Positions 1-64,000 of a stretch of DNA of 64,000 bases are shown piece after piece. The stretch covers positions 64,001 through 128,000 of the forward strand of contig JACQIB010000001.1 in assembly GCA_016198755.1 (NCBI GenBank), read 5' to 3'. The notes below the pieces were generated by a model. The model worked only from the letters and a program-made list of their open reading frames with translations. It had not been told where the DNA came from and did not search any database. The first letter of the stretch is position 1, and every line of letters begins with the position of its first letter. Origin of the DNA: Candidatus Aenigmatarchaeota archaeon (lineage in GTDB: Archaea > Aenigmatarchaeota > Aenigmatarchaeia > Aenigmatarchaeales > JACQIB01). The translations under genes were made by a program, and so were the position numbers.

Positions 1-1
1 A

Positions 2-775
2 ATAAAAGAATTAGGTTTCCATAATGCAATATATGTTATGCTCGGGGAAATATTTTCCAAACATGGCTATTCAAACATTATAGCCCGCGCCCATTTATCA
101 CATACGTTAAAGGGAATAGGCGCATCAGCAAGTTTGTTTTCTGCACTCTCAGCTGCAACATTAAAAGTCCTTGGTGTTGAAGCAACTCTAAAAGAGATAT
201 CAGACTTTTCCTATATTGGGGATGTTGTAGCCCATGGAGGCACACCGTCCGGTATAGATAACAGCATTGCAACTTTTGGCGGGTTTTTATCCTTTAGGAA
301 ATCAGAAGGTCCAAAACCCTTAAAACTTGACTTAAACGCAAAGATAATTGTAGTAGATACAGGTGAAAAGTCTTCTACAGCTGAGCTTGTTTCCAATGTG
401 CGCAATTTGCGCGAAAAGGAACCTGAAAGAGTAAATAAAATAATGGACGAAATAGATTCTATTTCTAATGAGGCTTTGGTAAAAATAAAGAACAGGGATA
501 TTGTAGCTCTCGGAAACCTAATGGACAGAAATCACACATTGTTAAAATCCTTAGGTTGCGGCCTTTCCACCGAAAGAATAGAAAAAATAGTGTCTATTGC
601 AAAGGAAAACGGAGCTTATGGCGCAAAACTGTCTGGAGCAGGTGGTGGAGGGATATGCATTGCTTTGACAGACAATCCAAAAAAGATATTAGACTCACTG
701 AAAAATGCAGGTTTTTACTGTTTTGAAACAAATCTTGGAGCCCATGGGGTTTCAATAGATGAAACAGGTTTTTGA
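2..775 (+). CDS. mvk: mevalonate kinase (5' partial)
   Basis: Frame open from window start; GHMP motifs KGIGASAS, AHGGTPSGIDN, GAKLSGAGGGG. Confidence 0.8.
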   Translation: MKELGFHNAIYVMLGEIFSKHGYSNIIARAHLSHTLKGIGASASLFSALSAATLKVLGVEATLKEISDFSYIGDVVAHGGTPSGIDNSIATFGGFLSFRKSEGPKPLKLDLNAKIIVVDTGEKSSTAELVSNVRNLREKEPERVNKIMDEIDSISNEALVKIKNRDIVALGNLMDRNHTLLKSLGCGLSTERIEKIVSIAKENGAYGAKLSGAGGGGICIALTDNPKKILDSLKNAGFYCFETNLGAHGVSIDETGF

Positions 776-861
776 CACATTTTTCAATAAACCATACTTC
801 GCTTTTTGCCGTATTATTAAAAACTCTTTATAAATTAGCCACATGCTGAATTTACTACGTT

Positions 862-1821
862 ATGGTCAAGGTATCAGCCCCAGGAAAGCTCTTGCTCTGC
901 GGGGATCATGCAGTTGTACATGGAAATCCATGTATTGTAACAGCAGTGGATCACAGAGCTTTTGTTACTGCTAAAAGCACTGGCGGGAACGCTGTTGTTG
1001 TAAAAGCCCCTGATGTTGGCATAACAGAATTCTCATATCCACTACCTTTCAATGGTCTTTCAGTTCCAAAAGGTGCAGCTTTTGTAATACAGGCAGTGAA
1101 AAACTTCTATGGCAAATATGGACTTAGCGATGGACTTGTTATAGAGACAGCTTCTGAGTTTCCATCTTCATTTGGGCTTGGAAGTTCTTCTGCTGTAACA
1201 GTAGCTACCGTAAAAGCACTATCAGATATTTTCTCAATAAAAATGGAACCACGCGAGATTTTTGATCTTTCATATAAAACTGTTTTGGATGTGCAGGGTG
1301 TGGGATCTGGATTTGATGTTGCATCAGCAGCCTATGGAGGAACACTGTTTTATTTTACAGGAGGAAAAATAATCGAACCTCTCACTGTTAAAAAAATTCC
1401 CTTGATTGTAGGCTATACAGGACAGAAAGCTGATACAGCTACAATAGTAAGGAAGGTGGATGAGAAATTAAAAGCCTATCCTGATCATGTTCTTTCAAAT
1501 TTCAATCTTATAGGAAAAATAGTGCTGGATGCAAAAGATACAATAGAGAGAAAAGACTGGAAGAAACTGGGGGATATTTTCAATTTCGACCACGGTCTGC
1601 TTTCAGGTTTAGGAGTTTCCTGCGCAGAGCTTGAAAAGCTTGTATTTGCTGCGCGCAACGCAGGTGCTTACGGTGCAAAACTATCGGGAGCAGGCGGGGG
1701 GGATTGTATGATAGCTGTTTCAGAAGACACAGAGAGCATTGTAACAGCAATAGACAGCGCAGGCGGGAAAGTTATTCCAGTCAGGACAGGCGTTGAAGGA
1801 GTAAGGATAGAGACTGAATAA
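862..1821 (+). CDS. GHMP kinase, mevalonate/phosphomevalonate kinase-like
   Basis: APGKLLLCGDHAVV, FGLGSSSA, VQGVGSGFDVASAAYGG, KLSGAGGGDC. Confidence 0.8.
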   Translation: MVKVSAPGKLLLCGDHAVVHGNPCIVTAVDHRAFVTAKSTGGNAVVVKAPDVGITEFSYPLPFNGLSVPKGAAFVIQAVKNFYGKYGLSDGLVIETASEFPSSFGLGSSSAVTVATVKALSDIFSIKMEPREIFDLSYKTVLDVQGVGSGFDVASAAYGGTLFYFTGGKIIEPLTVKKIPLIVGYTGQKADTATIVRKVDEKLKAYPDHVLSNFNLIGKIVLDAKDTIERKDWKKLGDIFNFDHGLLSGLGVSCAELEKLVFAARNAGAYGAKLSGAGGGDCMIAVSEDTESIVTAIDSAGGKVIPVRTGVEGVRIETE

Positions 1822-1971
1822 AAAGGAGCGCTTAAATTCACTAAAAGCAAACAACCTTTCTATGAAAACAATAGGGTAGATAAGCATGGAAAAATCCTTT
1901 CTTCTGCACTGTTGGAGATGAAATATAGGCAGGAACATGGGTTTAAATAGATTTTTCTTCCTTTAGCTGTT

Positions 1972-3198
1972 ATGAAAGAAACCGTTGTCTCGGCTCCCGG
2001 AAAATTCTTATTGACAGGAGAATATCTAGTAGCATTAGAGTCAGATAGGCCCGCATATTCTGCTGCCATTAACAGAAGAGTATTTTCTTGGATAGGGGAG
2101 CTGGAAGGGAGATCTGTAACAATAAACATGCCCCAGTTTGGAATTGTAGGGAAAATGGATATAGGCGATGGTGGTAAAACAGAAGTATATCCAACAAGCA
2201 AACGGAGGCAGTTCAGATATATTGAGAATGCGGTGGAATTTACGCTCAGATATTTGAAAGAGGCAGGCGTTTCATTAGAGGGAATGCATATAATTACCTT
2301 AAATGAAAGGGATTTTTTCAGAGATTGGGGAATTTCTAAATCAAGGTTTGGAAGCTCTGCTGCAGCTACTGTGGCTACAGTTGGTGCAATATTTTCCTAT
2401 TATCATAGGGATATTTCAAACCCAGAGGAGAGGGAGCGTATATTTAACCTGTCGCAGATGGCTCACCATCATTCACAGGGCGGGTTTGGCAGCGGGTTTG
2501 ATGTGTCAACGTCTCTCAATGGATCTCAAGTTTACACAAGATTCCCAGAAGATAATATACCACCCAAAGCCACTTTAACTAACAAAGTTATTCTTAATCG
2601 TACTGATTCTAAATGGACATATTCGATGCGTTCGCTCGGGCTTCCCGAAGGCGTAGAAACAGCCATAGCAGTGACCAGAGGTTTAGACAATCCCATTGAA
2701 ATGCTGTCTAGAGTGAGGCATATGAAAAGTTCCAGACAAGACATTTACGGTGATGTAATGAACAAACTCGATGTGGCAAACAGGGATTTTGTGAGTCTTC
2801 TTGAAAGAGGCGTCAGAGGAGAAGAAATAGGGCAGGCTCTAACAAGAACCAGATTGCTTACCAGAGAGCTTGGAGAAAAGTCTGGTGTTGTTATAGAGCC
2901 TCCCCACATCAGGGCAGCATTAGACAATGTTGTTTCCATGGGAGGTGCATGGGGGGCAAAACTCCAAGGAGCTGGTGGAGGATACTCTGCAATTGCACTA
3001 TGTTCAATGGAACATTTTTATCACAGTTGTGGAATAATGTCTACGGCAGGCTTTACTCCTCTCTCTGACATGAGAGTAGATAATTCAACTGAAAAACCTA
3101 TTGGAATGAGATTAGAAGACCCCCAGACATTTCATGATCTGGCAAACAGTCTGGGGTTAGCACTTTTTGAACCCGATCATGGATATCATGAAAATTGA
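1972..3198 (+). CDS. phosphomevalonate kinase, ERG8-like
   Basis: SAPGKFLLTGEYLV, FGSSAA, HHHSQGGFGSGFDV resembles ERG8 HxxAQGKIGSGFDV. Confidence 0.75.
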   Translation: MKETVVSAPGKFLLTGEYLVALESDRPAYSAAINRRVFSWIGELEGRSVTINMPQFGIVGKMDIGDGGKTEVYPTSKRRQFRYIENAVEFTLRYLKEAGVSLEGMHIITLNERDFFRDWGISKSRFGSSAAATVATVGAIFSYYHRDISNPEERERIFNLSQMAHHHSQGGFGSGFDVSTSLNGSQVYTRFPEDNIPPKATLTNKVILNRTDSKWTYSMRSLGLPEGVETAIAVTRGLDNPIEMLSRVRHMKSSRQDIYGDVMNKLDVANRDFVSLLERGVRGEEIGQALTRTRLLTRELGEKSGVVIEPPHIRAALDNVVSMGGAWGAKLQGAGGGYSAIALCSMEHFYHSCGIMSTAGFTPLSDMRVDNSTEKPIGMRLEDPQTFHDLANSLGLALFEPDHGYHEN

Positions 3199-3267
3199 TT
3201 TTCAACTGTCGTACAATATACGACAGCTCTAACAACGCTTAAATAGACTTTTCCTTAAACAAAGCCC

Positions 3268-4323
3268 ATGCCAGAGTCTTCCAGAGACTTTACACCCAGC
3301 AGAAAATCAGAGCACATAAGAATAACAACTCAGGAGAATGTGGAAACTGGGAGCACGGGATTTGAGGACGTTTCTTTATTACATAAAGCTGTTCCGGAGC
3401 TGAATTTTGAGAAAGTTTCAACTGAAACAGAGTTTTTCGGAAAGAAATTCTCTCTCCCTCTAATGATAGCAGGAATGACTGGAGGGGCAGTAGAAACAAA
3501 GGAAATTAATTTAGGTTTGGCAAAGGCAGCTGAAGAGGCTGGGATAGGGATGGGGGTTGGTTCACAGAAAGCAATGATTGAACATGAAGAATTAACAGAA
3601 ACCTATTCTGTGCGTTCTATTGCACCTACAATTTTTCTGTGCGGAAATATCGGTTTACCAAAATTAAAAATATACTCTGTGCAGCAGATTGAAAAAATGC
3701 TGCTCTCTATTAAGGCAGATGCTCTCTGTGTCCATTTAAACCCTGCACAAGAACTGTTTCAAAAAGACTCTGAGATAGAGCCAGACTGGACAGGCTGCTT
3801 CTCTGCCTTAAAAACTATTTGCTCTGAGCTAAACTATCCTGTTATAGCAAAGGAAGTTGGAAATGGTATCTCGAAAGAAACAGCTGTCCAGCTAAAAGAA
3901 GCGGGGGTTAAAGCAATCGATGTTGGCGGAGCTGGTGGAACAAGCTGGGTTGTTATAGATGGTATGAGATCTGGAAAGGATACAACAGATTTTAAAAATT
4001 GGGGAATTCCAACTGCAATCTCAATTCTCGAGGCAAGGAAAGCTGGATTACCAATAATTGCAACAGGCGGGCTTCGCTCTGGGCTGGATATTGCAAAAGC
4101 CCTTGTTCTTGGAGCTGATTTGGCTGGAATAGCCCTGCCTTTCCTAAAAGAGTTCAAACGTGGCGGTGTTCCAGCTGTTGAAGCCTATATAGAAAAGCTG
4201 GAAAGAGAGCTGCGCACAGCAATGTTTCTCTCTGGCTGTAAATCAATCTCCGAGCTGAAAAAACTCAAACCAATTATAACAGGCAAAACAAAAGAATGGG
4301 CAGAACAGCGCGGCTTATTTTAG
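3268..4323 (+). CDS. fni: type 2 isopentenyl-diphosphate isomerase
   Basis: RKSEHI, GMTGG, GVGSQ, HLNPAQE, KEVGNG, GGAGGTSW. Confidence 0.95.
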   Translation: MPESSRDFTPSRKSEHIRITTQENVETGSTGFEDVSLLHKAVPELNFEKVSTETEFFGKKFSLPLMIAGMTGGAVETKEINLGLAKAAEEAGIGMGVGSQKAMIEHEELTETYSVRSIAPTIFLCGNIGLPKLKIYSVQQIEKMLLSIKADALCVHLNPAQELFQKDSEIEPDWTGCFSALKTICSELNYPVIAKEVGNGISKETAVQLKEAGVKAIDVGGAGGTSWVVIDGMRSGKDTTDFKNWGIPTAISILEARKAGLPIIATGGLRSGLDIAKALVLGADLAGIALPFLKEFKRGGVPAVEAYIEKLERELRTAMFLSGCKSISELKKLKPIITGKTKEWAEQRGLF

Positions 4324-4368
4324 GCAGGTTCATATCACTTTTTAAGTGTAGATTTGTTAACAAAACAT

Positions 4369-5298
4369 ATGGCAAAAATAACGATATTGGGCGCAGGTGC
4401 TATGTCATCTGCCATTTCCATTCCGCTTATAAAAAACAGGAATAAAGTTAATATCTGGGGAACAGAATTCGATAAAGCAATTATAGACAAGCTAAAGTCA
4501 GATCAGCCACACCCCACGTTAAATATGATAATAGATGCAAATTTCTTTTATTCTGATCAGCTCGCGGAAGCCATAGAAGACTCGGAAATTGTGATATTTG
4601 GTGTGGTTTCCTCCGGCGTTAGAAAGATTGCACAAATGGCAAAGAAGTTTTTGAAAAAGCAAATAATAGTAAATGTCGCAAAAGGGTTTGATAACGGCCA
4701 AACAATGGTAGAGGTTTTGGAGCAGGAACTTCCCGATTTACCAAAGGTTGTGGTTGCAGGTCCATCTAACGCAAAAGACGTTTCCCAATCCCAGAATACA
4801 ACAGTTGTTTTTGCATCTTCTGATGTACATGCGGCAGATATATGCAAAAAGGCGTTCCAAACAGAAAACTACAGCATAGAAATTTCCGACGATTCAAACG
4901 GTGCTGAGATATGTTCCTCCCTCAAAAACGTATACGGTATACTTATCCACTCCGCAAAGACAGATAACGAGCGGTCAGTGCTTTTTGTAAAATCCCTTGA
5001 GGAGATTGGCATATTTGCAGAAGCATGCGGAGGCAAGTTAAAAACAGTTTATGGCTTGGCAGGAGCCGGAGACCTTTACCTAACACAATGGGGAAGGAAT
5101 GGCATGCTTGGCAAAATGATAGCAGATGGAAAGAAACCCTCTGCAGCATTGGAAGAACTAAAGGCAAAAAACATTACTGTAGAAGGATATGCTGCAACAA
5201 AGGCTGCAGTTGAGCTTGCAAAATCAAAAAACCTAAACCTGCCTTTGTTGGAATCTGCATATAATCTTCTCTACAGGGACCAGCCCTTCAAAATATAA
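4369..5298 (+). CDS. gpsA: NAD(P)H-dependent glycerol-3-phosphate dehydrogenase
   Basis: GAGAMS Rossmann motif, AKG, GPSNA, LKNVYGI, GLAGAGDLYLT..GRN, VEG. Confidence 0.8.
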   Translation: MAKITILGAGAMSSAISIPLIKNRNKVNIWGTEFDKAIIDKLKSDQPHPTLNMIIDANFFYSDQLAEAIEDSEIVIFGVVSSGVRKIAQMAKKFLKKQIIVNVAKGFDNGQTMVEVLEQELPDLPKVVVAGPSNAKDVSQSQNTTVVFASSDVHAADICKKAFQTENYSIEISDDSNGAEICSSLKNVYGILIHSAKTDNERSVLFVKSLEEIGIFAEACGGKLKTVYGLAGAGDLYLTQWGRNGMLGKMIADGKKPSAALEELKAKNITVEGYAATKAAVELAKSKNLNLPLLESAYNLLYRDQPFKI

Positions 5299-5305
5299 AT
5301 ACTGT

Positions 5306-6037
5306 TCAAATCAACATTGATTGAGGGGAAATTCCAGCTCCACCTGCAGCAGAATATGCCATAGCAACAAAAACAATTATTATTCCTGCCAATATCAACA
5401 GTACTATAAGTGGTAAGAGCAGAGCAATTGCAGCAGTGCTTGTCTTAACTTTGTGTGCAATTTTCATAGCTCGAATCTGATATACAATAGATAATAATGC
5501 AAGAATAGCAACACCTAATCCACCCACTGCAAACAAAATCAATCCGATTGTTGCGCTTGTTTTTATCAGAATAGATCCCAGCAATAAAGGCAACATAAAC
5601 AAATACAGTCCAATCCTTATTGGAGCCTGAACTAAAGCAAGCAGGAAGGTCTGTTTTCCATATGTTCCTGTGCCACCCATGTTCTTTGCAAGCAAATAAA
5701 CAATACCAGAGGAAAGCAGTAATGAAACAGCCTCAGTAACTGTGAAGTAAAAGAGTAGATACCCTGTATACACTAAAAGCACCATAAAAACTGCAGCACC
5801 TACAATTCCTGACATTGAAGGCAGGCCCATAGAAGAGGCAAAACTTTCTGAGATTGTCGGTGATAATAAAAATAACATTATAAGTATAATTCCAAACAGG
5901 ATTGAAGATATACCAGACGACAGTACAGTGTGTATAACCCCATCTTCCAAAGTTCCTTTTTTCAGTGTTTTAGCAAAAGTTTCTTTTGGATTTTGCAAAA
6001 CATCTTTCCAAAGCCCTATCCTTTCTTTAAAACTCAA
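5306..6037 (-). CDS. Yip1-family membrane protein
   Basis: VLQNPKETF N-terminal motif, about 5 hydrophobic helices, GGTGTY. Confidence 0.7.
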   Translation of the reverse strand: MSFKERIGLWKDVLQNPKETFAKTLKKGTLEDGVIHTVLSSGISSILFGIILIMLFLLSPTISESFASSMGLPSMSGIVGAAVFMVLLVYTGYLLFYFTVTEAVSLLLSSGIVYLLAKNMGGTGTYGKQTFLLALVQAPIRIGLYLFMLPLLLGSILIKTSATIGLILFAVGGLGVAILALLSIVYQIRAMKIAHKVKTSTAAIALLLPLIVLLILAGIIIVFVAMAYSAAGGAGISPQSMLI

Positions 6038-6211
6038 TTAAATCCCCAGCAGGAACCTGCCTCCCATAAGGAGGGAAAACTCTAATGCTATAATAACAAC
6101 AGCAAGCTCAACCACATGAATTGGCTTTAGTTTTATCAGAGCATGCTCAGACTCGTAGTATCTAACAAGCCCAGCCATTCCACTTGGAGCCTGCGACTGC
6201 TGCTTTTCCAT
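6038..6211 (-). CDS. secG: preprotein translocase Sec61beta/SecG
   Basis: Hand-translated 57 aa: MEKQQSQAPSGMAGLVRYYESE...IKLKPIHVV plus TM helix. Confidence 0.85.
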   Translation of the reverse strand: MEKQQSQAPSGMAGLVRYYESEHALIKLKPIHVVELAVVIIALEFSLLMGGRFLLGI

Positions 6212-6273
6212 GCCTCAAAATTGTATAACTACCTATTTAAACCTGTTGAAACCTAAAGAAAAAATAAGAAAAT

Positions 6274-6678
6274 TTAAGCTATTGAAGCCCCGCTCTCAGT
6301 CTTCGCATCCTCTTCCATTCCCAATGGAGGGCGCTGGTCTGTAAGGTTCATCATGTAGGGACCTCTCCTGCTAAAGTAGTTTCCAACCTTTGTAAAATAT
6401 TTGAACGAAACCTCTAAGGTTTTAACTCCCCAGTTAAAGTGCGCTTCCAGTCTATTGGCCAATAGCACGCTTGTGATACCGTTTATTGCACCCAGTATCA
6501 TGCCTACAAACATGTATACCATTACTATTATATAATAAATAAAACTGTATACAGAACCAACAATCATAATCAAAATAATCCAGATTGGCCTTATAATCAA
6601 AGCTTCTAATCTGCTTGCTTTTGAATCATAGTTAAGCTTAGCATTCCTTATCTTGTACTCAACCGGTACATCTGCCAT
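6274..6678 (-). CDS. DUF4389-like membrane protein
   Basis: SRLEALIIRPIW, TM segments, YMMNLTDQRPP. Confidence 0.55.
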   Translation of the reverse strand: MADVPVEYKIRNAKLNYDSKASRLEALIIRPIWIILIMIVGSVYSFIYYIIVMVYMFVGMILGAINGITSVLLANRLEAHFNWGVKTLEVSFKYFTKVGNYFSRRGPYMMNLTDQRPPLGMEEDAKTESGASIA

Positions 6679-6761
6679 GCGCAATTCTATACACTAACTA
6701 GTATATAAATCTATCTCCAACGGCAAACGCCTTACTTTCTATTCTAGAAGAGAAAAAAAGT

Positions 6762-7070
6762 TGTGTGTTGGGGTTAGCCCGCCTTTTGTTCGCCTGCCCG
6801 GTTTCCCGGGCGCGCGGCGCGGCAGCATTTGTCTAAGCAGCCTACCCGCTGCTCTTTATTCATTGCAGCCTACTTGGCCTTGCACCTTGCTGGTTTTGCG
6901 TTCCAGAGACATACTTCACATTTGTTCATCAGGTCCCTTTTTGCGCTTCCTGTCAGTCTCCCAACAGCCTTTTACAAGGCAGCATTTTTCTGGTGGGCGG
7001 AGCTTCCTCCCCGCTAGCCTCCCCCCGAAAGGATCAGCTGAGCAGGGGCAACTGCCTCCCCAACTCACAC
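6762..7070 (-). ncRNA. rnpB: RNase P RNA
   Basis: Minus strand GAGGAAGCTCCGCCC ... ACAAAAGGCGGGCT (P4), terminal helix GTGTGAGTTGGGG/CCCCAACACAC, GC-rich, followed by oligo-T. Confidence 0.9.
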
Positions 7071-7115
7071 TATAAATTTTATCCAGAACACACTTAAAGC
7101 TTTCTGATGCGGCAA

Positions 7116-7547
7116 TCATTTGGCAGGATGCGCAAAAGATTTCAACAATTCAGCAAAGCTTAGGCAATTTATATCTTTCAGTTTCTTAAAGTCCATACCG
7201 TTGCTTACTATTGCATAAACCCCATGATTTATTGAAACAGCTGCATGAATTGCATCTCTAGGTTCCATACCCTTTCTCATAAAATCAAAAGAAAATGCTA
7301 TGTCCTCTCCAGAAACAGGAACTATGTTCAAATTAAATATTTTGAATATAGACTCTCCATAATTTATTGCGGATGCATAGTCCAAATGTCTCTTAAGTAC
7401 AAATATAACCTCGTCCAGAGTGAGAGAAGATGTTATTGCGCTAATTTTGTTTTCTTCAAGCAACTTAAAAATTTCTCTTGCCCGCTCCCCAATATTTCCC
7501 TTATCCAACCTGGCATAAATAAACAAATTAGAATCCAGATAATACAT
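7116..7547 (-). CDS. vapC: VapC/PIN toxin
   Basis: YLDSNLFIY, TLDE, RDAIHAA. Confidence 0.9.
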   Translation of the reverse strand: MYYLDSNLFIYARLDKGNIGERAREIFKLLEENKISAITSSLTLDEVIFVLKRHLDYASAINYGESIFKIFNLNIVPVSGEDIAFSFDFMRKGMEPRDAIHAAVSINHGVYAIVSNGMDFKKLKDINCLSFAELLKSFAHPAK

Positions 7548-7551
7548 TCTA

Positions 7552-7809
7552 TCACTTTGCTTTTTTGAACCTGTTTAAAGCCTCTTCCTCGTGAAGCTTA
7601 TCTAAATCAAGCTTTTCCAAAAATATTCCATCTCTTTTTACCTGTTGTTCCAAGGTTTCGTACAGTTTAACCTTTTCAGGAGTAATAAATATTTTTCCAT
7701 CTTCCAAAGACACAAAAACATGAGACTTCGGCATTATGCCAGTTATTTTTCTAATTTCCTCAGGTATGACTATCTGGCCTTTGGGTCCAACTTTTCGCTC
7801 AATATTCAT
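7552..7809 (-). CDS. vapB: AbrB/MazE-family antitoxin
   Basis: KVGPKGQIVIPEEIR; directly upstream of PIN gene. Confidence 0.85.
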   Translation of the reverse strand: MNIERKVGPKGQIVIPEEIRKITGIMPKSHVFVSLEDGKIFITPEKVKLYETLEQQVKRDGIFLEKLDLDKLHEEEALNRFKKAK

Positions 7810-7866
7810 TTATACCACATAGTATAACTTAGTATAATCACTATTTAAAACCGTATCCTTAGAATT

Positions 7867-8124
7867 CTATCCTGCAATGTTTATTGGCTTTGCAAGGGCA
7901 TTTGGAGGCAAAGGCATTGAGAATTTTACCCTCAAAGTTCCGGAAGTTCCATGTAATCCTGTAACAAGTCCATTATACTTTCTTCCCTTTGGATCAGTCC
8001 AGATAGCTTTCTTTCCAACCAGTTTCCCAGCATCTTTTTTATTGTTTACAGCAGGTACCCTAACCAAAACCTCCTTTGTGTATGCTATATGGTAATTTAC
8101 TATTACCCCTGTTGGATCTGTCAT
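7867..8124 (-). CDS. rpl35ae: 50S ribosomal protein L35Ae
   Basis: LVGKKAIW..G.VTGLHGTSGTLRVKF..PLP; GGTGAT RBS upstream of ATG 8124. Confidence 0.8.
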   Translation of the reverse strand: MTDPTGVIVNYHIAYTKEVLVRVPAVNNKKDAGKLVGKKAIWTDPKGRKYNGLVTGLHGTSGTLRVKFSMPLPPNALAKPINIAG

Positions 8125-8213
8125 TGTATCACCTATATTATATGCCATAGCTTTCTTACCCGCACCCCAATACTGTACATAACAGACATATATTGCTATC
8201 GGTTCCAGAAAAA

Positions 8214-9569
8214 TCAAGGAGTAACAGTGCTTGTTGAGGTAGCTTGGTTGTTGTTTTCATTACTCTCGCTTATACTGTTAGAAGGGTCCACGATTACTGT
8301 AACATCATAAGTTCCGGGATCTGTCTGAGCACCGGAAACAGCACAGCTCCTAGTTGGCGAGCTTTGGCCTGCATTAAGGGGGGTAAAGCTCACGGAGCAG
8401 CTAGATACAGGATTGCCTCCTTGGGAGAACATAACCTGTATATTCCCGTTTGAGGAATCACCAGTCCCGCTGTTTGTAACAATCATGTTTGTTTGTCTTC
8501 CTTTGTTCTGGAAACCTGTTATGGAAATTGTAAGGTCTGGCTTTACTTGGGTTGTGGTTGTTGTGCTGGTTGTGGTTGTTGGGACCGTTGTAGTGGTTGT
8601 CGTGGTTGTAGTAGTGGTTGTCGTGGTAGTTGTTGGTGGAGATGAACAGAATCCGCCATTCAGGGCATACCATGAACAGCCAGCTGCTGAACATGCAGCT
8701 GATGATGAACAGACGCCGCAGTTGCTAATAGCACATGTTGGAGATGTGGTTGTAGTAGTAGAGGAAGTTGTAGTGGTAGTAGTTGTAGTTCCGCCCACTG
8801 CTGTAGTCGTGGTTCCGCCAGCCGCAGTAGTTGTTGTACCACCTGCAGCCGTTGTAGTTGTGCTGGAACTGGTTGTAGTTGTTGGGGGAGCAGAACAGGA
8901 AGAAATAGTAGAGTTCCAGTTACAGGATGCACCTGTGCACGCAGATTGGATGGAACAGGCACCGCAATTGCTAATAGCGCATGTTGGAGAAGTAGTGGTT
9001 GTTGTGGAACGTGTTGTGCTCGTAGAAGCACCAACAGAACAAATTCTATTTAGGCAATATCCGCTATTGCAGTCATCATGTGAATTACATGCCTCACCGT
9101 CAGCTTTCTTTCCCACATCCACAGCAGTAGTTGTAGTTCCGCCAGCAGTGGTAGTGGTTTGCCCAGCAATTGTTGTGGTAGATCGTTTAGTTGTGCTTGT
9201 TTCAGCTGGTTTTTCAACAGAAACCTGTCCTGAAGCAGATTTTTTAATAGCGCAGATAACCTGCGAATTATCTGCATCTATCCAGACAGTTACTTCTGTT
9301 TCCACTTCCTTTGAACTTAACACAACTTTCTTGTAGTTTTCAGCAGTAAACTTTGCCCCGCAGATTTGCTCTAGTTCAGCTTTCTGCGCTTCTATTTCAG
9401 TGCTTGTAACATTGAAAACCTGTGTACTGGCATCAGGCACAGTTGAAAGGTAGCTGCTTGCTATGCTTGTTTGCTTTGCAAGTTCTATAGGATCTGTAAT
9501 AGCCTGTCCAGTACAGCCCGCAATAAGCACAACTAACCCCAAAACAAGCAGATACCGCATCCAATACAT
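8214..9569 (-). CDS. Thr-rich surface (lipo)protein with Cys-rich repeats and C-terminal CARDB domain
   Basis: IAGC lipobox, poly-Thr linkers, duplicated TCAISNCG module, KPDLTI...VDPSNSISESNENNN. Confidence 0.75.
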   Translation of the reverse strand: MYWMRYLLVLGLVVLIAGCTGQAITDPIELAKQTSIASSYLSTVPDASTQVFNVTSTEIEAQKAELEQICGAKFTAENYKKVVLSSKEVETEVTVWIDADNSQVICAIKKSASGQVSVEKPAETSTTKRSTTTIAGQTTTTAGGTTTTAVDVGKKADGEACNSHDDCNSGYCLNRICSVGASTSTTRSTTTTTSPTCAISNCGACSIQSACTGASCNWNSTISSCSAPPTTTTSSSTTTTAAGGTTTTAAGGTTTTAVGGTTTTTTTTSSTTTTTSPTCAISNCGVCSSSAACSAAGCSWYALNGGFCSSPPTTTTTTTTTTTTTTTTVPTTTTSTTTTTQVKPDLTISITGFQNKGRQTNMIVTNSGTGDSSNGNIQVMFSQGGNPVSSCSVSFTPLNAGQSSPTRSCAVSGAQTDPGTYDVTVIVDPSNSISESNENNNQATSTSTVTP

Positions 9570-9584
9570 TCCAAAAGCCAGAAT

Positions 9585-10910
9585 TTAAGCCTTTTCCTTT
9601 GCAATCTTCTTTTCTACCTTTTTCAAAGCTTCTGGATTTGCAGGTTCCTGCGGTTCATTAACTTTTGCTTCCGGCAAAGGAGAAGTTTCTTTTGCGGTTT
9701 CAATCAGTGATTTTGCCTCTTCCATTTTCTTTTCAGCCTTTACTCCCACAGTTGTTGCAGTTGGCAGTATTTCATTCAAAAGCTCTGGTTTGTTTTTCTC
9801 TATTATCTTTTTAACATCCAGCACAAACCTGCGCACATACTCCTTACCCATATACACATCCCTGTCAGGTATCTCCAGCAGCTTCTTTTCCTCAAGCAGT
9901 TTCCTCATATCTATAATTCGTTTCAAAATTTCCTCATACTGCGGGCTTACAAGAGAAGGATCAATAAGGTATTTTTTGAAAGCTTCAGGCAGTTTATCTG
10001 GCTCAGGTGGAAGTTTATCAAGGCTTTTCAGAGCCGCTACGCTGGCTTTAATCATAACCTCATAACTCTTCTTAATATCAGCAGCTTTCCTGCTGTTTTC
10101 CAGTTCTGTTAACAGTTTATCAGCCCTGTTTATGAATTTTTCTGCACGTTCAATCCATTTATCCAAATCAGGCCCTGTTATATCTCCAATTTCCTTATGT
10201 TCCACTTTCTTCCTGAAATCCATTACTTCCTCCAAAGTTTTTGCATGTTCCTCCTCTAACAATCCTGTATCCACCAAGTGCCTTCTCACTTCTCTGGCCA
10301 GTGTTTTCGGTGGAGGTGGCCCAACTCCCACAAACATTAGCAAAGCCTGCGCAGCATCCATAAGAGCATACCACAAATCCTCTGCAACCATGTACAGCTT
10401 CACAGATTTTACTCTCGTTATTCTTTTTGGAACAGACTCAAACCTGAGCTCAGCTGCTTCCACTGTAGCAGGGAACTTTCCCCACTCCAGAAGTTTTCTC
10501 ATTGGTATAAAGAAACCAGTGTCATACAGTGCATATCCCTCACGTATAATGTTGTAGAAAAGCGGATGGCAGGCTCTTATCCCATCCCAGAACTCAGTCA
10601 AAGCCAAGGTAGGCTGCGGGTGTAACCTTGGATCTATGCCTGCAGCAAGTTTGAAAACATCCTTATCCACTTTATCTCTAATCTCATCAAACTTTTTCAA
10701 AGGCATTTTTGTATCATCAAAAATTATATACAAATCCACATCGCTTTTCCCTGTATAATCCCCGCGTGTAACCGATCCCCAAACAACAACAGCCTTAATG
10801 TAGTCCTTAAACATTCTAAGAACAGCATTCTTGAATTCGTTAGCAGATTTCAGCCTTGTTTCAAGTGAAAACTGCCTTAATTTTTTCCCCAGCGGCTTTT
10901 CTTCTGCCAT
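9585..10910 (-). CDS. minimal nucleotidyltransferase fused to HEPN-like helical domains
   Basis: GSVTRGD..SDVD; RKKVEH (Rx4H). Confidence 0.75.
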   Translation of the reverse strand: MAEEKPLGKKLRQFSLETRLKSANEFKNAVLRMFKDYIKAVVVWGSVTRGDYTGKSDVDLYIIFDDTKMPLKKFDEIRDKVDKDVFKLAAGIDPRLHPQPTLALTEFWDGIRACHPLFYNIIREGYALYDTGFFIPMRKLLEWGKFPATVEAAELRFESVPKRITRVKSVKLYMVAEDLWYALMDAAQALLMFVGVGPPPPKTLAREVRRHLVDTGLLEEEHAKTLEEVMDFRKKVEHKEIGDITGPDLDKWIERAEKFINRADKLLTELENSRKAADIKKSYEVMIKASVAALKSLDKLPPEPDKLPEAFKKYLIDPSLVSPQYEEILKRIIDMRKLLEEKKLLEIPDRDVYMGKEYVRRFVLDVKKIIEKNKPELLNEILPTATTVGVKAEKKMEEAKSLIETAKETSPLPEAKVNEPQEPANPEALKKVEKKIAKEKA

Positions 10911-10979
10911 GTTCTCTCCCCTTTCTATTGTTTTCAGCTGTTTATAATCCTTTTCCTATACAGAAGTACAATAAAGTTA

Positions 10980-12632
10980 TTACCTATACTTCTCCTTTCT
11001 CCATTCTTCCTGCTTTCCTTTCTGTATTGCAGCAGTGCTTAGAAATCCATATTCTTCCTCAGGTATTGCTAAAAGCCCCTTCAAAGGCTCTAAATAATGT
11101 TCTTTAATTAGATTTTGCTGTATAGCAACAAGCGGTTGTCCAGGTTCAAATCCAAAGAAGTCTTCTGGCAAAAGATCTGGAGCTACATCCATTTCCAAAT
11201 ATTTCTTGATTTTTCTCATGCTAAGTACAGTTTGTTTAACCATCCCCTCTTCCCCACCCCTTTCAAAAATCATCCATCCATCCTTGAATCCTTTTTTCCT
11301 GATGTCCCAGAGTCTTTCATAAATATAGAATTGCGGTTCTGATCCAAGCGGAACAGGCATGTGCGAAGGATTTAATGGGGAGGGAGTTGTAATGTGCACT
11401 ATTTTCAGGTACTTTCCGGCATCTTGGGGAAGACTATCTATCTCTTCTTTCGGGTTTAAATTATTCCCAAGCATATGTTCCATGTCCATTGTTATTGACA
11501 TCCATTCACTTCTTACATTTTTAATCATATGATAGATGTAAAACAATCTTGACATCCTTGCATGCAGTTCATAACCCGTCATAGCCATTGGAGTTTCAAA
11601 GGAATAGTATAGCTTGTACTTGTCCAGAAGTGGTTTTGGATCCTGAAAAGGTCCTTTTCCCCCAGGGCATGCATCCTGCATAAAATGTCCCCACGCATAG
11701 AACGCAGCCACTGCAGGCACCCACTTTGTTGTAAACTCATCCTTAGGCAGGTCCTCATCATCTATATCTCCCCCAACAATACCCTTCCATATCGGGTGTT
11801 TTGTTTGCATCATATACTTGGCAACAATAAAGTAAGCCACTTTCTCACACCCGTATGAAAGGTCATCCGTTGAGGCAAAGCTTATTATAAATTTCTTTAA
11901 AGAATCATCCAGCTTCCTTTTTGCTTCTTTCTTTTCTTTATCTCCAAATTTTGATTTTATCTCTTCCATTGTAAGTTCTGGAAAACTCATGCCTTGTGCT
12001 ATATGGGCAGCATTTGCCATTTTCCTGAAATTTCTCTCCTCTTCATATATTCTCTGTAGTTCCTCCCTTTCCTGTTCTTCAAGAAGCTTTTTGTAATCAT
12101 GCGTCCTCAAATAACGATGAGCTCCAATTTCAAGCACATACTTCATTGTTATTGCCCAATCTAGCACCCATGGGAATTTTTCCAGGAACTCCTCAAATGG
12201 CCTTCCCCATGGATCAACCAGTCTGGAAGGTTGCAGTTCCCTTCCTAAAACAATGAACGGGTGTGACTCAGAGCTGTGAACAGTCAGGAACTTTGCCTTA
12301 AGCTTTCCTGCATTTTCTATATGCTTTAGCAGCCTCTCATGAGCTCTCCCATAATCTGTATGGAGGGCAGAAGAAAGCGGCATTGTATCCACTCCCTGCA
12401 TTGCATAAGCTTCCCCATGTATTCCAAAATCCATGCCCAGTTCCCGAATCCTTTTTATTTTATATTCTAAATCAGGCTCCTGAAACTCTGTTATAGATTC
12501 CAAGTCAATCTGTGTAAAAGTAACACCAGCAGTAGCAGCCCAGCTTGCTTTCCTGTGCAGTCCCAGCAGTTCTTCAGCTCTTTTAATTGCCCACATTCCA
12601 GAGGAAACTCCAATAACATAGCCGTTGACCAT
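10980..12632 (-). CDS. xylose-isomerase/AP-endonuclease-like TIM-barrel metalloprotein
   Basis: Ligand pattern IHGE, VH, ETP, MDMEH, VH, SHMP, FERG. Confidence 0.55.
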   Translation of the reverse strand: MVNGYVIGVSSGMWAIKRAEELLGLHRKASWAATAGVTFTQIDLESITEFQEPDLEYKIKRIRELGMDFGIHGEAYAMQGVDTMPLSSALHTDYGRAHERLLKHIENAGKLKAKFLTVHSSESHPFIVLGRELQPSRLVDPWGRPFEEFLEKFPWVLDWAITMKYVLEIGAHRYLRTHDYKKLLEEQEREELQRIYEEERNFRKMANAAHIAQGMSFPELTMEEIKSKFGDKEKKEAKRKLDDSLKKFIISFASTDDLSYGCEKVAYFIVAKYMMQTKHPIWKGIVGGDIDDEDLPKDEFTTKWVPAVAAFYAWGHFMQDACPGGKGPFQDPKPLLDKYKLYYSFETPMAMTGYELHARMSRLFYIYHMIKNVRSEWMSITMDMEHMLGNNLNPKEEIDSLPQDAGKYLKIVHITTPSPLNPSHMPVPLGSEPQFYIYERLWDIRKKGFKDGWMIFERGGEEGMVKQTVLSMRKIKKYLEMDVAPDLLPEDFFGFEPGQPLVAIQQNLIKEHYLEPLKGLLAIPEEEYGFLSTAAIQKGKQEEWRKEKYR

Positions 12633-12670
12633 GTAAAATATTGGTGTTTGCCCAGCTTAAAAGTTTGCCC

Positions 12671-14452
12671 TTAGAAAATCCCAAACTTGCCCTTAAGGAA
12701 TCTGGTTATTTCCCCATATTTTTCCCCAGCCGGAACAAAATATTGTTTTATCTGCCTTTCTTTCAAAATAGTTTCATACGGACCTGTTTTTACCAGCGTA
12801 AATGTTTTCCCTGCGTGCGTTAAAAACTTCAGCGGATATTTTAGATATCCCCCAATTTTCCCCATTGTATCTCCCCAGTCCTTTGCAAAAGCCTGCAGCT
12901 CTGTTGGTGCTGCAGGTATCTTTTTCCCGAAAATCATTGGAAACTCCTCCTTAACAATTTCCGAAACTCCCTTCCCCTCACCAGTCCTTAAACCAACCAT
13001 AGAGTCCACATACCTATCCAGCTCCCTTTCCCTGCAGATTAACTCAAGTATTTTAAGCAAAATAATGTTCTGGCTTACAACCCAGTTCTTTGGTTCAAAA
13101 ATAATATTTTCCAGTTCCCCGCTCTGTGTTCTTACTCCAAGTCTTGTAACCTCAGTTTCAACAAAAAGATAGTAAAGTTCGTTTCTATCTAAGCTCATTT
13201 CATTTTTATTCCATAGCGGCAATATTTCAGTTTCCACTATCTGGTCTGCAACAGTTTTATTTATTACAGAAGCTGCAGATTTGCACTCTTCACATACCTG
13301 CGTTTCAGATGGTTGGTATTTTTTACAATTCTTGCAAAATGGAACAGGATTCCTCAGCCACGGATAATAATCCTTGTTTGCAAGCCCATACTTTTCATTC
13401 AAAATAAGATCCTTTATAAAATTATCATAAGGATGTATAATGAATCCCTTTTCCCCTTCCGAAACTGGTTTGTGAGCTTCCGGAATTTTGAACTTTACCC
13501 AAGACCAAAGGTATATTTTGTTAGAAAATGTAGCCTGTCCAGTTACTTCAGCAAAACTTTTCAGTAAAGCCTTTCTTATATTTGGTCTATCAGCCCCAAC
13601 TTTCATCATCCTAAATCTTGCAATATGCGGCTTTATCCACTCCCTGTATTCATCAATGCTTCTTTTCCTTGCTATAGCCAGTGTGTTCATGTTTTCATAT
13701 CTCTCTTTCACAGCTTCTCCAAACATCCTTTTCCATTCCAGATAGAGGTTATTTTTTGTTTTCAATATAACGGCTTCCGCTCTTGTAATCCCCATACTGT
13801 TCTGTATTTTCGGTACAGTATCATACTCTTCCTTAAGTCCCATAAAATCTGCAATAAGCGTTGGCCAGCGCGGTGCTATAGAACGCATGGAAATTCCTTC
13901 ACCCGTAAACGCATCCACATTATCCACAAACATTGCTTTCAGGCTGTGCTCGGCCTTTTTCATCCCATCTTCTCTCGCGTTCTTGTCTGTAAGCGCTTTT
14001 GCTTTCTCATACTCCTCAAAGTATTTTAAAATCTCTTTATATTTCCTTATATCATGCCTTACAAGCTCATAATCAGCAATAGCTGCAGCAGCGCTTGCCA
14101 ACCCTGTTTTTATTGTTCCTGCCAAAGCCTCTTTATTAGCCAAAGACCTCTCAAAATACTCTCTATGAGTTGCTGAAACTTCAATCCATTCATCCACTTT
14201 TACAACAGTATACCCTCTTTTTCTCAAGAAAAAGGTATATGAAAAATAAACATTTGAGGCATCCCCTGGACCTGTTGTTAAATCCAGCACAGCAAACTGG
14301 TTTGATAGCTCTTCCACGCCAGGTGGATCCACAGCGCCGGCAGCAGTGAACAACCCATTGTACCAGACATCTGAAGCTGTGGCAGGTATGCCAGGTTTTT
14401 CAAATGCACTTCCATGCGCTATAAAAGGAAATAATGGTTTTTCTGCTACCAT
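12671..14452 (-). CDS. hypothetical helical protein with Zn-ribbon insert
   Basis: 593-aa ORF, CKNC..CEEC. Confidence 0.7.
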   Translation of the reverse strand: MVAEKPLFPFIAHGSAFEKPGIPATASDVWYNGLFTAAGAVDPPGVEELSNQFAVLDLTTGPGDASNVYFSYTFFLRKRGYTVVKVDEWIEVSATHREYFERSLANKEALAGTIKTGLASAAAAIADYELVRHDIRKYKEILKYFEEYEKAKALTDKNAREDGMKKAEHSLKAMFVDNVDAFTGEGISMRSIAPRWPTLIADFMGLKEEYDTVPKIQNSMGITRAEAVILKTKNNLYLEWKRMFGEAVKERYENMNTLAIARKRSIDEYREWIKPHIARFRMMKVGADRPNIRKALLKSFAEVTGQATFSNKIYLWSWVKFKIPEAHKPVSEGEKGFIIHPYDNFIKDLILNEKYGLANKDYYPWLRNPVPFCKNCKKYQPSETQVCEECKSAASVINKTVADQIVETEILPLWNKNEMSLDRNELYYLFVETEVTRLGVRTQSGELENIIFEPKNWVVSQNIILLKILELICRERELDRYVDSMVGLRTGEGKGVSEIVKEEFPMIFGKKIPAAPTELQAFAKDWGDTMGKIGGYLKYPLKFLTHAGKTFTLVKTGPYETILKERQIKQYFVPAGEKYGEITRFLKGKFGIF

Positions 14453-14458
14453 CCATAA

Positions 14459-14719
14459 TCACCCAAAAAGTACTATTGCAGCTCCTATAAGCAACATTAT
14501 TATTCCAATCATTATGCCTGCCTTTGCCATTGAAGGGAGCTGGTGGGTTGTGGCTGCAGGGAAATAAATCATTATAGCAACTCCAATAACCCCCAAAATC
14601 CCTCCCACTATTTTCGGGCTAATACCCCATAAAAAATACATAATAATTGTGAATATTCCAAACCCTAGAAGAACAGCCCCAGCCTCCCCCAATACTTCAA
14701 GCCTTTCTTCAAATCCCAT
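14459..14719 (-). CDS. small membrane protein
   Basis: Three hydrophobic helices; operonic spacing. Confidence 0.7.
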   Translation of the reverse strand: MGFEERLEVLGEAGAVLLGFGIFTIIMYFLWGISPKIVGGILGVIGVAIMIYFPAATTHQLPSMAKAGIMIGIIMLLIGAAIVLFG

Positions 14720-14810
14720 ACACTCTTATTCACTTTCAGGGTATAAAAATATTTTTTCAGGCAGTAGAAAGGCTTTTATTACCTGCAAAGACAATTATTC
14801 TGGGATAAGT

Positions 14811-15305
14811 ATGGTTTGGGCGAGAAGCAAAATTACAATACAGGACGACCTATTTCGTCCAAGGCCTAGGGTTACTTTGCACTATACTGGGCCGAATCCT
14901 GAAAAATTTTACTATGATTTTCCCAATATTATAGCAACAATATTCAGAATAAGCCATGAAAACATACAGGAAAGGAACTTTAAGTGGGAAAAGGGAGATC
15001 CCCTGAAATTCAGCGTAAAATGGGAAATGTTTTCTGATATAGACAAATATTCGCATTTCTATGTTTTGGTTTCTTTGGACGGAACCTCAAGCAAAGGCTT
15101 TGGAACAGCCACAGCAACTCTTGAAGCATATTTAAGGACAGAATACCCTCAGGATACTGTCTGGCATCGCAGTATAGTTTACGAGTTTGTCAGGATGTTT
15201 TGGCACTCTAGTTTTTATGCAGCCCGCCGCGAGCATTTGCTTATAGAAGGAAGGAGGCTGGCTGGACTAATGCTGGAAGAAGTAAAAAGGCTAATGCATA
15301 TGTGA
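14811..15305 (+). CDS. hypothetical protein, paralog of next gene
   Basis: Aligns by eye with 15311-15811 (I..DL, YxGxxP, W, DxYS). Confidence 0.7.
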   Translation: MVWARSKITIQDDLFRPRPRVTLHYTGPNPEKFYYDFPNIIATIFRISHENIQERNFKWEKGDPLKFSVKWEMFSDIDKYSHFYVLVSLDGTSSKGFGTATATLEAYLRTEYPQDTVWHRSIVYEFVRMFWHSSFYAARREHLLIEGRRLAGLMLEEVKRLMHM

Positions 15306-15310
15306 TTTTT

Positions 15311-15811
15311 ATGGCAGAATTAAAGGTGGAAATAAAATCAGATTTACTTCCAATAGACGAAGCAAAACTTATAGAATACAAGGGCGATCATCCGTCCAAA
15401 ATGCTTGGACAGATACCAGACTGGATAAGGGAAACACTGAGAGTTACAAGCTCAGACTTTTTTGAGGATGTTATAAAATGGGACCGCGCAGGCCCGACAC
15501 TGGAATTTTATGGTGAATGGAGAGGAAGATTCCCAAAAGATAGATACAGTACTTACTGGCTGTGGATAAGGCTGCATGGCTATCAGTCTGCCAAAGACCT
15601 TACAGGCACAGCGCATATAACAATAAAAGGCTGGCTAATGACAAAAATGACTTTCAATTCAGAACTTGAAAAAATGCTGCGCTGGCCTTTTCTAAAGTAT
15701 TTTTACATGGATCAGAGGAAGGTGTATGAAAGAGAGGGAAAAGAGAGGTTATTAGAATTGGAGAGCAGGTTCCGTTCTTTCCTCGGGCTTCCGGCAACCG
15801 CAGAGTTTTAG
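15311..15811 (+). CDS. hypothetical protein, paralog of previous gene
   Basis: IKSDL, YKGDHP, DRYS, E.KERL. Confidence 0.7.
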   Translation: MAELKVEIKSDLLPIDEAKLIEYKGDHPSKMLGQIPDWIRETLRVTSSDFFEDVIKWDRAGPTLEFYGEWRGRFPKDRYSTYWLWIRLHGYQSAKDLTGTAHITIKGWLMTKMTFNSELEKMLRWPFLKYFYMDQRKVYEREGKERLLELESRFRSFLGLPATAEF

Positions 15812-16177
15812 GTGGAACAAATGAGTATAATAGATGCAATAAGGAAAAAAGTAGGTCAGCCTTTGCCTGAACAAACAGAAGAATCAGAAGATAAATCCCT
15901 TCCAGATGATTTAGAACCCTTTAAGCTCCCTCCACCACCAGCTCCAAAACCAGCCGAACCTCTATCAATTCCCGAAGCTCTACCCCCCACTCTCCCGCCT
16001 CCAATCCGCCGCTCTGGAGCAGGAAAAAGCTATATTCCGCCAGAGTACGAATCTCTGGTTTCCGGCCCTTCTAATCAAGAGCCTGCACTAGCAGGAGATA
16101 AAGTAGAATTAATTCTCCAAAAATTGGAAACAATTGACGCACGCTTAAGGTTTATAGAAGAAAGGCTGCGGCGCTAA
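15812..16177 (+). CDS. Pro-rich protein with C-terminal coiled coil
   Basis: ELILQKLETIDARLRFIEERL. Confidence 0.65.
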   Translation: MEQMSIIDAIRKKVGQPLPEQTEESEDKSLPDDLEPFKLPPPPAPKPAEPLSIPEALPPTLPPPIRRSGAGKSYIPPEYESLVSGPSNQEPALAGDKVELILQKLETIDARLRFIEERLRR

Positions 16178-16788
16178 AGAGTAACAGGTTCTAACTGCGG
16201 TGCTGTAACCAACATTTCAGCTTCATGCGCTTGGAAAGCCCCAGGGTTCAATACAACACACATAACTTTGCCACTTACAGTTGCTCGGTCTGCCAATTCA
16301 CCCAAAACCCTTGTTGTAGTGTTCATTCCAATACCAGAATACATAAGCTCAACCACCCCAGGTCCAATAAGCGTATGACGAGGTGATGATGCATTTAGCT
16401 CCTGAACCATATGTGTAGGATTCAGGGCAGAAAGGGCTGCTACTTTTCTCGGCTTAAATGCACTGCCCTTTATAGAATTTCTATCAAATTTTGAATCAAC
16501 AGATCCGCTAATATGGTAGAGATTTGTAATACCTTCAAAAGCTGCTGAATGCTCAGCATGATTATCATCTCTGGGTACAACATTATCCAATAGTTCTATA
16601 GCCACGGAAGGGTTCCTTGTAAGATAAGAAAAATTTAGTTCTTTATGCGGAGTTTGTCTATTATAGAGTAGATTATCTACCCAGCTCAGAAATTTCAACT
16701 GTGCATATCTTGCACCGTCTGGGGTATTGGTCTTTGCAACATACGATCTTGAGGGCTTCAAATCAGGTCCATCAGTAGTGTTAGACAT
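16174..16788 (-). CDS. hypothetical protein
   Basis: 204-aa ORF with TATA box upstream. Confidence 0.5.
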   Translation of the reverse strand: MSNTTDGPDLKPSRSYVAKTNTPDGARYAQLKFLSWVDNLLYNRQTPHKELNFSYLTRNPSVAIELLDNVVPRDDNHAEHSAAFEGITNLYHISGSVDSKFDRNSIKGSAFKPRKVAALSALNPTHMVQELNASSPRHTLIGPGVVELMYSGIGMNTTTRVLGELADRATVSGKVMCVVLNPGAFQAHEAEMLVTAPQLEPVTL

Positions 16789-16798
16789 ACATAATTAT

Positions 16799-16819
16799 TA
16801 CTACTAAGTAGTATATAAA
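16799..16819 (-). promoter_or_regulatory. TATA box plus palindromic element (copy 1)
   Basis: TACTACTAAGTAGTATATAAA, identical to 20496-20516. Confidence 0.6.
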
Positions 16820-16820
16820 A

Positions 16821-17474
16821 CTATGCCCTTGCTGCAATGGCAGGAAGCAAAAGCCTCTGGCTTGGATGTTGTTGCCACAATTCTTCTAAATGCCCAACTC
16901 CAACAAACTCTATTTCTGCAGCGCGCGCAGCTAATCTATCCCCATCCCTGTCACCCACGGCAACAATTCTTGCCATCGGAAAATCAGCTACAACCCTTCC
17001 AAACAAATATGCTTTGTACGCTGGTATCTGTTCAGGTAATACATCATCCCTTCCAACCCCTGCAGGCAATGCATCATCCAGAACACTATAAACCTTTTCA
17101 AACTTCCCTTCCAGCTTCGCAGCTTTTAAGTATTCTCCAATAAGGCTGCGCCTAGAAGTTGAAACAAGAACGCTATTTCCTCTTCCAACCCTCCTCAGAG
17201 CAGTTTCTATCCCAGGCATAGCCCTTACATACTTCGGAATTTCTTTCCTCTGAAGCGTTTCCAGAGTTTCCAAAGCCCCTGCTGTTGGAGTAAAATCAGG
17301 CATAAGAACACGCATTCTTGCTATCCAGCCATATCCAGCTTTTTCAATCTGCTCCGGAGTAACTCTTTCAGAATACCCAGCCCCCTCCAGATATCTATTG
17401 AAAGCTGCGGCTCTTGCCACATCAGAGCCTGTAATCAGAGTCCCTTTCAAATCCCATGCAACAACTGTGTCCAT
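16821..17474 (-). CDS. HAD-superfamily hydrolase-like protein
   Basis: WDLKGTL, VST, K, VGDRDGD. Confidence 0.7.
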   Translation of the reverse strand: MDTVVAWDLKGTLITGSDVARAAAFNRYLEGAGYSERVTPEQIEKAGYGWIARMRVLMPDFTPTAGALETLETLQRKEIPKYVRAMPGIETALRRVGRGNSVLVSTSRRSLIGEYLKAAKLEGKFEKVYSVLDDALPAGVGRDDVLPEQIPAYKAYLFGRVVADFPMARIVAVGDRDGDRLAARAAEIEFVGVGHLEELWQQHPSQRLLLPAIAARA

Positions 17475-17533
17475 TTTAATCTTAAGCAGAAAGACTGTTT
17501 ATAAACCTTTAGAACTGCAAATCTGAATCCTGC

Positions 17534-18463
17534 TTAATAATCTTCCCTGACTTTTTTCTCTATTTCTTCCCCTATTCCCAGAGTTTCAACAAGTTCCTTG
17601 AACCTGTTCCTTATTGTAACTTCTGTAACTCCAATAGCATCTGCAATTTCCCTCTGAGTCCTTTTCTCTCCCTCAAGAACAGCAGCAATATACAAAGCTG
17701 CAGCAGCAACTCCTGTAGGCCCCTTACCTGAAGTAACCTCATTTTTTTTAGCCTCTTTCAAAAACTGTATTGCTTTGGCCTGAACTTTATCTGAAAGCCC
17801 AAGCATGCTTGCAAACCTTGGAACATAATGCTGAGGCGGTGCAGGCAAAATCCTTATTTTCAACTCCCTTGATATGTACCTGTATGTCCTTCCTATTTCC
17901 CTCCTTTCTACCCCAGAAGCTTCTGCTATCTCTTCCAGAGTTCTTGGAGATCCAAGTTCCCTACAAACAGCATACAAAAGAGCAGCAATAACAGATTCCA
18001 TTGATCTCCCTCTAACCAACCCTCTGTCAACAGCCTGTTCATACTTTTTAGCAACCTCTTCGTGTATAGACCTCGGCAGTCCAAGGAAAGAAACAAGCCT
18101 CTGTAATTCTGAAAGAGCGAAGGAAAGATTCCTGTCTTTGCTTTCTACAAGCCTTTTCTGCCAGATTTTCAGCCTGTGATACTGGGCTCTTTTGCTTGGA
18201 GCCACACGGAACAATTCTCCCTTACCCCTTCCTATTTCCGTTGCCATTCCCTTGTCATGTTTAGTGTGAGTTAACGGAGCCCCAGCTCTTGTCCTCTTCC
18301 CCCTTTGATCATCATCAAAAGCTCTCCATTCAGGACTTGAATCTATCATTCCCTGCTCCAGAACCATTCCGCACTTCCCGCAAACCCTCTCTCCTCTAGA
18401 ACTGTCATCATAAAAAACTGTGCATTTGCACTCAGGACAAACCTCTGCTTTTTTACCAGCCAT
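17534..18463 (-). CDS. tfb: transcription initiation factor B
   Basis: Zn ribbon CPEC..CGKC, PEWRAF, GLVRGRS, TEVTIRNR. Confidence 0.97.
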   Translation of the reverse strand: MAGKKAEVCPECKCTVFYDDSSRGERVCGKCGMVLEQGMIDSSPEWRAFDDDQRGKRTRAGAPLTHTKHDKGMATEIGRGKGELFRVAPSKRAQYHRLKIWQKRLVESKDRNLSFALSELQRLVSFLGLPRSIHEEVAKKYEQAVDRGLVRGRSMESVIAALLYAVCRELGSPRTLEEIAEASGVERREIGRTYRYISRELKIRILPAPPQHYVPRFASMLGLSDKVQAKAIQFLKEAKKNEVTSGKGPTGVAAAALYIAAVLEGEKRTQREIADAIGVTEVTIRNRFKELVETLGIGEEIEKKVREDY

Positions 18464-18519
18464 TATATCACTTTAAATACTTATCACTTTAATGTAGCAA
18501 TACCAACTCCTACACAAAC

Positions 18520-18786
18520 CTATAAATAGTTTTCTACCCTTTTAAAGGCATCCTTTTTCTCATGCTTCAAAATACCCTTAATTTCCCTTAAAAGCCCTGA
18601 AAGAAACCTTTCATGGAATTTTTCAGGCACCCACCATCTTCCACGATAACAGTTCCCGCAGACTGTCCTGAAAACAATATGATTATGTTCGAAAGTTTTA
18701 AGGGTTCTTATCTCAGAAGTAAAAATAAGTTTCTCACACATATCGCATTTGTGGCTGCGAACATTAAAAACATCCCCTTTTTTCAT
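18520..18786 (-). CDS. small Zn-finger hypothetical protein
   Basis: CDMC...CGNC. Confidence 0.5.
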   Translation of the reverse strand: MKKGDVFNVRSHKCDMCEKLIFTSEIRTLKTFEHNHIVFRTVCGNCYRGRWWVPEKFHERFLSGLLREIKGILKHEKKDAFKRVENYL

Positions 18787-18873
18787 AAAAATCTCAAAGT
18801 TCTATGCAGAGCTTAAATTTAAGCTTTCTGGCCCAGCTTTAAGTCCTTCCAGAGGAGAAAATCTACGAGCAGA

Positions 18874-19551
18874 ATGATAGATTTTGACAAACTTATAGAC
18901 AACCACCTTTTCAGGGAGCACAGGCCCAAGAAAATAGGCAGTTACTACCCCTCAGAAATAGGCGGATGTTTAAGAAAGCTCTATTATTCTTACAAATATC
19001 CAATACCAATACAGCCTGAGCTTGTAAAGATTTTTGAGGTTGGAAATATTGTGCATAACTTTATAGCAGAAGTGATGAGGTCTGAAAAAAACAATCATGT
19101 TCAGCTGCTGGATTCTGAGCTTCCGTTCAAGATTGAACTGAACGGGTTTGTGATTTCAGGCAGGATAGATGATTTGCTCCTGATAAAAGAATCCGGAAAA
19201 AAATTACTTGTAGAGGTAAAATCCACTTCCAGAGTCGATTCTACAGACGAAGCCCAGCCCCATCATGTAATGCAGCTCCAGCTCTATATGCATGCTATCG
19301 GTGTAAAAGACGGGGCTGTTTTATATGTTGAGAAAAACACACTGAAAACAAGAGCCTTTCCCATAGAGTACCACGAAGGCATAGCAGCTGAGGCTCTGAA
19401 CAGGTTTAATATGCTTCACAATTCATTGAAAGATGAAAAAACCCCCTCTCCTGAAGCAAGAAAAGACCATGAAAAATTATGGATGTGCTCCCACTGCGAT
19501 TACAAAGATCGCTGTTTCAGGGAAACTCCAGACTCTGAGCTGGGTAAGTAG
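18874..19551 (+). CDS. solo Cas4-like PD-(D/E)XK nuclease
   Basis: PSEIGGCLRK, GRIDD, VEVKS, QLQLY, CSHCDYKDRC. Confidence 0.85.
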   Translation: MIDFDKLIDNHLFREHRPKKIGSYYPSEIGGCLRKLYYSYKYPIPIQPELVKIFEVGNIVHNFIAEVMRSEKNNHVQLLDSELPFKIELNGFVISGRIDDLLLIKESGKKLLVEVKSTSRVDSTDEAQPHHVMQLQLYMHAIGVKDGAVLYVEKNTLKTRAFPIEYHEGIAAEALNRFNMLHNSLKDEKTPSPEARKDHEKLWMCSHCDYKDRCFRETPDSELGK

Positions 19552-19581
19552 CTTTTTATTCAAAGCCAGCAAAGAATTGCT

Positions 19582-19791
19582 ATGGCTATACCTTTGGCAG
19601 CAATAGAGCGCGTTTCAAAGAAAGCTGGTGTACACAGAATTTCTTACCCAGCTTTAAAAGAACTGCAAAGGCTTTTGGATGAACTTGGGCTTGAACTGGC
19701 TTTAGAAGCAGCGCAGGTTGCAAGGCACGCTCACAGGAAAACAATAATGAAGAATGACATAAAACTGGTATCCAGAAAGCCGCAATCTTAG
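19582..19791 (+). CDS. archaeal histone
   Basis: IPLAAIERVSKKAG.HRIS...ARHAHRKTI..DI. Confidence 0.9.
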   Translation: MAIPLAAIERVSKKAGVHRISYPALKELQRLLDELGLELALEAAQVARHAHRKTIMKNDIKLVSRKPQS

Positions 19792-20486
19792 AACTCCATT
19801 TCCAATGTAGCTACACCACTGTCAGGAACCCTTTCTTTATACCCTTTCATATAGTGTTCTGCAAATTCCCTGTCAAATGCCAAACCTAGCAAGTCTGTTA
19901 TACCTGCAGGGTTTCCAAGTGCTGGCACAACCTCCCCTGCCAGTTCTCTTGGAAAGAACATAGAAGCTCCAAAAAATGCATTCCTACCTACATCATCTTT
20001 TCCATGAGTTCCAAATACATTTGCATAGCAGGCTGGCTGTTCCAGTCTGGAATCCCTGCTGGGTTTTGCAAAACTTCCCAACTTTCTCTCTGTAGTGCCA
20101 TAAACAGCAAGAATAGGTGCGTTTGGTCTGGGATGTATAAACTCTCCTTCAGGCGTTCTAATTATTGGATAACCCCCTCTGCTTGAAACTATTGCATCAG
20201 AGGTCCCAGCCTGAGTTCTATATGCAGCTTTCTTTTCCCCAGTAATCATCAGTCCAGGAGCATACTTTCCAACTTCAAATATTGAGTGTTCTTCTCTCGC
20301 AACTTCAATCCCAGGTCCAGCTCGTGTAAGTCCTTCCTTACGCGCACAATCATCATTAGAAACAACATATCTGGGAGAAAATGTCAAAGCTTCCTGTATA
20401 GGAGGCATATTAAGCCCAACTGAGTTGTTACTCGGAACAATCCCAACACCTTCAGATTTATTCCTTCGAGACCAAGGGAAGAACAT
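19788..20486 (-). CDS. hypothetical protein
   Basis: 232-aa ORF with TATA box upstream. Confidence 0.5.
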   Translation of the reverse strand: MFFPWSRRNKSEGVGIVPSNNSVGLNMPPIQEALTFSPRYVVSNDDCARKEGLTRAGPGIEVAREEHSIFEVGKYAPGLMITGEKKAAYRTQAGTSDAIVSSRGGYPIIRTPEGEFIHPRPNAPILAVYGTTERKLGSFAKPSRDSRLEQPACYANVFGTHGKDDVGRNAFFGASMFFPRELAGEVVPALGNPAGITDLLGLAFDREFAEHYMKGYKERVPDSGVATLEMEF

Positions 20487-20495
20487 ATATATTAC

Positions 20496-20516
20496 TACTA
20501 CTAAGTAGTATATAAA
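20496..20516 (-). promoter_or_regulatory. TATA box plus palindromic element (copy 2)
   Basis: Identical to 16799-16819. Confidence 0.6.
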
Positions 20517-20556
20517 TCTACCTGCCTATATAAACCAGCCTAGGAAAATTGTTTGT

Positions 20557-21918
20557 ATGCCCCAGAAACTGAAAAAAGAACTCACACTTTTCACAGCCAC
20601 TCTCTACGGAGTAGGCATTATTTTAGGCGCGGGAATTTACGTGCTAATAGGGCAGGGCGCTGCAATTGCAGGAAATGCTGTATGGTTATCATTTATTTTC
20701 TCTGCTATACTTGCCATTTTTACTGGCCTGAGTTATGCAGAACTTTCAGGCATGTTCCAGAAAGATGCAGCAGAGTATGTGTATACAAACAAAGCTTTCA
20801 AAAAACCTCCAATAGCCTTTGCTGTCCAGTGGATAATGCTTTTTGCAATAATAGTCAGTGCAACAGCTGTTGCAGTCGGCTTTGGAAGCTATTTTTCAGC
20901 GTTATTCAACTTCCAATCTGTTAGTATTTTAGGCGCAGAAATACCTGCCAGCATACCTGTTGCAGCAGCCCTGCTTCTTGCAATGTCTATCCTGAACTAT
21001 ATTGGAATAAGGGAATCAACCAAATACAATATAGTTTCAACTCTAATAGAGAGCAGCGGGCTAATAATTATAATAGCTATAGGCGCGCTTTTCTTTGGTA
21101 AAACTAGTATAGATTATTTTTCTTCCCCAGCAGGAATCCCATCAATTCTTTCAGCAGCAGCTTTGATTTTCTTTGCCTATATTGGCTTTGAGGATCTTGT
21201 AAATTTCTCAGAGGAAACAAAGAACGCGAGAAAAACAATACCGCGCGCCCTTGTACTTTCTATAATAATATCCACAATTCTCTATATTCTGGTTTCTATA
21301 GCTTCTATTACTGTAATTGGTTCAGATGCACTTGCCAGTTCAAAAGCCCCGCTCTCTTCTGTAATGGATGCCGCTTTCCCAAACACTGGTTTTATACTCT
21401 CGATAATAGCTCTTTTCGCAACTTCTAACACTGTTTTGGCGCTGTTAATAGTAGCCTCAAGAATGCTGTATGGTCTTGGCTGTAACAAAATATTGCCTAG
21501 TGTATGTGCAAAAGTTGGAAAGAACGGGACACCCTATATTTCTATAATAGTTGTTATGTTCCTTTCCCTTGCAGCCCTTTTACTCGGAGGTATAAAATCA
21601 ATTGCCTCCTTAACAGACATAGGTATTTTCACAGTGTATATTTTCGTGAATTCGGCCCTGATTTTCCTGCGCTACAGGCTTCCAAATGCACCCCGCACTT
21701 TCCGTTCCCCTATAAACATAGGCAAGTTTCCAGTTCTCGCTCTTTTAGGAATATTAAGCTCAATTCTAATGCTATTCCATTTTGAGTTCAGTATAATGGT
21801 TTACGAGATTGTAATAATAGCTGTTGGAATAATATTCTATCTAAGCATGAAAAAGGCCGGAAAAATCAGCAGCTCATTGCACTGGGGTAGAAAGAAAGCA
21901 TTAAAACACATACCCTAA
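20557..21918 (+). CDS. APC-family amino acid permease
   Basis: GIILGAGIY, SYAELS, FAYIGFE, about 12 TM helices. Confidence 0.92.
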   Translation: MPQKLKKELTLFTATLYGVGIILGAGIYVLIGQGAAIAGNAVWLSFIFSAILAIFTGLSYAELSGMFQKDAAEYVYTNKAFKKPPIAFAVQWIMLFAIIVSATAVAVGFGSYFSALFNFQSVSILGAEIPASIPVAAALLLAMSILNYIGIRESTKYNIVSTLIESSGLIIIIAIGALFFGKTSIDYFSSPAGIPSILSAAALIFFAYIGFEDLVNFSEETKNARKTIPRALVLSIIISTILYILVSIASITVIGSDALASSKAPLSSVMDAAFPNTGFILSIIALFATSNTVLALLIVASRMLYGLGCNKILPSVCAKVGKNGTPYISIIVVMFLSLAALLLGGIKSIASLTDIGIFTVYIFVNSALIFLRYRLPNAPRTFRSPINIGKFPVLALLGILSSILMLFHFEFSIMVYEIVIIAVGIIFYLSMKKAGKISSSLHWGRKKALKHIP

Positions 21919-22262
21919 CCGCTGAAATTTGAGCATTCTGTGCATGGAGCCTTTAAACAATTTTCTGCAGCAAATCTGTGTTTTACACCCCATTTCTTAA
22001 ATTCCATAACAATACCCTGCAGTTCTTTGCCCTTTTCTGTCAGAGAATAAACATCGGTTTCTCTGGCTTTTGATAATTTCCTGATAAGTCCGGATTTCTC
22101 AAGTTCCCTAAGCCTCATGGAAAGAATTCTTGGCGTCATATCTTTCGATCTTCCTAAGAACCTGTTAAAACCATCGAATTTACCATATGCAATCTCTTCG
22201 AACACTGGAAGCGACCATTTCTTCCCGAAAATATGTGTAAGTCCTGAAATCATACAACCCAT
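21915..22262 (-). CDS. HxlR-family transcriptional regulator
   Basis: GKKWSL, TPRILSMRLRELE, YSLTEKG. Confidence 0.9.
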   Translation of the reverse strand: MGCMISGLTHIFGKKWSLPVFEEIAYGKFDGFNRFLGRSKDMTPRILSMRLRELEKSGLIRKLSKARETDVYSLTEKGKELQGIVMEFKKWGVKHRFAAENCLKAPCTECSNFSG

Positions 22263-22325
22263 GCAATAACCCTATATAAATGTATACCAACCTCAATTTA
22301 AATGTATTATGGAAGTGTTATAATT

Positions 22326-22706
22326 ATGGCTTTTTACAAGTGGGTTCTGTTAGCAGGAGTTATTGTTATTGCTGTGGCTTCTATAGCCCTTGTTTTCGGC
22401 GGCGTAACACCCACAGCTAACGCATCCCTATATGATGATTTTGCAAAATGTTTGAATGAAAAAGGAGTTAAAATGTACGGGGCATTCTGGTGTTCCCACT
22501 GTAACAACCAAAAAGCACTTTTCGGAAGCAGCTGGAGTTACATGAACTATATAGAATGCTCAAATGCAGACAGCAGCCAGAATAAAGTCTGCTCTGAAGC
22601 AGGCATAACAGGCTATCCAACATGGGAACTTCCAAACGGGCAGAGAATGCAGGGCGAGCTCACACTCGATCAATTGAGCAAGCTTTCCAACTGTACTTTA
22701 AGGTAA
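22326..22706 (+). CDS. membrane-anchored thioredoxin-like protein (VKOR-partner type)
   Basis: MYGAFWCSHC..QK.LFG, GITGYPTW. Confidence 0.85.
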   Translation: MAFYKWVLLAGVIVIAVASIALVFGGVTPTANASLYDDFAKCLNEKGVKMYGAFWCSHCNNQKALFGSSWSYMNYIECSNADSSQNKVCSEAGITGYPTWELPNGQRMQGELTLDQLSKLSNCTLR

Positions 22707-22710
22707 TGAT

Positions 22711-23316
22711 ATGGAAACCACGAAAATAATTTTTTTATCCATTATTTTTGGCGCTTTAGCTGGCGCTGCTGTAGCTTTCTCTATTTTAAGTTTTCCATCC
22801 CAACCCAGCCAGAATGAGCTGATAAAGGATTTCTATTTAACAGAGAATGCGGCCCATTTTTCCCCCCACTCTCTCAGGAAAATGATGGATAAAGGGGATA
22901 CAGGCTTTATTTTAGTGGATTTGCGCAGCCAAGAGGAGTATGAAAAAGAACACATTATTGGGGCAGTAAGCATACCAGCCTATAAAGATAAGGACACTTC
23001 AGACTATGGTGCAGTGGACAGGATTGTGGGGAATTTTTCATCCCTCCCAAAAAACAAGGATATAATTGTTTATTGTTATAGCATCCCCTGCATGACAGGG
23101 AGGAAGGTTGGAAAAATTCTTGCTGAACATGATATATTTGTAAAGCAGCTGGGAATCGGCTGGAACGAATGGAGGTATGACTGGACTGGCTGGAACCATG
23201 AACACGAATGGAACATAACAAATGTTTCAAATTATGTTTTCTCCGGCCCAGAGCCAGGAATTCCAAAGAAATCCAATAGCACAGCCTGTCCAATAGAAGG
23301 CCAGTTAGGCTGCTAA
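22711..23316 (+). CDS. rhodanese-like domain protein
   Basis: LVDLR..EY..EHI.GA, IVYC. Confidence 0.85.
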   Translation: METTKIIFLSIIFGALAGAAVAFSILSFPSQPSQNELIKDFYLTENAAHFSPHSLRKMMDKGDTGFILVDLRSQEEYEKEHIIGAVSIPAYKDKDTSDYGAVDRIVGNFSSLPKNKDIIVYCYSIPCMTGRKVGKILAEHDIFVKQLGIGWNEWRYDWTGWNHEHEWNITNVSNYVFSGPEPGIPKKSNSTACPIEGQLGC

Positions 23317-23343
23317 AAACCTTTATATCTTCGCTCAGCGTTA

Positions 23344-23742
23344 ATGGTGCGCATGGAAACACGCACTGCAATTAAAACCCTGAAAGAGGGAAAGTATTGT
23401 GTTCTTGACGGGGAGCCCTGCAAAGTTTTAGATGTTACAATTTCTGCTTCAGGTAAGCATGGTGCAGCAAAAGTAAGGCTGGAAGTTATCGGTATTTTTG
23501 ATAATAGAAGGAGATCCATAGTAAAACCTGCTGACACTGAAGTTGAGGTTCCTATAATAGAAAAGAAGACTGGGCAGGTTGTAGCCATAACTCCAGACTC
23601 AGCCCAGATAATGGATCTTGAGAACTATGAAACTTTTGAAAGCCCAATACCCGAAGAATTAAAGGGAAAACTGCAGCAGGGTGGAGAAGTGCAGTATTGG
23701 ATACTTACAGGAAAGAAAATGCTTGTTTCAGCGCGCAATTAA
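23344..23742 (+). CDS. eif5a: translation factor aIF-5A
   Basis: SGKHGAAK hypusine motif. Confidence 0.95.
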   Translation: MVRMETRTAIKTLKEGKYCVLDGEPCKVLDVTISASGKHGAAKVRLEVIGIFDNRRRSIVKPADTEVEVPIIEKKTGQVVAITPDSAQIMDLENYETFESPIPEELKGKLQQGGEVQYWILTGKKMLVSARN

Positions 23743-23983
23743 TTTCTATATTTTTAGAAAAATCCAATTAACATTATAGCTCAACAAAAGCCCACGACAA
23801 ATGCCGTAAGCAGAAAAATTTACTTCTCCCGTATAACCTTGAGCTTCTCAGAGCCGGACTTTATCTCTGAAAATGCCCTATCGTAATCATCTACCATATT
23901 TACTCACTCAGTAGAGTAAATATTACGTCCTATACCTTTATAAAGCTTTCCGCGTTGACAAACCCTATATTATAGTGTCAACT

Positions 23984-24385
23984 CTATTTTAGAATAGAAA
24001 GCCCAGTCCAGAGCTTGTTTGCATCCATGTTCTCTGCTCCGGGAAAGGGCAAAAGGTTCACGAAAATAAGTATAGCAAAAATAACTGAAAATAGTGCAAC
24101 CTCCTCATGTCTTTCTATCCATGGACCAGCAGCAATAAAAAGAAGGAAAATAGTTGGAAGTATTGTTGCCCCAATGATAACAAGCATATCCTGCCCAACA
24201 ATGCCGCCCAAATGCTTAACACCTATGCTCATACCTAAAATGCCGGAGGTTGAAGACTGGCTGCCTATAACAAAACTCGGGCCCAAGTTAAGTGCATATG
24301 CAACAGCATAATGTCCAAATTCATGAAGGAGAACATAACTTGCTGCTGCAAGAAGAATTACAGCAATTTTAATAGCAAACCCCAT
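23984..24385 (-). CDS. M50-like membrane metalloprotease domain protein
   Basis: HEFGH, NLLPF...D. Confidence 0.6.
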   Translation of the reverse strand: MGFAIKIAVILLAAASYVLLHEFGHYAVAYALNLGPSFVIGSQSSTSGILGMSIGVKHLGGIVGQDMLVIIGATILPTIFLLFIAAGPWIERHEEVALFSVIFAILIFVNLLPFPGAENMDANKLWTGLSILK

Positions 24386-24459
24386 AGGAAAATTTTGGGG
24401 TCTGAAAGCTTAAATACCCATCCAGAAGGGATTTAAACCCGCAAATCAAAAGTAATGGA

Positions 24460-25053
24460 ATGGACTATAAAATAGAAGAGGAAAAACTTGTCTTTTTCGC
24501 GTTCACTCTTGCTATTATTTTACTGTTTTTCTTCTCTCTAACTCCCCAACCCTTTTCAGCAGCTTCCCCAACCCTGTTTTCAGCCTTATTTTTCCAGTTT
24601 TTCCATTTTTCAGCAACCCACCTACTGGAAAATATTGTCGGGCTTTCAATGGTTGTTATACTCTCAATAGAGATGAAGCTGAAATTTAAAGAGTTTGCTC
24701 TTTTTTATCTGGCAGGAGTTTACATAGCTCTTCCACTTTCCTTTTTCTTTCCGGCAGCAGCAATAGCAGGCTCTTCCACAGGCATTTATGCTGTGCTGGC
24801 CGCAACCTTGGTAAAGGGAAAGAAATACCTCTCATGGAAGATACTTATTCCCTCATTCGCGGTTTTTGCATTCTCGGGAACAATAATCTCTTTTTTTTCC
24901 GGTTCCTTTTCTTTAGCCCTTCCGGATTTGTTCCATTTGGCAGGTTTCCTTGCCGGTGCAGTTTTATTTGAGTTTATTCACCAACGCCTGCCTGAGGCTT
25001 TGCGGCAAGCAGAAAAGCAACTTTTTCAATCAGCTTATGCTCATAAGTTATAA
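24460..25053 (+). CDS. rhomboid-family intramembrane protease
   Basis: H...HLLEN, AGSSTG, HLAGFLAG. Confidence 0.7.
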   Translation: MDYKIEEEKLVFFAFTLAIILLFFFSLTPQPFSAASPTLFSALFFQFFHFSATHLLENIVGLSMVVILSIEMKLKFKEFALFYLAGVYIALPLSFFFPAAAIAGSSTGIYAVLAATLVKGKKYLSWKILIPSFAVFAFSGTIISFFSGSFSLALPDLFHLAGFLAGAVLFEFIHQRLPEALRQAEKQLFQSAYAHKL

Positions 25054-25405
25054 GGTCAGAAGCAGTAACAATTCCAACCAATTCACCCTCCTTTATAACA
25101 GGAAGCTTTTTTATCCTGTATTTTGCCATAACTTCTGCAGCTTCCTCCAAACTTATTCCAGGTTCAATAGCAACTATATCCGTGCTCATTATATCCTTTA
25201 CAAAAACCTCCTCAGCCAGCAAATTTTTCTCTGCAACTCCCTTCAGAACGTCCCTTTCTGTCATAATCCCTGCAACCCTCCCGCTGGGCTCTACAACAAT
25301 CAAACAACCTATACCAAACTTATTCATTATTTTAACAGCTTCCAGAACAGTAGAATCAGGCCTGCAGGTCTTTACATTTTTCTTCATTATATCTTCAATA
25401 ATCAT
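24974..25405 (-). CDS. CBS-domain pair protein
   Basis: Two CBS repeats (GIMTERD, GIVTASD). Confidence 0.9.
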   Translation of the reverse strand: MIIEDIMKKNVKTCRPDSTVLEAVKIMNKFGIGCLIVVEPSGRVAGIMTERDVLKGVAEKNLLAEEVFVKDIMSTDIVAIEPGISLEEAAEVMAKYRIKKLPVIKEGELVGIVTASDLITYEHKLIEKVAFLLAAKPQAGVGE

Positions 25406-25442
25406 AGAGAAGTCTTATATCAGCCAGAATTTATGCCTTTGC

Positions 25443-26096
25443 TCAGCGCTTTCCCCTAAACTTCTTTGTATAGTCCTTTGCAAGCTCCCCGAAAGAATCC
25501 TTCAATCCAAGCCCGATTGCTATTGCCAATCCCAAGCCTATTGAACCTATTATAACAAGCAAAATGTTGTTCACAAGCTCTGCATTTACACCCAACAGCG
25601 GGAGAGCCAAGGCAATTGAAATGTAAAGGGTTAAAAAGAAAATAACCTTCCCAACCATGTCTGAATAGACTGTCCTTGAGCTTACAATCCTGTCCTTTAT
25701 GTAAGTTGCAACAATATACCCTGCGATTATGAACAATCCAGCTCCTATTGCACTATATACAAATTCTATTACTTTCGTTACAAACACTGTTATGCCTGCG
25801 TTGCCCAAAACAGCAGCAGCTAAAGTTATGAAAAATAAATATACAAGCCAGCGTGCAATAACATCCCCTACAACAGAAAGCTTAATGTTTAGCTTCTCTT
25901 CCTCAGCCAGCCACTTATCCAGCTTTATTCTTCCTATAACATTATAAACAACCCATCCGGCAACCCTTCCAAGAACAAATCCAATACCAAGTGTTATTAT
26001 AGCCCCTATAACAAGTGGGATGGAAGTTGCAGCAGCCTGTAAAATAGCAGAAGGTATCTGAACCAATGAATCAGCAACTATGGTTTCAAGAGCCAC
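25443..26096 (-). CDS. MscS-type conserved TM-helix repeat protein
   Basis: Repeated TM helices ending LAIAIGLGLKD. Confidence 0.65.
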   Translation of the reverse strand: MALETIVADSLVQIPSAILQAAATSIPLVIGAIITLGIGFVLGRVAGWVVYNVIGRIKLDKWLAEEEKLNIKLSVVGDVIARWLVYLFFITLAAAVLGNAGITVFVTKVIEFVYSAIGAGLFIIAGYIVATYIKDRIVSSRTVYSDMVGKVIFFLTLYISIALALPLLGVNAELVNNILLVIIGSIGLGLAIAIGLGLKDSFGELAKDYTKKFRGKR

Positions 26097-26141
26097 ATTA
26101 TCACGTGCACTTTATTTATACAGGTCCACTATATAAACCTT

Positions 26142-27521
26142 ATGGCAGTCACCGGAAAAGTCATTAAAGCAGCCCTAAAAAAGGTCGAACCCTCCGAAGT
26201 AGAAAAAAAGGCAATGGAAGCTTTCAAAGCCCGCGCTCTTTCTGCTGCACATAAGTTATCAGGCTTTAAACCGCAGCTTTGCGGTTCTGCTGAGAAAGGG
26301 ACATGGCTTCCAGGGAAGCTTGAAATTGATCTTTTCCTTCTTTTCCCAACCTCACTTGAAAGGAAAGGGCTTGAAAAGCAGGGTCTGGAGGCTGCCAAAA
26401 AGATAATAAAGGCTTTGAAAGGAAAACCCATTGTAGCTTACGCAGAGCACCCATATGCGCGCTCAAGCTTAAACTTTTCAGGCAGAAAGTTTGAGATAGA
26501 TGTTGTTCCAGCTTATGAAATTTCAGATCCTTCAGCAATCCAGTCTGCTGTTGACAGAACACCTCATCATGTAGTTTTTGTAAAGAAAAACCTCTCAAAA
26601 GAACAGGAAGCTGAAGTCAGGCTTTTGAAGCAATTCTGCAAAACAGCAGGCTGCTATGGAGCTGACCTGAAAACACAGGGATTCTCCGGCTATTTGTGCG
26701 AGCTGCTTATAGTAAAATTTGGATCTTTCAGTTCTGTAATAAAGGCTGCTGCCGGCTGGAGTGCTGGCGCAAAAGTTTCCTTATCCAACTCCCAAAAACA
26801 GTTCCATACACCACTTACAATAATAGACCCCGTAGATTCAAACAGGAACGTTGCAGCAGCTGTATCTCCCCAAAGCCTTTATACTTTTTCCAAAGCCTGC
26901 TCAGCCTTCCTTAAAATCCCCTCAATAAAATACTTTTCATCTGATCCTGCAAAACCCTATTCTGTAAAGGAAGTAAAGCGTGCAATTTCTTCCCGCGGAA
27001 CACGCCCCTATCTCTTCCTTTTTCCAAAGCCTAAAAATATTCTGGATGATGTGCTCTATACACAGGGAAGGAAAACACTCAGAAATCTTGAAAAGCTGCT
27101 TTCAGCTGCAGGGTTTTCTTTCCATTCAGGTGACATTTTTGTTTCCCCCACTGATATATCATTTTTCCTTGAAATTTCTGTCTGGTCTGTCCCGCGTATA
27201 ATAAAACATAAAGGTCCAAGCATTTACTCAAAACAGTCTAAAGATTTCCTAAATCACTATTCAAAAAACAGGCTCTGGATAGAGGGGGATGACTGGTTTG
27301 TAGAAACTGAAAGAGCTCATACAGCACCGCTTCCATTTTTCAAATATTTATTTTCTCTTTCACAGGAAAAGCTATCACAAAAGGGAATACCAAGCAACTT
27401 TTCCAAAACCCCAAAAATATTTTCAGGTATAAATATATTAAAACCTCTTGAAAAGAGGGAAGACCTGCGCCTTTTCCTGCGCAATTACTTTGAAACAAAC
27501 TTTAACCCTTATGGTGGTTGA
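26142..27521 (+). CDS. cca: CCA-adding enzyme (class I)
   Basis: GS.EKGTWL, YAEHPY, SAVDRTP.H, GFSGYLCELL, DPVD. Confidence 0.95.
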   Translation: MAVTGKVIKAALKKVEPSEVEKKAMEAFKARALSAAHKLSGFKPQLCGSAEKGTWLPGKLEIDLFLLFPTSLERKGLEKQGLEAAKKIIKALKGKPIVAYAEHPYARSSLNFSGRKFEIDVVPAYEISDPSAIQSAVDRTPHHVVFVKKNLSKEQEAEVRLLKQFCKTAGCYGADLKTQGFSGYLCELLIVKFGSFSSVIKAAAGWSAGAKVSLSNSQKQFHTPLTIIDPVDSNRNVAAAVSPQSLYTFSKACSAFLKIPSIKYFSSDPAKPYSVKEVKRAISSRGTRPYLFLFPKPKNILDDVLYTQGRKTLRNLEKLLSAAGFSFHSGDIFVSPTDISFFLEISVWSVPRIIKHKGPSIYSKQSKDFLNHYSKNRLWIEGDDWFVETERAHTAPLPFFKYLFSLSQEKLSQKGIPSNFSKTPKIFSGINILKPLEKREDLRLFLRNYFETNFNPYGG

Positions 27522-28415
27522 TTGACTCAGATAGATGTTGTTATACTTGGTTCAGGTTCAGCAATTCCCACACCTGAGCGCGGCCACCCGTCAACCCTTC
27601 TTAACCGCTCAGGTGAGCTTTACCTTTTCGACTGCGGTGAAGGAACACAGACAAGAGTAAGGAAAGCAGGTTACAATCCCCAGAAAATAAAATCCATATT
27701 CATTTCCCACTGGCATGCAGATCATTTTTCAGGTCTACTCCCTCTGTTTGAAACATTGAATCTTTTAAACAGAAAAGAACCACTCACAATTTTCGGACCG
27801 CAGGCAGAGAGGTTTGTTTCAGATCTTTTTGATTTAAGCTATTACTCCGTAGGTTTTCCACTCCGCGCAATAAACTGCTCTCTCGAGTCTCCACAAAAAT
27901 TAGTAAGCACATTAGAGTACGATATTTTCTCAGTTCCTGTAAAACATTCTGTCCCAGCAGTTGGCTATTTTTTCAAGGAAAAGGAAAGATGGAACCTTTC
28001 TTCCAAAAAGCTAAAAACTTTTGGCCTGAAACCCTCTCCCCTGCTGCAGGAGCTAAAAGAGAAAGGAAAAATTGTTTTCAATAGCAAAAAAATCCTGCTG
28101 AAACAGGTTGCAGAAAAAACAGAGGGTAGGAGCTTTGCCTATTCAGGCGATACCCAGCCATTCAAGCCATTTTTCAAGTTTATTTCAGGCTGTGATTTGT
28201 TAATCCACGATTCAACTTTCCTGGAACCTGTTCCAACCAAGTCCCACAGCTCAGCAGCTGAAGCAGCCAAGCTTTCAAAGCAATATAAAATAAAAAGGCT
28301 TGTCTTATCCCACTTTAGCCAGCGCTACAAATCAGAAAAGGAATTGCTGCGCGCAGCAAAGAAAGTTTTCCCCAGAACAATAGCAGCCTTTGACGGATTA
28401 AAACTTTTCATATAG
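27522..28415 (+). CDS. rnz: ribonuclease Z
   Basis: DCGEGTQ, HWHADH, YSGDT, HFSQRY. Confidence 0.95.
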   Translation: MTQIDVVILGSGSAIPTPERGHPSTLLNRSGELYLFDCGEGTQTRVRKAGYNPQKIKSIFISHWHADHFSGLLPLFETLNLLNRKEPLTIFGPQAERFVSDLFDLSYYSVGFPLRAINCSLESPQKLVSTLEYDIFSVPVKHSVPAVGYFFKEKERWNLSSKKLKTFGLKPSPLLQELKEKGKIVFNSKKILLKQVAEKTEGRSFAYSGDTQPFKPFFKFISGCDLLIHDSTFLEPVPTKSHSSAAEAAKLSKQYKIKRLVLSHFSQRYKSEKELLRAAKKVFPRTIAAFDGLKLFI

Positions 28416-28493
28416 GTTTGCTCCTGCAGTGACAAAAATTCATCCATATTATGGAGGTTTATAAGAGAAAATATTGTCACATCCAGCGTATGG

Positions 28494-28874
28494 TTACTTC
28501 TTGATCAAAACCGCGTTCACAATACCATGCTGGGTTGGTCTGCTTGTTACTTTAGCTAATCCGGCTTCAGTTTCTATAACAGCCCCCATTGTTATAATGT
28601 TCATTCTTACAAAGTGCGGGTTCGCAGGATTTTCTTTTACAGTTATTATTTTGGCTTTCTGTGCTTTTTTTGTCTCCGGATTCAGTACATTTGCAATCTC
28701 AACCTGGTGCAAAGAAAACTTGCTCCCTCCCCCATAGGTTTTCTTTTCAGCTCTCTTCTCCTTCCCTATCTTAACAGGGACAAAATCACTGCCTATATTC
28801 ATCTTCTTCTTTTTGCTCAGTTTTCTGTAAAGCCCTCCTGTAGGCTTCCTGTTAGCCTTCCCATGATACAACAT
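28494..28874 (-). CDS. rps8e: 30S ribosomal protein S8e
   Basis: RKPTGG, NPANPHF, AKVTSRP.QHG. Confidence 0.95.
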   Translation of the reverse strand: MLYHGKANRKPTGGLYRKLSKKKKMNIGSDFVPVKIGKEKRAEKKTYGGGSKFSLHQVEIANVLNPETKKAQKAKIITVKENPANPHFVRMNIITMGAVIETEAGLAKVTSRPTQHGIVNAVLIKK

Positions 28875-28978
28875 ACTCTTTTTCCCTTGTTCAACGTATT
28901 TAAACCTTTCCAGACCCAGCAGGCTTTATATAGAAGTAGGCCAATTCTTAATTAAGGTTTTTTAATTTGGGTGTTTGA

Positions 28979-29215
28979 GTGACAACAGCAAATAACAGCA
29001 GGCCATTGGATGTTCTTGACAAAGCTAAAGGAAACAAAGTTATAATAAAGTTGAAAGGTGGAACAGAAGTTACAGGTCTTCTTCAAGCTTTCGATTTGCA
29101 TTTAAACATCTGGCTGGAAGGAGCAGAAGAAAGAACAGCAGATAAAACAATAAAGCTTGGCTCCACTCTGGTTCGCGGAGATACTATAATTCTGATTTCT
29201 CCTGCCTCTGAGTAA
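28979..29215 (+). CDS. Sm-like protein (Lsm)
   Basis: FDLHLN, VRGD. Confidence 0.92.
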   Translation: MTTANNSRPLDVLDKAKGNKVIIKLKGGTEVTGLLQAFDLHLNIWLEGAEERTADKTIKLGSTLVRGDTIILISPASE

Positions 29216-29262
29216 ACCTTTTAATACCTTCTCTCCCTCTATTTAGCCAATAGGTTTTGGTT

Positions 29263-29448
29263 ATGGCAAAGGGAACACCCTCAATGGGAAAAAGGAACAA
29301 GATAACCCATATACGCTGTCGCAGATGCGGACTTCATGGTTATCACATTAGAAAGAAACAGTGCTCCCACTGCGGTTTTCCTTCAGCCCGCTTAAGGAAA
29401 TTTGGTTGGCAATGGAAACAGGTTCTTGGGAGAGCCCGCACCCGTTAA
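29263..29448 (+). CDS. rpl37e: 50S ribosomal protein L37e
   Basis: KGTPSMGKRN..HIRCRRCG..CSHCGF. Confidence 0.95.
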   Translation: MAKGTPSMGKRNKITHIRCRRCGLHGYHIRKKQCSHCGFPSARLRKFGWQWKQVLGRARTR

Positions 29449-29459
29449 GGCGTGGTTAA

Positions 29460-30359
29460 ATGGGAATTGATGTTATAGGAATAGGTTCTTTAGCCCTAGA
29501 CTCTGTTAAAACCCCCTTCGGCCAGTTCTCAGAAGGTTTGGGTGGCACAACATCTTATTTTTCCCTAGCTTCCAGTTTCTTTTCAAAAACAGGAATAGTT
29601 TCAACTGTTGGAAAAGACTTCCCTTCTATACATAAAGAATTCCTTCTTTCCAGAGGAGTAGATATTGAAGGAATTTCAGAAGAAACCGGCAAAACCCTGC
29701 GCTGGCATGCTAGCTATGACTATGAGATGAACGAAGCTCACACAGATCTTATTGAGCTGAATGTTTTTGGAAACATGAAAACAACGATTCCAGAATCCTA
29801 CAGGAGTGCAAAGTTTGTTTATTTTGGTCCAATAGATCCTTCCCTTCCAACAAAATTTTTGTCCAACTTTCCTTCAAAACCTTTTACAGTAATGGACACA
29901 AAAAACATATGGCTTAAGAGAAGGGAAGAACTGATGGAGCTTTGCAAAGCAGCTGATATTTTTCTTTTAAACGAGTGGGAAGCCCGCGAACTTTTTCAAA
30001 CTTCCAACCTTGTTATAGCAGCAAAAAAAGCCCTTTCTGCTGGAGCAAAGAATATTATAATTAAAAAAGGGGAGCACGGGGCTTTGCTCTTTTCAAACAG
30101 CAGCTTTTTCTTTGTTCCAGGCTACCCGTTGGAAAATGTTGTAGATCCAACAGGAGCAGGAGACTGCTTTGCAGGTGGCTTGCTTGGATTTTTAGCCAAA
30201 ACAGGAATTACAAAAGAAAATCTGCGCAAAGCAATGGTTTACGGTTCTGTTATTGCCTCTTTCTGCGCTGAAGGATTGGGAATAGAAAGGCTGAAAATTC
30301 TTACAATGGAACAAATAGAAAACCGCTATAAGGAGTTTCAGAGGCTTGTTAAGTTCTAG
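29460..30359 (+). CDS. PfkB-family sugar/nucleoside kinase
   Basis: DPTGAGDCFAGG. Confidence 0.9.
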   Translation: MGIDVIGIGSLALDSVKTPFGQFSEGLGGTTSYFSLASSFFSKTGIVSTVGKDFPSIHKEFLLSRGVDIEGISEETGKTLRWHASYDYEMNEAHTDLIELNVFGNMKTTIPESYRSAKFVYFGPIDPSLPTKFLSNFPSKPFTVMDTKNIWLKRREELMELCKAADIFLLNEWEARELFQTSNLVIAAKKALSAGAKNIIIKKGEHGALLFSNSSFFFVPGYPLENVVDPTGAGDCFAGGLLGFLAKTGITKENLRKAMVYGSVIASFCAEGLGIERLKILTMEQIENRYKEFQRLVKF

Positions 30360-30397
30360 GGAAAGGCTTTTATTGTTGCTGGAGTCAATAAAGGACT

Positions 30398-30567
30398 GGG
30401 CCCGTAGCTCAGTCTGGTAGAGCATTCGGCTCTTAATTCATAAGAGCCATCCTAGCGCTTGCAATGATGGAGAAACCGAAGGGCCGAGGGTTCGAAGCTC
30501 AGGGGGAAGTTTCCCCCTACAGCCCTACCCCCTCAGGTAGGGAGAGAAAATCCCTCCGGGCCCACCA
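30398..30567 (+). tRNA. tRNA-Lys(CTT) with introns at 37/38 (30436-30474) and 59/60 (30497-30550)
   Basis: GGGCCCG/CGGGCCC acceptor stem plus ACCA; TTCGG/CCGAA anticodon stem; GAGGG/CCCTC T stem; relaxed BHBs. Confidence 0.8.
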
Positions 30568-30568
30568 A

Positions 30569-31270
30569 TCACTTTTTTATCAAAGGGGCTATTATTTCTT
30601 CTGCCTGTTTCAGCCTGTAAGCAACAAACTCAGGCTTGCCCTCTTCCTTGTCAAGAAACTTCATTTTTATCTTAACCTCAGCAACCTTCCACCCATCCTT
30701 AACAATCTTTATTAGTGGTTTATACATTATATCCCAGCCAATACACTTGGAATTTGTAAAATATTTTGCAAGCTCTTTTCTGAACACTCTCGGTCCATAA
30801 GAGAGGTCTGTGCCCTGCGGTATCTTTCTGAGGGCTGTAAGATAGAGAGAATTTATTATTTTTTGCTCTGTGAACTGCTGTATTTTTGGATAGCTCTTTA
30901 TAGAGGGCCCAGTCCTGCCAACAATAACAAGGTCTGCTTTTCCCTGTTCTATAGGTTTCAATATTTTCCTAAAGTTTTTGCTAAATCCATATTTCCCTGA
31001 TTTATCCCCCTCAGAAACAATAATAATATCCCCGTGTTTTGCAGCCTCCCTTATAGAATCTTTAATCCCATCCCCAATTGAGGAATGTTTTTTTCCCAGA
31101 ACCACAGCCCCCAAACCCTTTATAGTTTTTATAAGTTTCTTGGAGGAGCCCCCGTCAGAAACATAAACTTCTAATTCCAATAATCTCCACTCTTTAACTG
31201 TTTCTAGCAGCCGTTTCCACTCTGCTCTTTTCCCCTTATCGTATACAGAGAGAGCGACAACAGCCTTCAT
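30569..31270 (-). CDS. GT2-like glycosyltransferase (divergent)
   Basis: VSDGGS, ADLVIVGR, GPRVFR. Confidence 0.55.
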   Translation of the reverse strand: MKAVVALSVYDKGKRAEWKRLLETVKEWRLLELEVYVSDGGSSKKLIKTIKGLGAVVLGKKHSSIGDGIKDSIREAAKHGDIIIVSEGDKSGKYGFSKNFRKILKPIEQGKADLVIVGRTGPSIKSYPKIQQFTEQKIINSLYLTALRKIPQGTDLSYGPRVFRKELAKYFTNSKCIGWDIMYKPLIKIVKDGWKVAEVKIKMKFLDKEEGKPEFVAYRLKQAEEIIAPLIKK

Positions 31271-32037
31271 TTTGTTCCCTCTATGTTAGAAACTCTCTCC
31301 AAAATTTTCCTGTGCATTTGTTGCGGCGCAGCAACAAGAGTTTTAGTGTTAACATCAATACTTTTTCCTTTAAAGTCTGTTATTTTAGTTCCAGCTTCCT
31401 CTGCTATCAAAATTCCAGCAGCAATATCCCATGGCTTAGCATAGAAAGAAACAAATCCATCCAGCCTGCCAGCAGCAACATAGCAAAGCTCTAATGCAGC
31501 AGAGCCCATTTTTCTCAGATCCTTTATGTCCATAAAAACTGTGTGCAGTTTAGCAGCCTCCGGATTGTAGATTTTGGTGCAGAAACCCAGAATAGCCATT
31601 CCAAAATCCTCTTTCTTTGTTGCAAAAATCCTTTTCCCGTTCAGAAAAGCTCCCTTCCCTTTTACTGCTGTAAACAGCTCATCTATAATAGGATTATAAA
31701 CAACTCCCATAACAGGCTTCCCCCCCTTTACCAGCCCAATTGAAACATTAAAAAATGGGTTACAAATTGAAAAGTTTGTTGTCCCATCCAGCGGGTCTAC
31801 AATCCATTCCAGTTCAGTTTTTTTATCCTGCAACCCAGTTTCCTCCCCAAGAAAGCTATAATCAAATTTAGAAAGCAGTTTCTTTATAACAATCTCAGAC
31901 TTTTTGTCCACTTCAGTTGCTATCTCTTTCTTTTCTTTCATTTCAATAGCATGCTTCTTTCCAAATCCAATACGTATTATTTTGCCTGCAGCACGCGCAG
32001 CTGCAACAGCAGTTTTCAGTTCCTTTTCATAAACCAT
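31267..32037 (-). CDS. suhB: inositol monophosphatase family protein
   Basis: GEE, WIVDPLDGTTNF, WDIAAG. Confidence 0.92.
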   Translation of the reverse strand: MVYEKELKTAVAAARAAGKIIRIGFGKKHAIEMKEKKEIATEVDKKSEIVIKKLLSKFDYSFLGEETGLQDKKTELEWIVDPLDGTTNFSICNPFFNVSIGLVKGGKPVMGVVYNPIIDELFTAVKGKGAFLNGKRIFATKKEDFGMAILGFCTKIYNPEAAKLHTVFMDIKDLRKMGSAALELCYVAAGRLDGFVSFYAKPWDIAAGILIAEEAGTKITDFKGKSIDVNTKTLVAAPQQMHRKILERVSNIEGTK

Positions 32038-32088
32038 AGCTTACTTTATATCCATTCCTTTATAAGTTTCCCCCTCAAAAAAGAAAGT

Positions 32089-32198
32089 GCCTGAGTGGCT
32101 CAGCCTAGTTAGAGCGCCAGACTCATATCATTATGAGTTTCGAGCGAAAGCTGTGAGATATCTGGAGGTCGTGAGTGCGAATCTCACCTCAGGCACCA
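32089..32198 (+). tRNA. tRNA-Met(CAT), elongator type, intron at 37/38 (32128-32159)
   Basis: GCCTGAG/CTCAGGC plus ACCA; CCAGA/TCTGG; central helix CTCA/TGAG. Confidence 0.85.
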
Positions 32199-32249
32199 CT
32201 TTCCAAAATAAAACAAACATTTATTAAGTCCGGAAACAGGATTTTTATT

Positions 32250-33125
32250 ATGAACTCTTCAAAGGTTTTTACAACCCTTGTATTTTTAATATCGCTTTCA
32301 GTTTTCTCTGCTTCCGCGCTAGCTCTTAACATAACAGTTTCCTCCAGTTCACACAAGGTTTTCATGGGCGACACAGTAACAATATCTGGAAAAATATTCA
32401 CTGATGAAGGCGCCACTGGAATTTTTGAGTACAGGGCAGCTGTAGTTGGGCCCAAGAGAGTTATAGTTTGCGATAGCAACAAGACAACAACTTTTGCTGA
32501 TGGAACTTTTTCATTAGTTTGTAAATTGCCCACAGCCGAGGAAGCTGTTGCACTAGGAATACCGGCTGCTTCAACCCGTTCTGTCATTCCCTATATCGCA
32601 GGAGTTGCTGTTAAGGACACAGGAAAGAACGAAACAGTAAAAAAGCATACAAAAGCTATTCTTGCTGTAAATAAGGATAGATTCTCAAAACAGCTGGACA
32701 CAATGATAAGGCACATGGACCAGTATATAGCACATATGAACACTGTTTCCCAAAAATGCACAGATATAGCTGAAAGGGCAGAGCGATTTGGCTTAGTAAA
32801 TATAAGCGAAGGGTGTTTAAGGATACAGGAAAGGACAAGTATAATTACAGGGAACATGACAGCAATAGAAAATCAGGCAAAGCAGCTAAAAGATAATTTA
32901 AATGCCACTGACTTCCCTGGTTTCGTGGACTCTTTGGAAGGAATGAAAGGTTATATGGGAAATTTAACGAGTGAGATGAAAGGGTTTGGTGGTATGATGA
33001 TGAAAGTGAGATGGGAAGGGTTGAAGGAAATAAAGAAGTCTGTTGATGATATAAGGAAAGATATAGAAAAGAAGAGAGGAAATATACGGGGTATGAAAGA
33101 TATTGCAAGGGGTATGATGAAATGA
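32250..33125 (+). CDS. secreted hypothetical protein with coiled-coil C-terminus
   Basis: Signal peptide, beta-rich N domain, helical tail. Confidence 0.6.
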   Translation: MNSSKVFTTLVFLISLSVFSASALALNITVSSSSHKVFMGDTVTISGKIFTDEGATGIFEYRAAVVGPKRVIVCDSNKTTTFADGTFSLVCKLPTAEEAVALGIPAASTRSVIPYIAGVAVKDTGKNETVKKHTKAILAVNKDRFSKQLDTMIRHMDQYIAHMNTVSQKCTDIAERAERFGLVNISEGCLRIQERTSIITGNMTAIENQAKQLKDNLNATDFPGFVDSLEGMKGYMGNLTSEMKGFGGMMMKVRWEGLKEIKKSVDDIRKDIEKKRGNIRGMKDIARGMMK

Positions 33126-33340
33126 GTGCAACTTTCAGGTTAATAGCATTATTTTCAGCACTTTCACTTGTTGTAATAGCTGGCTGTACTTCCCAATCAG
33201 GTGGAACTACAACCACAACCACACCTAGTTTTGAAACAGGAAGTGCTGATGCAGCAGCTTCAGATTTGAGTTCTTCTGCGGGTTCTGTTATTGATGACTC
33301 AACACCAACTACAGACCAAACAGTGCCTGATTTGACATAA
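33122..33340 (+). CDS. small putative lipoprotein
   Basis: IAGC lipobox, Ser/Thr-rich. Confidence 0.55.
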   Translation: MSATFRLIALFSALSLVVIAGCTSQSGGTTTTTTPSFETGSADAAASDLSSSAGSVIDDSTPTTDQTVPDLT

Positions 33341-33342
33341 TT

Positions 33343-34038
33343 TTACTTCCAATATCCACTGGTCTTCGGAGATTTTTTCAGAACCTTTATCCTTATAGCA
33401 TTTGCAATATAGAACTCTAATGCTGTTTTTGCAAACCCCTGTTGGTACCTGCGGGAGGAAACAGGCATGCACATTTTTGGCAGAAACTTTATTTTTCCAA
33501 GTTTCCTTAATCTTGTTCCAAGCTCAAAATCTTCTAGTATATTAACATTTTCATCAAACCCACCAACAGCTTTCAAAGCTGTGCGCAGCACAGCAAGGTT
33601 TCCTGTACATAAGCAGGGGTAGCGCAATTTAGCAGAAACCCTGAGAAAATAATGTCCCCATATCTTCAGGTTTAATTTTGCTCTCTTTCCCCCATCATAC
33701 GGAACCAAAGGACCAAAAACAGCTATATTCTTTCCAATCCCTCCGAGTATTGTTTCCACCCAGTCCCTATATGGTATTGTATCAGCATCACAAAATGCAA
33801 TTATTTTCCCCCCAGCACTTTTCCAGCCCAGATTCCTTGCCTCAGAAATACCTTTTCCATGGTCTAAAAAAACCTTGTCAGCAAGCTTTTCTGCAATTTT
33901 AAAAGTCTTGTCCTTCGAGTGTCCGTCCACAACAATAATTTCAGGTTTTATTGTCTGTTTTCTTAATGCTTCCAGACACTTTCCAATATACTTTTCCTCA
34001 TTCTTTGAGCAGACAATAACCGAAACCAGCATAACCAT
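33343..34038 (-). CDS. glycosyltransferase family 2
   Basis: KNEE, VVDGHS.D, DAD, GGFDE..ED. Confidence 0.9.
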   Translation of the reverse strand: MVMLVSVIVCSKNEEKYIGKCLEALRKQTIKPEIIVVDGHSKDKTFKIAEKLADKVFLDHGKGISEARNLGWKSAGGKIIAFCDADTIPYRDWVETILGGIGKNIAVFGPLVPYDGGKRAKLNLKIWGHYFLRVSAKLRYPCLCTGNLAVLRTALKAVGGFDENVNILEDFELGTRLRKLGKIKFLPKMCMPVSSRRYQQGFAKTALEFYIANAIRIKVLKKSPKTSGYWK

Positions 34039-34084
34039 ACTTATTTGCCCCCCTTTTTTAAAGCTGCAGAACATACTGAAATAT

Positions 34085-34161
34085 GCCTCGGTGGCTCAGC
34101 TCGGTAGAGCGGCGCACTTGTAATGCGCAAGTCGGGGGTTCAAATCCCTCCCGAGGCTCCA
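34085..34161 (+). tRNA. tRNA-Thr(TGT), intronless
   Basis: Full cloverleaf, GCGCA-CTTGTAA-TGCGC, TCCA end. Confidence 0.93.
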
Positions 34162-34246
34162 TTCCCTCTCCACGTTAAAATATAACAGTGTTATATTATT
34201 GGTTCTGCAAAACCTTTAAAAGTTAGTTTAACATAACAATTCTCCT

Positions 34247-35317
34247 ATGGAACTGCCATTGGTTACAGTTGTAATCCCAGCAAGGAACGAGGAAAAAACA
34301 ATAGGCAACTGTTTAAAGAGTATACTGGAAGCAGACTATCCGAAAGAAAAGATGGAAGTTATAGTAGCAGTAGACGGCTGCACAGACAAAACAGAAGAAA
34401 TTGTGCGTTCTTTCAAAAATGTGAATGTGGTTGCTGGAGAGCCCAAAACTTCAAAAGCAGCAGCCCTGAATTCAGCCTGGCCCTCTGCAAAGGGTGAAAT
34501 AGTTGCAATTTTTGATTCTGATTGCATCGTAACAAAAGATTGTATAAGAGAAGCTGTAAAGCACTTTTCCAACCCAGATATAAATGCCGTTTCCGGCCCA
34601 AGCCTTTCCTACAATGAAAGAGGCAGCCTGATGTCAAAAGCCCTTTCCCTAGAAACAACTTTCATCTCCTATTATGAGTATTTCCTGAACAAGCATGGTG
34701 CTGACATAATTACAGCAGGAAATAACATGTTTTTCAGGAAAAGTATTCTAAAGGAAGTTGGTGGCTTTGACGAGGAGGTTATAGTAGAGGACCTTGCAAT
34801 ATCCATAGCAATAAAGCGCAAATCCCCTAAAAAACAGTGCAGCATTTTCGAGCCCAAATCTGTTGTGTACCATGAGGAACCTCCAAATTTCAATTCTTTT
34901 ATCCGCCAGCGCAGGCGCTGGACACGTGGAGCAGTACAGGCCCACAATAAATATGAGAAATCTGCCTCAATGAAATCCTTCCTGTCAGATGCGATGCACG
35001 GAACCTATTTCTATTTTCCTCCATTTACCTTCATTATAACAGCTTTAACAGCCCTTTTCCTCTATCTCTCCCTTCCCCTCCTCTACCTCTCCCCCCTCTA
35101 TATGCTTTTTATTTTTGTTTCGGCTCTCTTTATTCAGAGCCTCCGTTTTTTCAAACAATCCCTAACAAACATAGCTTACTTCCCAATATGGTTTTTCCTT
35201 AGCAACTTACAGGCTCTGTTAATACCCCTTTCAATTTTAGAAGAGTTAATGGGCAAGCAGAGCATATGGTACAGGCCAGATAGGGCAGGCCTCTCAACTC
35301 CCTTACCAACTATTTAA
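34247..35317 (+). CDS. processive-type glycosyltransferase family 2
   Basis: PARNEE, DSD, ED, QRRRW, C-terminal TM helices. Confidence 0.9.
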   Translation: MELPLVTVVIPARNEEKTIGNCLKSILEADYPKEKMEVIVAVDGCTDKTEEIVRSFKNVNVVAGEPKTSKAAALNSAWPSAKGEIVAIFDSDCIVTKDCIREAVKHFSNPDINAVSGPSLSYNERGSLMSKALSLETTFISYYEYFLNKHGADIITAGNNMFFRKSILKEVGGFDEEVIVEDLAISIAIKRKSPKKQCSIFEPKSVVYHEEPPNFNSFIRQRRRWTRGAVQAHNKYEKSASMKSFLSDAMHGTYFYFPPFTFIITALTALFLYLSLPLLYLSPLYMLFIFVSALFIQSLRFFKQSLTNIAYFPIWFFLSNLQALLIPLSILEELMGKQSIWYRPDRAGLSTPLPTI

Positions 35318-35341
35318 ACCTCCCAACCAATTCTTATTTAC

Positions 35342-35559
35342 GGGGTCGTGGTCTAGCCTGGTATGACAGCAGTCTCCAAGTCAGAACCTTGACGGTTCCG
35401 ACACCTCCCCAAACTTGGAGAGTCGAGCAAAAGCGATGAGATAACTGCCTGCGGGTGTTCAAAGCGCAAGAAGGGGAGACCCCTTCTTACCGCCCTATTA
35501 ACCCCCTTGGTTAGCGGTAAGGGAAAGTTCTCCCCGTGAGAATCACCCCGACCCCACCA
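35342..35559 (+). tRNA. tRNA-Trp(CCA) with introns at 37/38 (35380-35442) and 59/60 (35464-35542)
   Basis: GGGGTCG/CGACCCC plus ACCA; GCAGT/ACTGC; GGGTG/CACCC; BHB TTCA/TGAG. Confidence 0.85.
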
Positions 35560-36250
35560 CTCCCTCCTTACCAAAAACAATCTCTATATCTCCTTTGGCT
35601 CTTTCAGCTTCCAAAAGGCTATTAAACAAAGTCCTACACCTGTTCCCTGTATTGTTCAATAAACCCAACTCTAGTAAAGAATCTCCCATCTTTTCTGGAT
35701 CCAGAGCCTGCTTCAAACTGGTTCCCCCAAGTTTAGCATCTACTGCTAACATGCCGTGTACCGTTTCTCCCCTTCTCTCCACAGGTTCTCCATATTTTTT
35801 GTATAGTATATCAAAAACCTTTCCTCCGGTCATGCTCAAAGAAGCATACCAAGCACCTGTTTCCAAGACAACTTCGCTGAAATCTATAAGTTCTTTCCAA
35901 TCTTGCCGCGGACTTATCTTGTTCGCATCAAGCAGTTTACAAGTCAAAATCCAAAAATGTGGGGAGTTCAACAGCTGTATGTAGTGGGCTACCTCATGCG
36001 CTGCAGTGCCCCTCCATACTTCAGGATCCAAATCAAAAGTTATACCCTCAACTCGTAACGCCTTATAATCAGTTCTTGCAGAAAATCTAACCCCTCCCCC
36101 TGGCTCCCCATCAACTCCATACGCAGCCATATCAGCTCTCACAAGATTCCTATCAATATACCTAGGCTCAGGAGCATTCTGTCTTCTACAGTATTCTTTC
36201 ATCCTTTCCCAAGACTCCCTTAAAACCTGTTGCGGAGTTTCTTTTTCCAT
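35543..36250 (-). CDS. hypothetical protein with zincin-like HExxH
   Basis: AAHEVAHYIQ. Confidence 0.55.
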   Translation of the reverse strand: MEKETPQQVLRESWERMKEYCRRQNAPEPRYIDRNLVRADMAAYGVDGEPGGGVRFSARTDYKALRVEGITFDLDPEVWRGTAAHEVAHYIQLLNSPHFWILTCKLLDANKISPRQDWKELIDFSEVVLETGAWYASLSMTGGKVFDILYKKYGEPVERRGETVHGMLAVDAKLGGTSLKQALDPEKMGDSLLELGLLNNTGNRCRTLFNSLLEAERAKGDIEIVFGKEGVVGSG

Positions 36251-36302
36251 ACCAATTCCTTTAATACAAATCTTTAAATTCTCATACTTTCCAACCTCTA
36301 CA

Positions 36303-36476
36303 ATGCCAATTAATAAACTGGATTATGGGGTTGCTTTCGGGCTTACTATGGGTGCAGCAGGCGGCTTTCTATGGTCAGGCTTATCCATGAACATTATTAA
36401 CATTTTTATAGGCGCTGCAATAGGTGCAGTTGCAGGAATTGTTCTGGTCCAGTTAACCTCGTCCAAGAAGCTTTGA
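36303..36476 (+). CDS. small Gly-rich membrane protein (57 aa)
   Basis: Hand-translated; two TM helices with GxxxG motifs. Confidence 0.5.
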   Translation: MPINKLDYGVAFGLTMGAAGGFLWSGLSMNIINIFIGAAIGAVAGIVLVQLTSSKKL

Positions 36477-37073
36477 ATGATGCGTTCTTATCAAAGGCAA
36501 TGCCACTTCTAATGCCCATATTCTCTCCTGTGCCTCAGAAACAGTTTGCCTTGGTAGATTATTTGCGCTTCTAACAGATTCTTCCACACCCTCTCTCGTA
36601 TCCTTATTCAAGATTACGTTCCCTACATATCTTACTCCCATATCTGCTCTCTCGAGAGCTACCAGTCTCTCTACATCCAGGGACTCTCTGTATTCTGTAA
36701 ATATACAAGCATGTAACTCCACACCACTACCATTTGGTTTTAAATAAATGCCCATAAGATTTCTACTCCCCCCAGCATTTCCATCAAATGTATCCCCCAT
36801 AACACTCTTTCGCAGCGGACCCAAATCTTCATGTACAGCTATATCACTTCTCCCATTCCCACCAAACTGCCCACGCACGAGGGGGCTTAATGACAAGGGA
36901 TAAACATAACAGGGAGAACCGCCCCCATTGGTTGTATACAGTACTCTGGCAACCCCCTCATTATCTATAGTTCTAGGGTCAACACCAATTAGGTCCAAAC
37001 AGACTTTGCCTCTGACCGCTCCGTTTCCCATATTAAAGCCACAGAATGAAAACGATTTAAAGGCATCACCCAT
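36453..37073 (-). CDS. hypothetical protein
   Basis: 206-aa ORF, start uncertain. Confidence 0.45.
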   Translation of the reverse strand: MGDAFKSFSFCGFNMGNGAVRGKVCLDLIGVDPRTIDNEGVARVLYTTNGGGSPCYVYPLSLSPLVRGQFGGNGRSDIAVHEDLGPLRKSVMGDTFDGNAGGSRNLMGIYLKPNGSGVELHACIFTEYRESLDVERLVALERADMGVRYVGNVILNKDTREGVEESVRSANNLPRQTVSEAQERIWALEVALPLIRTHHSKLLGRG

Positions 37074-37084
37074 TATAGTTTATT

Positions 37085-37564
37085 ATGAAAACTGATTTGG
37101 TAGAAATAGAAACCCCAAAAGACTGCAACTGTATTTTGCTGACTTCCCACTTTATAAAAACAGTGGAGGATTTATACGAAACCCTTGTGCAGGCAGTTCC
37201 AGGAATAAAATTTGGTCTGGCTTTCTGCGAAGCCTCTGGAAAATGTTTAATTAGAAAGGCAGGAACAGACACAGAGCTTGTTTCCGCAGCTGTGCGTGCA
37301 GCAGAGAAACTTTCAGCTGGGCATTCTGCTATAATTTTCCTAAAATCATACCCAGTTAATGTTCTAAATGCTATAAAGCAGGTTTCAGAAGTTTGCACAA
37401 TCCATGCTGCAACAGCAAATGCTCTGAGAATTGTGATTGCTGACGATGGGAAAGGAAGAGGAATTCTGGGAGTTATTGATGGGGAGAAACCCAAAGGAAC
37501 AGAGAACGAAGCAGATGAAAAAGACAGGAAAGACTTCTTAAGGAAAATAGGATACAAGCTCTAG
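37085..37564 (+). CDS. adenosine-specific kinase family (DUF355-like)
   Basis: SHFIKTVEDL, FCEASG, GRGILGVIDG. Confidence 0.85.
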   Translation: MKTDLVEIETPKDCNCILLTSHFIKTVEDLYETLVQAVPGIKFGLAFCEASGKCLIRKAGTDTELVSAAVRAAEKLSAGHSAIIFLKSYPVNVLNAIKQVSEVCTIHAATANALRIVIADDGKGRGILGVIDGEKPKGTENEADEKDRKDFLRKIGYKL

Positions 37565-37594
37565 GTTTTTAAAAGCTCCCTGCCAATTAAAACA

Positions 37595-37717
37595 GCGCCG
37601 ATAGTCTAGTGGTAGGACCTCAGCCTTCCAAGCAGAAACCTCAGTGAGTTTCTGCACATCCGGCAATCCCGGTGTAGAAAGCTGATGACCAGGGTTCAAA
37701 TCCCTGTCGGCGCACCA
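37595..37717 (+). tRNA. tRNA-Gly(TCC) with intron at 37/38 (37631-37679)
   Basis: GCGCCGA/TCGGCGC plus ACCA; TCAGC/GCTGA; intron forms two hairpins. Confidence 0.85.
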
Positions 37718-37740
37718 GTTTTATTATTTAGAATTAACAA

Positions 37741-38610
37741 TTAATAAATGTGTTTAGCAAGTTCTGCTTTCAAACAGTTATCAGGATCTTCCGCGCCTTT
37801 ATTTTCTAACATTTGTATAAGAAAGGAATTATACTGACCACGATGGTTTATACGAATATCCATTCCTTTCGAATGTTCGAAATCATTAATTTTAACTACA
37901 ACTTCTCCCGGTACATTATGTTTATGACCCCAACCTGTATGATCTAATCCACCTTGACAGAAACCTCCCTCGTTAGGAACAAAAGACAATATATTTCCTT
38001 CTTTTTGTGGAACATTAACAGGCGGCGGAGATTCAACAGGTGCTGGTATTTCAATGGGGTGCTGTTCTGGAAGCTGTGGTAGATATTCAGCATGTTGAAC
38101 AACACCACCAGTATTTAGATGCACCGCGCTCTGGGCTCCATTTCCTCCTGTTATCAAATCATGAACATAGGAAGGCAAATCTGCAACATTCCAATGGCCA
38201 CCAAATATTCCTCTAAGAACGTAAATTCCGCCTACAAAGGCAAGTGGCATAATAGCTACTTTCAAAGCCCCACGTCTCCTGCTCCTATTAACTGTGGCTA
38301 CTTCAACTTCAACAGGTTTCCAGAGCTCCTTTTCCATAGCAGCGTACCTTTTATCCAGAGGCCTTAGATTATCAGGTTCAATGCCAACATTGGGTAGCCC
38401 ACAAACCTTAACAGGAGCTGGCAAATCTTCGATAGAATCCTCTTCAAATTCTCTAACTTTTCTATACCTTACTGTTGGAGACCTTAATCCCAACTTTTGC
38501 TCCATCTCTACATATCTCTTTTCCAGCTCTTTTACAGCTGTATTCACGGCAACCCCAGTTTTCGGGTCTACATCCCATACAGATGGTATGCCACCATTAT
38601 CCATATACAA
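37741..38610 (-). CDS. hypothetical single-pass membrane protein
   Basis: 289-aa ORF; basic patch followed by a TM helix. Confidence 0.55.
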   Translation of the reverse strand: MYMDNGGIPSVWDVDPKTGVAVNTAVKELEKRYVEMEQKLGLRSPTVRYRKVREFEEDSIEDLPAPVKVCGLPNVGIEPDNLRPLDKRYAAMEKELWKPVEVEVATVNRSRRRGALKVAIMPLAFVGGIYVLRGIFGGHWNVADLPSYVHDLITGGNGAQSAVHLNTGGVVQHAEYLPQLPEQHPIEIPAPVESPPPVNVPQKEGNILSFVPNEGGFCQGGLDHTGWGHKHNVPGEVVVKINDFEHSKGMDIRINHRGQYNSFLIQMLENKGAEDPDNCLKAELAKHIY

Positions 38611-38665
38611 ACTATGAAAACAAACCTTTATAAGGTATACTCATTTTGTTCGGAAAGAACTAAAT

Positions 38666-38968
38666 TCAATCCTTAAACACATCTCCAAAGCACTTGCAGA
38701 AATATTCTTTTGTGTATTTGGCGGTTTTGTGCCCTTCTGGAGTCAGGGAATATACAATTATTTTACCTTTCTTCTCCCCCTTAATGAGTCCATTTTTCTT
38801 CAGTTCTTTCAAAGCAGGATAAAGAGTACCGGCTTTTGGTTTTATTCCCCTTCTTTTTTCAAGTTCCGCTGCAATTTCTTCCCCATACATTGGCTTCTTT
38901 GAAAGTAGGAACAGTATCAAAAAAGAGAGCATACCCCTCATATCACAGCCAAATTTTTCTATATACAT
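38666..38968 (-). CDS. PadR-family transcriptional regulator
   Basis: MYGEEI, GTLYPALKEL, YSLTPEG. Confidence 0.9.
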   Translation of the reverse strand: MYIEKFGCDMRGMLSFLILFLLSKKPMYGEEIAAELEKRRGIKPKAGTLYPALKELKKNGLIKGEKKGKIIVYSLTPEGHKTAKYTKEYFCKCFGDVFKD

Positions 38969-38974
38969 ACAACG

Positions 38975-39043
38975 TATAGGTTATCCTATATATTTAAATA
39001 CAGGGGAAGCATATATAGGATATCCAATATTGGACAACCTATA
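38975..39043. promoter_or_regulatory. three palindromic operator copies TATWGG-N4-CCWATA
   Basis: Copies at 38975-38990, 39014-39029, 39028-39043 in the divergent promoter of padR. Confidence 0.7.
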
Positions 39044-39140
39044 ATGGAGGTGATGTGAATGATAAATGGCCCATGTTGCTAAAAACCTGAGTAGTTGCAG
39101 TGGGCAGTGTTTTAAAGAGCTGCCCACGCACTATTTCTAT

Positions 39141-39440
39141 ATGTCAAAATACTTCCGCAAGAAAAAAAGTCTGGAAAGGGAAACCCGTATAGCCAAAGAA
39201 AGGGTGGCTATATTGAAAGAAAGGATTGAAAGGGAACCTGAAAGTGCATTTGCAAAATCCTATACAAAAACCCTGCTGAAAATATCAAAAAAATACAGAA
39301 TCAGGCTTCCAGCAGGTTTTTTGAGCAGACTCTGCAGGGATTGTAATAATTACAGGGTTCTTGGAAAAACAGCCAAAATAAGGATTTTTAAGGGAAAACG
39401 CATAGTGATATGTAATTGTGGGAGAAAGGAGAAAGCTTAA
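39141..39440 (+). CDS. rnp4: RNase P protein component 4 (Rpr2/Rpp21)
   Basis: IAKERV..L, CRDC..CNCG; upstream of rps19e. Confidence 0.8.
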   Translation: MSKYFRKKKSLERETRIAKERVAILKERIEREPESAFAKSYTKTLLKISKKYRIRLPAGFLSRLCRDCNNYRVLGKTAKIRIFKGKRIVICNCGRKEKA

Positions 39441-39472
39441 AAACCTTCTACCCATAGTAAAGGGGGATTATT

Positions 39473-39895
39473 ATGACTCAGATAATGGCATTGGAGCCTG
39501 GAAAACTTTTAGGAGCTGTAAAGGAAGAGCTGAAAAAGAGAGGAGAAATAAAGCCTCACCCAGCCTCTATATTTACAAAAGCAGGGGTTTCAAATGAAAG
39601 ACCTCCAACTCAGCCAGATTTTTGGTTTATACGCTCAGCAGCACTTTTAAGGAAACTCTACATTGCTGATGGTCCGGTTGGTGTGGAAAGATTGCGCACA
39701 GCTTTTGGAGGAAGGAAAAGGATGGGACATGCAGGTGCACACCACAGGAAATCCGGAGGAAAATATATCAGATTGATGCTGCAGCAGCTGGAAGCAGCAG
39801 GCTTTGTTGCAAAAACAGAAAAGCCAAAAAAAGGGAGGATTTTAACTCCTGCTGGAAGGAAGTTCCTTGATGGAGTTGCAAAGGGGCTGAAGTAA
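39473..39895 (+). CDS. rps19e: 30S ribosomal protein S19e
   Basis: ERPP..DFWFIRSAALLRK, GPVGVERL. Confidence 0.95.
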   Translation: MTQIMALEPGKLLGAVKEELKKRGEIKPHPASIFTKAGVSNERPPTQPDFWFIRSAALLRKLYIADGPVGVERLRTAFGGRKRMGHAGAHHRKSGGKYIRLMLQQLEAAGFVAKTEKPKKGRILTPAGRKFLDGVAKGLK

Positions 39896-40153
39896 ATGGG
39901 AGAAGATGCAATGCAGGCAGCCCAGATGGAGGCTGCAAAAAAAGTAATAATATCAAAGATACTGGACAAGGCAGCAGCAGAAAGGTTGGGAAGAGTAAGG
40001 CTTGCAAATGCAATGCTTGCCTCCCAATTGGAACTATACCTGATACAACTTTATCAATCAGGGCAGATGAAGGAAACAATAGATGATGAAAAGTTAAAGC
40101 AGATACTGGGGCTTTTAACAGAAACAAAAAAGACAAGGATAATGAGAAGATAA
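39896..40153 (+). CDS. PDCD5/TFAR19-like DNA-binding protein
   Basis: AAERLGRVRL, LIQLYQSG; conserved position. Confidence 0.9.
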   Translation: MGEDAMQAAQMEAAKKVIISKILDKAAAERLGRVRLANAMLASQLELYLIQLYQSGQMKETIDDEKLKQILGLLTETKKTRIMRR

Positions 40154-40155
40154 AA

Positions 40156-40323
40156 ATGGGAGCAATACAACACAAAGCAAAGAAGCTGAGAATGATAGCT
40201 GCTGCTAAGAGAAAAGGAGCCCCCCGCTGGGCAGATCTTAAAAAATACAATAAAAGGGCACGCTCCCGCAGGATAAGAGTTTATGAAACAAAACACTGGA
40301 GAAGGGGAAGGCTGAAGTTATAA
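40156..40323 (+). CDS. rpl39e: 50S ribosomal protein L39e
   Basis: Hand-translated: KKLRM..APRW...HWRR.RLK; precedes rpl31e. Confidence 0.85.
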   Translation: MGAIQHKAKKLRMIAAAKRKGAPRWADLKKYNKRARSRRIRVYETKHWRRGRLKL

Positions 40324-40333
40324 AGTGATAAAA

Positions 40334-40840
40334 ATGGCAGAAGAAAAGAAGGAAGAGAAGATTTTCACAATACCTCTGCGCAAAGCCTATGAGACGGCTA
40401 GAACAAGGAGAACAGCGAAAGCCTCAAGGCTTGTAAGAGAGTTCCTTGAAAAACATTTGAAAGTTGAAGATGTAAAGATAGGGCCTTCAATAAATCATTC
40501 TCTCTGGTCACGCGGAATCCAAAAACCCCCTCACTCTATTCGTGTACATGTACTGAAAGAGGACAAGACTGTTTATGCAGAGCTTCTCGGGATTGAAATA
40601 AAGAAGCCTTCTTTAAAGGAAAAGGAGGAAAAAGAAAAGAAAAAGGCTGAGAAAGAGAAGAAAATCAAGGAAGACAGGAAAGAGAGAAAGAAGATGACAA
40701 TTCAGGAGGAAATTAAGAATGAGTCTGGTGCAGCTCCAGTTTCTACAGAAGCTATAGCAAAGGAAGAGGCAAAGGTTGAAGCTGGAATAGAAAAGCTGGA
40801 AAAAGAGCAAAAGTCTGCAGAAAGGGAAAGCCCAAAGTGA
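40334..40840 (+). CDS. rpl31e: 50S ribosomal protein L31e with charged C-terminal extension
   Basis: FTIPLR, N..LWSRGIQKPP..IRV. Confidence 0.93.
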   Translation: MAEEKKEEKIFTIPLRKAYETARTRRTAKASRLVREFLEKHLKVEDVKIGPSINHSLWSRGIQKPPHSIRVHVLKEDKTVYAELLGIEIKKPSLKEKEEKEKKKAEKEKKIKEDRKERKKMTIQEEIKNESGAAPVSTEAIAKEEAKVEAGIEKLEKEQKSAERESPK

Positions 40841-41505
40841 GCTCCATGCCTTTCAAATTTCCGCGAATGAACTTTTCAGGAGACCATAATTTAGGTTTGT
40901 ATGGCTTTGCAACAGAATCCTATTGTTTACTCGGATTTTCAGATGCAGCAAAACCAGTCTCTTCAGCCCTTAAAGTTCCTGTTATAACTTCCACACTTTT
41001 TGGCACAGAGTTATGCGGTGTTTTTGCTGCAGGCAATGATAATGGCATTATTTTAACTCCAATGATTGAGAAGGAGGAGATAGCCAGCTTAAAAACCTCC
41101 CTAAAAAACCTAAACGTTCTTATTTTAGACACAAAATATACAGCAATAGGAAACCTTATTCTAACAAACAATAAAGGCTGTATTATTTCCCCCCTTCTCT
41201 CCCAGCACAGGAAAGAGATAGAAGAGTGTTTGGGGGTTCCAGTTGAATCAGGAAAAATAGGCGGGTTTGAAACAGTTGGCTCAGCAGCCTTAACAACAGA
41301 AAAAGGCTGTTTAACAACAAATACAGCTACTGAAGAAGAGCTGAAATGGATAGAATCTGTTTTAAAGGTAAAAACAGACCTTGGAACAGTTAGCCGCGGC
41401 AGCCCATTTATCCACTCAGCCCTTATAGTAAACAGTTTAGCAGCAATTTGTTCAGAGTCCTGTACAGGTCCTGAATTAGGAAGGATAGGTGAAGTCTTTG
41501 AGTAA
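40837..41505 (+). CDS. eif6: translation initiation factor aIF-6
   Basis: GNDNG, AIGNLIL.NNKG, GTVSRG, TGPEL. Confidence 0.92.
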   Translation: MSSMPFKFPRMNFSGDHNLGLYGFATESYCLLGFSDAAKPVSSALKVPVITSTLFGTELCGVFAAGNDNGIILTPMIEKEEIASLKTSLKNLNVLILDTKYTAIGNLILTNNKGCIISPLLSQHRKEIEECLGVPVESGKIGGFETVGSAALTTEKGCLTTNTATEEELKWIESVLKVKTDLGTVSRGSPFIHSALIVNSLAAICSESCTGPELGRIGEVFE

Positions 41506-41536
41506 GCTTATAAACTTGAAAGAGAAAGTAGTGAAA

Positions 41537-41962
41537 ATGCCAGATAAGAAATCATCTGAAGAGGATATGAACAGAAAGGTTATGCAGGCCCAAATTCTCC
41601 AAGCCAATTTACAAATGCTTAGGGAACGTGCACAGAAGATTGTTGAGCATTATCAGGAACTAGATAATACAAAAAGAGCTCTTGAAGATCTTGGAAAAAC
41701 AAAAAATTCTGAGGCGCTGGTTCCGGTTGGCTCAGGTTCCTATGTTAAAGGGTCGGTTTCTGACACAAGCAAGGTTATTGTAAGCATTGGTGCAAATATA
41801 GCAGTTAAAAAATCAGGTGCAGATGCTGTAAAGCTTATGGAAGAAAGGATGGACGAGGCACAAAGAATTCTCGGGGAGATAGTTGAGCAGGAACAGTCCC
41901 TTGCAGCTCAGCTACAAAGGCTGCAGCCAGAGCTGCAGGATATGGCTTCCCAGGGCAACTAG
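41537..41962 (+). CDS. pfdA: prefoldin subunit alpha
   Basis: LVPVGSG.YV, VIVSIGA.I.V, flanking coiled coils. Confidence 0.92.
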   Translation: MPDKKSSEEDMNRKVMQAQILQANLQMLRERAQKIVEHYQELDNTKRALEDLGKTKNSEALVPVGSGSYVKGSVSDTSKVIVSIGANIAVKKSGADAVKLMEERMDEAQRILGEIVEQEQSLAAQLQRLQPELQDMASQGN

Positions 41963-42040
41963 TTAGATAACCATTTATGAAAAAGCAGAAGGCTGCTTGA
42001 ACAACCCAGATTTAAGAATGTTCCCTTCCATACCTAAAAG

Positions 42041-43393
42041 ATGTTCAGTTTCCTAAAAAAGAAGCTAAAGGAGGGTGTTGAGAAACTCTCTTCTGCCCTA
42101 TCTAGCAAGCCTGATGCAGAGGAAAAGCCTGCAGAACCTATACCAGTTCCTTTAGAACACTCCGTTTTACAGGAGCCTTTCCCAGAGCCAGAAAAGGAAG
42201 AAGTTTCAGTTTCTCCAGAACATCTGAAAACAGTTGATGAAAAGAAAGAAGAAGCAGTTCCCGTACCTTTGCAAGAAGAAAGAAAACCTGCAGAGGCTGT
42301 TGAAGAACTAAAAGAAAAAGAAGAGGGCCCTGTTCCTACAATTCCAGAAGAAACTCCCCTCCCAGAGAAACCCGAGGAAGAACTTCCAAAACCTGTTAAA
42401 CCTATAGAGGAAAAGACAGAACCGGAAATACTGAAAAAAGAAATTAAACTAGAAAAGAAAATCCTGCGCGAGGAAAAGAAAATAGAAACAGAGCTGCAAA
42501 GTGGAAAAGAGAAAAAAACAGGTTTTCTTGAGAAGCTGAAAAAGGCAGTAAAGGAAAAGGAGATAGAAGAGCAGGATATTACGCCTATATTAATAGAGCT
42601 GGAGACAGACCTGCTGGAAAGTGATGTTGCTTTAGAGGTTACGGAAAAGATTGTTTCCAGCCTGAAAAAAGACCTTTTAGGCAAAAGCATAAAGCGCTCC
42701 GAGGATTTAGAAGCTCTGATAAAGAAAAGCCTAAAGAAAAGCATTCTGGAAGTTCTTTCTGTCCCGTCAATCAGCATAGAACAATTGGCAAAGCAAAAGA
42801 AACCTCTAAAGATAGTGTTTTTGGGCTTTAACGGTGCTGGGAAAACCACATCCATTGCAAGGCTGGCTCACTACCTGAAAAACAAAGGCTTTTCCACAAT
42901 ACTGGCTGCAGCAGACACATGGAGAGCAGCCAGTATAGAACAGTTAGAGGAACATGCTGCGCGGCTTGAAGTTCCAATTGTTAAGCACAAATACCAGTCA
43001 GACCCTGCAGCAGTTATTTTCGATACAATTAAAGCAGCAGAAAGCAGGGGAATAGACATTGTGCTTGCAGATACAGCTGGCCGCTCTCAAGCAAACACAA
43101 ACCTTATGGACGAACTGAAGAAAATAATCCGTGTAAACAAGCCGGATTTGAAGATTTTGGTTATAGATGCTCTCACAGGAAACGATTCTGTGGAACAGGC
43201 AAAGCTTTTCAATGAGGCAGTTGGAGTTGATGGAATTATAGTTACAAAGGCAGATGTGTACGAGAAAGGCGGGGCTTTGCTCTCAGCAGTCCACTCAATA
43301 AAGAAACCAATCCTGTTTATAGGCGTTGGCCAAGAGTACGGAGACTTTAAGCCCTTTGTTGCTGAAGAAGTTGTGGAAAGCCTTCTTTCATAA
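42041..43393 (+). CDS. ftsY: SRP receptor FtsY
   Basis: GFNGAGKTT, DTAGR, TKAD; acidic N-terminal region. Confidence 0.95.
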   Translation: MFSFLKKKLKEGVEKLSSALSSKPDAEEKPAEPIPVPLEHSVLQEPFPEPEKEEVSVSPEHLKTVDEKKEEAVPVPLQEERKPAEAVEELKEKEEGPVPTIPEETPLPEKPEEELPKPVKPIEEKTEPEILKKEIKLEKKILREEKKIETELQSGKEKKTGFLEKLKKAVKEKEIEEQDITPILIELETDLLESDVALEVTEKIVSSLKKDLLGKSIKRSEDLEALIKKSLKKSILEVLSVPSISIEQLAKQKKPLKIVFLGFNGAGKTTSIARLAHYLKNKGFSTILAAADTWRAASIEQLEEHAARLEVPIVKHKYQSDPAAVIFDTIKAAESRGIDIVLADTAGRSQANTNLMDELKKIIRVNKPDLKILVIDALTGNDSVEQAKLFNEAVGVDGIIVTKADVYEKGGALLSAVHSIKKPILFIGVGQEYGDFKPFVAEEVVESLLS

Positions 43394-43425
43394 TTGTTTT
43401 TATTCTCCCTCACCCAACAACCCCT

Positions 43426-43971
43426 ATGAAAAAGCCCTATTCAATTATTGTAGGCAGATTCCAGCCTTTTCATTTAGGCCATTTGCAGGCTGTTCTATTA
43501 GCTAGTAAAAAGTACAGGAAAGTGGGTATAGGAATTTTCCATCCTTCCTTTGGAAAGCCAAATAAAACCAAAGTTTTCATGCCTCATGCTTTTGACAAGG
43601 AATGTAATCCATTCCCCTATTCTTTAGTAAAGAAAATAGTTTTCGCAGCTCTAAAGGAAGCAAAAATCCACAATTTTGTGCTGTTCAAGTTTTACCCTAC
43701 AATGGTCTATCCATTCTCAAAATTCAAGCAAAACCTGCCATTTCCCTTAAAGAACTCAGAGTTTTTTATAGCCAAAAAGGGGGGCTCAAACAAAGTTATG
43801 AAAAGAATACTGGAAGCAGGTGGAACCTACAGAACCCACAGTATTTTTAAAACAGGCTCCCGCACGATAAACGGTACAGAAATCCGCAGGCTTTATTTCT
43901 CCAATAATAAAAAGTGGGAAAAGCAGGTTCCGCCAGCAGTAAGGAAAATATTGCTTAACTGGAGAAAATAA
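43426..43971 (+). CDS. cytidylyltransferase/NMN adenylyltransferase-like protein
   Basis: GRFQPFHLGH, NPF, GTEIR, W...VP. Confidence 0.8.
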   Translation: MKKPYSIIVGRFQPFHLGHLQAVLLASKKYRKVGIGIFHPSFGKPNKTKVFMPHAFDKECNPFPYSLVKKIVFAALKEAKIHNFVLFKFYPTMVYPFSKFKQNLPFPLKNSEFFIAKKGGSNKVMKRILEAGGTYRTHSIFKTGSRTINGTEIRRLYFSNNKKWEKQVPPAVRKILLNWRK

Positions 43972-43974
43972 CTA

Positions 43975-44976
43975 CTATTTACCCAAAATCCCTTTATAGA
44001 ACTTTATTGTTTCTCTCAGTCCATCTTCCAGCTTAACTTTTGGACTATATCCCAATGTCTTTGCCTTTGTAAGATCAGGCTTCCTTCTGAGCGGATCATC
44101 CTTTGGCAGTTCCTTAAAAACAATATTTGATTCAGTTCCGGTCAATTCCGTTACAATATTCGCAAGCTCCAGAACACTCATTTCATTATCATTCCCAACA
44201 TTCACTATCATCCCTTTTGTTCCTTCTCTGAACAATAGCAAAAGCATGCCTGCAACAGTATCTGTAACATAGCAGAAAGATCGTGTTTGTTTTCCTGTTC
44301 CATAAACAGTTAAAGGCTCCCCAACGAGAGCTTGGCATACAAAGTTTGGAACAACCCTTCCATACTGCCCATATCTTTTCATTTTTGGACCATAAGTATT
44401 GAAAATTCTTACGATTCTCCCATCCACCTTCCTATTTTGAATAAACGCCCTTACCAAAACCTCCCCAACTCTCTTAGACTCATCATAGCAAGCTCTCGGC
44501 CCAAGAACACTCACATTCCCATTATACTCCTCCTTCAGCGGAAGTGCCTCAGCAGGAGGGTTCCCATAAACCTCACTCGTGCTTGCAAACAGGAACTTCG
44601 CACCCGTTTTTTCTGCTAATTCCAGCATATTTCTGGTTCCCAGAATGTTAGCATCCATTATCTCTATAGGGTGTTCTATGAAAGCAGTAGGATCAGCCAT
44701 GCTTGCTAAATGTAAAATAAAATCAAACTTCCCTTCAGGCTTTGAGTTTTCTGCTCTTTCATTCAAAACCTCAACCCTGCTGTCCTTAGAAATGTTATCT
44801 ACATTTCCTGTTGAAAGATTATCTATAACAACTATTCTTCCAGCCCCCATTTTTAGCAAACAATCAACCAAATGTGAGCCTATAAACCCAGCTCCTCCAG
44901 TAACGAGGAACATTCTTCCTTTTACTTCTCCCAAAAATGGTTCAAGCTCTTTCGGAACATTTTCAAAGCTAATCAT
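43975..44976 (-). CDS. UDP-glucuronate decarboxylase-like SDR
   Basis: GGAGFIG, STSEVYG, RACYDESKR, DDP.RR.PD. Confidence 0.9.
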   Translation of the reverse strand: MISFENVPKELEPFLGEVKGRMFLVTGGAGFIGSHLVDCLLKMGAGRIVVIDNLSTGNVDNISKDSRVEVLNERAENSKPEGKFDFILHLASMADPTAFIEHPIEIMDANILGTRNMLELAEKTGAKFLFASTSEVYGNPPAEALPLKEEYNGNVSVLGPRACYDESKRVGEVLVRAFIQNRKVDGRIVRIFNTYGPKMKRYGQYGRVVPNFVCQALVGEPLTVYGTGKQTRSFCYVTDTVAGMLLLLFREGTKGMIVNVGNDNEMSVLELANIVTELTGTESNIVFKELPKDDPLRRKPDLTKAKTLGYSPKVKLEDGLRETIKFYKGILGK

Positions 44977-45059
44977 ACCTAAACTAAAGAAAGCAAGCTT
45001 TTAAAGCATTTCGGAACCGCATAGCAGCCCTTATAAACCCTTGCTTACTAATTCTCAGA

Positions 45060-46385
45060 ATGCTAGAAAAACTTGGAAAGGGGCTGCGCTCAGCCTTGGA
45101 TAAGGTTACAAAAGCAGGCTATGTTGATTCTGCTGTTATTGAAAGCTTGGCAGAGGAGATAAGGAAAACCCTTATATCAGGTGATGTGGATGTTGCTTTG
45201 GCTGGTAAATTAGCTGAGGCAATAAAACAACGGGCTGGAAAAGAAAAGCCGCCTGCAGGGCTTTCAGCGCGCGAGCATGTTATAAGGATTGTTTATGAGG
45301 AACTTGTAAAGTTTGTTGGAAAAAAGCCTGATATAAATTTGAAACCAAGAAAACTGCTGGTTGTGGGATTGTTCGGATCCGGAAAAACCACCTCACTTGG
45401 AAAATTAGCAAAGTTCTATCAAAAGAAGGGACTAAAAGTTGGACTAATCGGCTGTGATGTGCACAGGCCAGCTGCAATGGATCAGATACAGCAGGTTGCA
45501 AAGCAGTGTGCAGTTCCTGTCTATGCCCCGAAAGGACAGAAAGATCCGTTGGCTATAGTAAAAACAGGTATAGAACAGTTAAGCCCGCGTGCAGATTTGC
45601 TTTTATTTGACAGTTCAGGGCGTTCTTCTCTTGATAAAGAACTGGCTGAAGAATTAAAAACCCTTGCAAAAGATATTGAGCCTGATGAAGTTCTTTTGGT
45701 TATACCAGCAGACTTGGGGCAGGCAGCTAGGGAACAGGCTGAAGGCTTTTCTAAACTGGTAGGTATAACAGGGGTGTTTATAACAAAAATGGATGGAACA
45801 GCAAAGGCAGGAGGAGCATTAACAGCCTGCTCTGTTTCCGGAGCTCCTGTAAAGTTTATTGGTATAGGGGAAAAGCTGGAAGCTATAGAGGTTTTCGATC
45901 CTGAAAACTTTGTTTCACGTTTGTTGGGTTTTCCAGATCTGAAAACTTTGCTGGAAAAGGCAAAAGAAGCAATACCGCAGGAAAAGGCAAAAGAACTTAC
46001 AGAAAGATTAATGGAAGGGAAATTCACCCTTGATGATTTTTATGAGCAGATTAAGGCTGTTGGAAAGATGGGGGGTCTTGGAGATATGCTTGGTTCAGCT
46101 ATGCCTGTACCTAAAGGAGTTGATTTGGACCAGCAGGAGAAAAAAATGAAAAAATGGGGATTTGCAATCCAGTCTATGACAAAAAAAGAAAGGGCAGAAC
46201 CCAATCTATTGAACGAAAGCAGGATAAGGAGGATTAGCAAAGGTTCAGGTATATCAGAGTCGCAGATAAAAGAAATGTTAAAGGCTTATGATCAGGCGCG
46301 CAAAGTCTCTAAATTAATCTCAGCAGGTGGGATGAAAAGGGGAATGCTTGCACAGATTGCAAAAAGGTTTAAGGGGATTGCGTGA
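45060..46385 (+). CDS. srp54: signal recognition particle protein SRP54
   Basis: GSGKTT, DVHRPAA, TKMDGTAKAGG, IQSMT..ER, SRIRRI. Confidence 0.96.
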   Translation: MLEKLGKGLRSALDKVTKAGYVDSAVIESLAEEIRKTLISGDVDVALAGKLAEAIKQRAGKEKPPAGLSAREHVIRIVYEELVKFVGKKPDINLKPRKLLVVGLFGSGKTTSLGKLAKFYQKKGLKVGLIGCDVHRPAAMDQIQQVAKQCAVPVYAPKGQKDPLAIVKTGIEQLSPRADLLLFDSSGRSSLDKELAEELKTLAKDIEPDEVLLVIPADLGQAAREQAEGFSKLVGITGVFITKMDGTAKAGGALTACSVSGAPVKFIGIGEKLEAIEVFDPENFVSRLLGFPDLKTLLEKAKEAIPQEKAKELTERLMEGKFTLDDFYEQIKAVGKMGGLGDMLGSAMPVPKGVDLDQQEKKMKKWGFAIQSMTKKERAEPNLLNESRIRRISKGSGISESQIKEMLKAYDQARKVSKLISAGGMKRGMLAQIAKRFKGIA

Positions 46386-46966
46386 GAACCTTTATTTTAT
46401 GGTCGCATGCACGGACAGATTCCAACTTTAATATAGAGGATCTTCCAAGCTCAGGCTCGCGCATGGATATAGTCTGCCGCTCAATAATCTCAGCTCTCTG
46501 GGTTTCCTATACAATAAGGAAAGACTCTGAAATATATGTGGTTTTGAACGGTTCTCCAGACCCACCCAAAACCCTGCTTTTCAGGGCAGCAGAACTGAAA
46601 AAAGTAACAAATGATGAGCGCTCAATAGCTATTTGGATAAAGAAAGTTTTATCTTCTCCAGCTACAAAAGAACTTAAGCAGATAAAAGATGGAATTTATT
46701 TATCCTCAGACAGCTTCCAGTCCCTGTTAAAAAAACTAAAAGGCAGACCAGTCTATGTTTTTCATGAAACAGGAACTCCAATACAGCAGGCTAAACTGGA
46801 AAAAGATGCTGTTTTTGTTTTCGGTGATCACAAGGGAATACCTGAAAAAGAGGAGAAATTTGCACTCCGTTCAGGTTCCAGAGTTTCCATTGGTTCCGAG
46901 TCCTATCTTACAAGTTCTGTTATATCTGTTGTTCACTGGATTTTAGATTCTTCCGGTGTGGTATAA
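46382..46966 (+). CDS. trmY: tRNA m1-pseudouridine54 methyltransferase
   Basis: DLP..G.RMDIVCR, DERS, FVFGDH. Confidence 0.88.
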   Translation: MRTFILWSHARTDSNFNIEDLPSSGSRMDIVCRSIISALWVSYTIRKDSEIYVVLNGSPDPPKTLLFRAAELKKVTNDERSIAIWIKKVLSSPATKELKQIKDGIYLSSDSFQSLLKKLKGRPVYVFHETGTPIQQAKLEKDAVFVFGDHKGIPEKEEKFALRSGSRVSIGSESYLTSSVISVVHWILDSSGVV

Positions 46967-46969
46967 TAA

Positions 46970-47467
46970 TTATTGTGCTTCTATCTCAATAATATTATCT
47001 AAAATGGTTCTTACAGCTCCTCCAGCTTCAGAACTGCCGCCTATTATTTTTACATTCAATTTTCTATTAATAACAACAGGAGTGAATTTTGTATCAAATC
47101 TGCGATCTATAGGTATTCTAAATCCATGACCCATGCGCCTTTCAAGCTCTGTACCAGCCAATTTCTGTAAAGTACTATAATTATATTCCCCGTCAGTCAA
47201 ACCAAGAACAACTTTATATTGTGGCGTTTCTGGCCTAACACCACGTTGCATAGAGGTTTCTTTTATTAGAGTTGCTTCCATTCCAGGATATCCATACAAT
47301 CTTCCAACAACAGCGCACCCCTCATAAACAATGCGGCCACGGACATCGTAAACAACAGCTACCCTGTTAGGATAAGTAATAGTATCAAATGCCTTCCAAA
47401 ATACTCTAACTCCATTTTGTGTAGCCAAAAATTGTTGTGATGGATCTTCTACTGTTCTAACTGTCAT
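46970..47467 (-). CDS. hypothetical protein
   Basis: 165-aa ORF. Confidence 0.45.
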   Translation of the reverse strand: MTVRTVEDPSQQFLATQNGVRVFWKAFDTITYPNRVAVVYDVRGRIVYEGCAVVGRLYGYPGMEATLIKETSMQRGVRPETPQYKVVLGLTDGEYNYSTLQKLAGTELERRMGHGFRIPIDRRFDTKFTPVVINRKLNVKIIGGSSEAGGAVRTILDNIIEIEAQ

Positions 47468-47521
47468 GTATTCTATGGCAATAGAGAACGATTTAAATAG
47501 ATTTCTTTCCCTCTTTTCTGT

Positions 47522-48196
47522 ATGACAAAGACTCTATTCAGTTGGGACTTAAACGGTACTCTATTTGCAGAGCCAGCTACCCTGAACACAGCTGCTCTGC
47601 AGGCTGTAATGGATAATCATGGAATAAAACGGGCTGTTGCTGGCTGGGAAACAGTTTCCGGTGGTTGGGATAGGATAGGCATACTTGCTCCTGAGCTTGG
47701 TTATAATAAAGAAGTTGTTATGGAATTTCAGGCACATAGGGAAAGGCTTCTAAAGCTCCCAGAATACAGGCCAGCTCCATTTGCAGGCACAAAGGAAGCT
47801 CTCAGGAGAGTAAAGGAGAATAGAGATGACAATATTCTTGTATCTACAGTAATAGGTAAGGATATTTATGATATTCTTAATCAGGATCCGGAAATAAGAA
47901 GCAGAATAGACGCTGTTTACAGCGCAGGTGATGAGCTGTTTAAGGACCACCCAGGGAGAGATCCCCTGACTTTTTCAACACTGCTCCCAGAATACAAAGC
48001 TAGGCTCATAGATGGACACTTCAGGAAAGGGCAGTATGGAAGGGTTGTTTTGGCTGGAAATAAGAACAGGGACTTTGCTTTAGGAGTAGAGTTTGGTGTT
48101 CCAACAACAACCTTCCTTATAAGAGCTCAGGGAAAAGCAGACTTTATTGTGCAGGATCCGTTGGATGTAGTGAAAACAGTTTATGCCTCAGCTTAA
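47522..48196 (+). CDS. degenerate HAD-like protein
   Basis: WDLNGTL, VST, YKA; resembles 16821-17474. Confidence 0.6.
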   Translation: MTKTLFSWDLNGTLFAEPATLNTAALQAVMDNHGIKRAVAGWETVSGGWDRIGILAPELGYNKEVVMEFQAHRERLLKLPEYRPAPFAGTKEALRRVKENRDDNILVSTVIGKDIYDILNQDPEIRSRIDAVYSAGDELFKDHPGRDPLTFSTLLPEYKARLIDGHFRKGQYGRVVLAGNKNRDFALGVEFGVPTTTFLIRAQGKADFIVQDPLDVVKTVYASA

Positions 48197-48198
48197 TC

Positions 48199-48648
48199 TC
48201 ATTCATTCTTTGGGGGTTTAATTTTCCTTATTTCATATGTTCCGCGATGTCTATCAGCCCTCAGTTTATCAGACAAACCTACGAACGACGAGTCATATGC
48301 AATAACACGTTCCTCCTCTCCCACTTTTGCCACAGCAACATAGTTCCCTCCAAACCTTCCCTGCAAATACTCGAAATTCAAACTTCCATCAGGATTGTTC
48401 ATTGGTTTTTCTTCCTTTTTTGCAGTTGGTAGCGTAGGATTAGGAACTTGTGGAGGGTTTACAAAACCTCCCGTAGTTGTATCCTTTATCTTATAATCAT
48501 TCTGTCCAAGTCCGCGCGTTGTTAGTCCTTTTACTACATCATCCAGAATATCTCCCCCCAAAATAGGTTTATCTGTATTTGTTCTGAAAGCAATATACCT
48601 AGGTTCATTTACCATGTTACTGTTTCCCATAGCAAAACTTAAATACAT
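48199..48648 (-). CDS. hypothetical protein, DUF5678-like C-terminus
   Basis: RFGGNYVAV...VIAYD. Confidence 0.4.
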   Translation of the reverse strand: MYLSFAMGNSNMVNEPRYIAFRTNTDKPILGGDILDDVVKGLTTRGLGQNDYKIKDTTTGGFVNPPQVPNPTLPTAKKEEKPMNNPDGSLNFEYLQGRFGGNYVAVAKVGEEERVIAYDSSFVGLSDKLRADRHRGTYEIRKIKPPKNE

Positions 48649-48698
48649 GCCTATAGAGAACAGTCAGACTTTTATACAGCAATAGATAAACCTAGCCT

Positions 48699-49940
48699 AT
48701 GCTTGAATTAGCAAGGAAGATTCTGCAGCAGTCAGTCTGTTTAAACTGTTTAGGCAGGCAGTTTTCACAGCTTCTGTCAGGTTTTACAAACAGGGAGCGC
48801 GGAACCTTTATTCTCTCTGCTATTGCTCTTGGAATAGATTCCGGTAAGGTTACTATAGATGGGTTGGCTCCGGAAAACTTTCTGGGCTTCCGCTTCCGCC
48901 ATAACAAGGATTTCAATTCTCTTGTGGAAAAAGCAGAAGAAAAGGAATGTTCCCTCTGTTTTGGGTTTTTTGAGAATATAGGTAAATTCTCAGGCAGGGT
49001 TGCAACGCGTTTGAAAGGCATTGATTTTCAGACATTTTTGGTTGGAACACAGCTTTCTGAAAACCTTTTGCAAGCAGAGGAAAGGCTTTGGGAAAAAACA
49101 GGAATAGATTACTGCGAACCCTTAAGAGCTGAAATAAACAGGGAAGTTGGAAAACAGATAGAAAAAATTATAGGAAAGCACGCAGACCTGAAAAAGCCTG
49201 ATATTTCAATTCTGCTTGATCTCCAGAATAACAGGATAAAACTCCAGACAAATCCATTCTTCCTTTTCGGTTATTACAAGAAACTAAAGCGCGGTTTCCC
49301 GCAGTGTAAATGGGGCACACCCAGAAAATACAAAACCTCAGTTGAAGAGGAGATAGGAAGGCCGTTGTTAAAACTTACAAATGGAGGAGACCACAAGTTT
49401 CATGCAGCTGGAAGAGAGGATATTGATGCGCGCTGTTTAGACTGGAGAGCATTTGTTGTTGAAATAGACAGGCCAAAATTAAGGGAAATTGACTTAAAAA
49501 AACTGGAAAAACAGATAAAAAAGGGCAAAAGGGTTTTGGTAAGCGGCCTAAGACATTCTGATATGGAAATAGTTAGAAAAATAAAGAAAGCAGCACCAGA
49601 TAAAACCTACAGAGCTCTTGTACAATTAGACATACCTGTAGGAAAGAAAGAGCTGAAAAATATGAACAAGCTTTTGGGAAAAATAGAGCAGAGAACACCT
49701 GAAAGGGTTTTACACAGGAGAGCTGATTTGCTCCGCAGCAGGGAAGTGAAATCCCTGAAATGGAAACTAAAGGGTAAAAAATCTATGGAACTTGTTGTAA
49801 AGGGAAGTGCAGGCCTATATATCAAAGAACTTATTTCCGGTGATAACGGCAGAACTGTCCCTTCAGTTTCTGAACTTTTGGGCTGCAGCGCAAAGTGCAA
49901 AGAATTGGATGTTGTTAAAATAGAGAAAATCAAGCTATAG
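48699..49940 (+). CDS. pus10: tRNA pseudouridine 54/55 synthase Pus10
   Basis: C..CLGR, AGREDIDAR, QRTP.RV.HRR, GLYIKELISGD.GRT. Confidence 0.95.
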   Translation: MLELARKILQQSVCLNCLGRQFSQLLSGFTNRERGTFILSAIALGIDSGKVTIDGLAPENFLGFRFRHNKDFNSLVEKAEEKECSLCFGFFENIGKFSGRVATRLKGIDFQTFLVGTQLSENLLQAEERLWEKTGIDYCEPLRAEINREVGKQIEKIIGKHADLKKPDISILLDLQNNRIKLQTNPFFLFGYYKKLKRGFPQCKWGTPRKYKTSVEEEIGRPLLKLTNGGDHKFHAAGREDIDARCLDWRAFVVEIDRPKLREIDLKKLEKQIKKGKRVLVSGLRHSDMEIVRKIKKAAPDKTYRALVQLDIPVGKKELKNMNKLLGKIEQRTPERVLHRRADLLRSREVKSLKWKLKGKKSMELVVKGSAGLYIKELISGDNGRTVPSVSELLGCSAKCKELDVVKIEKIKL

Positions 49941-50463
49941 GTTTTACTTCCAGCGCCTCCATTAAAGAGTCCACATCAGCTTTTGTCTGCTCTTCCGTAT
50001 AGTTATTGTCTATCCCAAAATCAGGATCTATGGAATCTATAAGTTTCTCTGAAGGAGCATTGTCTATTGCCTCAAAGGTTTTGAAATCTATACCATCCCT
50101 TTTAGAAACCCTCTCAAACCTTGTTTTTGCGTTGCAGTCAATATAGATTATTTTCGCTCCCTTAGCTTTCAGAGCCTCAGCCTCTTCAATACTCCTGATA
50201 CCATTAAAAACAGCCCTTTCCTTCGCTCTTTCAAGAGCCCTCTTAGCTAGAACATCTCCCCCAAACCGTTTCCTCATTTCCTCCCCCATAGCCTGTAAAT
50301 TCTCCCTATTTTTATCCTTTCCCTCTCTCTCCAATTCCTCTCTTATAATATCGCTGAATCTTATAACCACAAACCCATACTTTTCTTTCAGATAGATGGC
50401 TACAGCATCTTTACCGCATCCTATCCTTCCAACAAGACCAACGAATACTGTTTCTTTTATCAT
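49930..50463 (-). CDS. P-loop NMP/dephospho-CoA kinase-like protein
   Basis: GRIGCGKD, GIRS..E, R.ERVSKR. Confidence 0.8.
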   Translation of the reverse strand: MIKETVFVGLVGRIGCGKDAVAIYLKEKYGFVVIRFSDIIREELEREGKDKNRENLQAMGEEMRKRFGGDVLAKRALERAKERAVFNGIRSIEEAEALKAKGAKIIYIDCNAKTRFERVSKRDGIDFKTFEAIDNAPSEKLIDSIDPDFGIDNNYTEEQTKADVDSLMEALEVKPIA

Positions 50464-50516
50464 CCCAAAGAATAATAGGAGAAGGTTTATAAGCCTTCCC
50501 AACAATTTACTTGCCT

Positions 50517-50795
50517 ATGGTATCAAAGTCACATGGACCGCAGCATAAGACAAGGGAGAAGTTTAGGAACCCAGCGAAATTAAGGGTCACAGACTACATC
50601 AAAAGTCTTAAATCAGGTGATGTAGTAGCTCTGGTTGTAAACAGCTCCTCACAGAAAGGCAGACCTTTCCGCAGGTTTCATGGTTTAACAGGAAAAGTTT
50701 TGAGGGCACAGGGCCGCTCTTTTGTTGTAGAAGTCTATGACGGGGATATGCGCAAGCAGGTAATAGCCCGCCCAGAGCACATCAAAAAGCTCTAA
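50517..50795 (+). CDS. rpl21e: 50S ribosomal protein L21e
   Basis: KGRPFRRFHGLTG, RPEH. Confidence 0.95.
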   Translation: MVSKSHGPQHKTREKFRNPAKLRVTDYIKSLKSGDVVALVVNSSSQKGRPFRRFHGLTGKVLRAQGRSFVVEVYDGDMRKQVIARPEHIKKL

Positions 50796-50839
50796 AATCA
50801 ATCTTTTAATCCTTTTCTTTACTACAATCCTCGGTTAAA

Positions 50840-51538
50840 ATGTCAACATATGAGCTATTAGTAGATAAGAAACCTGTAAGTGCTGCACTTCCGGCTACAA
50901 TGATGAAAATTGAAAATATTTCCCTTCAAGTGTCGCCAAAAGAAAAATGGGATGAAGATGAGCAGAGAAAATTTGAAGATGTAAGTATTTCTGTATTTGA
51001 ACTCAGTGTTTCTGATAGCCCACAACCTCCTGCTTTTATAAGAAGCAGGGAACAGCTGGCAAGAAGGGTTGCTTCTATTGGACCAGAGGGAGTTGATATG
51101 GGAGAATTAACAGGCCTAATTCACGAAGGAAAAAAGGAATTTTCCACAGCACCGAATGAAAATAAGGTTTATGATATGTTTGTTATGGGTAAGTCCAGAA
51201 GCGGCATAAGAAATCGTGTGGGCTTTATGAGATGGTCAAAAGAAAGTTATGGAAATTCTCCCCTGTTAAATGTTGAGGAAGCCAAATACCTTGTTCTGGA
51301 AAGCCTTGGAATTGAACAAAAAAGTGTTAGTGGTGTGCGTGCACAAGTAGGCATTGCAAGAATGCGCTACCCAAATGGTGTTGTTTTCCCTGGAATATGT
51401 TTTGCATACGATAACAATAGGCATAGTGGACTTTCTTTATTTAGTTATTCTCTGCTTAATGCCAATTGCCTATTAGACGGCAGAATAGCGCATAGTTCTA
51501 GACATATGCTACCCTCTCCTCCACAATTGGCAGCATAG
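50840..51538 (+). CDS. hypothetical protein
   Basis: 232-aa ORF. Confidence 0.5.
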   Translation: MSTYELLVDKKPVSAALPATMMKIENISLQVSPKEKWDEDEQRKFEDVSISVFELSVSDSPQPPAFIRSREQLARRVASIGPEGVDMGELTGLIHEGKKEFSTAPNENKVYDMFVMGKSRSGIRNRVGFMRWSKESYGNSPLLNVEEAKYLVLESLGIEQKSVSGVRAQVGIARMRYPNGVVFPGICFAYDNNRHSGLSLFSYSLLNANCLLDGRIAHSSRHMLPSPPQLAA

Positions 51539-51576
51539 GAGTCCATTTAAATTCTCTTTTTCCCTATTCTAGCAAC

Positions 51577-51740
51577 GCGGGGGTGGCCCAGCTAGGTCAA
51601 AGGCGCTAGGTTGAGGGCCTAGTCGGTTAGTCCGTACGTGAGTTGCGCGCAGCGCACACGAATTCAAAGGAGGAGAAACTACGTATCTCCTTCCAACCTC
51701 TCCCTTTGAGAGTGGACTGAAAATCTCACCCCCCGCACCA
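51577..51740 (+). tRNA. tRNA-Leu(GAG) with introns at 53/54 (51643-51662) and 59/60 (51669-51723)
   Basis: CTAGG-TTGAGGG-CCTAG, long variable arm, BHB central helices CGTG/CACG and TTCA/TGAA, ACCA end. Confidence 0.88.
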
Positions 51741-51796
51741 TCTGCTGGCAAAACAAAAGTTGTGGCTTTAAAAGGTTTTGTTTTCAATGCAACACT

Positions 51797-52336
51797 ATGG
51801 CACCCAAGAAACTTGTACAAGTTCATATAGGACTCCATAAACCCCGTCAATATAAAGAGTATAGAGTGTTTTACATACCAAACCCTCTAAGCGATTTTAG
51901 CATGGGCGGTTGTTATGCCCCCGCTTCTACAATTGAAGAGTTTGAAGACACTGTAGTGAGAGGTACACCTGCACTTATATCTGATGTGCGCCCTCCGTTT
52001 ATAGCAAGCTTTGCCTATTCCCTTATACATGATAGTGACGTGGCTGTGACAGCATACCCTCATTTAGTTATAAGAGAAGTTTTTGGAAAGGGCTCTTATC
52101 CCCACTGGAGAGGGTTGGGTGATAGGCTGGGGGGAAGGACGAGTATCTTAAAGCTTTCAGAAAAAACAGGTGCTGGTGTTCCACAAAGACCAGGAGTTTT
52201 AACAGAAAGAGATGTAAAGATAGATTATATGGAGCCAGATCAACCTCAGCAGCCTATAAATCCAAATGAGTGGGAAATGGTTCCAGTTAGCGGGAATATG
52301 GTGGAGTTCAGGCCACGCAGGCTGGGCCCGCAGTAA
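51797..52336 (+). CDS. hypothetical protein
   Basis: 179-aa ORF. Confidence 0.45.
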   Translation: MAPKKLVQVHIGLHKPRQYKEYRVFYIPNPLSDFSMGGCYAPASTIEEFEDTVVRGTPALISDVRPPFIASFAYSLIHDSDVAVTAYPHLVIREVFGKGSYPHWRGLGDRLGGRTSILKLSEKTGAGVPQRPGVLTERDVKIDYMEPDQPQQPINPNEWEMVPVSGNMVEFRPRRLGPQ

Positions 52337-52428
52337 TCATTCTGCAAAGCAAGTCCAACAGGTTTATAAGGGCACATTATTAAACAAAAATAGATAACTT
52401 TATATATACTTGTGCCCATACAATAAAT

Positions 52429-53370
52429 ATGGTTTACTTAGAAAATATCGAAAGGGGAGGCAAGACCTATTACTATATTACTAAGAATATTAGAGTCGGT
52501 GATAAAAAATGGAAGAAAATAAGAAAGTATATAGGCAATAAGCCTCCCTCAAAGGAACAGACAAAAAAAGCGGTTGGAGAGATTGAAAAAGAGGCGTTAA
52601 AAAAAGGCTTCATGAAGCCGGCTTCTAAATATGTTTATTTGAGCAACGAGGAAGCAGAGAAGCTGCAGGATTTGAAAGAGGTTTTTAACAAATGGTACGG
52701 AAAACTGAGTGCCATAGAGATAAAAAAATATGAAGATGACTTTGTTGTAAGATTTACGTATAACTCAAATGCTATTGAAGGAAACCGTTTAAGCCTTCGT
52801 GAAACAAGCATGATTTTAACAGAGAACATAATACCTGCTGGTGCCACTCCCAATGATTACAATGAAGCCATAAACTCAAAGGATTGTTACGAATTCATGA
52901 AAGTATATAGTGGAGAGTTTAATCAGAAATTTTTACTGAAAATCCACGAATTGCTTACAAAGAACACTAACTGCAAAATTATAGGCAATTATAGGGATCA
53001 TGAAGTCAGGATTTCCGGCTCTGACTGGGTTCCTCCTGCTCATGAAAAGATTAGAGAAGAGATGAGAAAAGTTTTCCAGTGGTACTATTTTGCCAGAAAG
53101 AAACTGCATCCTGCTGAATTGGGCGCTATTTTGCACAATAAATTAGTAAGAATCCACCCATTTGCTGATGGTAATGGCAGAACATCAAGAGTTATAATGA
53201 ACTGGATACTGATGAAGAATAAATTTCCAGTGTTTTATGTAGAACTACGAGATAAAATCAAATATTATGAAGCTGTTGAAGAAGGAGATAAAGGCAATGA
53301 CAAAGCAATAGTACATTATATTGCAAAAGTGCTGATGGAACAGTATACGTTTAAGTCAAATGGAAGATAG
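52429..53370 (+). CDS. Fic-family protein
   Basis: SNAIEGN inhibitory motif, HPFADGNGRTSR. Confidence 0.93.
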   Translation: MVYLENIERGGKTYYYITKNIRVGDKKWKKIRKYIGNKPPSKEQTKKAVGEIEKEALKKGFMKPASKYVYLSNEEAEKLQDLKEVFNKWYGKLSAIEIKKYEDDFVVRFTYNSNAIEGNRLSLRETSMILTENIIPAGATPNDYNEAINSKDCYEFMKVYSGEFNQKFLLKIHELLTKNTNCKIIGNYRDHEVRISGSDWVPPAHEKIREEMRKVFQWYYFARKKLHPAELGAILHNKLVRIHPFADGNGRTSRVIMNWILMKNKFPVFYVELRDKIKYYEAVEEGDKGNDKAIVHYIAKVLMEQYTFKSNGR

Positions 53371-53572
53371 TTCAGCGAGAAAAATGAAATCACCCACAAA
53401 AATACGGCATTATAGAATCAGGCCGCGCAGAAAGGCATAGAGACCATATGGGTTTATAAAGGCTGCTTTCCCAGTATAGGGAAGTGAGGTAGAGAGTAGT
53501 TTTGATTTCTATATGAGTTTCAAATATAACATACTTCTCGAATGAGAAAATTTAAAATAGGGGGTGAAAATA

Positions 53573-53719
53573 ATGCCATTCAATCGCGACTTTGGTCCAA
53601 GGGAAATGCACAAAGCAGTTTGTTCAGAGTGCAAGAAGGATACTGAGGTTCCTTTCAAGCCATCTGGTGACAGACCTGTTTATTGCAAGGATTGTTTCCA
53701 GAAGCACAAGAAATTCTAA
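53573..53719 (+). CDS. CxxC-x17-CxxC small zinc-finger protein
   Basis: Hand-translated PREMHKAVCSEC..EVPFKP..DRPVYCKDC; GGGGGTGA RBS. Confidence 0.85.
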   Translation: MPFNRDFGPREMHKAVCSECKKDTEVPFKPSGDRPVYCKDCFQKHKKF

Positions 53720-53756
53720 TTCCACATCAGGAGTTTGAATTTAACAATCCATTTTC

Positions 53757-54815
53757 ATGGGCTTTAGTTTTTATATGCCCAGCCAATTAATTAATATTAA
53801 GCAAAGTAATCATATTATTATGATTAACATTGATTTTTTGCCAGATTCACCCAAAATACCCTTCAAAAATTACCTTGAAGATATACAGATAAAAAGAAAG
53901 CGTGGGAGTGATTCTATAAGATTTTATAATGTAAGAGATTATTTTTTAAATCTTATAAATAAGAGCGGAATAAAAAGAAGAAAAATATACGAAATGCTAG
54001 ATGTAAATAGGACTACATTCAATAATTGGATAGGTAAATCTAAAAAAGATGTCGGCATACCTATACAATATGCTCTAACATTGCTACAAATGTTTGGTAT
54101 GGGAAAGGATGATATATTATTTAAAAATGTTAATATTTACTACGGTTGTACAAATTCTAATAAATATAAATTGCCAACGGATATGACGCCTAAGCTAGCC
54201 TATCTAATAGGACAAATAATGGGTGACGGCCACTTATCAAATCCAAAAGATCTTATATCAAACGGATCTTTATATAATGCAGAGATAAGAATTACGAAGG
54301 GTGAAATAAAACAACTCAGATTGTTGACATCTATATTTTATGATATTTTTCATTATAAACCACCTATTTTCAGGGAAAAATCGTTTTATAGACTTGTAGC
54401 GCGATCAAAAGTTATTCACAGATTTTTGCATATCGTATGCGCCATACCAAGCGGTAATAAGAAAAACAAAACCTATATACCAGATATGATAATTAAAAAA
54501 GATGATTTTATAAAATGTTTTATTGGAGGATTTTTTGATTCTGATGGTTGCATAGTAGTTAAAAATAAAAATATTCGTGTGATTTCAATGAAACAGCATA
54601 ATATAAAAATCCTTCTCGATATCAAACATCAGCTTAAAAAATTTGGTATAAATATATCTGGCATATACAAAGATAGAGGAGTAAGAAACGGAACATCTAC
54701 ACTAAATTATGTTCTCAACATAGGTAGAGATGAAGAAAAACAAAAGTTTATAAAGATCATACCGTCTCTAAAGGTTATGGAGGTGTCGCGATTATATGGA
54801 AAATTTAGCATCTAA
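53757..54815 (+). CDS. free-standing two-motif LAGLIDADG homing endonuclease with N-terminal HTH-like segment (start may be 53820)
   Basis: LAYLIGQIMGDG and FIGGFFDSDG; no intein splicing termini; visibly AT-rich. Confidence 0.85.
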   Translation: MGFSFYMPSQLINIKQSNHIIMINIDFLPDSPKIPFKNYLEDIQIKRKRGSDSIRFYNVRDYFLNLINKSGIKRRKIYEMLDVNRTTFNNWIGKSKKDVGIPIQYALTLLQMFGMGKDDILFKNVNIYYGCTNSNKYKLPTDMTPKLAYLIGQIMGDGHLSNPKDLISNGSLYNAEIRITKGEIKQLRLLTSIFYDIFHYKPPIFREKSFYRLVARSKVIHRFLHIVCAIPSGNKKNKTYIPDMIIKKDDFIKCFIGGFFDSDGCIVVKNKNIRVISMKQHNIKILLDIKHQLKKFGINISGIYKDRGVRNGTSTLNYVLNIGRDEEKQKFIKIIPSLKVMEVSRLYGKFSI

Positions 54816-55507
54816 AGGTATACACATAGCTATCATCCCGGACGGAAAATAAGGCCGGAAACCGGAGATGGGCTGAGAAAAGGGGGAAGCCCCGCTGGTG
54901 GGGCCATATACATGGGGCAAAGAAGCTGGAAGATGTATCTTCATGGTGTGCAGATCACCCTGAAATAAAAACAGTTTCAGTTTATGCGCTTTCAACTGAA
55001 AATCTTGGCAGGGACTCCGCAGAATTGAATAAGCTTTGGACAATCTATAAAGATGAGTTTGGAAAACTGATGAAAGATAAAAGTACAAAGAAAAACCAGC
55101 TTCGGGTAAATATAGTAGGAAACACAAATGCATGGAGAGCTGATGTAAAACAGGCTGCAAAGGATGTAATGAACACAACAAAGCAGTATACTAACAGGGT
55201 TTTAAACATAATGCTTGCCTATGGCAGCAAGTTCGAGATTGTAGAGGCAGCCCGTTCAACCTTTAATAAAGGGGTTAAAATAGTGCCTTCCGTGGAAAAG
55301 CTTTTCAATCAATTCCTTTTGATTCCAGAGCCAGTTGATTTGGTTATAAGAACAGGAGGGCAGAGAAGGCTTTCCAACTTTTTGCTATGGCAGGCTGCTT
55401 ATGCAGAACTTTACTTTACAGATACTCTCTGGCCAGATTTATCAAGGAAAGAGTTTGAAAAAATCCTGCGCTGGTATACTGGCCAGAAGAAAAAGTTCGG
55501 CCTCTAA
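54796..55507 (+). CDS. uppS: undecaprenyl/polyprenyl diphosphate synthase interrupted by a 13-nt putative intron
   Basis: HIAIIPDG^NRRWA, YALSTEN, YGSK.E, DLVIRTGG.RRLSNFLLWQ..YAEL.F...WPD; GGAGGTG RBS. Confidence 0.85.
54848..54860 (+). other. putative 13-nt BHB-type mRNA intron
   Basis: AATAAGGCCGGAA; removal restores frame and the DGN motif; relaxed BHB fold. Confidence 0.65.
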
Positions 55508-57066
55508 ATTCCTCTCAGTTTCTCTGCAATTTTATCTTTTCCTAATGCAAGTATAAGTGTTGAGAGCTTTGGTCCGGCTTCCTTTCCTGTTATTGACATG
55601 TAAGCTGAGCGGAAAAACTCCCTCGGGTTTCCGCTTTCTTTAGAAAGCTCAAAAATCCTGTTTTGTAATTTTTCTTCAGTCCAGTCTTTCCCAAGTTCTG
55701 AGGCAAGCTTCTGTAGAAAAGCTTTTTGGTTCTCAGGAACAGAAGCAACTTCAACCTCCCCACCCGTATCTTTAATCCATTCTATAACCCTTCCAATTCT
55801 CTCTTCCAGAACTTTTTTATTTCCTCCTATATGTCCGGTTTTTTCCATTTCTTTCCAGACAACCGAAAACTCTGGAACAGGTCTCGCAATATTTATTATA
55901 GTGCTGTATTGTACAATAGGCTGGAATTTTTTCGGGGGTTTTAGGAAGTGGATAAATTCAAACAGCCTGCGTGCATGGGCTAAATCAGTTTTGTTTTCAA
56001 TTAATTTTTTCCCAAAATATATGCCTGCAAGCTCGTCTACCTCTTCCTCATAAGCAGGTATAGCATCCAGATCTATTACCCTGCTCTTTCCAAGTTTTTT
56101 CAGATAAACAAGCTTCATACTCTCTGGGCTTGCATACTTTAACCATAGCTGTGGTGTGAAAACATTTCCGGAACTCTTTGAAATCTTCTCTCCTCCCCTC
56201 TCAGTAAATAATTCATAGAAAGAATGTACTGGAGGTTCCCACTGCAAAATTTCCTTGCAAATAGCATCATTTACTCTTACAGAATCTGATATATCCTTCC
56301 CATAAGCCTCATAATTTATTTTCAGAGCCCTCCAGCGTGCTGCAAAATCCACTTTCCATGCCAGCTTCCCTTCCCTTATCCCTTCAGTTCCCTCAAATCC
56401 ACACCCCTTTACTAAAATCTTTTTTCCTGTTCCGGAATTTTTACCTTCATATTCAACATCACACTTGTAAGTTACTTTTTTACCATCAAATGAAACTGCG
56501 CGCGTTGTGCAGACATTTCCGCATTGCGAACAGATAGGAAGGAATGGCAATTGTAACTCAAACTTTTCCTGTCCGGTTAATTTTTTTATTATTTCCCCCG
56601 CCATTTTCCAGTTTTTAAGTATATCCACAATTTCTTTATCCAAAGTTCCTTTAGCGTACTCTTTATCAGCACTGCGGAAAACAAAATCAATTCCAAGTTT
56701 TTCATAAGCATCCATTAACAGCGAGCTCATATGCTCAGCATAGCTTTTATGGCAGCCAAATGGATCCGGTATATGTGAAACAGGTATTCCAATTTCTTTC
56801 TCGAGTATATCAGGGAAGCCCGAAGGTACTTTTCTCAATCCATCCCTGTCATCTGAAAAAGCAATGAATTCAGACTTTGCACCCCTTTCCTTAAGTGCCA
56901 AGTGTACAACAAAACTTCTGACACCATCCCCAACAGAGCCTATATGCGGAATGCCAGAGGCTCCTATACCCATCTCTGTTCTGTAAGACTTTACTCTCTT
57001 TAACTTCTCTTCCTTCTCAATTATTTCTTCTGCAGCTTTATCAGCCCAAAATATGTTATCTCCCAT
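55504..57066 (-). CDS. lysS: lysyl-tRNA synthetase, class I
   Basis: FWAD, ASGIPHIG, DDRDGLRKVP, GKLAWKVDF..RW, KISKSSGN. Confidence 0.95.
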   Translation of the reverse strand: MGDNIFWADKAAEEIIEKEEKLKRVKSYRTEMGIGASGIPHIGSVGDGVRSFVVHLALKERGAKSEFIAFSDDRDGLRKVPSGFPDILEKEIGIPVSHIPDPFGCHKSYAEHMSSLLMDAYEKLGIDFVFRSADKEYAKGTLDKEIVDILKNWKMAGEIIKKLTGQEKFELQLPFLPICSQCGNVCTTRAVSFDGKKVTYKCDVEYEGKNSGTGKKILVKGCGFEGTEGIREGKLAWKVDFAARWRALKINYEAYGKDISDSVRVNDAICKEILQWEPPVHSFYELFTERGGEKISKSSGNVFTPQLWLKYASPESMKLVYLKKLGKSRVIDLDAIPAYEEEVDELAGIYFGKKLIENKTDLAHARRLFEFIHFLKPPKKFQPIVQYSTIINIARPVPEFSVVWKEMEKTGHIGGNKKVLEERIGRVIEWIKDTGGEVEVASVPENQKAFLQKLASELGKDWTEEKLQNRIFELSKESGNPREFFRSAYMSITGKEAGPKLSTLILALGKDKIAEKLRGI

Positions 57067-57134
57067 ACTATTTCTCTTGGGAATTTACATATAAAAAGCG
57101 CAGCTTTAAAAGCTCTTTACAACAAGATAGCAGA

Positions 57135-58352
57135 ATGATAGACGTTTATACAATATCTGTTATTTTATTTTTCGCTTTGCTTGCAGTTGTTATTTACATA
57201 AAGAGGAAGAACGTGGATACAAAGTTTGTTCTCAAGGTCCTGCCTTACTTTATGTGGAGAACTAAGAGGTTCAGGGACAGGGTTGATCAGATAGCTCAGG
57301 CAGCTCCAAGATTCTGGAAAGTTTTTTATTCAGCTGGGGCAGTTGTCGCAGTTGTTTTAATGGTTTTTGGGTTTTTCATGATATTAAACTCAAACTATCT
57401 GGTTTTCTCAGGCAAAATTACACAGCCAGCCCTCCAAATACTTCTTCCAACCCCCTCCACATCAGTCTCAACAGGCCCCGGATTTATTCTAATACCATTC
57501 TGGTTCTGGATAATTGCAATAGGTACAATATTAATCCCGCACGAGCTTTCCCATGGAATTGCAGCGAGAGCTGAAAAGATCCCCCTCAAATCAGTGGGCT
57601 TGCTCCTTTTCTTAATTTTTCCGGGTGCTTTCGTTGAGCCAGATGAGGCAAAATTAAAGCGTGCAAAGCTCTCAACTAGACTCAGGGTTTTTGCTGCAGG
57701 TTCTTTCACAAATATACTTACTTTTTCTATTATTCTGCTTATAGGAACATTTTTCTTGTTTCCATCAGCTGCTCATGGAGGCACTGTTATAACATCTGTT
57801 TTCCCTGGATCACCGGCTGATAACTCTGGTTTGAAAACCGGAGATACAATAGAAAAGTTTGATGGAAAGGATGCAAAAGTATCTTTCTTTGACTATTCAA
57901 TGTCATATCTCCTATTAATGAAAAATGGAACATCAGAAGGGCAGCTTCAGAGACTTGGAGGTTTACAAACTATTTCAGCACTTTCAAAGCACAAGCCAGG
58001 GGAGACGCTGAATATAGTTGTCAACGGGCAGGAAAAACAAGTTGTCCTTGGGGAAAACACAGAGCTGAAAGGATTCCCGTATATTGGCATATCAACTGAG
58101 CTGAAAACAGAAAATAAAGCTGCCTTCGAAGTTGTTCTTCCCATACTGGCTTTAGTAGCGCTATTAAACCTGTTCGTAGGCATAGTAAATATTTTACCTC
58201 TCTATCCTTTGGATGGTGGATTGTTCTTCCAAGCTCTGGCACAAAAATTCCTACCCAAGCGCTCAGAGGAAATTGTAAAAGGATTGTCCTATGTTATTTT
58301 GTTCCTGATAATAGCCTCAGTTGTGGGCCCCTATATCTTTGCAGCAGCCTAA
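57135..58352 (+). CDS. site-2 (M50) protease with PDZ domain
   Basis: HELSH, GAFVEPD, NILPLYPLDGG. Confidence 0.93.
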   Translation: MIDVYTISVILFFALLAVVIYIKRKNVDTKFVLKVLPYFMWRTKRFRDRVDQIAQAAPRFWKVFYSAGAVVAVVLMVFGFFMILNSNYLVFSGKITQPALQILLPTPSTSVSTGPGFILIPFWFWIIAIGTILIPHELSHGIAARAEKIPLKSVGLLLFLIFPGAFVEPDEAKLKRAKLSTRLRVFAAGSFTNILTFSIILLIGTFFLFPSAAHGGTVITSVFPGSPADNSGLKTGDTIEKFDGKDAKVSFFDYSMSYLLLMKNGTSEGQLQRLGGLQTISALSKHKPGETLNIVVNGQEKQVVLGENTELKGFPYIGISTELKTENKAAFEVVLPILALVALLNLFVGIVNILPLYPLDGGLFFQALAQKFLPKRSEEIVKGLSYVILFLIIASVVGPYIFAAA

Positions 58353-58747
58353 AGAACGCGCAAAGAGCGCAGCTCAGAGTTTCTTGACAGAATTTCATTC
58401 AGAACTTTAATGTTAGTCCCGCTCTTTCCTATAACAGCACCCTTATCCTTCTCCCCAACTCTCACTTCAACTTCCTCCCCGTTAATTCTGATTTGCTTTG
58501 CCTGCGGTATAAGGTTTTTAACAAATTGCTTCTGGTCTTCAGCCCATTCAAAAATCCTTATATTAGTTTTCAGCATAGTTTGAGCAGCTTTTATTGTTTT
58601 TCCCCCTTTACCTATAGCTTGCCCAGTTTTTCCCGGATTAACAACAAAGTATATCATATCGTTCTTTATACAGTCCCTTACATCAGCTTTTGTAATGGCT
58701 TCAAAAGTATTTATGAGCTGTATTATATCATTGTCAAACTCTCTCAT
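58349..58747 (-). CDS. nusA: archaeal NusA
   Basis: Two KH motifs AIGKGG, VIGKSG; RNAP operon position. Confidence 0.92.
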   Translation of the reverse strand: MREFDNDIIQLINTFEAITKADVRDCIKNDMIYFVVNPGKTGQAIGKGGKTIKAAQTMLKTNIRIFEWAEDQKQFVKNLIPQAKQIRINGEEVEVRVGEKDKGAVIGKSGTNIKVLNEILSRNSELRSLRVL

Positions 58748-59019
58748 GCTCTTCCCTTCTTCTCTGGAACAAGTATACCAATAGCTGCAATTGGGAAAGG
58801 CTTACCGCAAAAAACCCCCAATCCCTTCCCAGTGTCAGAAAATGTTTCTACTGGTACAGCTCCAGCCCCTGATTCTATTTTTCCCCTCAGTTCAGCTGGG
58901 CAGTTCTTTGCAAGTACAACACTCTTTAATTTTCCTGCTTTCAAAAGCTTTACAACTCTGCGCGAACCCAAAATTATACTTTTGGTTGCCAGTGCATCCT
59001 TTATATCAACTTCACTCAT
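58744..59019 (-). CDS. rpl30e: 50S ribosomal protein L30e
   Basis: ILG...V, AKNCP, LG..CGKPF. Confidence 0.92.
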   Translation of the reverse strand: MSEVDIKDALATKSIILGSRRVVKLLKAGKLKSVVLAKNCPAELRGKIESGAGAVPVETFSDTGKGLGVFCGKPFPIAAIGILVPEKKGRA

Positions 59020-59050
59020 TTTAACCAACCAATTTACTATACTTATAGGC

Positions 59051-59242
59051 TTAAATCCTTTTTAAAACCGTTGCAGAGACAGTGTAAAAAATAGGAGCTA
59101 GAAGCAATGATGATAATACAGACTCGCTGAGAGGAGAGGGAGAGACAGCTGAAGTGGCTGTGTAAATTCCAATAAAGAACAAAACCTCTATGGAAACAAA
59201 GAGCAGAACATTCTTCAAGTTAGGCCTAAGATAGTCTCTCAT
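59051..59242 (-). CDS. small membrane protein inside the RNAP operon
   Basis: 63 aa, two TM helices. Confidence 0.5.
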   Translation of the reverse strand: MRDYLRPNLKNVLLFVSIEVLFFIGIYTATSAVSPSPLSESVLSSLLLAPIFYTVSATVLKRI

Positions 59243-59245
59243 TTT

Positions 59246-60400
59246 TTATTCCTTCTTTTTCAGCGGAGGCTTAAAGACAATATCAAACATTCCTGTACCT
59301 GCAGGTACAACTTGGTTTATCATAACATTCTCCACAATACTCTCCAGAGTGTCTATCTCGTTGTAAACAGAAGCTTTTGTAAGGTGTTTCATTGTCTCTT
59401 CGAAGTTTGCCCTAGCTAAAACAGACCCCTTTGTTCCTGCAATTCCATACCTTCCAACGGCTTTTATAGTTCCCCCAGCAGTCATCACATCAGCTACAAG
59501 CAATACATGCCTTACATCCACATCTTCCAGTCCCTGTTCTTTCAGCGTAAGCAAAACCTCATTTACAATCGAAGCGCGCGCAGCTTCTATTCCAAGAACC
59601 TTTGCAACTTCATGTATATTGTTTGTCAGTGTCCTTGCAGAGTCTATTCCGTCCAGTTCCAGTATTTTTGCAAGGTTGCTTCCAAGCGTGTTTATAATCC
59701 ATCCTTCATCCTTCTGGTTTATAACAACATTCTCAATGCTTTTTACACCATGTACATGGGAATCTAAAAATTTGCTCCTTAGTTTTTGCAACTCTTTAAC
59801 AGTTGCATCATCTTTGGGTTTTATTGTAACTTTGTTCCCGCGCTGGTGCAAAACATAATTTTTGAAATCCAGTTTCAGTTGTTCTACCATTTCCTCCTCC
59901 TTTATCTTATGTTTCCTCATCAATTTCTCATCAAGAACAACTTCTACCTGCATGTTACCCAAATCCACGAATGAAGAGGTTGCTATATTTCCCAGCTTAA
60001 CTTCAGTAATGCTTTCTGCAATTTCCATAGCCTTTTCCCTTGTGTTATATGAAGGCTTTAAGTAAATTGTCATTGCAGGCGTAGAAGGCGCACGGCGTGC
60101 ATCAAAAATCTCAACCAATCTTGGAAGTCCAAGAGTAACCTGTATCTGCATTGCTCCTGCCATGTGGTAAGTTCTCATGGTCATTTGAGTTGAAGGTTCA
60201 GAAAGGCTCTGTGCTGCAATAACTCCAAATGCCTCTCCAGCTTCAAATTTGCTTTTAACATAAAGATCTGCAATTTTTATTATAGCTTTCTTTTTCTGCC
60301 CCTCTGTAAGGTCAGACTTTTTCAAAGCTTCTTTTGATTTTTCAAAAAGTTTTTCAGGCAAAAGTTCTTTCAATTGTTCAAGTGTTTCTACTTCTCCCAT
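59246..60400 (-). CDS. rpoA2: RNA polymerase subunit A''
   Basis: AAQSLSEPSTQMTMRT.H, GLPRL.EI, SVLARA.FE. Confidence 0.96.
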   Translation of the reverse strand: MGEVETLEQLKELLPEKLFEKSKEALKKSDLTEGQKKKAIIKIADLYVKSKFEAGEAFGVIAAQSLSEPSTQMTMRTYHMAGAMQIQVTLGLPRLVEIFDARRAPSTPAMTIYLKPSYNTREKAMEIAESITEVKLGNIATSSFVDLGNMQVEVVLDEKLMRKHKIKEEEMVEQLKLDFKNYVLHQRGNKVTIKPKDDATVKELQKLRSKFLDSHVHGVKSIENVVINQKDEGWIINTLGSNLAKILELDGIDSARTLTNNIHEVAKVLGIEAARASIVNEVLLTLKEQGLEDVDVRHVLLVADVMTAGGTIKAVGRYGIAGTKGSVLARANFEETMKHLTKASVYNEIDTLESIVENVMINQVVPAGTGMFDIVFKPPLKKKE

Positions 60401-62872
60401 TTATTTCACGCTCCTTATGATAGAGTTTACATCAATAGTTCCCCAATCAGATTTGTGCGGATCAATAAAGTCTTCCCCGGGCACAAACTGTATTATTATC
60501 TTGTTGTTGTCCCTCACAGTTCCATCATACTCTATTTTCAAGTCCTGCAAAGCATTCATCAGCCTTCTTTCCAGATAACCTGAATGCCTTGTCCTAAGTG
60601 ATTTATCCATGAGTCCTTCTCTTCCACTTAAAACATCAAAGAAAAATTCAACCGGAGTCAGTCCGGACTTAAATGAATTTGAAACAAATCCATGAGCCAA
60701 CGGTGTTAAATCACCAACTAAAAAGTGAGACAGAGTTCTGCCGCGGAAACCGCGCTGTATTCTCTCTCCTAGAACTCTTTCCTGCCCTACACATCCAATC
60801 AGCTGTGTCATGTGAGTTATGGAACCTCGCGCACCGCTTCTGGCCATGATTATGGCTCCGTTAAATCCTAATCCAGCTGAAACAATAGAACCTATATTGT
60901 CAGTTACCTTTACAAGCAGCTTTATCATGTTAGCTTCAAAGCTCTCTTTCATTGTTCTTCCTGGTAGAAGTTCTATATTTCCCTTTGCATAAGTTTCTAT
61001 AAGTTCATTTGAAGTTCTGTCCCCGTGCTCAAGCTCAAGTTTTATTTTCTTCTTTGATTCATCTGAAATATCCACATCATCCAGACCAACTGTAAATCCA
61101 ACTTTCTCAAACCATTTAATCCCCAGCAAAGAAACCCTGTCAATAAATATGTGTGCAGCCTCATCCCCAAACTCTCTCTGTATCCTGTCTATAATCTTCC
61201 CAGCTTCCCTTCCTATGGCATTTTTGTCTATTACCCCCTTTTTCAAAACTCCATTCTCTATAACAACAAAACTATCATGCTTGCATGTTTCAGCAGTGCA
61301 TTTTTCACATCCAGGTTTCATTGACTTAATCTTAAAGCTCATGTTAAGTCCCTTTGGAAGAATATGGCTGAAAAGTTCCTTTCCAGTGAATGTTTTCTTT
61401 TCAGGCAGATCAGGCTCAACTCCAATCTCAGCTAAAATTCTGAAAGCATCCTCCCTGTTCATTTCAGTTCCTTCCATTGTAAGTGTGTAGTTGCCTGAAA
61501 CGTGATCATGCTCACATCCAATGATAGGCCCTCCAAACCTTGGTGATCTTATATGTTTTGATGCATCCATCAGCATCATTGCCTCAGCTCTGGCTTCTTC
61601 AGTCTGTAAAACGTGCAGATTCATTTCATCTCCATCGAAGTCTGCGTTATATGGAGGAGTAACAGCAAGATTCATTGTGAATGTTCTCCATGGCGTTACT
61701 CTTACTCTGTGGGCCATTATAGACATCCTGTGCAGAGATGGCTGGCGGTTGAAAAGAACAACATCCCCATTCTGCAAATGTCTCTCTATGCTATAACCAA
61801 TACCAACTTCCTTCAGTATTTCCTCTTTATTTTCATCTGTTATTTTCCTTCTCTTCCCATCTGGCCTTACTATATAGTTTGCAGAAGGCCACCTAGGTGA
61901 AATTTGTATAACTTTCTTTATCTCTTCTATGTTATTTGGTGTAACAGCAACAGGTATTGTAAGCTCTTTTGCAATAACAAGCGGAACCCCAACTTCGTTT
62001 ATGCTTATATACGGATCAGGACTGATAACAGTTCTTGCAGAATAATTAACTCTCTTTCCTGCTAGGTTCTGTCTGAACCTTCCTTCTTTTGATCTTAATC
62101 TGTCAGCCAATGTTTTAAGCGGCCTTCCGGAGCGGTGGCGTGCAGCTGGTATGCCTGCCAGCTCATTATCAAAGTAAGTTGCAGTGTGATATTGCAGAAG
62201 TTCCCATAAATCCTCTATTATGAAATCCGGAGCTCCAATCTCGATATTTTCCCTAAGCCTGTGGTTAATCCTTATAATGTCCACTAATTTATGTGTTAAA
62301 TCATCTTCAGACCTCTCACCTGTTTCAAGAGTTATTGAAGGCCTTGTTATTACGGGAGGTATAGGGAATATTGTAAGTATAAGCCATTCTGGCCTTCCGC
62401 CCAAAAAGTTAAAGTTAGGCAAATCTTCCTGCGGTATTCTCTCAAATCTTTCCCTTATCTGAAGAGGCGTGAGTATTTTCTCCCCCTCATTATAACTGTA
62501 GGGTTTTTCAAATTTAACATCCTTCTGTTCTGCCCCGCAGTAAGAGCATTTCTTAGCAGTTCCAATATGCCTGCTGCAGCTTCCGCATATACTTTTTAAA
62601 ATTTTATGAACCAGTTTAGCATAAAGAACATGGATAATGGGCCTTACCAATTCTATGTTTCCAAAGTGACCATAGCACTGCCCTATAGTCTGATTGCAAG
62701 TTCTACATCTCAATCCAGGATCTATAACTCCTAGTCTAGGATCCATTACGCCCCCTTCCATTGGGAAACCATCATTATCATATAGCTCAGCTTTCACTAT
62801 TTCCACAACTGAGAGTTTCTTTACCATCTGCGGTGAAAGCAGCTTGAATTCTATTTTGTTTATCATGCTCAT
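60401..62872 (-). CDS. rpoA1: RNA polymerase subunit A'
   Basis: YNADFDGDEMN, FNRQPSLH, GKRVNYSAR. Confidence 0.98.
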   Translation of the reverse strand: MSMINKIEFKLLSPQMVKKLSVVEIVKAELYDNDGFPMEGGVMDPRLGVIDPGLRCRTCNQTIGQCYGHFGNIELVRPIIHVLYAKLVHKILKSICGSCSRHIGTAKKCSYCGAEQKDVKFEKPYSYNEGEKILTPLQIRERFERIPQEDLPNFNFLGGRPEWLILTIFPIPPVITRPSITLETGERSEDDLTHKLVDIIRINHRLRENIEIGAPDFIIEDLWELLQYHTATYFDNELAGIPAARHRSGRPLKTLADRLRSKEGRFRQNLAGKRVNYSARTVISPDPYISINEVGVPLVIAKELTIPVAVTPNNIEEIKKVIQISPRWPSANYIVRPDGKRRKITDENKEEILKEVGIGYSIERHLQNGDVVLFNRQPSLHRMSIMAHRVRVTPWRTFTMNLAVTPPYNADFDGDEMNLHVLQTEEARAEAMMLMDASKHIRSPRFGGPIIGCEHDHVSGNYTLTMEGTEMNREDAFRILAEIGVEPDLPEKKTFTGKELFSHILPKGLNMSFKIKSMKPGCEKCTAETCKHDSFVVIENGVLKKGVIDKNAIGREAGKIIDRIQREFGDEAAHIFIDRVSLLGIKWFEKVGFTVGLDDVDISDESKKKIKLELEHGDRTSNELIETYAKGNIELLPGRTMKESFEANMIKLLVKVTDNIGSIVSAGLGFNGAIIMARSGARGSITHMTQLIGCVGQERVLGERIQRGFRGRTLSHFLVGDLTPLAHGFVSNSFKSGLTPVEFFFDVLSGREGLMDKSLRTRHSGYLERRLMNALQDLKIEYDGTVRDNNKIIIQFVPGEDFIDPHKSDWGTIDVNSIIRSVK

Positions 62873-62873
62873 T

Positions 62874-64000
62874 TTATTCCCCTACATCCAGCTTTGGATA
62901 TATTATCATTGATTTTAGTTCATCCAAGAGCAGCTTGAAAGCATAACTCATATCCACATTAACAACTTCATTATCCTTGCACATCGGACAGGTGTATATT
63001 GATGTGGCTTTGTCAAATACAGCTGTCACTCCGCATTTTTTGCAAATAGGAACACTCACTTTATCCGAATCAAACCTTTCCTTCAGGGTTAAAACAGCAC
63101 CGTGTGCAATAAGGCAGTCTTTTTCCATTTCCCCCAGCCTCAACCCTCCTTCTTTTGCCTTTCCTTCAGTTGGCTGCCTTGTTAAAAGTGTAACAGGACC
63201 GCGTGAACGTGCCTGTAATTTGTTTGCAACCATGTGGTCAAGTTTCTGGTAAAAGTTCACACCAACAAAAATCTCAACTTCATACTTTTCCCCAGTCATA
63301 CCATTATACATAGTTTCCTTTCCATCACTTCTGAACCCTAAATTCAAAAGCATGTCTCTTATGCTTTTTTCTGTTGGAGAGGAAAATGGTGTAGCATCTA
63401 TTTTACCTCCGTTCAATGCGGCTGTCTTTCCTGAAAGCATTTCCAGCAGCTGTCCAACTGTTTGTCTGGAAGGTATAGAGTGCGGGTTGAAAATAACATC
63501 AGGAACATATCCTGAAGCTGTGAACGGCATATCCTCCTCATTAGCCAATAGTCCAACAATTGATTTTTGTCCGTGCCTGCTTGCAAACTTGTCACCAACC
63601 TCAGGAACCCTAAGATCCCTTACACAAATTTTCAAAAGCTTATTTCCGTTTATTGTTTCAGTTGCAAAAACTCTGTCCACAACTCCCCTCTCAGACGGTC
63701 TCATTGTTATTGAGCTTTCTCTCATGTTTGCAATCCCGCCCATAAGCTCGTTCGCACTCAAGAATCTCATTGGAGAAATTTTACCCATTATAACATCCCC
63801 GCCGAAAACAGGTTCTTCAGGAGCTAAAACTCCATCCTCATTCAATTTTGCATATTCTTCCTCTGCTTTGTACCCTCTTACATCCTTCTCAGGCACACCA
63901 ATCTTATCCTCCTGTCCTCCCCAGTATCTCCTCTCCTCACCAGTGTAAATTCTGTAAAATACAGACCTGAACAACCCCCTCTCTATGGAAGATTTGTTCA
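62874..64000 (-). CDS. rpoB: RNA polymerase subunit B/B' (5' partial)
   Basis: GDKFASRHGQK, RQPTEG...GGLRLGEME. Confidence 0.97.
   Translation of the reverse strand, partial: NKSSIERGLFRSVFYRIYTGEERRYWGGQEDKIGVPEKDVRGYKAEEEYAKLNEDGVLAPEEPVFGGDVIMGKISPMRFLSANELMGGIANMRESSITMRPSERGVVDRVFATETINGNKLLKICVRDLRVPEVGDKFASRHGQKSIVGLLANEEDMPFTASGYVPDVIFNPHSIPSRQTVGQLLEMLSGKTAALNGGKIDATPFSSPTEKSIRDMLLNLGFRSDGKETMYNGMTGEKYEVEIFVGVNFYQKLDHMVANKLQARSRGPVTLLTRQPTEGKAKEGGLRLGEMEKDCLIAHGAVLTLKERFDSDKVSVPICKKCGVTAVFDKATSIYTCPMCKDNEVVNVDMSYAFKLLLDELKSMIIYPKLDVGE

Follow-up and report, generated by a model that had tools for sequence, protein, structure and literature searches.

A probable 13-nt BHB-type intron in the mRNA of the only uppS gene of an Aenigmatarchaeota archaeon, adjoined by a putative LAGLIDADG homing endonuclease gene

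The question raised by this locus is whether the uppS gene of an archaeon with a small genome (G000) is broken by a 13-nt insert in its catalytic motif, or whether the insert is removed from the mRNA. The source community of the genome is groundwater. The gene lies on the + strand of a 64,000-nt stretch of DNA, referred to here as the window, to whose + strand all coordinates refer. Translation from the ATG at 54796 gives MENLASKGIHIAIIPDGK (18 codons) and then runs into an in-frame TAA (54850-54852). The insert (54848-54860) shifts the frame by +1, and the +1 frame from 54860 reads NRRWAEKRGK... over 215 aa, ends with the stop 55505-55507, and holds the complete UppS body. The initial annotation, made from the letters of the DNA, had proposed that removal of 54848-54860 yields the motif DGNRRWA and an uninterrupted gene of 232 codons, and the sequence and its translations agree. 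Exon 1 (54796-54847) comprises 17 codons and the first base of an Asn codon, and exon 2 (54861-55507) comprises bases 2-3 of the Asn codon, 214 more codons and the stop; the 52 nt of the former and the 644 nt of 54861-55504 add up to 696 nt, which makes 232 codons.

Exon 1 encodes the Asp-Gly of the first UppS motif, and the N-terminus that it specifies can be aligned with the uninterrupted UppS of relatives. That the UppS body and its other motifs are intact, as had also been claimed, is seen in the full-length match of exon 2 (P0001) to Pfam PF01255 (E = 1.1e-62, profile positions 5-219 of 219). The spliced product is supported as a predicted cis-prenyltransferase with the DGNRRWA catalytic motif restored. 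In a search of the G000 genome with the PF01255 profile, the interrupted uppS is the sole match, and there is no second, intact copy of the kind that the initial annotation had considered.

In an unconstrained fold, the RNA around the insert reproduces the structure that had been drawn for it, with an exon helix, bulges, and a central helix containing an A.G mismatch. The outer (exon-exon) helix pairs 54834-54841 with 54862-54865 and 54867-54870, so that A54866 is unpaired within its 3' strand (54862-54870). The central helix has four positions, 54842-54845 in the exon and 54855-54858 in the intron, with three pairs (54843-54845 with 54855-54857) and the A.G mismatch. The 5' bulge (54846-54848) is fused with a 6-nt loop (54849-54854), and the 3' bulge consists of three bases (54859-54861). 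Compared with the BHB canon of two 3-nt bulges and a 4-bp helix, the 3' bulge and the 4-position helix are seen, whereas the 5' bulge is merged into the loop because an inner helix is absent, which gives a relaxed bulge-helix-loop form. If each strand is cut after the second base of its bulge, i.e., after 54847 and after 54860, exactly 54848-54860 is excised, just as predicted, and both the frame and DGNRRWA are restored. The excision boundaries may be slid by up to 2-3 nt across the flanking A runs with the product unchanged; the BHB rule picks 54848-54860.

On its own, the G000 motif is weakly significant. The fold energy (-16 kcal/mol, z = -1.85) is only modestly unusual and is equalled by 6 of 200 shuffles. 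Random 13-nt spans of the G000 genome reach the same BHB score in 0.136% of cases (n = 400,000), and 453 of 20,000 shuffled 13-nt inserts (2.3%) give a BHB with exact excision. Moreover, lacking an inner helix and having the mismatch in the central helix, the motif is the weakest among the introns compared below. A chance level of about 2% for this motif alone leaves room for a pseudogene, the insert being a scar, e.g., of imprecise repair after cleavage by a neighbouring endonuclease, in a frame that has not yet decayed; a putative endonuclease gene does lie next door.

Another doubt is that the 13 nt arose in assembly or sequencing. It has only its prior in its favour, the genome being metagenome-assembled, and is scarcely credible. 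Four DNA runs of a single study, among which the source sample itself may be represented, were each assembled separately, and contigs of all four span 54650-55050 without any difference (depths 61, 61, 37, and 10); analogous inserts are also present in fifteen other genomes. The 13 nt may accordingly be taken as real DNA, a point that the initial annotation had left to be checked.

The same annotation had proposed a look at relatives for inserts at the same site with compensatory pairing. Such inserts were found, and at two further sites as well. Altogether, 19 inserts of 13-52 nt were identified in uppS across at least 16 genomes and six families (f1, f3, f15, f16, f24, and f40); most of these loci were chosen for a short open frame and the relatives are not independent, so that frequencies are biased. 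The number of genomes is a lower bound because open-frame length is an imperfect flag: the intron of G080, where the open frame is 238 aa, was found only via its endonuclease gene. The class searches behind the count each covered 150 of ~340 matches. The three insertion sites are Ile|Pro, Gly|Asn, and after GHxxGA, and the inserts are clustered within 6 nt in the UppS motif. The insertion point of G000 is common to G005, G026, G133, G296, G063, G123, G138, G143, G150, and G080.

For all 19 introns found, the BHB cutting rule restores the frame and the motif. When BHB-like candidates (~780-1250 per 120-nt search window) are ranked by structure only, the splice that restores the motif comes first in 8 of 13 loci; in the remaining five it is ranked 6, 6, 7 (G000), 49, and 250. 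The central helix and a bulge are visible in the unconstrained MFE folds of 13 of the 15 introns folded, as judged by eye from the dot-bracket notation. Relatives including G005, G026, G063, G023, and G269 show the canonical BHB form, and the outer helices of G133 and G123 score poorly. Both central-helix 4-mers of G000 are identical in G005. The exon 4-mer varies with the wobble base of the Asp codon (C or U) and its intron partner is G or A to match, and at site 2 both strands of the inner helix are changed between G140 and G138; these compensatory changes were tallied by hand, with no formal covariation test.

The insert might also be bridged during translation, either by a +1 frameshift at AAA-TAA, which would insert four residues, or by a ribosomal hop from GGA 54844-54846 to GGA 54857-54859, which would give the exact motif. 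The sequence does contain the AAA-TAA context, and it has GGA twice at a spacing of 13 nt; short ribosomal hops have an example in phage T4 gene 60. An analogy may be drawn as well with cbf5, the introns of which were formerly taken for frameshifts according to the available part of PMC2738675. However, matching take-off and landing codons are absent in the relatives (sequences read by eye), and many inserts keep the frame yet contain several stops; where the insert is a multiple of 3 nt, as in several cases with 1-3 in-frame stops each, frameshifting would be no rescue. A 4-residue insertion would, in addition, disrupt the UppS catalytic loop, which is invariant in 34 of 34 uninterrupted genes read (33 intron-less loci and G270), while BHB splicing alone accounts for all 19 inserts. 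Recoding is therefore very improbable.

The pseudogene explanation is also touched by the distribution of the gene. Of the 371 genomes of the class, 58 gave no uppS match (11 of 98 among the high-quality ones); some lineages may thus do without the gene, and its loss seems tolerable. In contrast, at least 16 genomes retain an otherwise intact single-copy gene. In 15 of them (all but G080) the interrupted gene has no further stops and is the sole uppS match among the matches listed. Relaxed selection alongside an intact paralog, which the initial annotation had named as counter-evidence, is not what is found; between genomes sharing an insert, selection is purifying, with dN/dS values of 0.06 (G271/G272), 0.10, and 0.19. 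Neither the exact BHB geometry nor the exon covariation is expected of random scars. A pseudogene is thus considered improbable.

The enzymes for BHB splicing are encoded in G000. EndA is represented by two adjacent PF01974 genes (178 and 173 aa), the best PDB matches of which are the catalytic subunit of N. equitans and beta-type subunits, and RtcB by a PF01139 gene that carries an intein-sized insert. Two of the three tRNA genes in the window (tRNA-Met and tRNA-Gly) have BHB introns with the same geometry as that of uppS, and one window tRNA intron has a central helix with three of four positions paired, like uppS.

It is likely, on the sequence evidence, that 54848-54860 is a BHB-type intron in the mRNA of the organism's only uppS, spliced by EndA and RtcB. 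In the pre-mRNA, the exon codons flanking the intron would pair to form the outer helix, and four exon bases would pair with four intron bases to form the central helix, with a three-base bulge on each strand. The two-subunit, alpha/beta-like EndA would cut after the second base of each bulge, and RtcB would join the exons into an uninterrupted UppS of 232 codons with DGNRRWA intact. What is observed is the insert in the DNA, its computed fold, the enzyme genes, the pattern among relatives, and purifying selection; that this cutting and joining would take place in vivo is what we infer from them.

Splicing of this kind has a known counterpart in another gene. A BHB intron in crenarchaeal cbf5 pre-mRNA was reportedly described by Watanabe in 2002 and by Yoshinari in 2006. 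According to the available part of Yokobori 2009 (PMC2738675), splicing was confirmed for no gene other than cbf5, and in the available parts of papers from 2018 and 2025 the cbf5 work is still the only one cited. As far as the same portion of Yokobori 2009 goes, the cbf5 intron is a BHB mRNA intron with patchy gain and loss, tied to a hetero-oligomeric EndA and annotated as a frameshift, and uppS is alike in these respects. It differs from cbf5 in being another gene, in a small-genome, DPANN-like lineage, with three sites in one gene and lengths down to 13 nt, and in that its intron is adjoined by a putative homing-endonuclease gene.

Archaeal tRNA and rRNA BHB introns share the motif and the enzymes with the probable uppS intron, and have LAGLIDADG enzymes as mobility partner. 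Some of them encode the LAGLIDADG protein inside (I-DmoI, I-Tsp061I), whereas the ORF at uppS lies outside, upstream of the host gene; the uppS intron is far too small for coding, and its host is an mRNA, unlike those of the tRNA and rRNA introns. In HAC1/XBP1, as presented in the available parts of PMC5829648 and PMC8718801, an endonuclease and RtcB-type ligation likewise take a short segment out of an mRNA and change the frame, but the nuclease is Ire1, the setting is stress regulation, and the hosts are eukaryotes; regulation is not indicated for uppS. With a second host gene, a distant lineage, three sites, and 19 independent or diverged copies, EndA-dependent mRNA splicing would be no one-off, and the uppS introns, at 13-52 nt, would offer a graded set of minimal substrates provided by nature.

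The adjacent LAGLIDADG gene had been missed by the initial annotation, and it alters the probable nature of the element. It is a free-standing ORF of 352 aa on the + strand (53757-54815), the last 20 nt of which overlap the start of uppS. The ORF matches Pfam LAGLIDADG_3 (E = 4.9e-12), and in alignment it has two LAGLIDADG motifs with the acidic residue retained. G152, D157, G158, F255, and G264 are invariant in 9 of 9 aligned sequences, as is the presence of an acidic residue preceding G264. A PDB sequence search with the ORF gave 0 hits, so that a fold search was needed; with the AF2 model (pLDDT 69), Foldseek returned the archaeal homing endonucleases PI-PfuI, I-Tsp061I, and I-DmoI (TM 0.65-0.75 on target). 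WhiA and a maturase are likewise among the fold matches, and nuclease activity is therefore only putative. With the family motifs and the predicted fold present, the ORF is taken as a putative LAGLIDADG homing endonuclease. The idea that its N-terminus is an old uppS exon 1 was rejected, there being no nucleotide similarity in 53680-53920.

A similar ORF adjoins uppS in 11 of 16 intron-bearing genomes (at least 16 are known), as against 0 of 33 intron-less loci, and five genomes have the intron with no adjacent endonuclease gene. An HTH_3 ORF upstream of the interrupted uppS of G023 was not counted, because it is also found upstream of the uninterrupted gene of G034. The LAGLIDADG ORFs at uppS belong to three lineages that are only distantly related and occupy the same place. 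Stops or a frameshift occur in the endonuclease copies of at least G080, G150, and G005, and there is one stop in the G271 match. In the species pair G271 and G272, a tract that runs from the 3' portion of the endonuclease gene through exon 1 to the intron has zero synonymous differences, whereas 52-74% of synonymous sites differ in the flanks of that tract, which suggests the signature of a conversion tract over the endonuclease ORF and the intron. The intron probably belongs to one cassette with the upstream LAGLIDADG gene.

Whether the two spread together as a mobile cassette by collaborative homing is a serious possibility that falls a little short of being probable. The free-standing endonuclease would recognise the highly conserved DNA for the UppS catalytic loop, and the BHB micro-intron would split that site in the carrier and so protect it. 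An intron-less allele would be cleaved and repaired, and in the repair it would receive a joint copy of the endonuclease gene along with exon 1 and the intron; later the endonuclease gene would decay and be lost, and the intron would be lost afterwards. Collaborative homing would explain the clustering of the inserts within so few nucleotides, the three LAGLIDADG lineages at one place, the lack of an endonuclease gene beside uninterrupted uppS, the five intron genomes without one, the stops and frameshift in endonuclease copies, and the G271/G272 tract.

Collaborative homing of F-CphI and psbA was reportedly treated by Zeng et al. in 2009. In the available part of PMC6083498, the free-standing F-CphI of cyanophage S-PM2, encoded next to the group I intron in psbA, appears as a tested case, and the proposal there is that the intron shields its carrier against the endonuclease that the carrier itself encodes, the endonuclease in turn conferring mobility on the intron. 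To that extent the two systems are alike: the endonuclease gene adjoins the intron-bearing gene, and the intron interrupts a conserved coding site. They differ in that the psbA intron is a self-splicing group I intron of a phage with an Endo VII-type enzyme, whereas the uppS intron would be a protein-spliced BHB intron of a cellular archaeon with a LAGLIDADG-type enzyme, a system known from its sequence. If true, collaborative homing at uppS would for the first time connect protein-spliced archaeal mRNA introns with free-standing homing endonucleases, and would provide a route for the entry of introns into archaeal protein genes; if confirmed, the link would make the long-standing question of the origin and spread of such introns in protein genes directly testable.

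Further mRNA introns were sought in G000. A genome-wide scan combining BHB geometry with ORF fusion gave counts equal to those of shifted-partner controls at every score, with no enrichment, and is uninformative on absence, since the ORF filter also lets ordinary gene boundaries through. A split-gene homology screen of G000 against 520 kb of G002 (in which uppS is uninterrupted), in both directions, detected, among pieces of at least 20 aa, no further protein gene interrupted by 6-260 nt, exons as short as uppS exon 1 being below its reach. The candidates rejected in that screen were the CopZ/CopA boundary, antisense frames, rRNA-like conserved frames, and one insert that lay in a structured non-coding RNA and not in a protein gene. 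In the literature searched, supplementary tables being outside the scope, no description was found of BHB introns in uppS or in DPANN protein genes, or of a uppS intron with an adjacent LAGLIDADG ORF.

Gene callers will report an interrupted uppS as frameshifted or truncated, and the dolichol-carrier step is then lost from metabolic reconstructions. In the available part of a 2026 Nanobdellota preprint covering 208 related genomes, assembly frameshifts are given as the explanation for 1,214 genes that are split or truncated, and these uppS genes may be listed in its frameshift tables.

Translation from ATG 54796 yields 18 codons followed by TAA, as the initial annotation had read, and the +1 frame starting at 54860 encodes 215 residues that match nearly the full cis-prenyltransferase profile (PF01255, E = 1.1e-62). 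Excision of the 13 nt at 54848-54860 leaves one open frame of 232 codons and restores the catalytic loop DGNRRWA of uppS, as had been claimed; the excision boundaries can be slid by a few bases across runs of A without affecting the product. No second, intact uppS was found when one was sought, the window gene being the sole PF01255 match in the source genome G000 (890 kb in 6 contigs, 89% complete). The bulge-helix-bulge (BHB) structure first proposed for the insert is also the result of an unconstrained RNA fold. Taken alone, this motif is mildly improbable (fold z = -1.85), and an exact-excision motif also arises with shuffled inserts (2.3% of trials). The insert is not an assembly error but real DNA: the contigs of four DNA runs, all from one groundwater study, show no difference across 401 bases around the site.

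The uppS body was searched for in three sets in turn: 61 relatives, the full order (42 genomes), and 371 genomes of the class. The 5' regions were examined at 50 uppS loci from homology searches and, later, in genome G080 (51 genomes in total). Across six families, at least 16 genomes have uppS inserts, 19 in all, distributed over three sites; the proportions are biased, since beyond the first 30 most loci were picked for a short open frame or a late match start. Site 1a is within the Ile codon preceding Pro-Asp-Gly (29-31 nt; G023, G269, G271, and G272). Site 1b, that of the window, follows the first base of the Asn codon (13-33 nt; G000, G005, G026, G133, G296, G063, G123, G138, G143, G150, and G080), and site 2 is 3' of the GHxxGA motif (29-52 nt; G140, G138, G143, and G150). 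The interrupted gene is the only uppS match, and has no further stop, in all 15 interrupted genomes predating the finding in G080. Close relatives of the same genus lack the insert (G001 versus G005, and G139 versus G138). For the window alone, uppS could in theory be rescued by a +1 frameshift or by a hop from GGA to GGA. This fails for those relatives in which the insert length is a multiple of three and one to three in-frame stops occur, as holds for several inserts; no frameshift can bypass these.

The fit to the BHB splicing rule was scored in 120-nt windows by a central helix of 4 positions, a pair of 3-base bulges, an outer helix, and an inner helix, and the 777-1252 candidates per locus were ranked on structure, ignoring the reading frame. 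The top-scoring candidate is the exact motif-restoring splice in eight of 13 loci. Two further loci rank 6, solely because their 11-bp inner helix is capped in the scoring, and the window's own splice ranks 7; the low ranks of G123 (49) and G133 (250) are due to interrupted outer helices. Introns at site 2 combine a perfect central helix with an inner hairpin and lack an outer helix, and the rule gives the exact junction here too. In free-energy folds, with dot-brackets read by eye, 13 of 15 cases show the central helix and bulge. In this helix, the Asp-Gly codons supply the exon strand. An Asp codon with wobble base C faces G in the intron, and one with U faces A (G026 and G138) or G (G063). 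For site 1a, the exon 4-mer takes two distinct forms, each opposite an intron 4-mer complementary to it, and the site-2 inner helices of G140 and G138 differ on both strands; such covariation was counted by hand among few and related sequences.

G271 and G272 have an identical 30-nt intron in common; between their uppS bodies, 62% of synonymous but only 7% of non-synonymous sites differ (dN/dS 0.06). With dN/dS of 0.10 for G138/G140 and 0.19 for G138/G150, the interrupted genes are under purifying selection. A pseudogene, or an insert left as a repair scar, does not explain this pattern, as the exact geometry, the covariation, and the low dN/dS would be unaccounted for. The original interpretation as a spliced uppS thus gains independent comparative support from the relatives' inserts, geometry, covariation, and selection. 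It is quite likely, judging from these comparisons, that the window's insert is removed by RNA splicing; some doubt remains, partly because of the minimal form of this intron.

A homology screen of G000 and of 520 kb of the related genome G002 found no split protein gene other than uppS, so that, within the limits of the screen, uppS would seem to be favoured as a host and not just one among many. Regarding pre-mRNA introns, splicing-endonuclease papers of 2018 (PMC5829648) and 2025 cite, in their available text, cbf5 studies only, and the available part of a 2009 cbf5 paper reports no other gene as confirmed (PMC2738675). In the accessible portion of a 2026 preprint on 208 related genomes, split genes are counted as assembly frameshifts and introns are mentioned for tRNA only. 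No description of uppS introns was found in the literature searched, and this absence is no proof. The element reads best as a variant form of the archaeal BHB intron that is new in its host gene and its lineage.

G000 encodes the ligase RtcB and two adjacent proteins of the family of the tRNA-splicing endonuclease EndA, one nearest to the Nanoarchaeum equitans catalytic subunit and the other to beta-type subunits. Its EndA is therefore hetero-oligomeric, a type that reportedly accepts relaxed motifs (PMC5829648, as far as its available text goes). The RtcB gene (contig C5, 42797-45628, outside the window) matches its profile in two pieces (1-50 and 48-426) within one 1010-aa frame, which suggests an intein of roughly 480 residues. 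BHB introns with uppS-like geometry are present in two of the three tRNA genes of the window, both on the + strand: tRNA-Met (CAT) at 32089-32195 (32 nt) and tRNA-Gly (TCC) at 37595-37714 (about 49 nt). One of them has a 3-of-4 central helix, like uppS. The default mode of ARAGORN detected neither, its single find being tRNA-Thr at 34085; with the intron option it gave no more than 14 tRNA genes for the entire genome, nine with predicted introns. Probably many tRNA genes of G000 are disrupted or undetected. Among other RNAs, the window has a full-length Rfam match to archaeal RNase P RNA at 6763-7068 on the - strand (112 bits). A G+C-rich, structured-RNA-like region of C5 (forward, about 31.8-32.0 kb, outside the window) is conserved with G002 and has about 50-60 additional bases in G000, which may be an intron or a variable helix of a non-coding RNA.

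The ORF at 53757-54815 (352 codons, its final 20 nt within uppS) encodes a double-motif LAGLIDADG protein. Its predicted structure is similar to archaeal homing endonucleases, among them the intron-encoded I-Tsp061I and I-DmoI, and also to WhiA and a maturase. A same-strand LAGLIDADG ORF adjoins the uppS start in 11 of the 16 intron-bearing genomes found (G000, G005, G026, G063, G080, G123, G138, G143, G150, G271, and G272), assigned by Pfam above cut-off in seven and otherwise by an HMM trained on eight of the set. None abuts uppS at 33 intron-less loci (HMM on all 33, Pfam on 15 upstream ORFs), of which 24 have 1.5 kb upstream, two are truncated, and seven have about 300-400 nt. The abutting ORFs form three groups, distantly related only. 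Close group II homologues are limited to four genomes of the class, and in each the gene lies immediately upstream of uppS. The last of the four, G080, had been missed by the open-frame screen and, as predicted from its LAGLIDADG gene, carries a 20-nt intron at site 1b. Five of ten close group III homologues adjoin uppS, all five beside introns. Stops or a frameshift affect at least the copies in G080 (C8:242843-243711, split, two TAA), G150 (C36:1900-3222, six stops), and G005 (C3:41989-42999, two in-frame TAA), and the G271 match has a single TAG (C3:3772-4494); these could reflect decay or additional micro-introns. In G271 (L037/L093) and G272 (L038/L094), the LAGLIDADG frame continues across exon 1 and ends at the intron's stop codon, so that spliced and unspliced RNA would yield different products from this frame.

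Between G271 and G272, synonymous differences amount to 74% in the gene upstream and, within the endonuclease gene, to 36-45% in the 5' half, then 15% and finally 0% over the last 64 codons. The intron has none in 30 positions, and the first 40 codons of exon 2 have 52%. In this one pair, the profile looks like a recent conversion tract centred at the insertion site. The BHB intron of uppS probably has a free-standing homing endonuclease coupled to it. Together, the observations fit collaborative homing of the kind reported for a group I intron of a cyanophage (PMC6083498, in its available text), a tentative reading that is somewhat short of an even chance; the LAGLIDADG ORF may instead act as maturase or regulator, or may simply hitch-hike.

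Homologues of the window's LAGLIDADG ORF occur in 93 of the 371 class genomes, often in multiple copies, so that homing elements appear abundant in the lineage; some are embedded in open frames longer than 1000 aa and probably represent inteins. The window's LAGLIDADG gene is preceded by a 51-aa zinc-ribbon-like ORF with two CxxC pairs (53564-53719, + strand). A class I lysyl-tRNA synthetase gene (55504-57066, - strand) converges on the 3' end of uppS, the stop regions sharing 4 nt; such a gene is the next one downstream of uppS in 13 of 52 related loci checked, the window's own excluded.

Follow-up and report, generated by a model that had tools for sequence, protein, structure and literature searches.

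A free-standing LAGLIDADG endonuclease gene adjoining a 13-nt BHB-type intron in an archaeal uppS gene: a candidate collaborative-homing-like pair

A gene for a free-standing LAGLIDADG homing endonuclease lies directly upstream of a uppS gene whose catalytic-motif codons are split by a 13-nt insertion with the features of a BHB intron, and all LAGLIDADG genes that we found in this position among relatives likewise adjoin an intron-bearing uppS. The locus spans positions 53757 to 55507 of the window, the 64,000-nt stretch of a Candidatus Aenigmatarchaeota genome that was analyzed, and all features described below are on the forward (+) strand. Judging from these sequences, we favor, with some reserve, the reading that nuclease and intron form a pair resembling collaborative homing, in which an intron spliced by the host immunizes the resident allele; both splicing and cleavage are what we infer here.

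The nuclease gene, assigned to a type designated T1, is an open reading frame (ORF) of 352 amino acids at 53757 to 54815. As the sequence-only reading had described it, this two-motif ORF overlaps the start of uppS by 20 nt, contains the uppS ribosome-binding site, and stops (codon 54813 to 54815) 32 nt ahead of the insertion, and all of these features are present in the sequence. It has its own frame and its own stop codon, is joined to no extein frame, and lies outside any intron or intein. The true start is likely ATG 53820, because the start codon of the counterpart in relative G005 aligns with Met22. A helix-turn-helix-like region at the N terminus is followed by a two-domain nuclease core, in which both LAGLIDADG motifs could be read directly: the first at 54195 to 54236, with the acidic residue of a Gly-Asp-Gly triplet, and the second, also with an acidic residue, at 54507 to 54554, inside a match to Pfam LAGLIDADG_3 that covers the second domain only (E = 4.9e-12 over amino acids 252 to 335). 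Residues G135, D136, and G137 of the first motif and D240, D242, and G243 of the second are invariant in 6/6 T1 proteins.

Structure prediction placed the protein among known LAGLIDADG enzymes. An AF2 model (pLDDT 82, pTM 0.85) was compared with known structures using Foldseek, which returned the TliVMA intein endonuclease (4.7e-12), PI-PfuI (3.4e-10), I-Tsp061I (1.4e-8), and I-DmoI (2.3e-7, TM by target 0.77), with TM by target ranging from 0.77 to 0.79 across the intein endonuclease domains, I-Tsp061I, and I-DmoI. A profile search against PDB sequences also recovered PI-PfuI (6.7e-6), and the predicted structure contains the alpha-beta-beta-alpha-beta-beta-alpha fold twice. Given the I-DmoI/PI-PfuI fold, the invariance of both acidic residues, and the intact state of the other T1 ORFs (5/5), the window nuclease looks active as a LAGLIDADG enzyme. 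Its ORF is inserted downstream of the uppS promoter and ahead of the start codon of uppS; therefore, it is probably cotranscribed with uppS.

The uppS gene begins at ATG 54796, 11 nt downstream of a Shine-Dalgarno-like GGAGGTG (54778 to 54784) that lies inside the nuclease ORF. Exon 1 (54796 to 54847; 17 codons plus 1 nt, with its junction set from BHB geometry) shares its first 20 nt with the nuclease ORF and encodes the opening part of the catalytic motif. The initial frame ends at a TAA at 54850 to 54852, and the remainder of the gene runs in the +1 frame to 55507. Exon 2 (54861 to 55507, stop codon 55505 to 55507) holds the cis-prenyltransferase body, matching Pfam Prenyltransf at 1.2e-61 over profile positions 6 to 219 of 219. 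The 13 nt in between (54848 to 54860) are inserted in phase 1 of the Asn codon, include the in-frame TAA, and split the DNA for the catalytic Asp-Gly-Asn-Arg-Arg-Trp motif of UppS. Their excision gives back the motif seen in intact relatives, in agreement with the earlier claim that the insertion breaks a highly conserved part of the protein. No second uppS copy is present in the 0.89-Mb genome, and the gene is otherwise intact. The stretch is identical (0 differences) in contigs from four DNA runs of one study, which are separate assemblies, though these runs may be the source of the window's own assembly. No contig with an intron-less variant was present in the four runs, where rare variants are dropped during contig building, and a look-up of sequencing runs that contain the locus returned no RNA run.

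A BHB motif is defined as two 3-nt bulges with a 4-bp helix between them at the exon-intron boundaries, according to the part of the literature drawn on here (PMC5829648). A relaxed form of this motif (hBH) is predicted at 54838 to 54865, from the fold and from a geometry that matches 20 other introns at the same site. In the outer helix, 54838 to 54841 pair with 54862 to 54865 (4/4 pairs), and in the central helix 54842 to 54845 face 54855 to 54858 with three pairs and an A.G. The bulges are 3 nt each, AAA at both 54846 to 54848 and 54859 to 54861; the loop is 6 nt (54849 to 54854), and an inner helix is absent. The pseudo-palindrome that had been noticed in the sequence around the insertion is real and provides the outer helix when the minimum-free-energy structure is computed. 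The last 6 nt of the insertion directly repeat part of the flank, and this repeat alone builds the central helix.

Taken by itself, the single-sequence fold (-16.7 kcal/mol, z = -1.77) is not significant, with 7/200 shuffles folding equally well; the case for an intron draws its weight from comparative data. A structure-only BHB scan of the window's genome (G000) yielded approximately 69,000 frame-merging candidates and equal numbers in three shifted-register controls, so that such a scan is nondiscriminating. BHB splicing requires just EndA and a ligase, and the genome encodes two EndA ORFs in tandem (C1:37748-38284, 178 amino acids, and C1:38286-38807, 173 amino acids), each with N and C domains, together with a match to the RtcB ligase (1e-141). 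By eye, we read the two EndA ORFs as an alpha/beta pair, which may have broad specificity.

Among relatives, 21 distinct introns, the window's included, were found at the same uppS codon position (site B) in two DPANN lineages. Their lengths range from 13 to 63 nt and their interiors are unrelated, and all 21 present two 3-nt bulges 4 nt apart, such that cuts after the second bulge base restore the frame and the catalytic motif in 21/21 cases. Helix pairing across 14 of these introns filled 98/112 cells, a total that 0/2000 permutations reached. Covariation was seen in both helices of this set: pair 2 of the central helix, which joins the synonymous third base of the Asp codon to an intron base, is C-G in eight introns, U-A in five, and U.G in one, and pair 3 of the outer helix, which joins Pro and Arg codon bases, is G-C in four, U-A in five, and unpaired in five. 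Introns also occur at two further positions in uppS, four at site A and four at site C, where canonical bulge cuts restore the frame and motif in 4/4 cases each (junctions drawn by hand, that of G023 included). With this geometry and covariation over 21 introns at one codon position, the proposal that the 13-nt insertion is a BHB micro-intron is supported, and its removal by splicing would be expected.

Nucleases and introns are strictly associated in one direction. LAGLIDADG genes directly upstream of uppS adjoin an intron-bearing uppS in 15/15 cases and comprise four types (T1 to T4), three of which are not close to one another. T1 is found directly upstream of an intron-bearing uppS in 6/6 cases (the window, G005, L053, L054, L057, and L058), T2 beside one in 4/4 (G046, G108, G026, and G065), T3 in 2/2, at the second intron site, and T4 in 3/3, where uppS has two introns. 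In G065, the T2 copy has decayed while uppS and its intron remain intact. Upstream of intron-less uppS, no nuclease was found at any of 40 loci: relatives of T1 to T3 were missing both from the 58 ORFs located upstream at 27 intron-less loci and from the upstream ORFs of all 20 loci fetched in the second lineage, 13 of which are intron-less, in a search made with T1 to T3 profiles and a Pfam tally that lists part of the single-member families. Relatives with a nuclease beside an unmodified uppS, which the sequence-only reading had named as a refuting outcome if common, are hence not among these loci, and this check favors that reading. The co-occurrence that it had proposed to test holds for the nucleases, each of which stands beside an intron, and holds only in part for the introns, as 12/27 intron-bearing uppS genes lack an adjacent nuclease. 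A Fisher test on these counts (15/0 versus 12/40) gives p = 5e-8, which overstates the association because the relatives are nonindependent and the sampling is biased. Loci were chosen by their short open frame, so some introns were missed, and 198 further uppS matches fall outside the census.

The constant pairing seen in relatives suggests that the intron shields uppS from the nuclease. The intron is nonetheless much commoner than the nuclease among the loci examined, and from the 12 intron-bearing genes that have no nuclease we conclude that it is independent of the nuclease and may often predate it. Other free-standing LAGLIDADG genes stand beside apparently unbroken genes, namely, a class II aaRS gene in four genomes and a dehydrogenase-like ORF in G000 itself; such nucleases therefore do not require an intron in general. 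Further broken neighbors were not recognized from ORF layout at 19 T3-like loci, 9 others, and the G000 locus C3:180836-181861. The ORF upstream of uppS in G023 was considered as a nuclease candidate and is counted as a host gene, because it has an HTH_3 domain and is strongly homologous to an ORF that precedes an intron-less uppS.

The T1 nuclease is rare, occurring in 2/371 and 2/101 genomes. Its identity is 45 to 50% between lineages and 51 to 57% within them, compared to 33 to 38% and 62 to 78%, respectively, for uppS. Unlike uppS, T1 thus shows about equal similarity within and between lineages, a pattern that points to the nuclease having been transferred horizontally. Mapped on the uppS tree, T1 needs at least three changes, T2 at least two, and T4 at least two, and nuclease and intron are scattered over the tree together. 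Sisters of nuclease-bearing members lack both features (G001 as sister of G005, G028 of G026, and G010 plus G017 of G000). G026 and G028 constitute a filled/empty pair, in which approximately 980 nt (nuclease, exon 1, and intron) are placed between a promoter-like block that both genomes share and exon 2. In this pair, 33/52 nt of exon 1 are identical (63%, over an exon of 52 nt only) versus 72 to 77% in exon 2; no exon 1 drop was observed between L053 and G408 (22/25 by our own count). These figures give a weak indication that exon 1, intron, and nuclease may have been coconverted. The return of homology precisely at the 3' splice site was rejected as a mark of conversion; such a boundary is expected anyway because exon 1 is too short for a blastn match of its own.

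In the mechanism that we propose, the locus would be a two-part selfish element residing on an essential gene and composed of a free-standing nuclease and a 13-nt BHB intron. Host EndA and RtcB would excise the intron from the uppS mRNA, so that normal UppS is made, and the nuclease would recognize the highly conserved DNA that encodes the motif where it is uninterrupted, in intron-less uppS alleles. By breaking this site, the intron would protect the resident chromosome. An intron-less allele, once cut, would be repaired from the nuclease-bearing allele and would acquire the intron, and the same repair, running through exon 1, would bring along the nuclease gene at a distance of about 50 nt. 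The intron would be older or longer-lasting than the nuclease, remaining after the nuclease decays, and the nuclease would settle only where an intron is already present.

The data may also be read as immunity without mobility, an account that we regard as unlikely though worth serious consideration. Here the introns would be old, vertically inherited host features, and the nucleases, with the uninterrupted motif as their target, would persist only where an intron is present, spreading by ordinary intron-less homing or illegitimate insertion without mobilizing it. The far greater frequency of the intron, with 12 intron-bearing loci that have no nuclease, agrees with this account, as do G408 and G449, two close relatives of the nuclease-bearing G371 that possess the intron and lack the nuclease, such that the intron may be a vertically inherited host feature. 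Entire clades are uniform in having the intron and in the gene upstream of uppS (the GAPDH group), and the introns adjoining T1 nucleases share no sequence with each other, which counts against the pair reading as far as joint transfer of one intron is concerned. However, the subclade of eight members to which G026 belongs is intron-less apart from G026, which has both nuclease and intron, so that vertical descent would imply that both had been lost several times; G005 shows the same pattern relative to G001, and the intron is patchy among relatives with 80 to 85% identical uppS genes.

Two other accounts dispense with homing altogether. WhiA is a transcription factor derived from a LAGLIDADG protein, and the window protein could similarly be domesticated, as a WhiA-like regulator or a maturase-like helper of uppS expression or splicing; its helix-turn-helix-like N-terminal region, the promoter region that it shares with uppS, and the appearance of WhiA at rank 11 and of LAGLIDADG maturases at ranks 43 and 44 of the fold matches would all agree with such a role. 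We nevertheless consider domestication improbable, given that both catalytic acidic residues are invariant in 6/6 proteins, that T1 has the rarity noted above, and that one nuclease copy is decaying beside an intact uppS and intron. Moreover, twelve intron-bearing uppS genes do without a nuclease, EndA and a ligase are known to suffice for BHB splicing, and the transfer signature fits a selfish gene. Very little credence is given to the view that no intron exists and that the nuclease is a chance neighbor. The gene could then be a pseudogene, the 13 nt could stem from an assembly error or be a scar of repair, or ribosomes could hop across the gap, as is known for T4 gene 60. The terminal 6-nt direct repeat is compatible with a repair scar too, the Gly codon GGA occurs before the gap and at its end, as hopping requires, and the single fold is weak. 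Against this view stand a sole uppS copy with an otherwise intact frame, the identical sequence in four separate assemblies, and 21 independent insertions at one codon position that all display BHB geometry and covariation. Hopping in particular was rejected, as loci such as L054, G026, and G046 offer no matching landing codon ahead of the Asn codon.

If the collaborative-homing-like pair is real, archaeal mRNA introns would extend beyond cbf5, the one pre-mRNA case cited in the articles consulted, to an essential DPANN enzyme gene and down to a length of 13 nt. Because gene callers take micro-introns for frameshifts or pseudogenes, genes listed as "missing" or "broken" in reduced genomes may be intact. 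The pair would also represent the first collaborative homing outside phages and outside self-splicing introns, with a LAGLIDADG nuclease partnered by an intron that depends wholly on host enzymes. It would bear on intron gain and on the origin of nuclease-carrying introns, the nuclease being outside first and later inside, and would supply natural LAGLIDADG enzymes with a predictable target of 20 to 30 bp in a universally conserved gene. A more ambitious interpretation, which we advance tentatively and think somewhat doubtful, is that the locus exemplifies a new class of DPANN mobile elements, in which LAGLIDADG nucleases of several lineages would be combined with micro-introns (at three uppS sites) serving as an "immunity patch" for a target that is unable to change by synonymous mutation. 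The micro-intron may even have arisen when a cut made by the nuclease itself was repaired incorrectly, given that the flank repeat that builds the central helix stands at the end of the window's 13 nt. Archaeal protein genes would then gain new introns through homing nucleases, and DPANN gene calls would commonly conceal BHB micro-introns under the label of "frameshifts."

We found no published precedent for a nuclease paired with a micro-intron, though supplements to published work may list further archaeal pre-mRNA introns. BHB introns in archaeal rRNA genes encode LAGLIDADG nucleases, for example I-DmoI and I-Tsp061I, and have the nuclease fold, the kind of intron, and the host splicing machinery in common with the uppS pair. 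In the rRNA case, however, the nuclease gene is inside a long intron, whereas in uppS, a protein gene, it lies outside the intron and ahead of the start codon, and the intron itself has no room for a coding sequence. A BHB intron is also present in the cbf5 pre-mRNA of Crenarchaeota (PMC2738675), which is cited as a pre-mRNA case in PMC5829648. Insofar as these sources were drawn on, cbf5 and uppS are alike in carrying a BHB intron in an archaeal protein gene, with removal by the tRNA-splicing endonuclease (predicted for uppS) and with gain and loss among relatives; uppS differs in being another gene, in the DPANN superphylum, in having three intron sites and introns as short as 13 nt, and in its association with a nuclease gene.

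Phage systems supply the closest parallels for the proposed mechanism and are compared here as portrayed in the portions of the cited articles that were used. In phage T4, mobE and I-TevIII take part in trans-homing in nrdB, and free-standing seg and mob genes undergo intron-less homing (PMC2790892, PMC2988022). There, too, a free-standing nuclease located between conserved genes cuts a conserved neighbor in genomes lacking the nuclease and mobilizes itself with flanking DNA, intron included, as we propose for uppS; the T4 systems differ in using phage HNH or GIY-YIG enzymes and group I introns. In cyanophage S-PM2, the free-standing nuclease F-CphI adjoins the group I intron of psbA, an arrangement described as collaborative homing (Zeng, Bonocora and Shub 2009, PMC6083498). 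The psbA intron interrupts the F-CphI site and prevents self-cleavage, and F-CphI opens intron-less genomes to the intron (PMC6083498). Both loci place a free-standing nuclease beside a gene with a nuclease-less intron. The psbA case involves a self-splicing group I ribozyme, a nuclease of the Endo VII family, and a phage host, whereas the uppS pair combines an intron of 13 to 63 nt of the BHB type, which host proteins would remove, with a LAGLIDADG nuclease in an essential gene of a cellular archaeal chromosome. Cleavage and immunity have been tested for F-CphI and psbA, and the uppS pair, known from its sequence alone, is proposed to act along the same lines.

The window's uppS, a cis-prenyltransferase gene (Pfam Prenyltransf, 1.2e-61, profile positions 6-219 of 219) and the sole uppS of its 0.89-Mb, 89%-complete genome (G000), runs for 17 codons to a TAA (54850), after which its reading frame shifts to +1 and extends as far as 55507. 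A 13-nt insertion accounts for the shift, and the sequence-only reading had taken it for a bulge-helix-bulge (BHB) intron. On the plus strand, an outer helix of 4 bp (54838-41 with 54862-65) and a central helix of three pairs plus A.G (54842-45 with 54855-58) flank two AAA bulges (54846-48 and 54859-61); the motif closes in a loop of 6 nt and lacks an inner helix, which is the relaxed hBH form. Cuts after the second base of each bulge excise 54848-54860 and restore Asp-Gly-Asn-Arg-Arg-Trp, the catalytic motif as it stands in intact relatives. The minimum-free-energy fold gives the same pairs, although alone it is not significant (z = -1.77). The stretch is identical (0 differences) in contigs of four DNA runs from one groundwater study, which may include the assembly's source, and occurs in no RNA run.

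Comparative evidence across loci, rather than the single fold, decides the matter. At the window's intron position (site B, phase 1 of the Asn codon), 21 distinct insertions were found: 14 of 13-41 nt in the window's phylum plus contigs bearing the window's nuclease type (the G123 copy, identical to that of G128, was dropped), and 7 of 15-63 nt in a second DPANN order. Their interiors are unrelated, with an inner hairpin in most, and every one keeps the BHB spacing and restores the motif. In the set of 14, 98 of 112 helix cells are paired. Covariation links position 3 of the Asp codon to a base of the intron (C-G 8, U-A 5, U.G 1) and position 3 of the Pro codon to position 1 of the Arg codon (G-C 4, U-A 5, unpaired 5). 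When the 3' strands were permuted among loci 2000 times, the observed pairing was never reached. In the second-order set, the outer helix is complete (4/4) in 7/7 and the central helix (4/4) in 6/7. Ribosomal hopping was considered for the whole set and rejected, since a matching landing codon is missing at several loci. The 13 nt of the window are thus very probably a spliced BHB intron.

Two further positions are interrupted in relatives, with junctions hand-drawn on the sequence. Site A, in the Ile codon, precedes site B by 11 nt (G023, G265, G267, G268); in G023 the automatic top candidate was wrong, and a 31-nt solution, ranked third, restores the motif. Site C lies about 30 codons downstream (G125, G123, G128, G135). 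Three of these genomes have introns at both B and C of one uppS, below a T3-like HTH-LAGLIDADG gene (G128 and G123, L087/L088, oriented 2560-2780; G135, L091, oriented 2590-2790), whereas in G125, a member of that genus, uppS is interrupted at site C alone (L067) and no nuclease is present.

Directly upstream of the window's uppS, the LAGLIDADG ORF at 53757-54815 (+) encodes 352 aa (Pfam LAGLIDADG_3, E=4.9e-12, aa 252-335), with motifs read at 54195-54236 and 54507-54554; alignment with the closest relative places its true start probably at ATG 53820. As the sequence-only reading described it, the ORF is free-standing, outside any intein frame or long intron, its final 20 nt overlap the uppS start (ATG 54796), and it contains the uppS ribosome-binding site (54778-54784, +). 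An AlphaFold model with six orthologues as input (pLDDT 82, pTM 0.85) resembles monomeric two-domain LAGLIDADG enzymes, matching the TliVMA and PI-PfuI intein endonuclease domains and the archaeal intron enzymes I-Tsp061I and I-DmoI (TM by target 0.77-0.79); a profile search of PDB sequences also returned PI-PfuI (6.7e-6). The N-terminal ~110 residues are helical and helix-turn-helix-like, and the acidic residues of both motifs are invariant in 6/6 orthologues. Further upstream, the neighbours are a gene of the Fic/DOC family (52429-53370) and a short one for a treble-clef zinc finger (53564-53719). On the downstream side, uppS converges with a LysRS-like ORF of class I type (55504-57066), an arrangement shared by G005.

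Four types of LAGLIDADG gene were found upstream of uppS. T1, the window's type, has orthologues 45-51% identical in G005 (same family), L053 and L054 (two MAGs of another lineage) and L057 and L058 (metagenome contigs); in 6/6 loci, window included, it overlaps or abuts the uppS start, and in each of the six, uppS is interrupted at site B by an intron (13, 23, 33, 40, 41 and 35 nt). T2 precedes site-B uppS in G046, G108 and G026, with mutual matches at E~1e-100 and LAGLIDADG_3 matches of 7e-7 in G046, weak in G026 and none in G108. T3 precedes site-A uppS in G267 and G268 (LAGLIDADG_3 ~1e-14), and a T3 search added 25 genomes with free-standing HTH-LAGLIDADG genes 30-45% identical, three of which constitute T4, upstream of the double-intron uppS of G123, G128 and G135. 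A distant relationship links T1 with T3 (phmmer 1e-6 to 1e-10); T2 has no match to either. At the T3 loci (L062 1313-2044 (-), L063 2030-2917 (+)), the nuclease frame crosses uppS exon 1 and ends at a stop codon inside the intron, so unspliced RNA supplies the nuclease stop, and on spliced RNA the frame would enter UppS.

Free-standing nucleases also occur elsewhere. In G352, G350, G342 and G321 (L089, L090, L093, L094), a T3-like gene and an intact gene for a class II aminoacyl-tRNA synthetase (Pfam tRNA-synt_2, D/K/N type) are arranged tail to tail. The synthetase gene carries the code for a conserved motif at its 3' end and showed no intron in any of the four. The T3-like genes of G110, G090, G276 and G319 (L092, L097, L098, L100) are directly upstream of genes named, from sequence reading alone, NUDIX-like, small basic protein and Orc1/Cdc6-like. 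G000 has 12 LAGLIDADG_3 matches, three in long intein-like frames; one further free-standing HTH-LAGLIDADG ORF, outside the window (C3:180836-181861, L145 763-1788; 5.8e-8), is convergent with an apparently unbroken 322-aa dehydrogenase-like ORF.

With a nuclease upstream, 15 uppS genes bear an intron and none is intron-less; without one, the counts are 12 and 40. A nuclease beside unmodified uppS, which if common among relatives would, by the sequence-only reading, tell against its proposal, was thus seen at 0/40 intron-less loci. These loci (27 in the phylum, 13 in the second order) each have at least 1.3 kb of upstream sequence, and L004 and L012, with too little, were left out. Negative calls rest on profiles of the nuclease types already found: 58 phylum upstream ORFs (≥110 aa) gave no phmmer match to T1-T3, second-order upstream ORFs (≥120 aa) likewise matched none of T1-T3, and a Pfam tally of the phylum ORFs held no LAGLIDADG among families with at least two members, singletons being partly listed. 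Loci chosen irrespective of nucleases comprised 30 of relatives plus 13 flagged by short open frames among the matches listed, and it was from these loci that T2 and T3 emerged; a further 198 uppS matches lie beyond those listed. The census is partial and partly biased. Introns occur in about one uppS in ten (4/30 relatives' loci; at least 9/96 second-order genomes with a uppS match). By Fisher's test the whole table gives 5e-8, and the phylum loci reached via uppS alone give 2.6e-5; both values overstate the case, since relatives are not independent, T1 loci were reached via the nuclease and the choice of loci favoured intron-bearing ones. Overall, a nuclease implies an intron without exception, across four nuclease types and three sites of the same gene. 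The converse does not hold: 12 intron-bearing uppS genes (G023, G265, G118, G292, G125, G408, G449, G429, G399, G389, G466, G435) have ordinary upstream genes, namely M48 peptidase, PCMT, TraB, a DUF1246/DUF1297 protein and GAPDH.

On a uppS tree (48 sequences, region downstream of all introns), well-supported branches force at least three changes for T1, two for T2 and two for T4, and nuclease-bearing members have sisters with neither nuclease nor intron (G005|G001, G026|G028, G000|G010+G017). T1 is rare (2/371 phylum genomes, 2/101 of the other order), and its proteins are about as similar between lineages (45-50%) as within them (51-57%), unlike uppS (33-38% and 62-78%), which indicates that the nuclease crossed lineages long after their split. 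G026 and its sister G028 form a filled/empty pair: a common upstream block is 85% identical up to a TATA-like element, after which uppS starts ~25 nt on in G028, whereas G026 has ~980 nt with nuclease gene, exon 1 and intron, placing the nuclease gene between the uppS promoter and uppS.

From these patterns we infer splicing, cleavage and immunity. On the simplest account, each nuclease would recognise the uninterrupted coding DNA of a conserved uppS stretch and would persist only in genomes where that stretch is split; a catalytic motif with almost no variation leaves little room for synonymous escape, and an intron removed by host enzymes would be cheap protection. That the intron protects against the nuclease we consider likely; the full collaborative-homing reading of the window pair we favour by a narrower measure. 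We are less sure that the nuclease also spreads the intron, as the proposal of co-conversion would have it. The joint, scattered gains argue for it, and the lower identity of exon 1 (63%, 33/52) than exon 2 (72-77%) between G026 and G028 hints, on small numbers, at a conversion tract; against it, L053 and G408 show no exon-1 drop; orphan introns are numerous and intron sequences unrelated, which speaks for introns that often preceded the nuclease, or that outlast it. Such outlasting is seen directly in G065, found by the T2 search: a 20-nt site-B intron interrupts its uppS below a stop-riddled nuclease gene, which looks like a snapshot of decay after fixation. That gene (L077 / L084, G065:C8:242828-243714) has eight stop codons; its uppS is intact.

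G000 has a gene for RtcB and a tandem pair of EndA genes (178 and 173 aa, both domains in each), the latter at C1:37748-38807 (L115 1462-2521, minus strand). By eye the second EndA has no catalytic His, which suggests an alpha/beta pair forming a heterotetramer ("alpha/beta EndA", like "PurP-like", is a name read off the sequence), a type described as able to cut relaxed BHB motifs (PMC5829648). RtcB, the presumed splicing ligase (C5:42797-45628, outside the window), is a 1010-aa open frame with an intein-like in-frame interruption of ~1.4 kb.

That LAGLIDADG nucleases occur inside archaeal rRNA BHB introns is well established. For protein genes, cbf5 of Crenarchaeota is the sole archaeal BHB case cited in the available text of three papers (PMC2738675, PMC5829648, PMC12397907), and the full-text literature searched, with most subscription papers and supplements outside its scope, describes neither introns in uppS nor the pairing of a free-standing nuclease and a BHB intron. 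By implication, a set of archaeal mRNA introns has gone unrecognised. Collaborative or trans homing has been reported for phage group I introns, and it is the arrangement of F-CphI with the psbA group I intron of a cyanophage that was named collaborative homing (PMC6083498). The uppS pair would follow the same, known logic; what is new is the class of intron, the family of nuclease, the host domain and the gene targeted.
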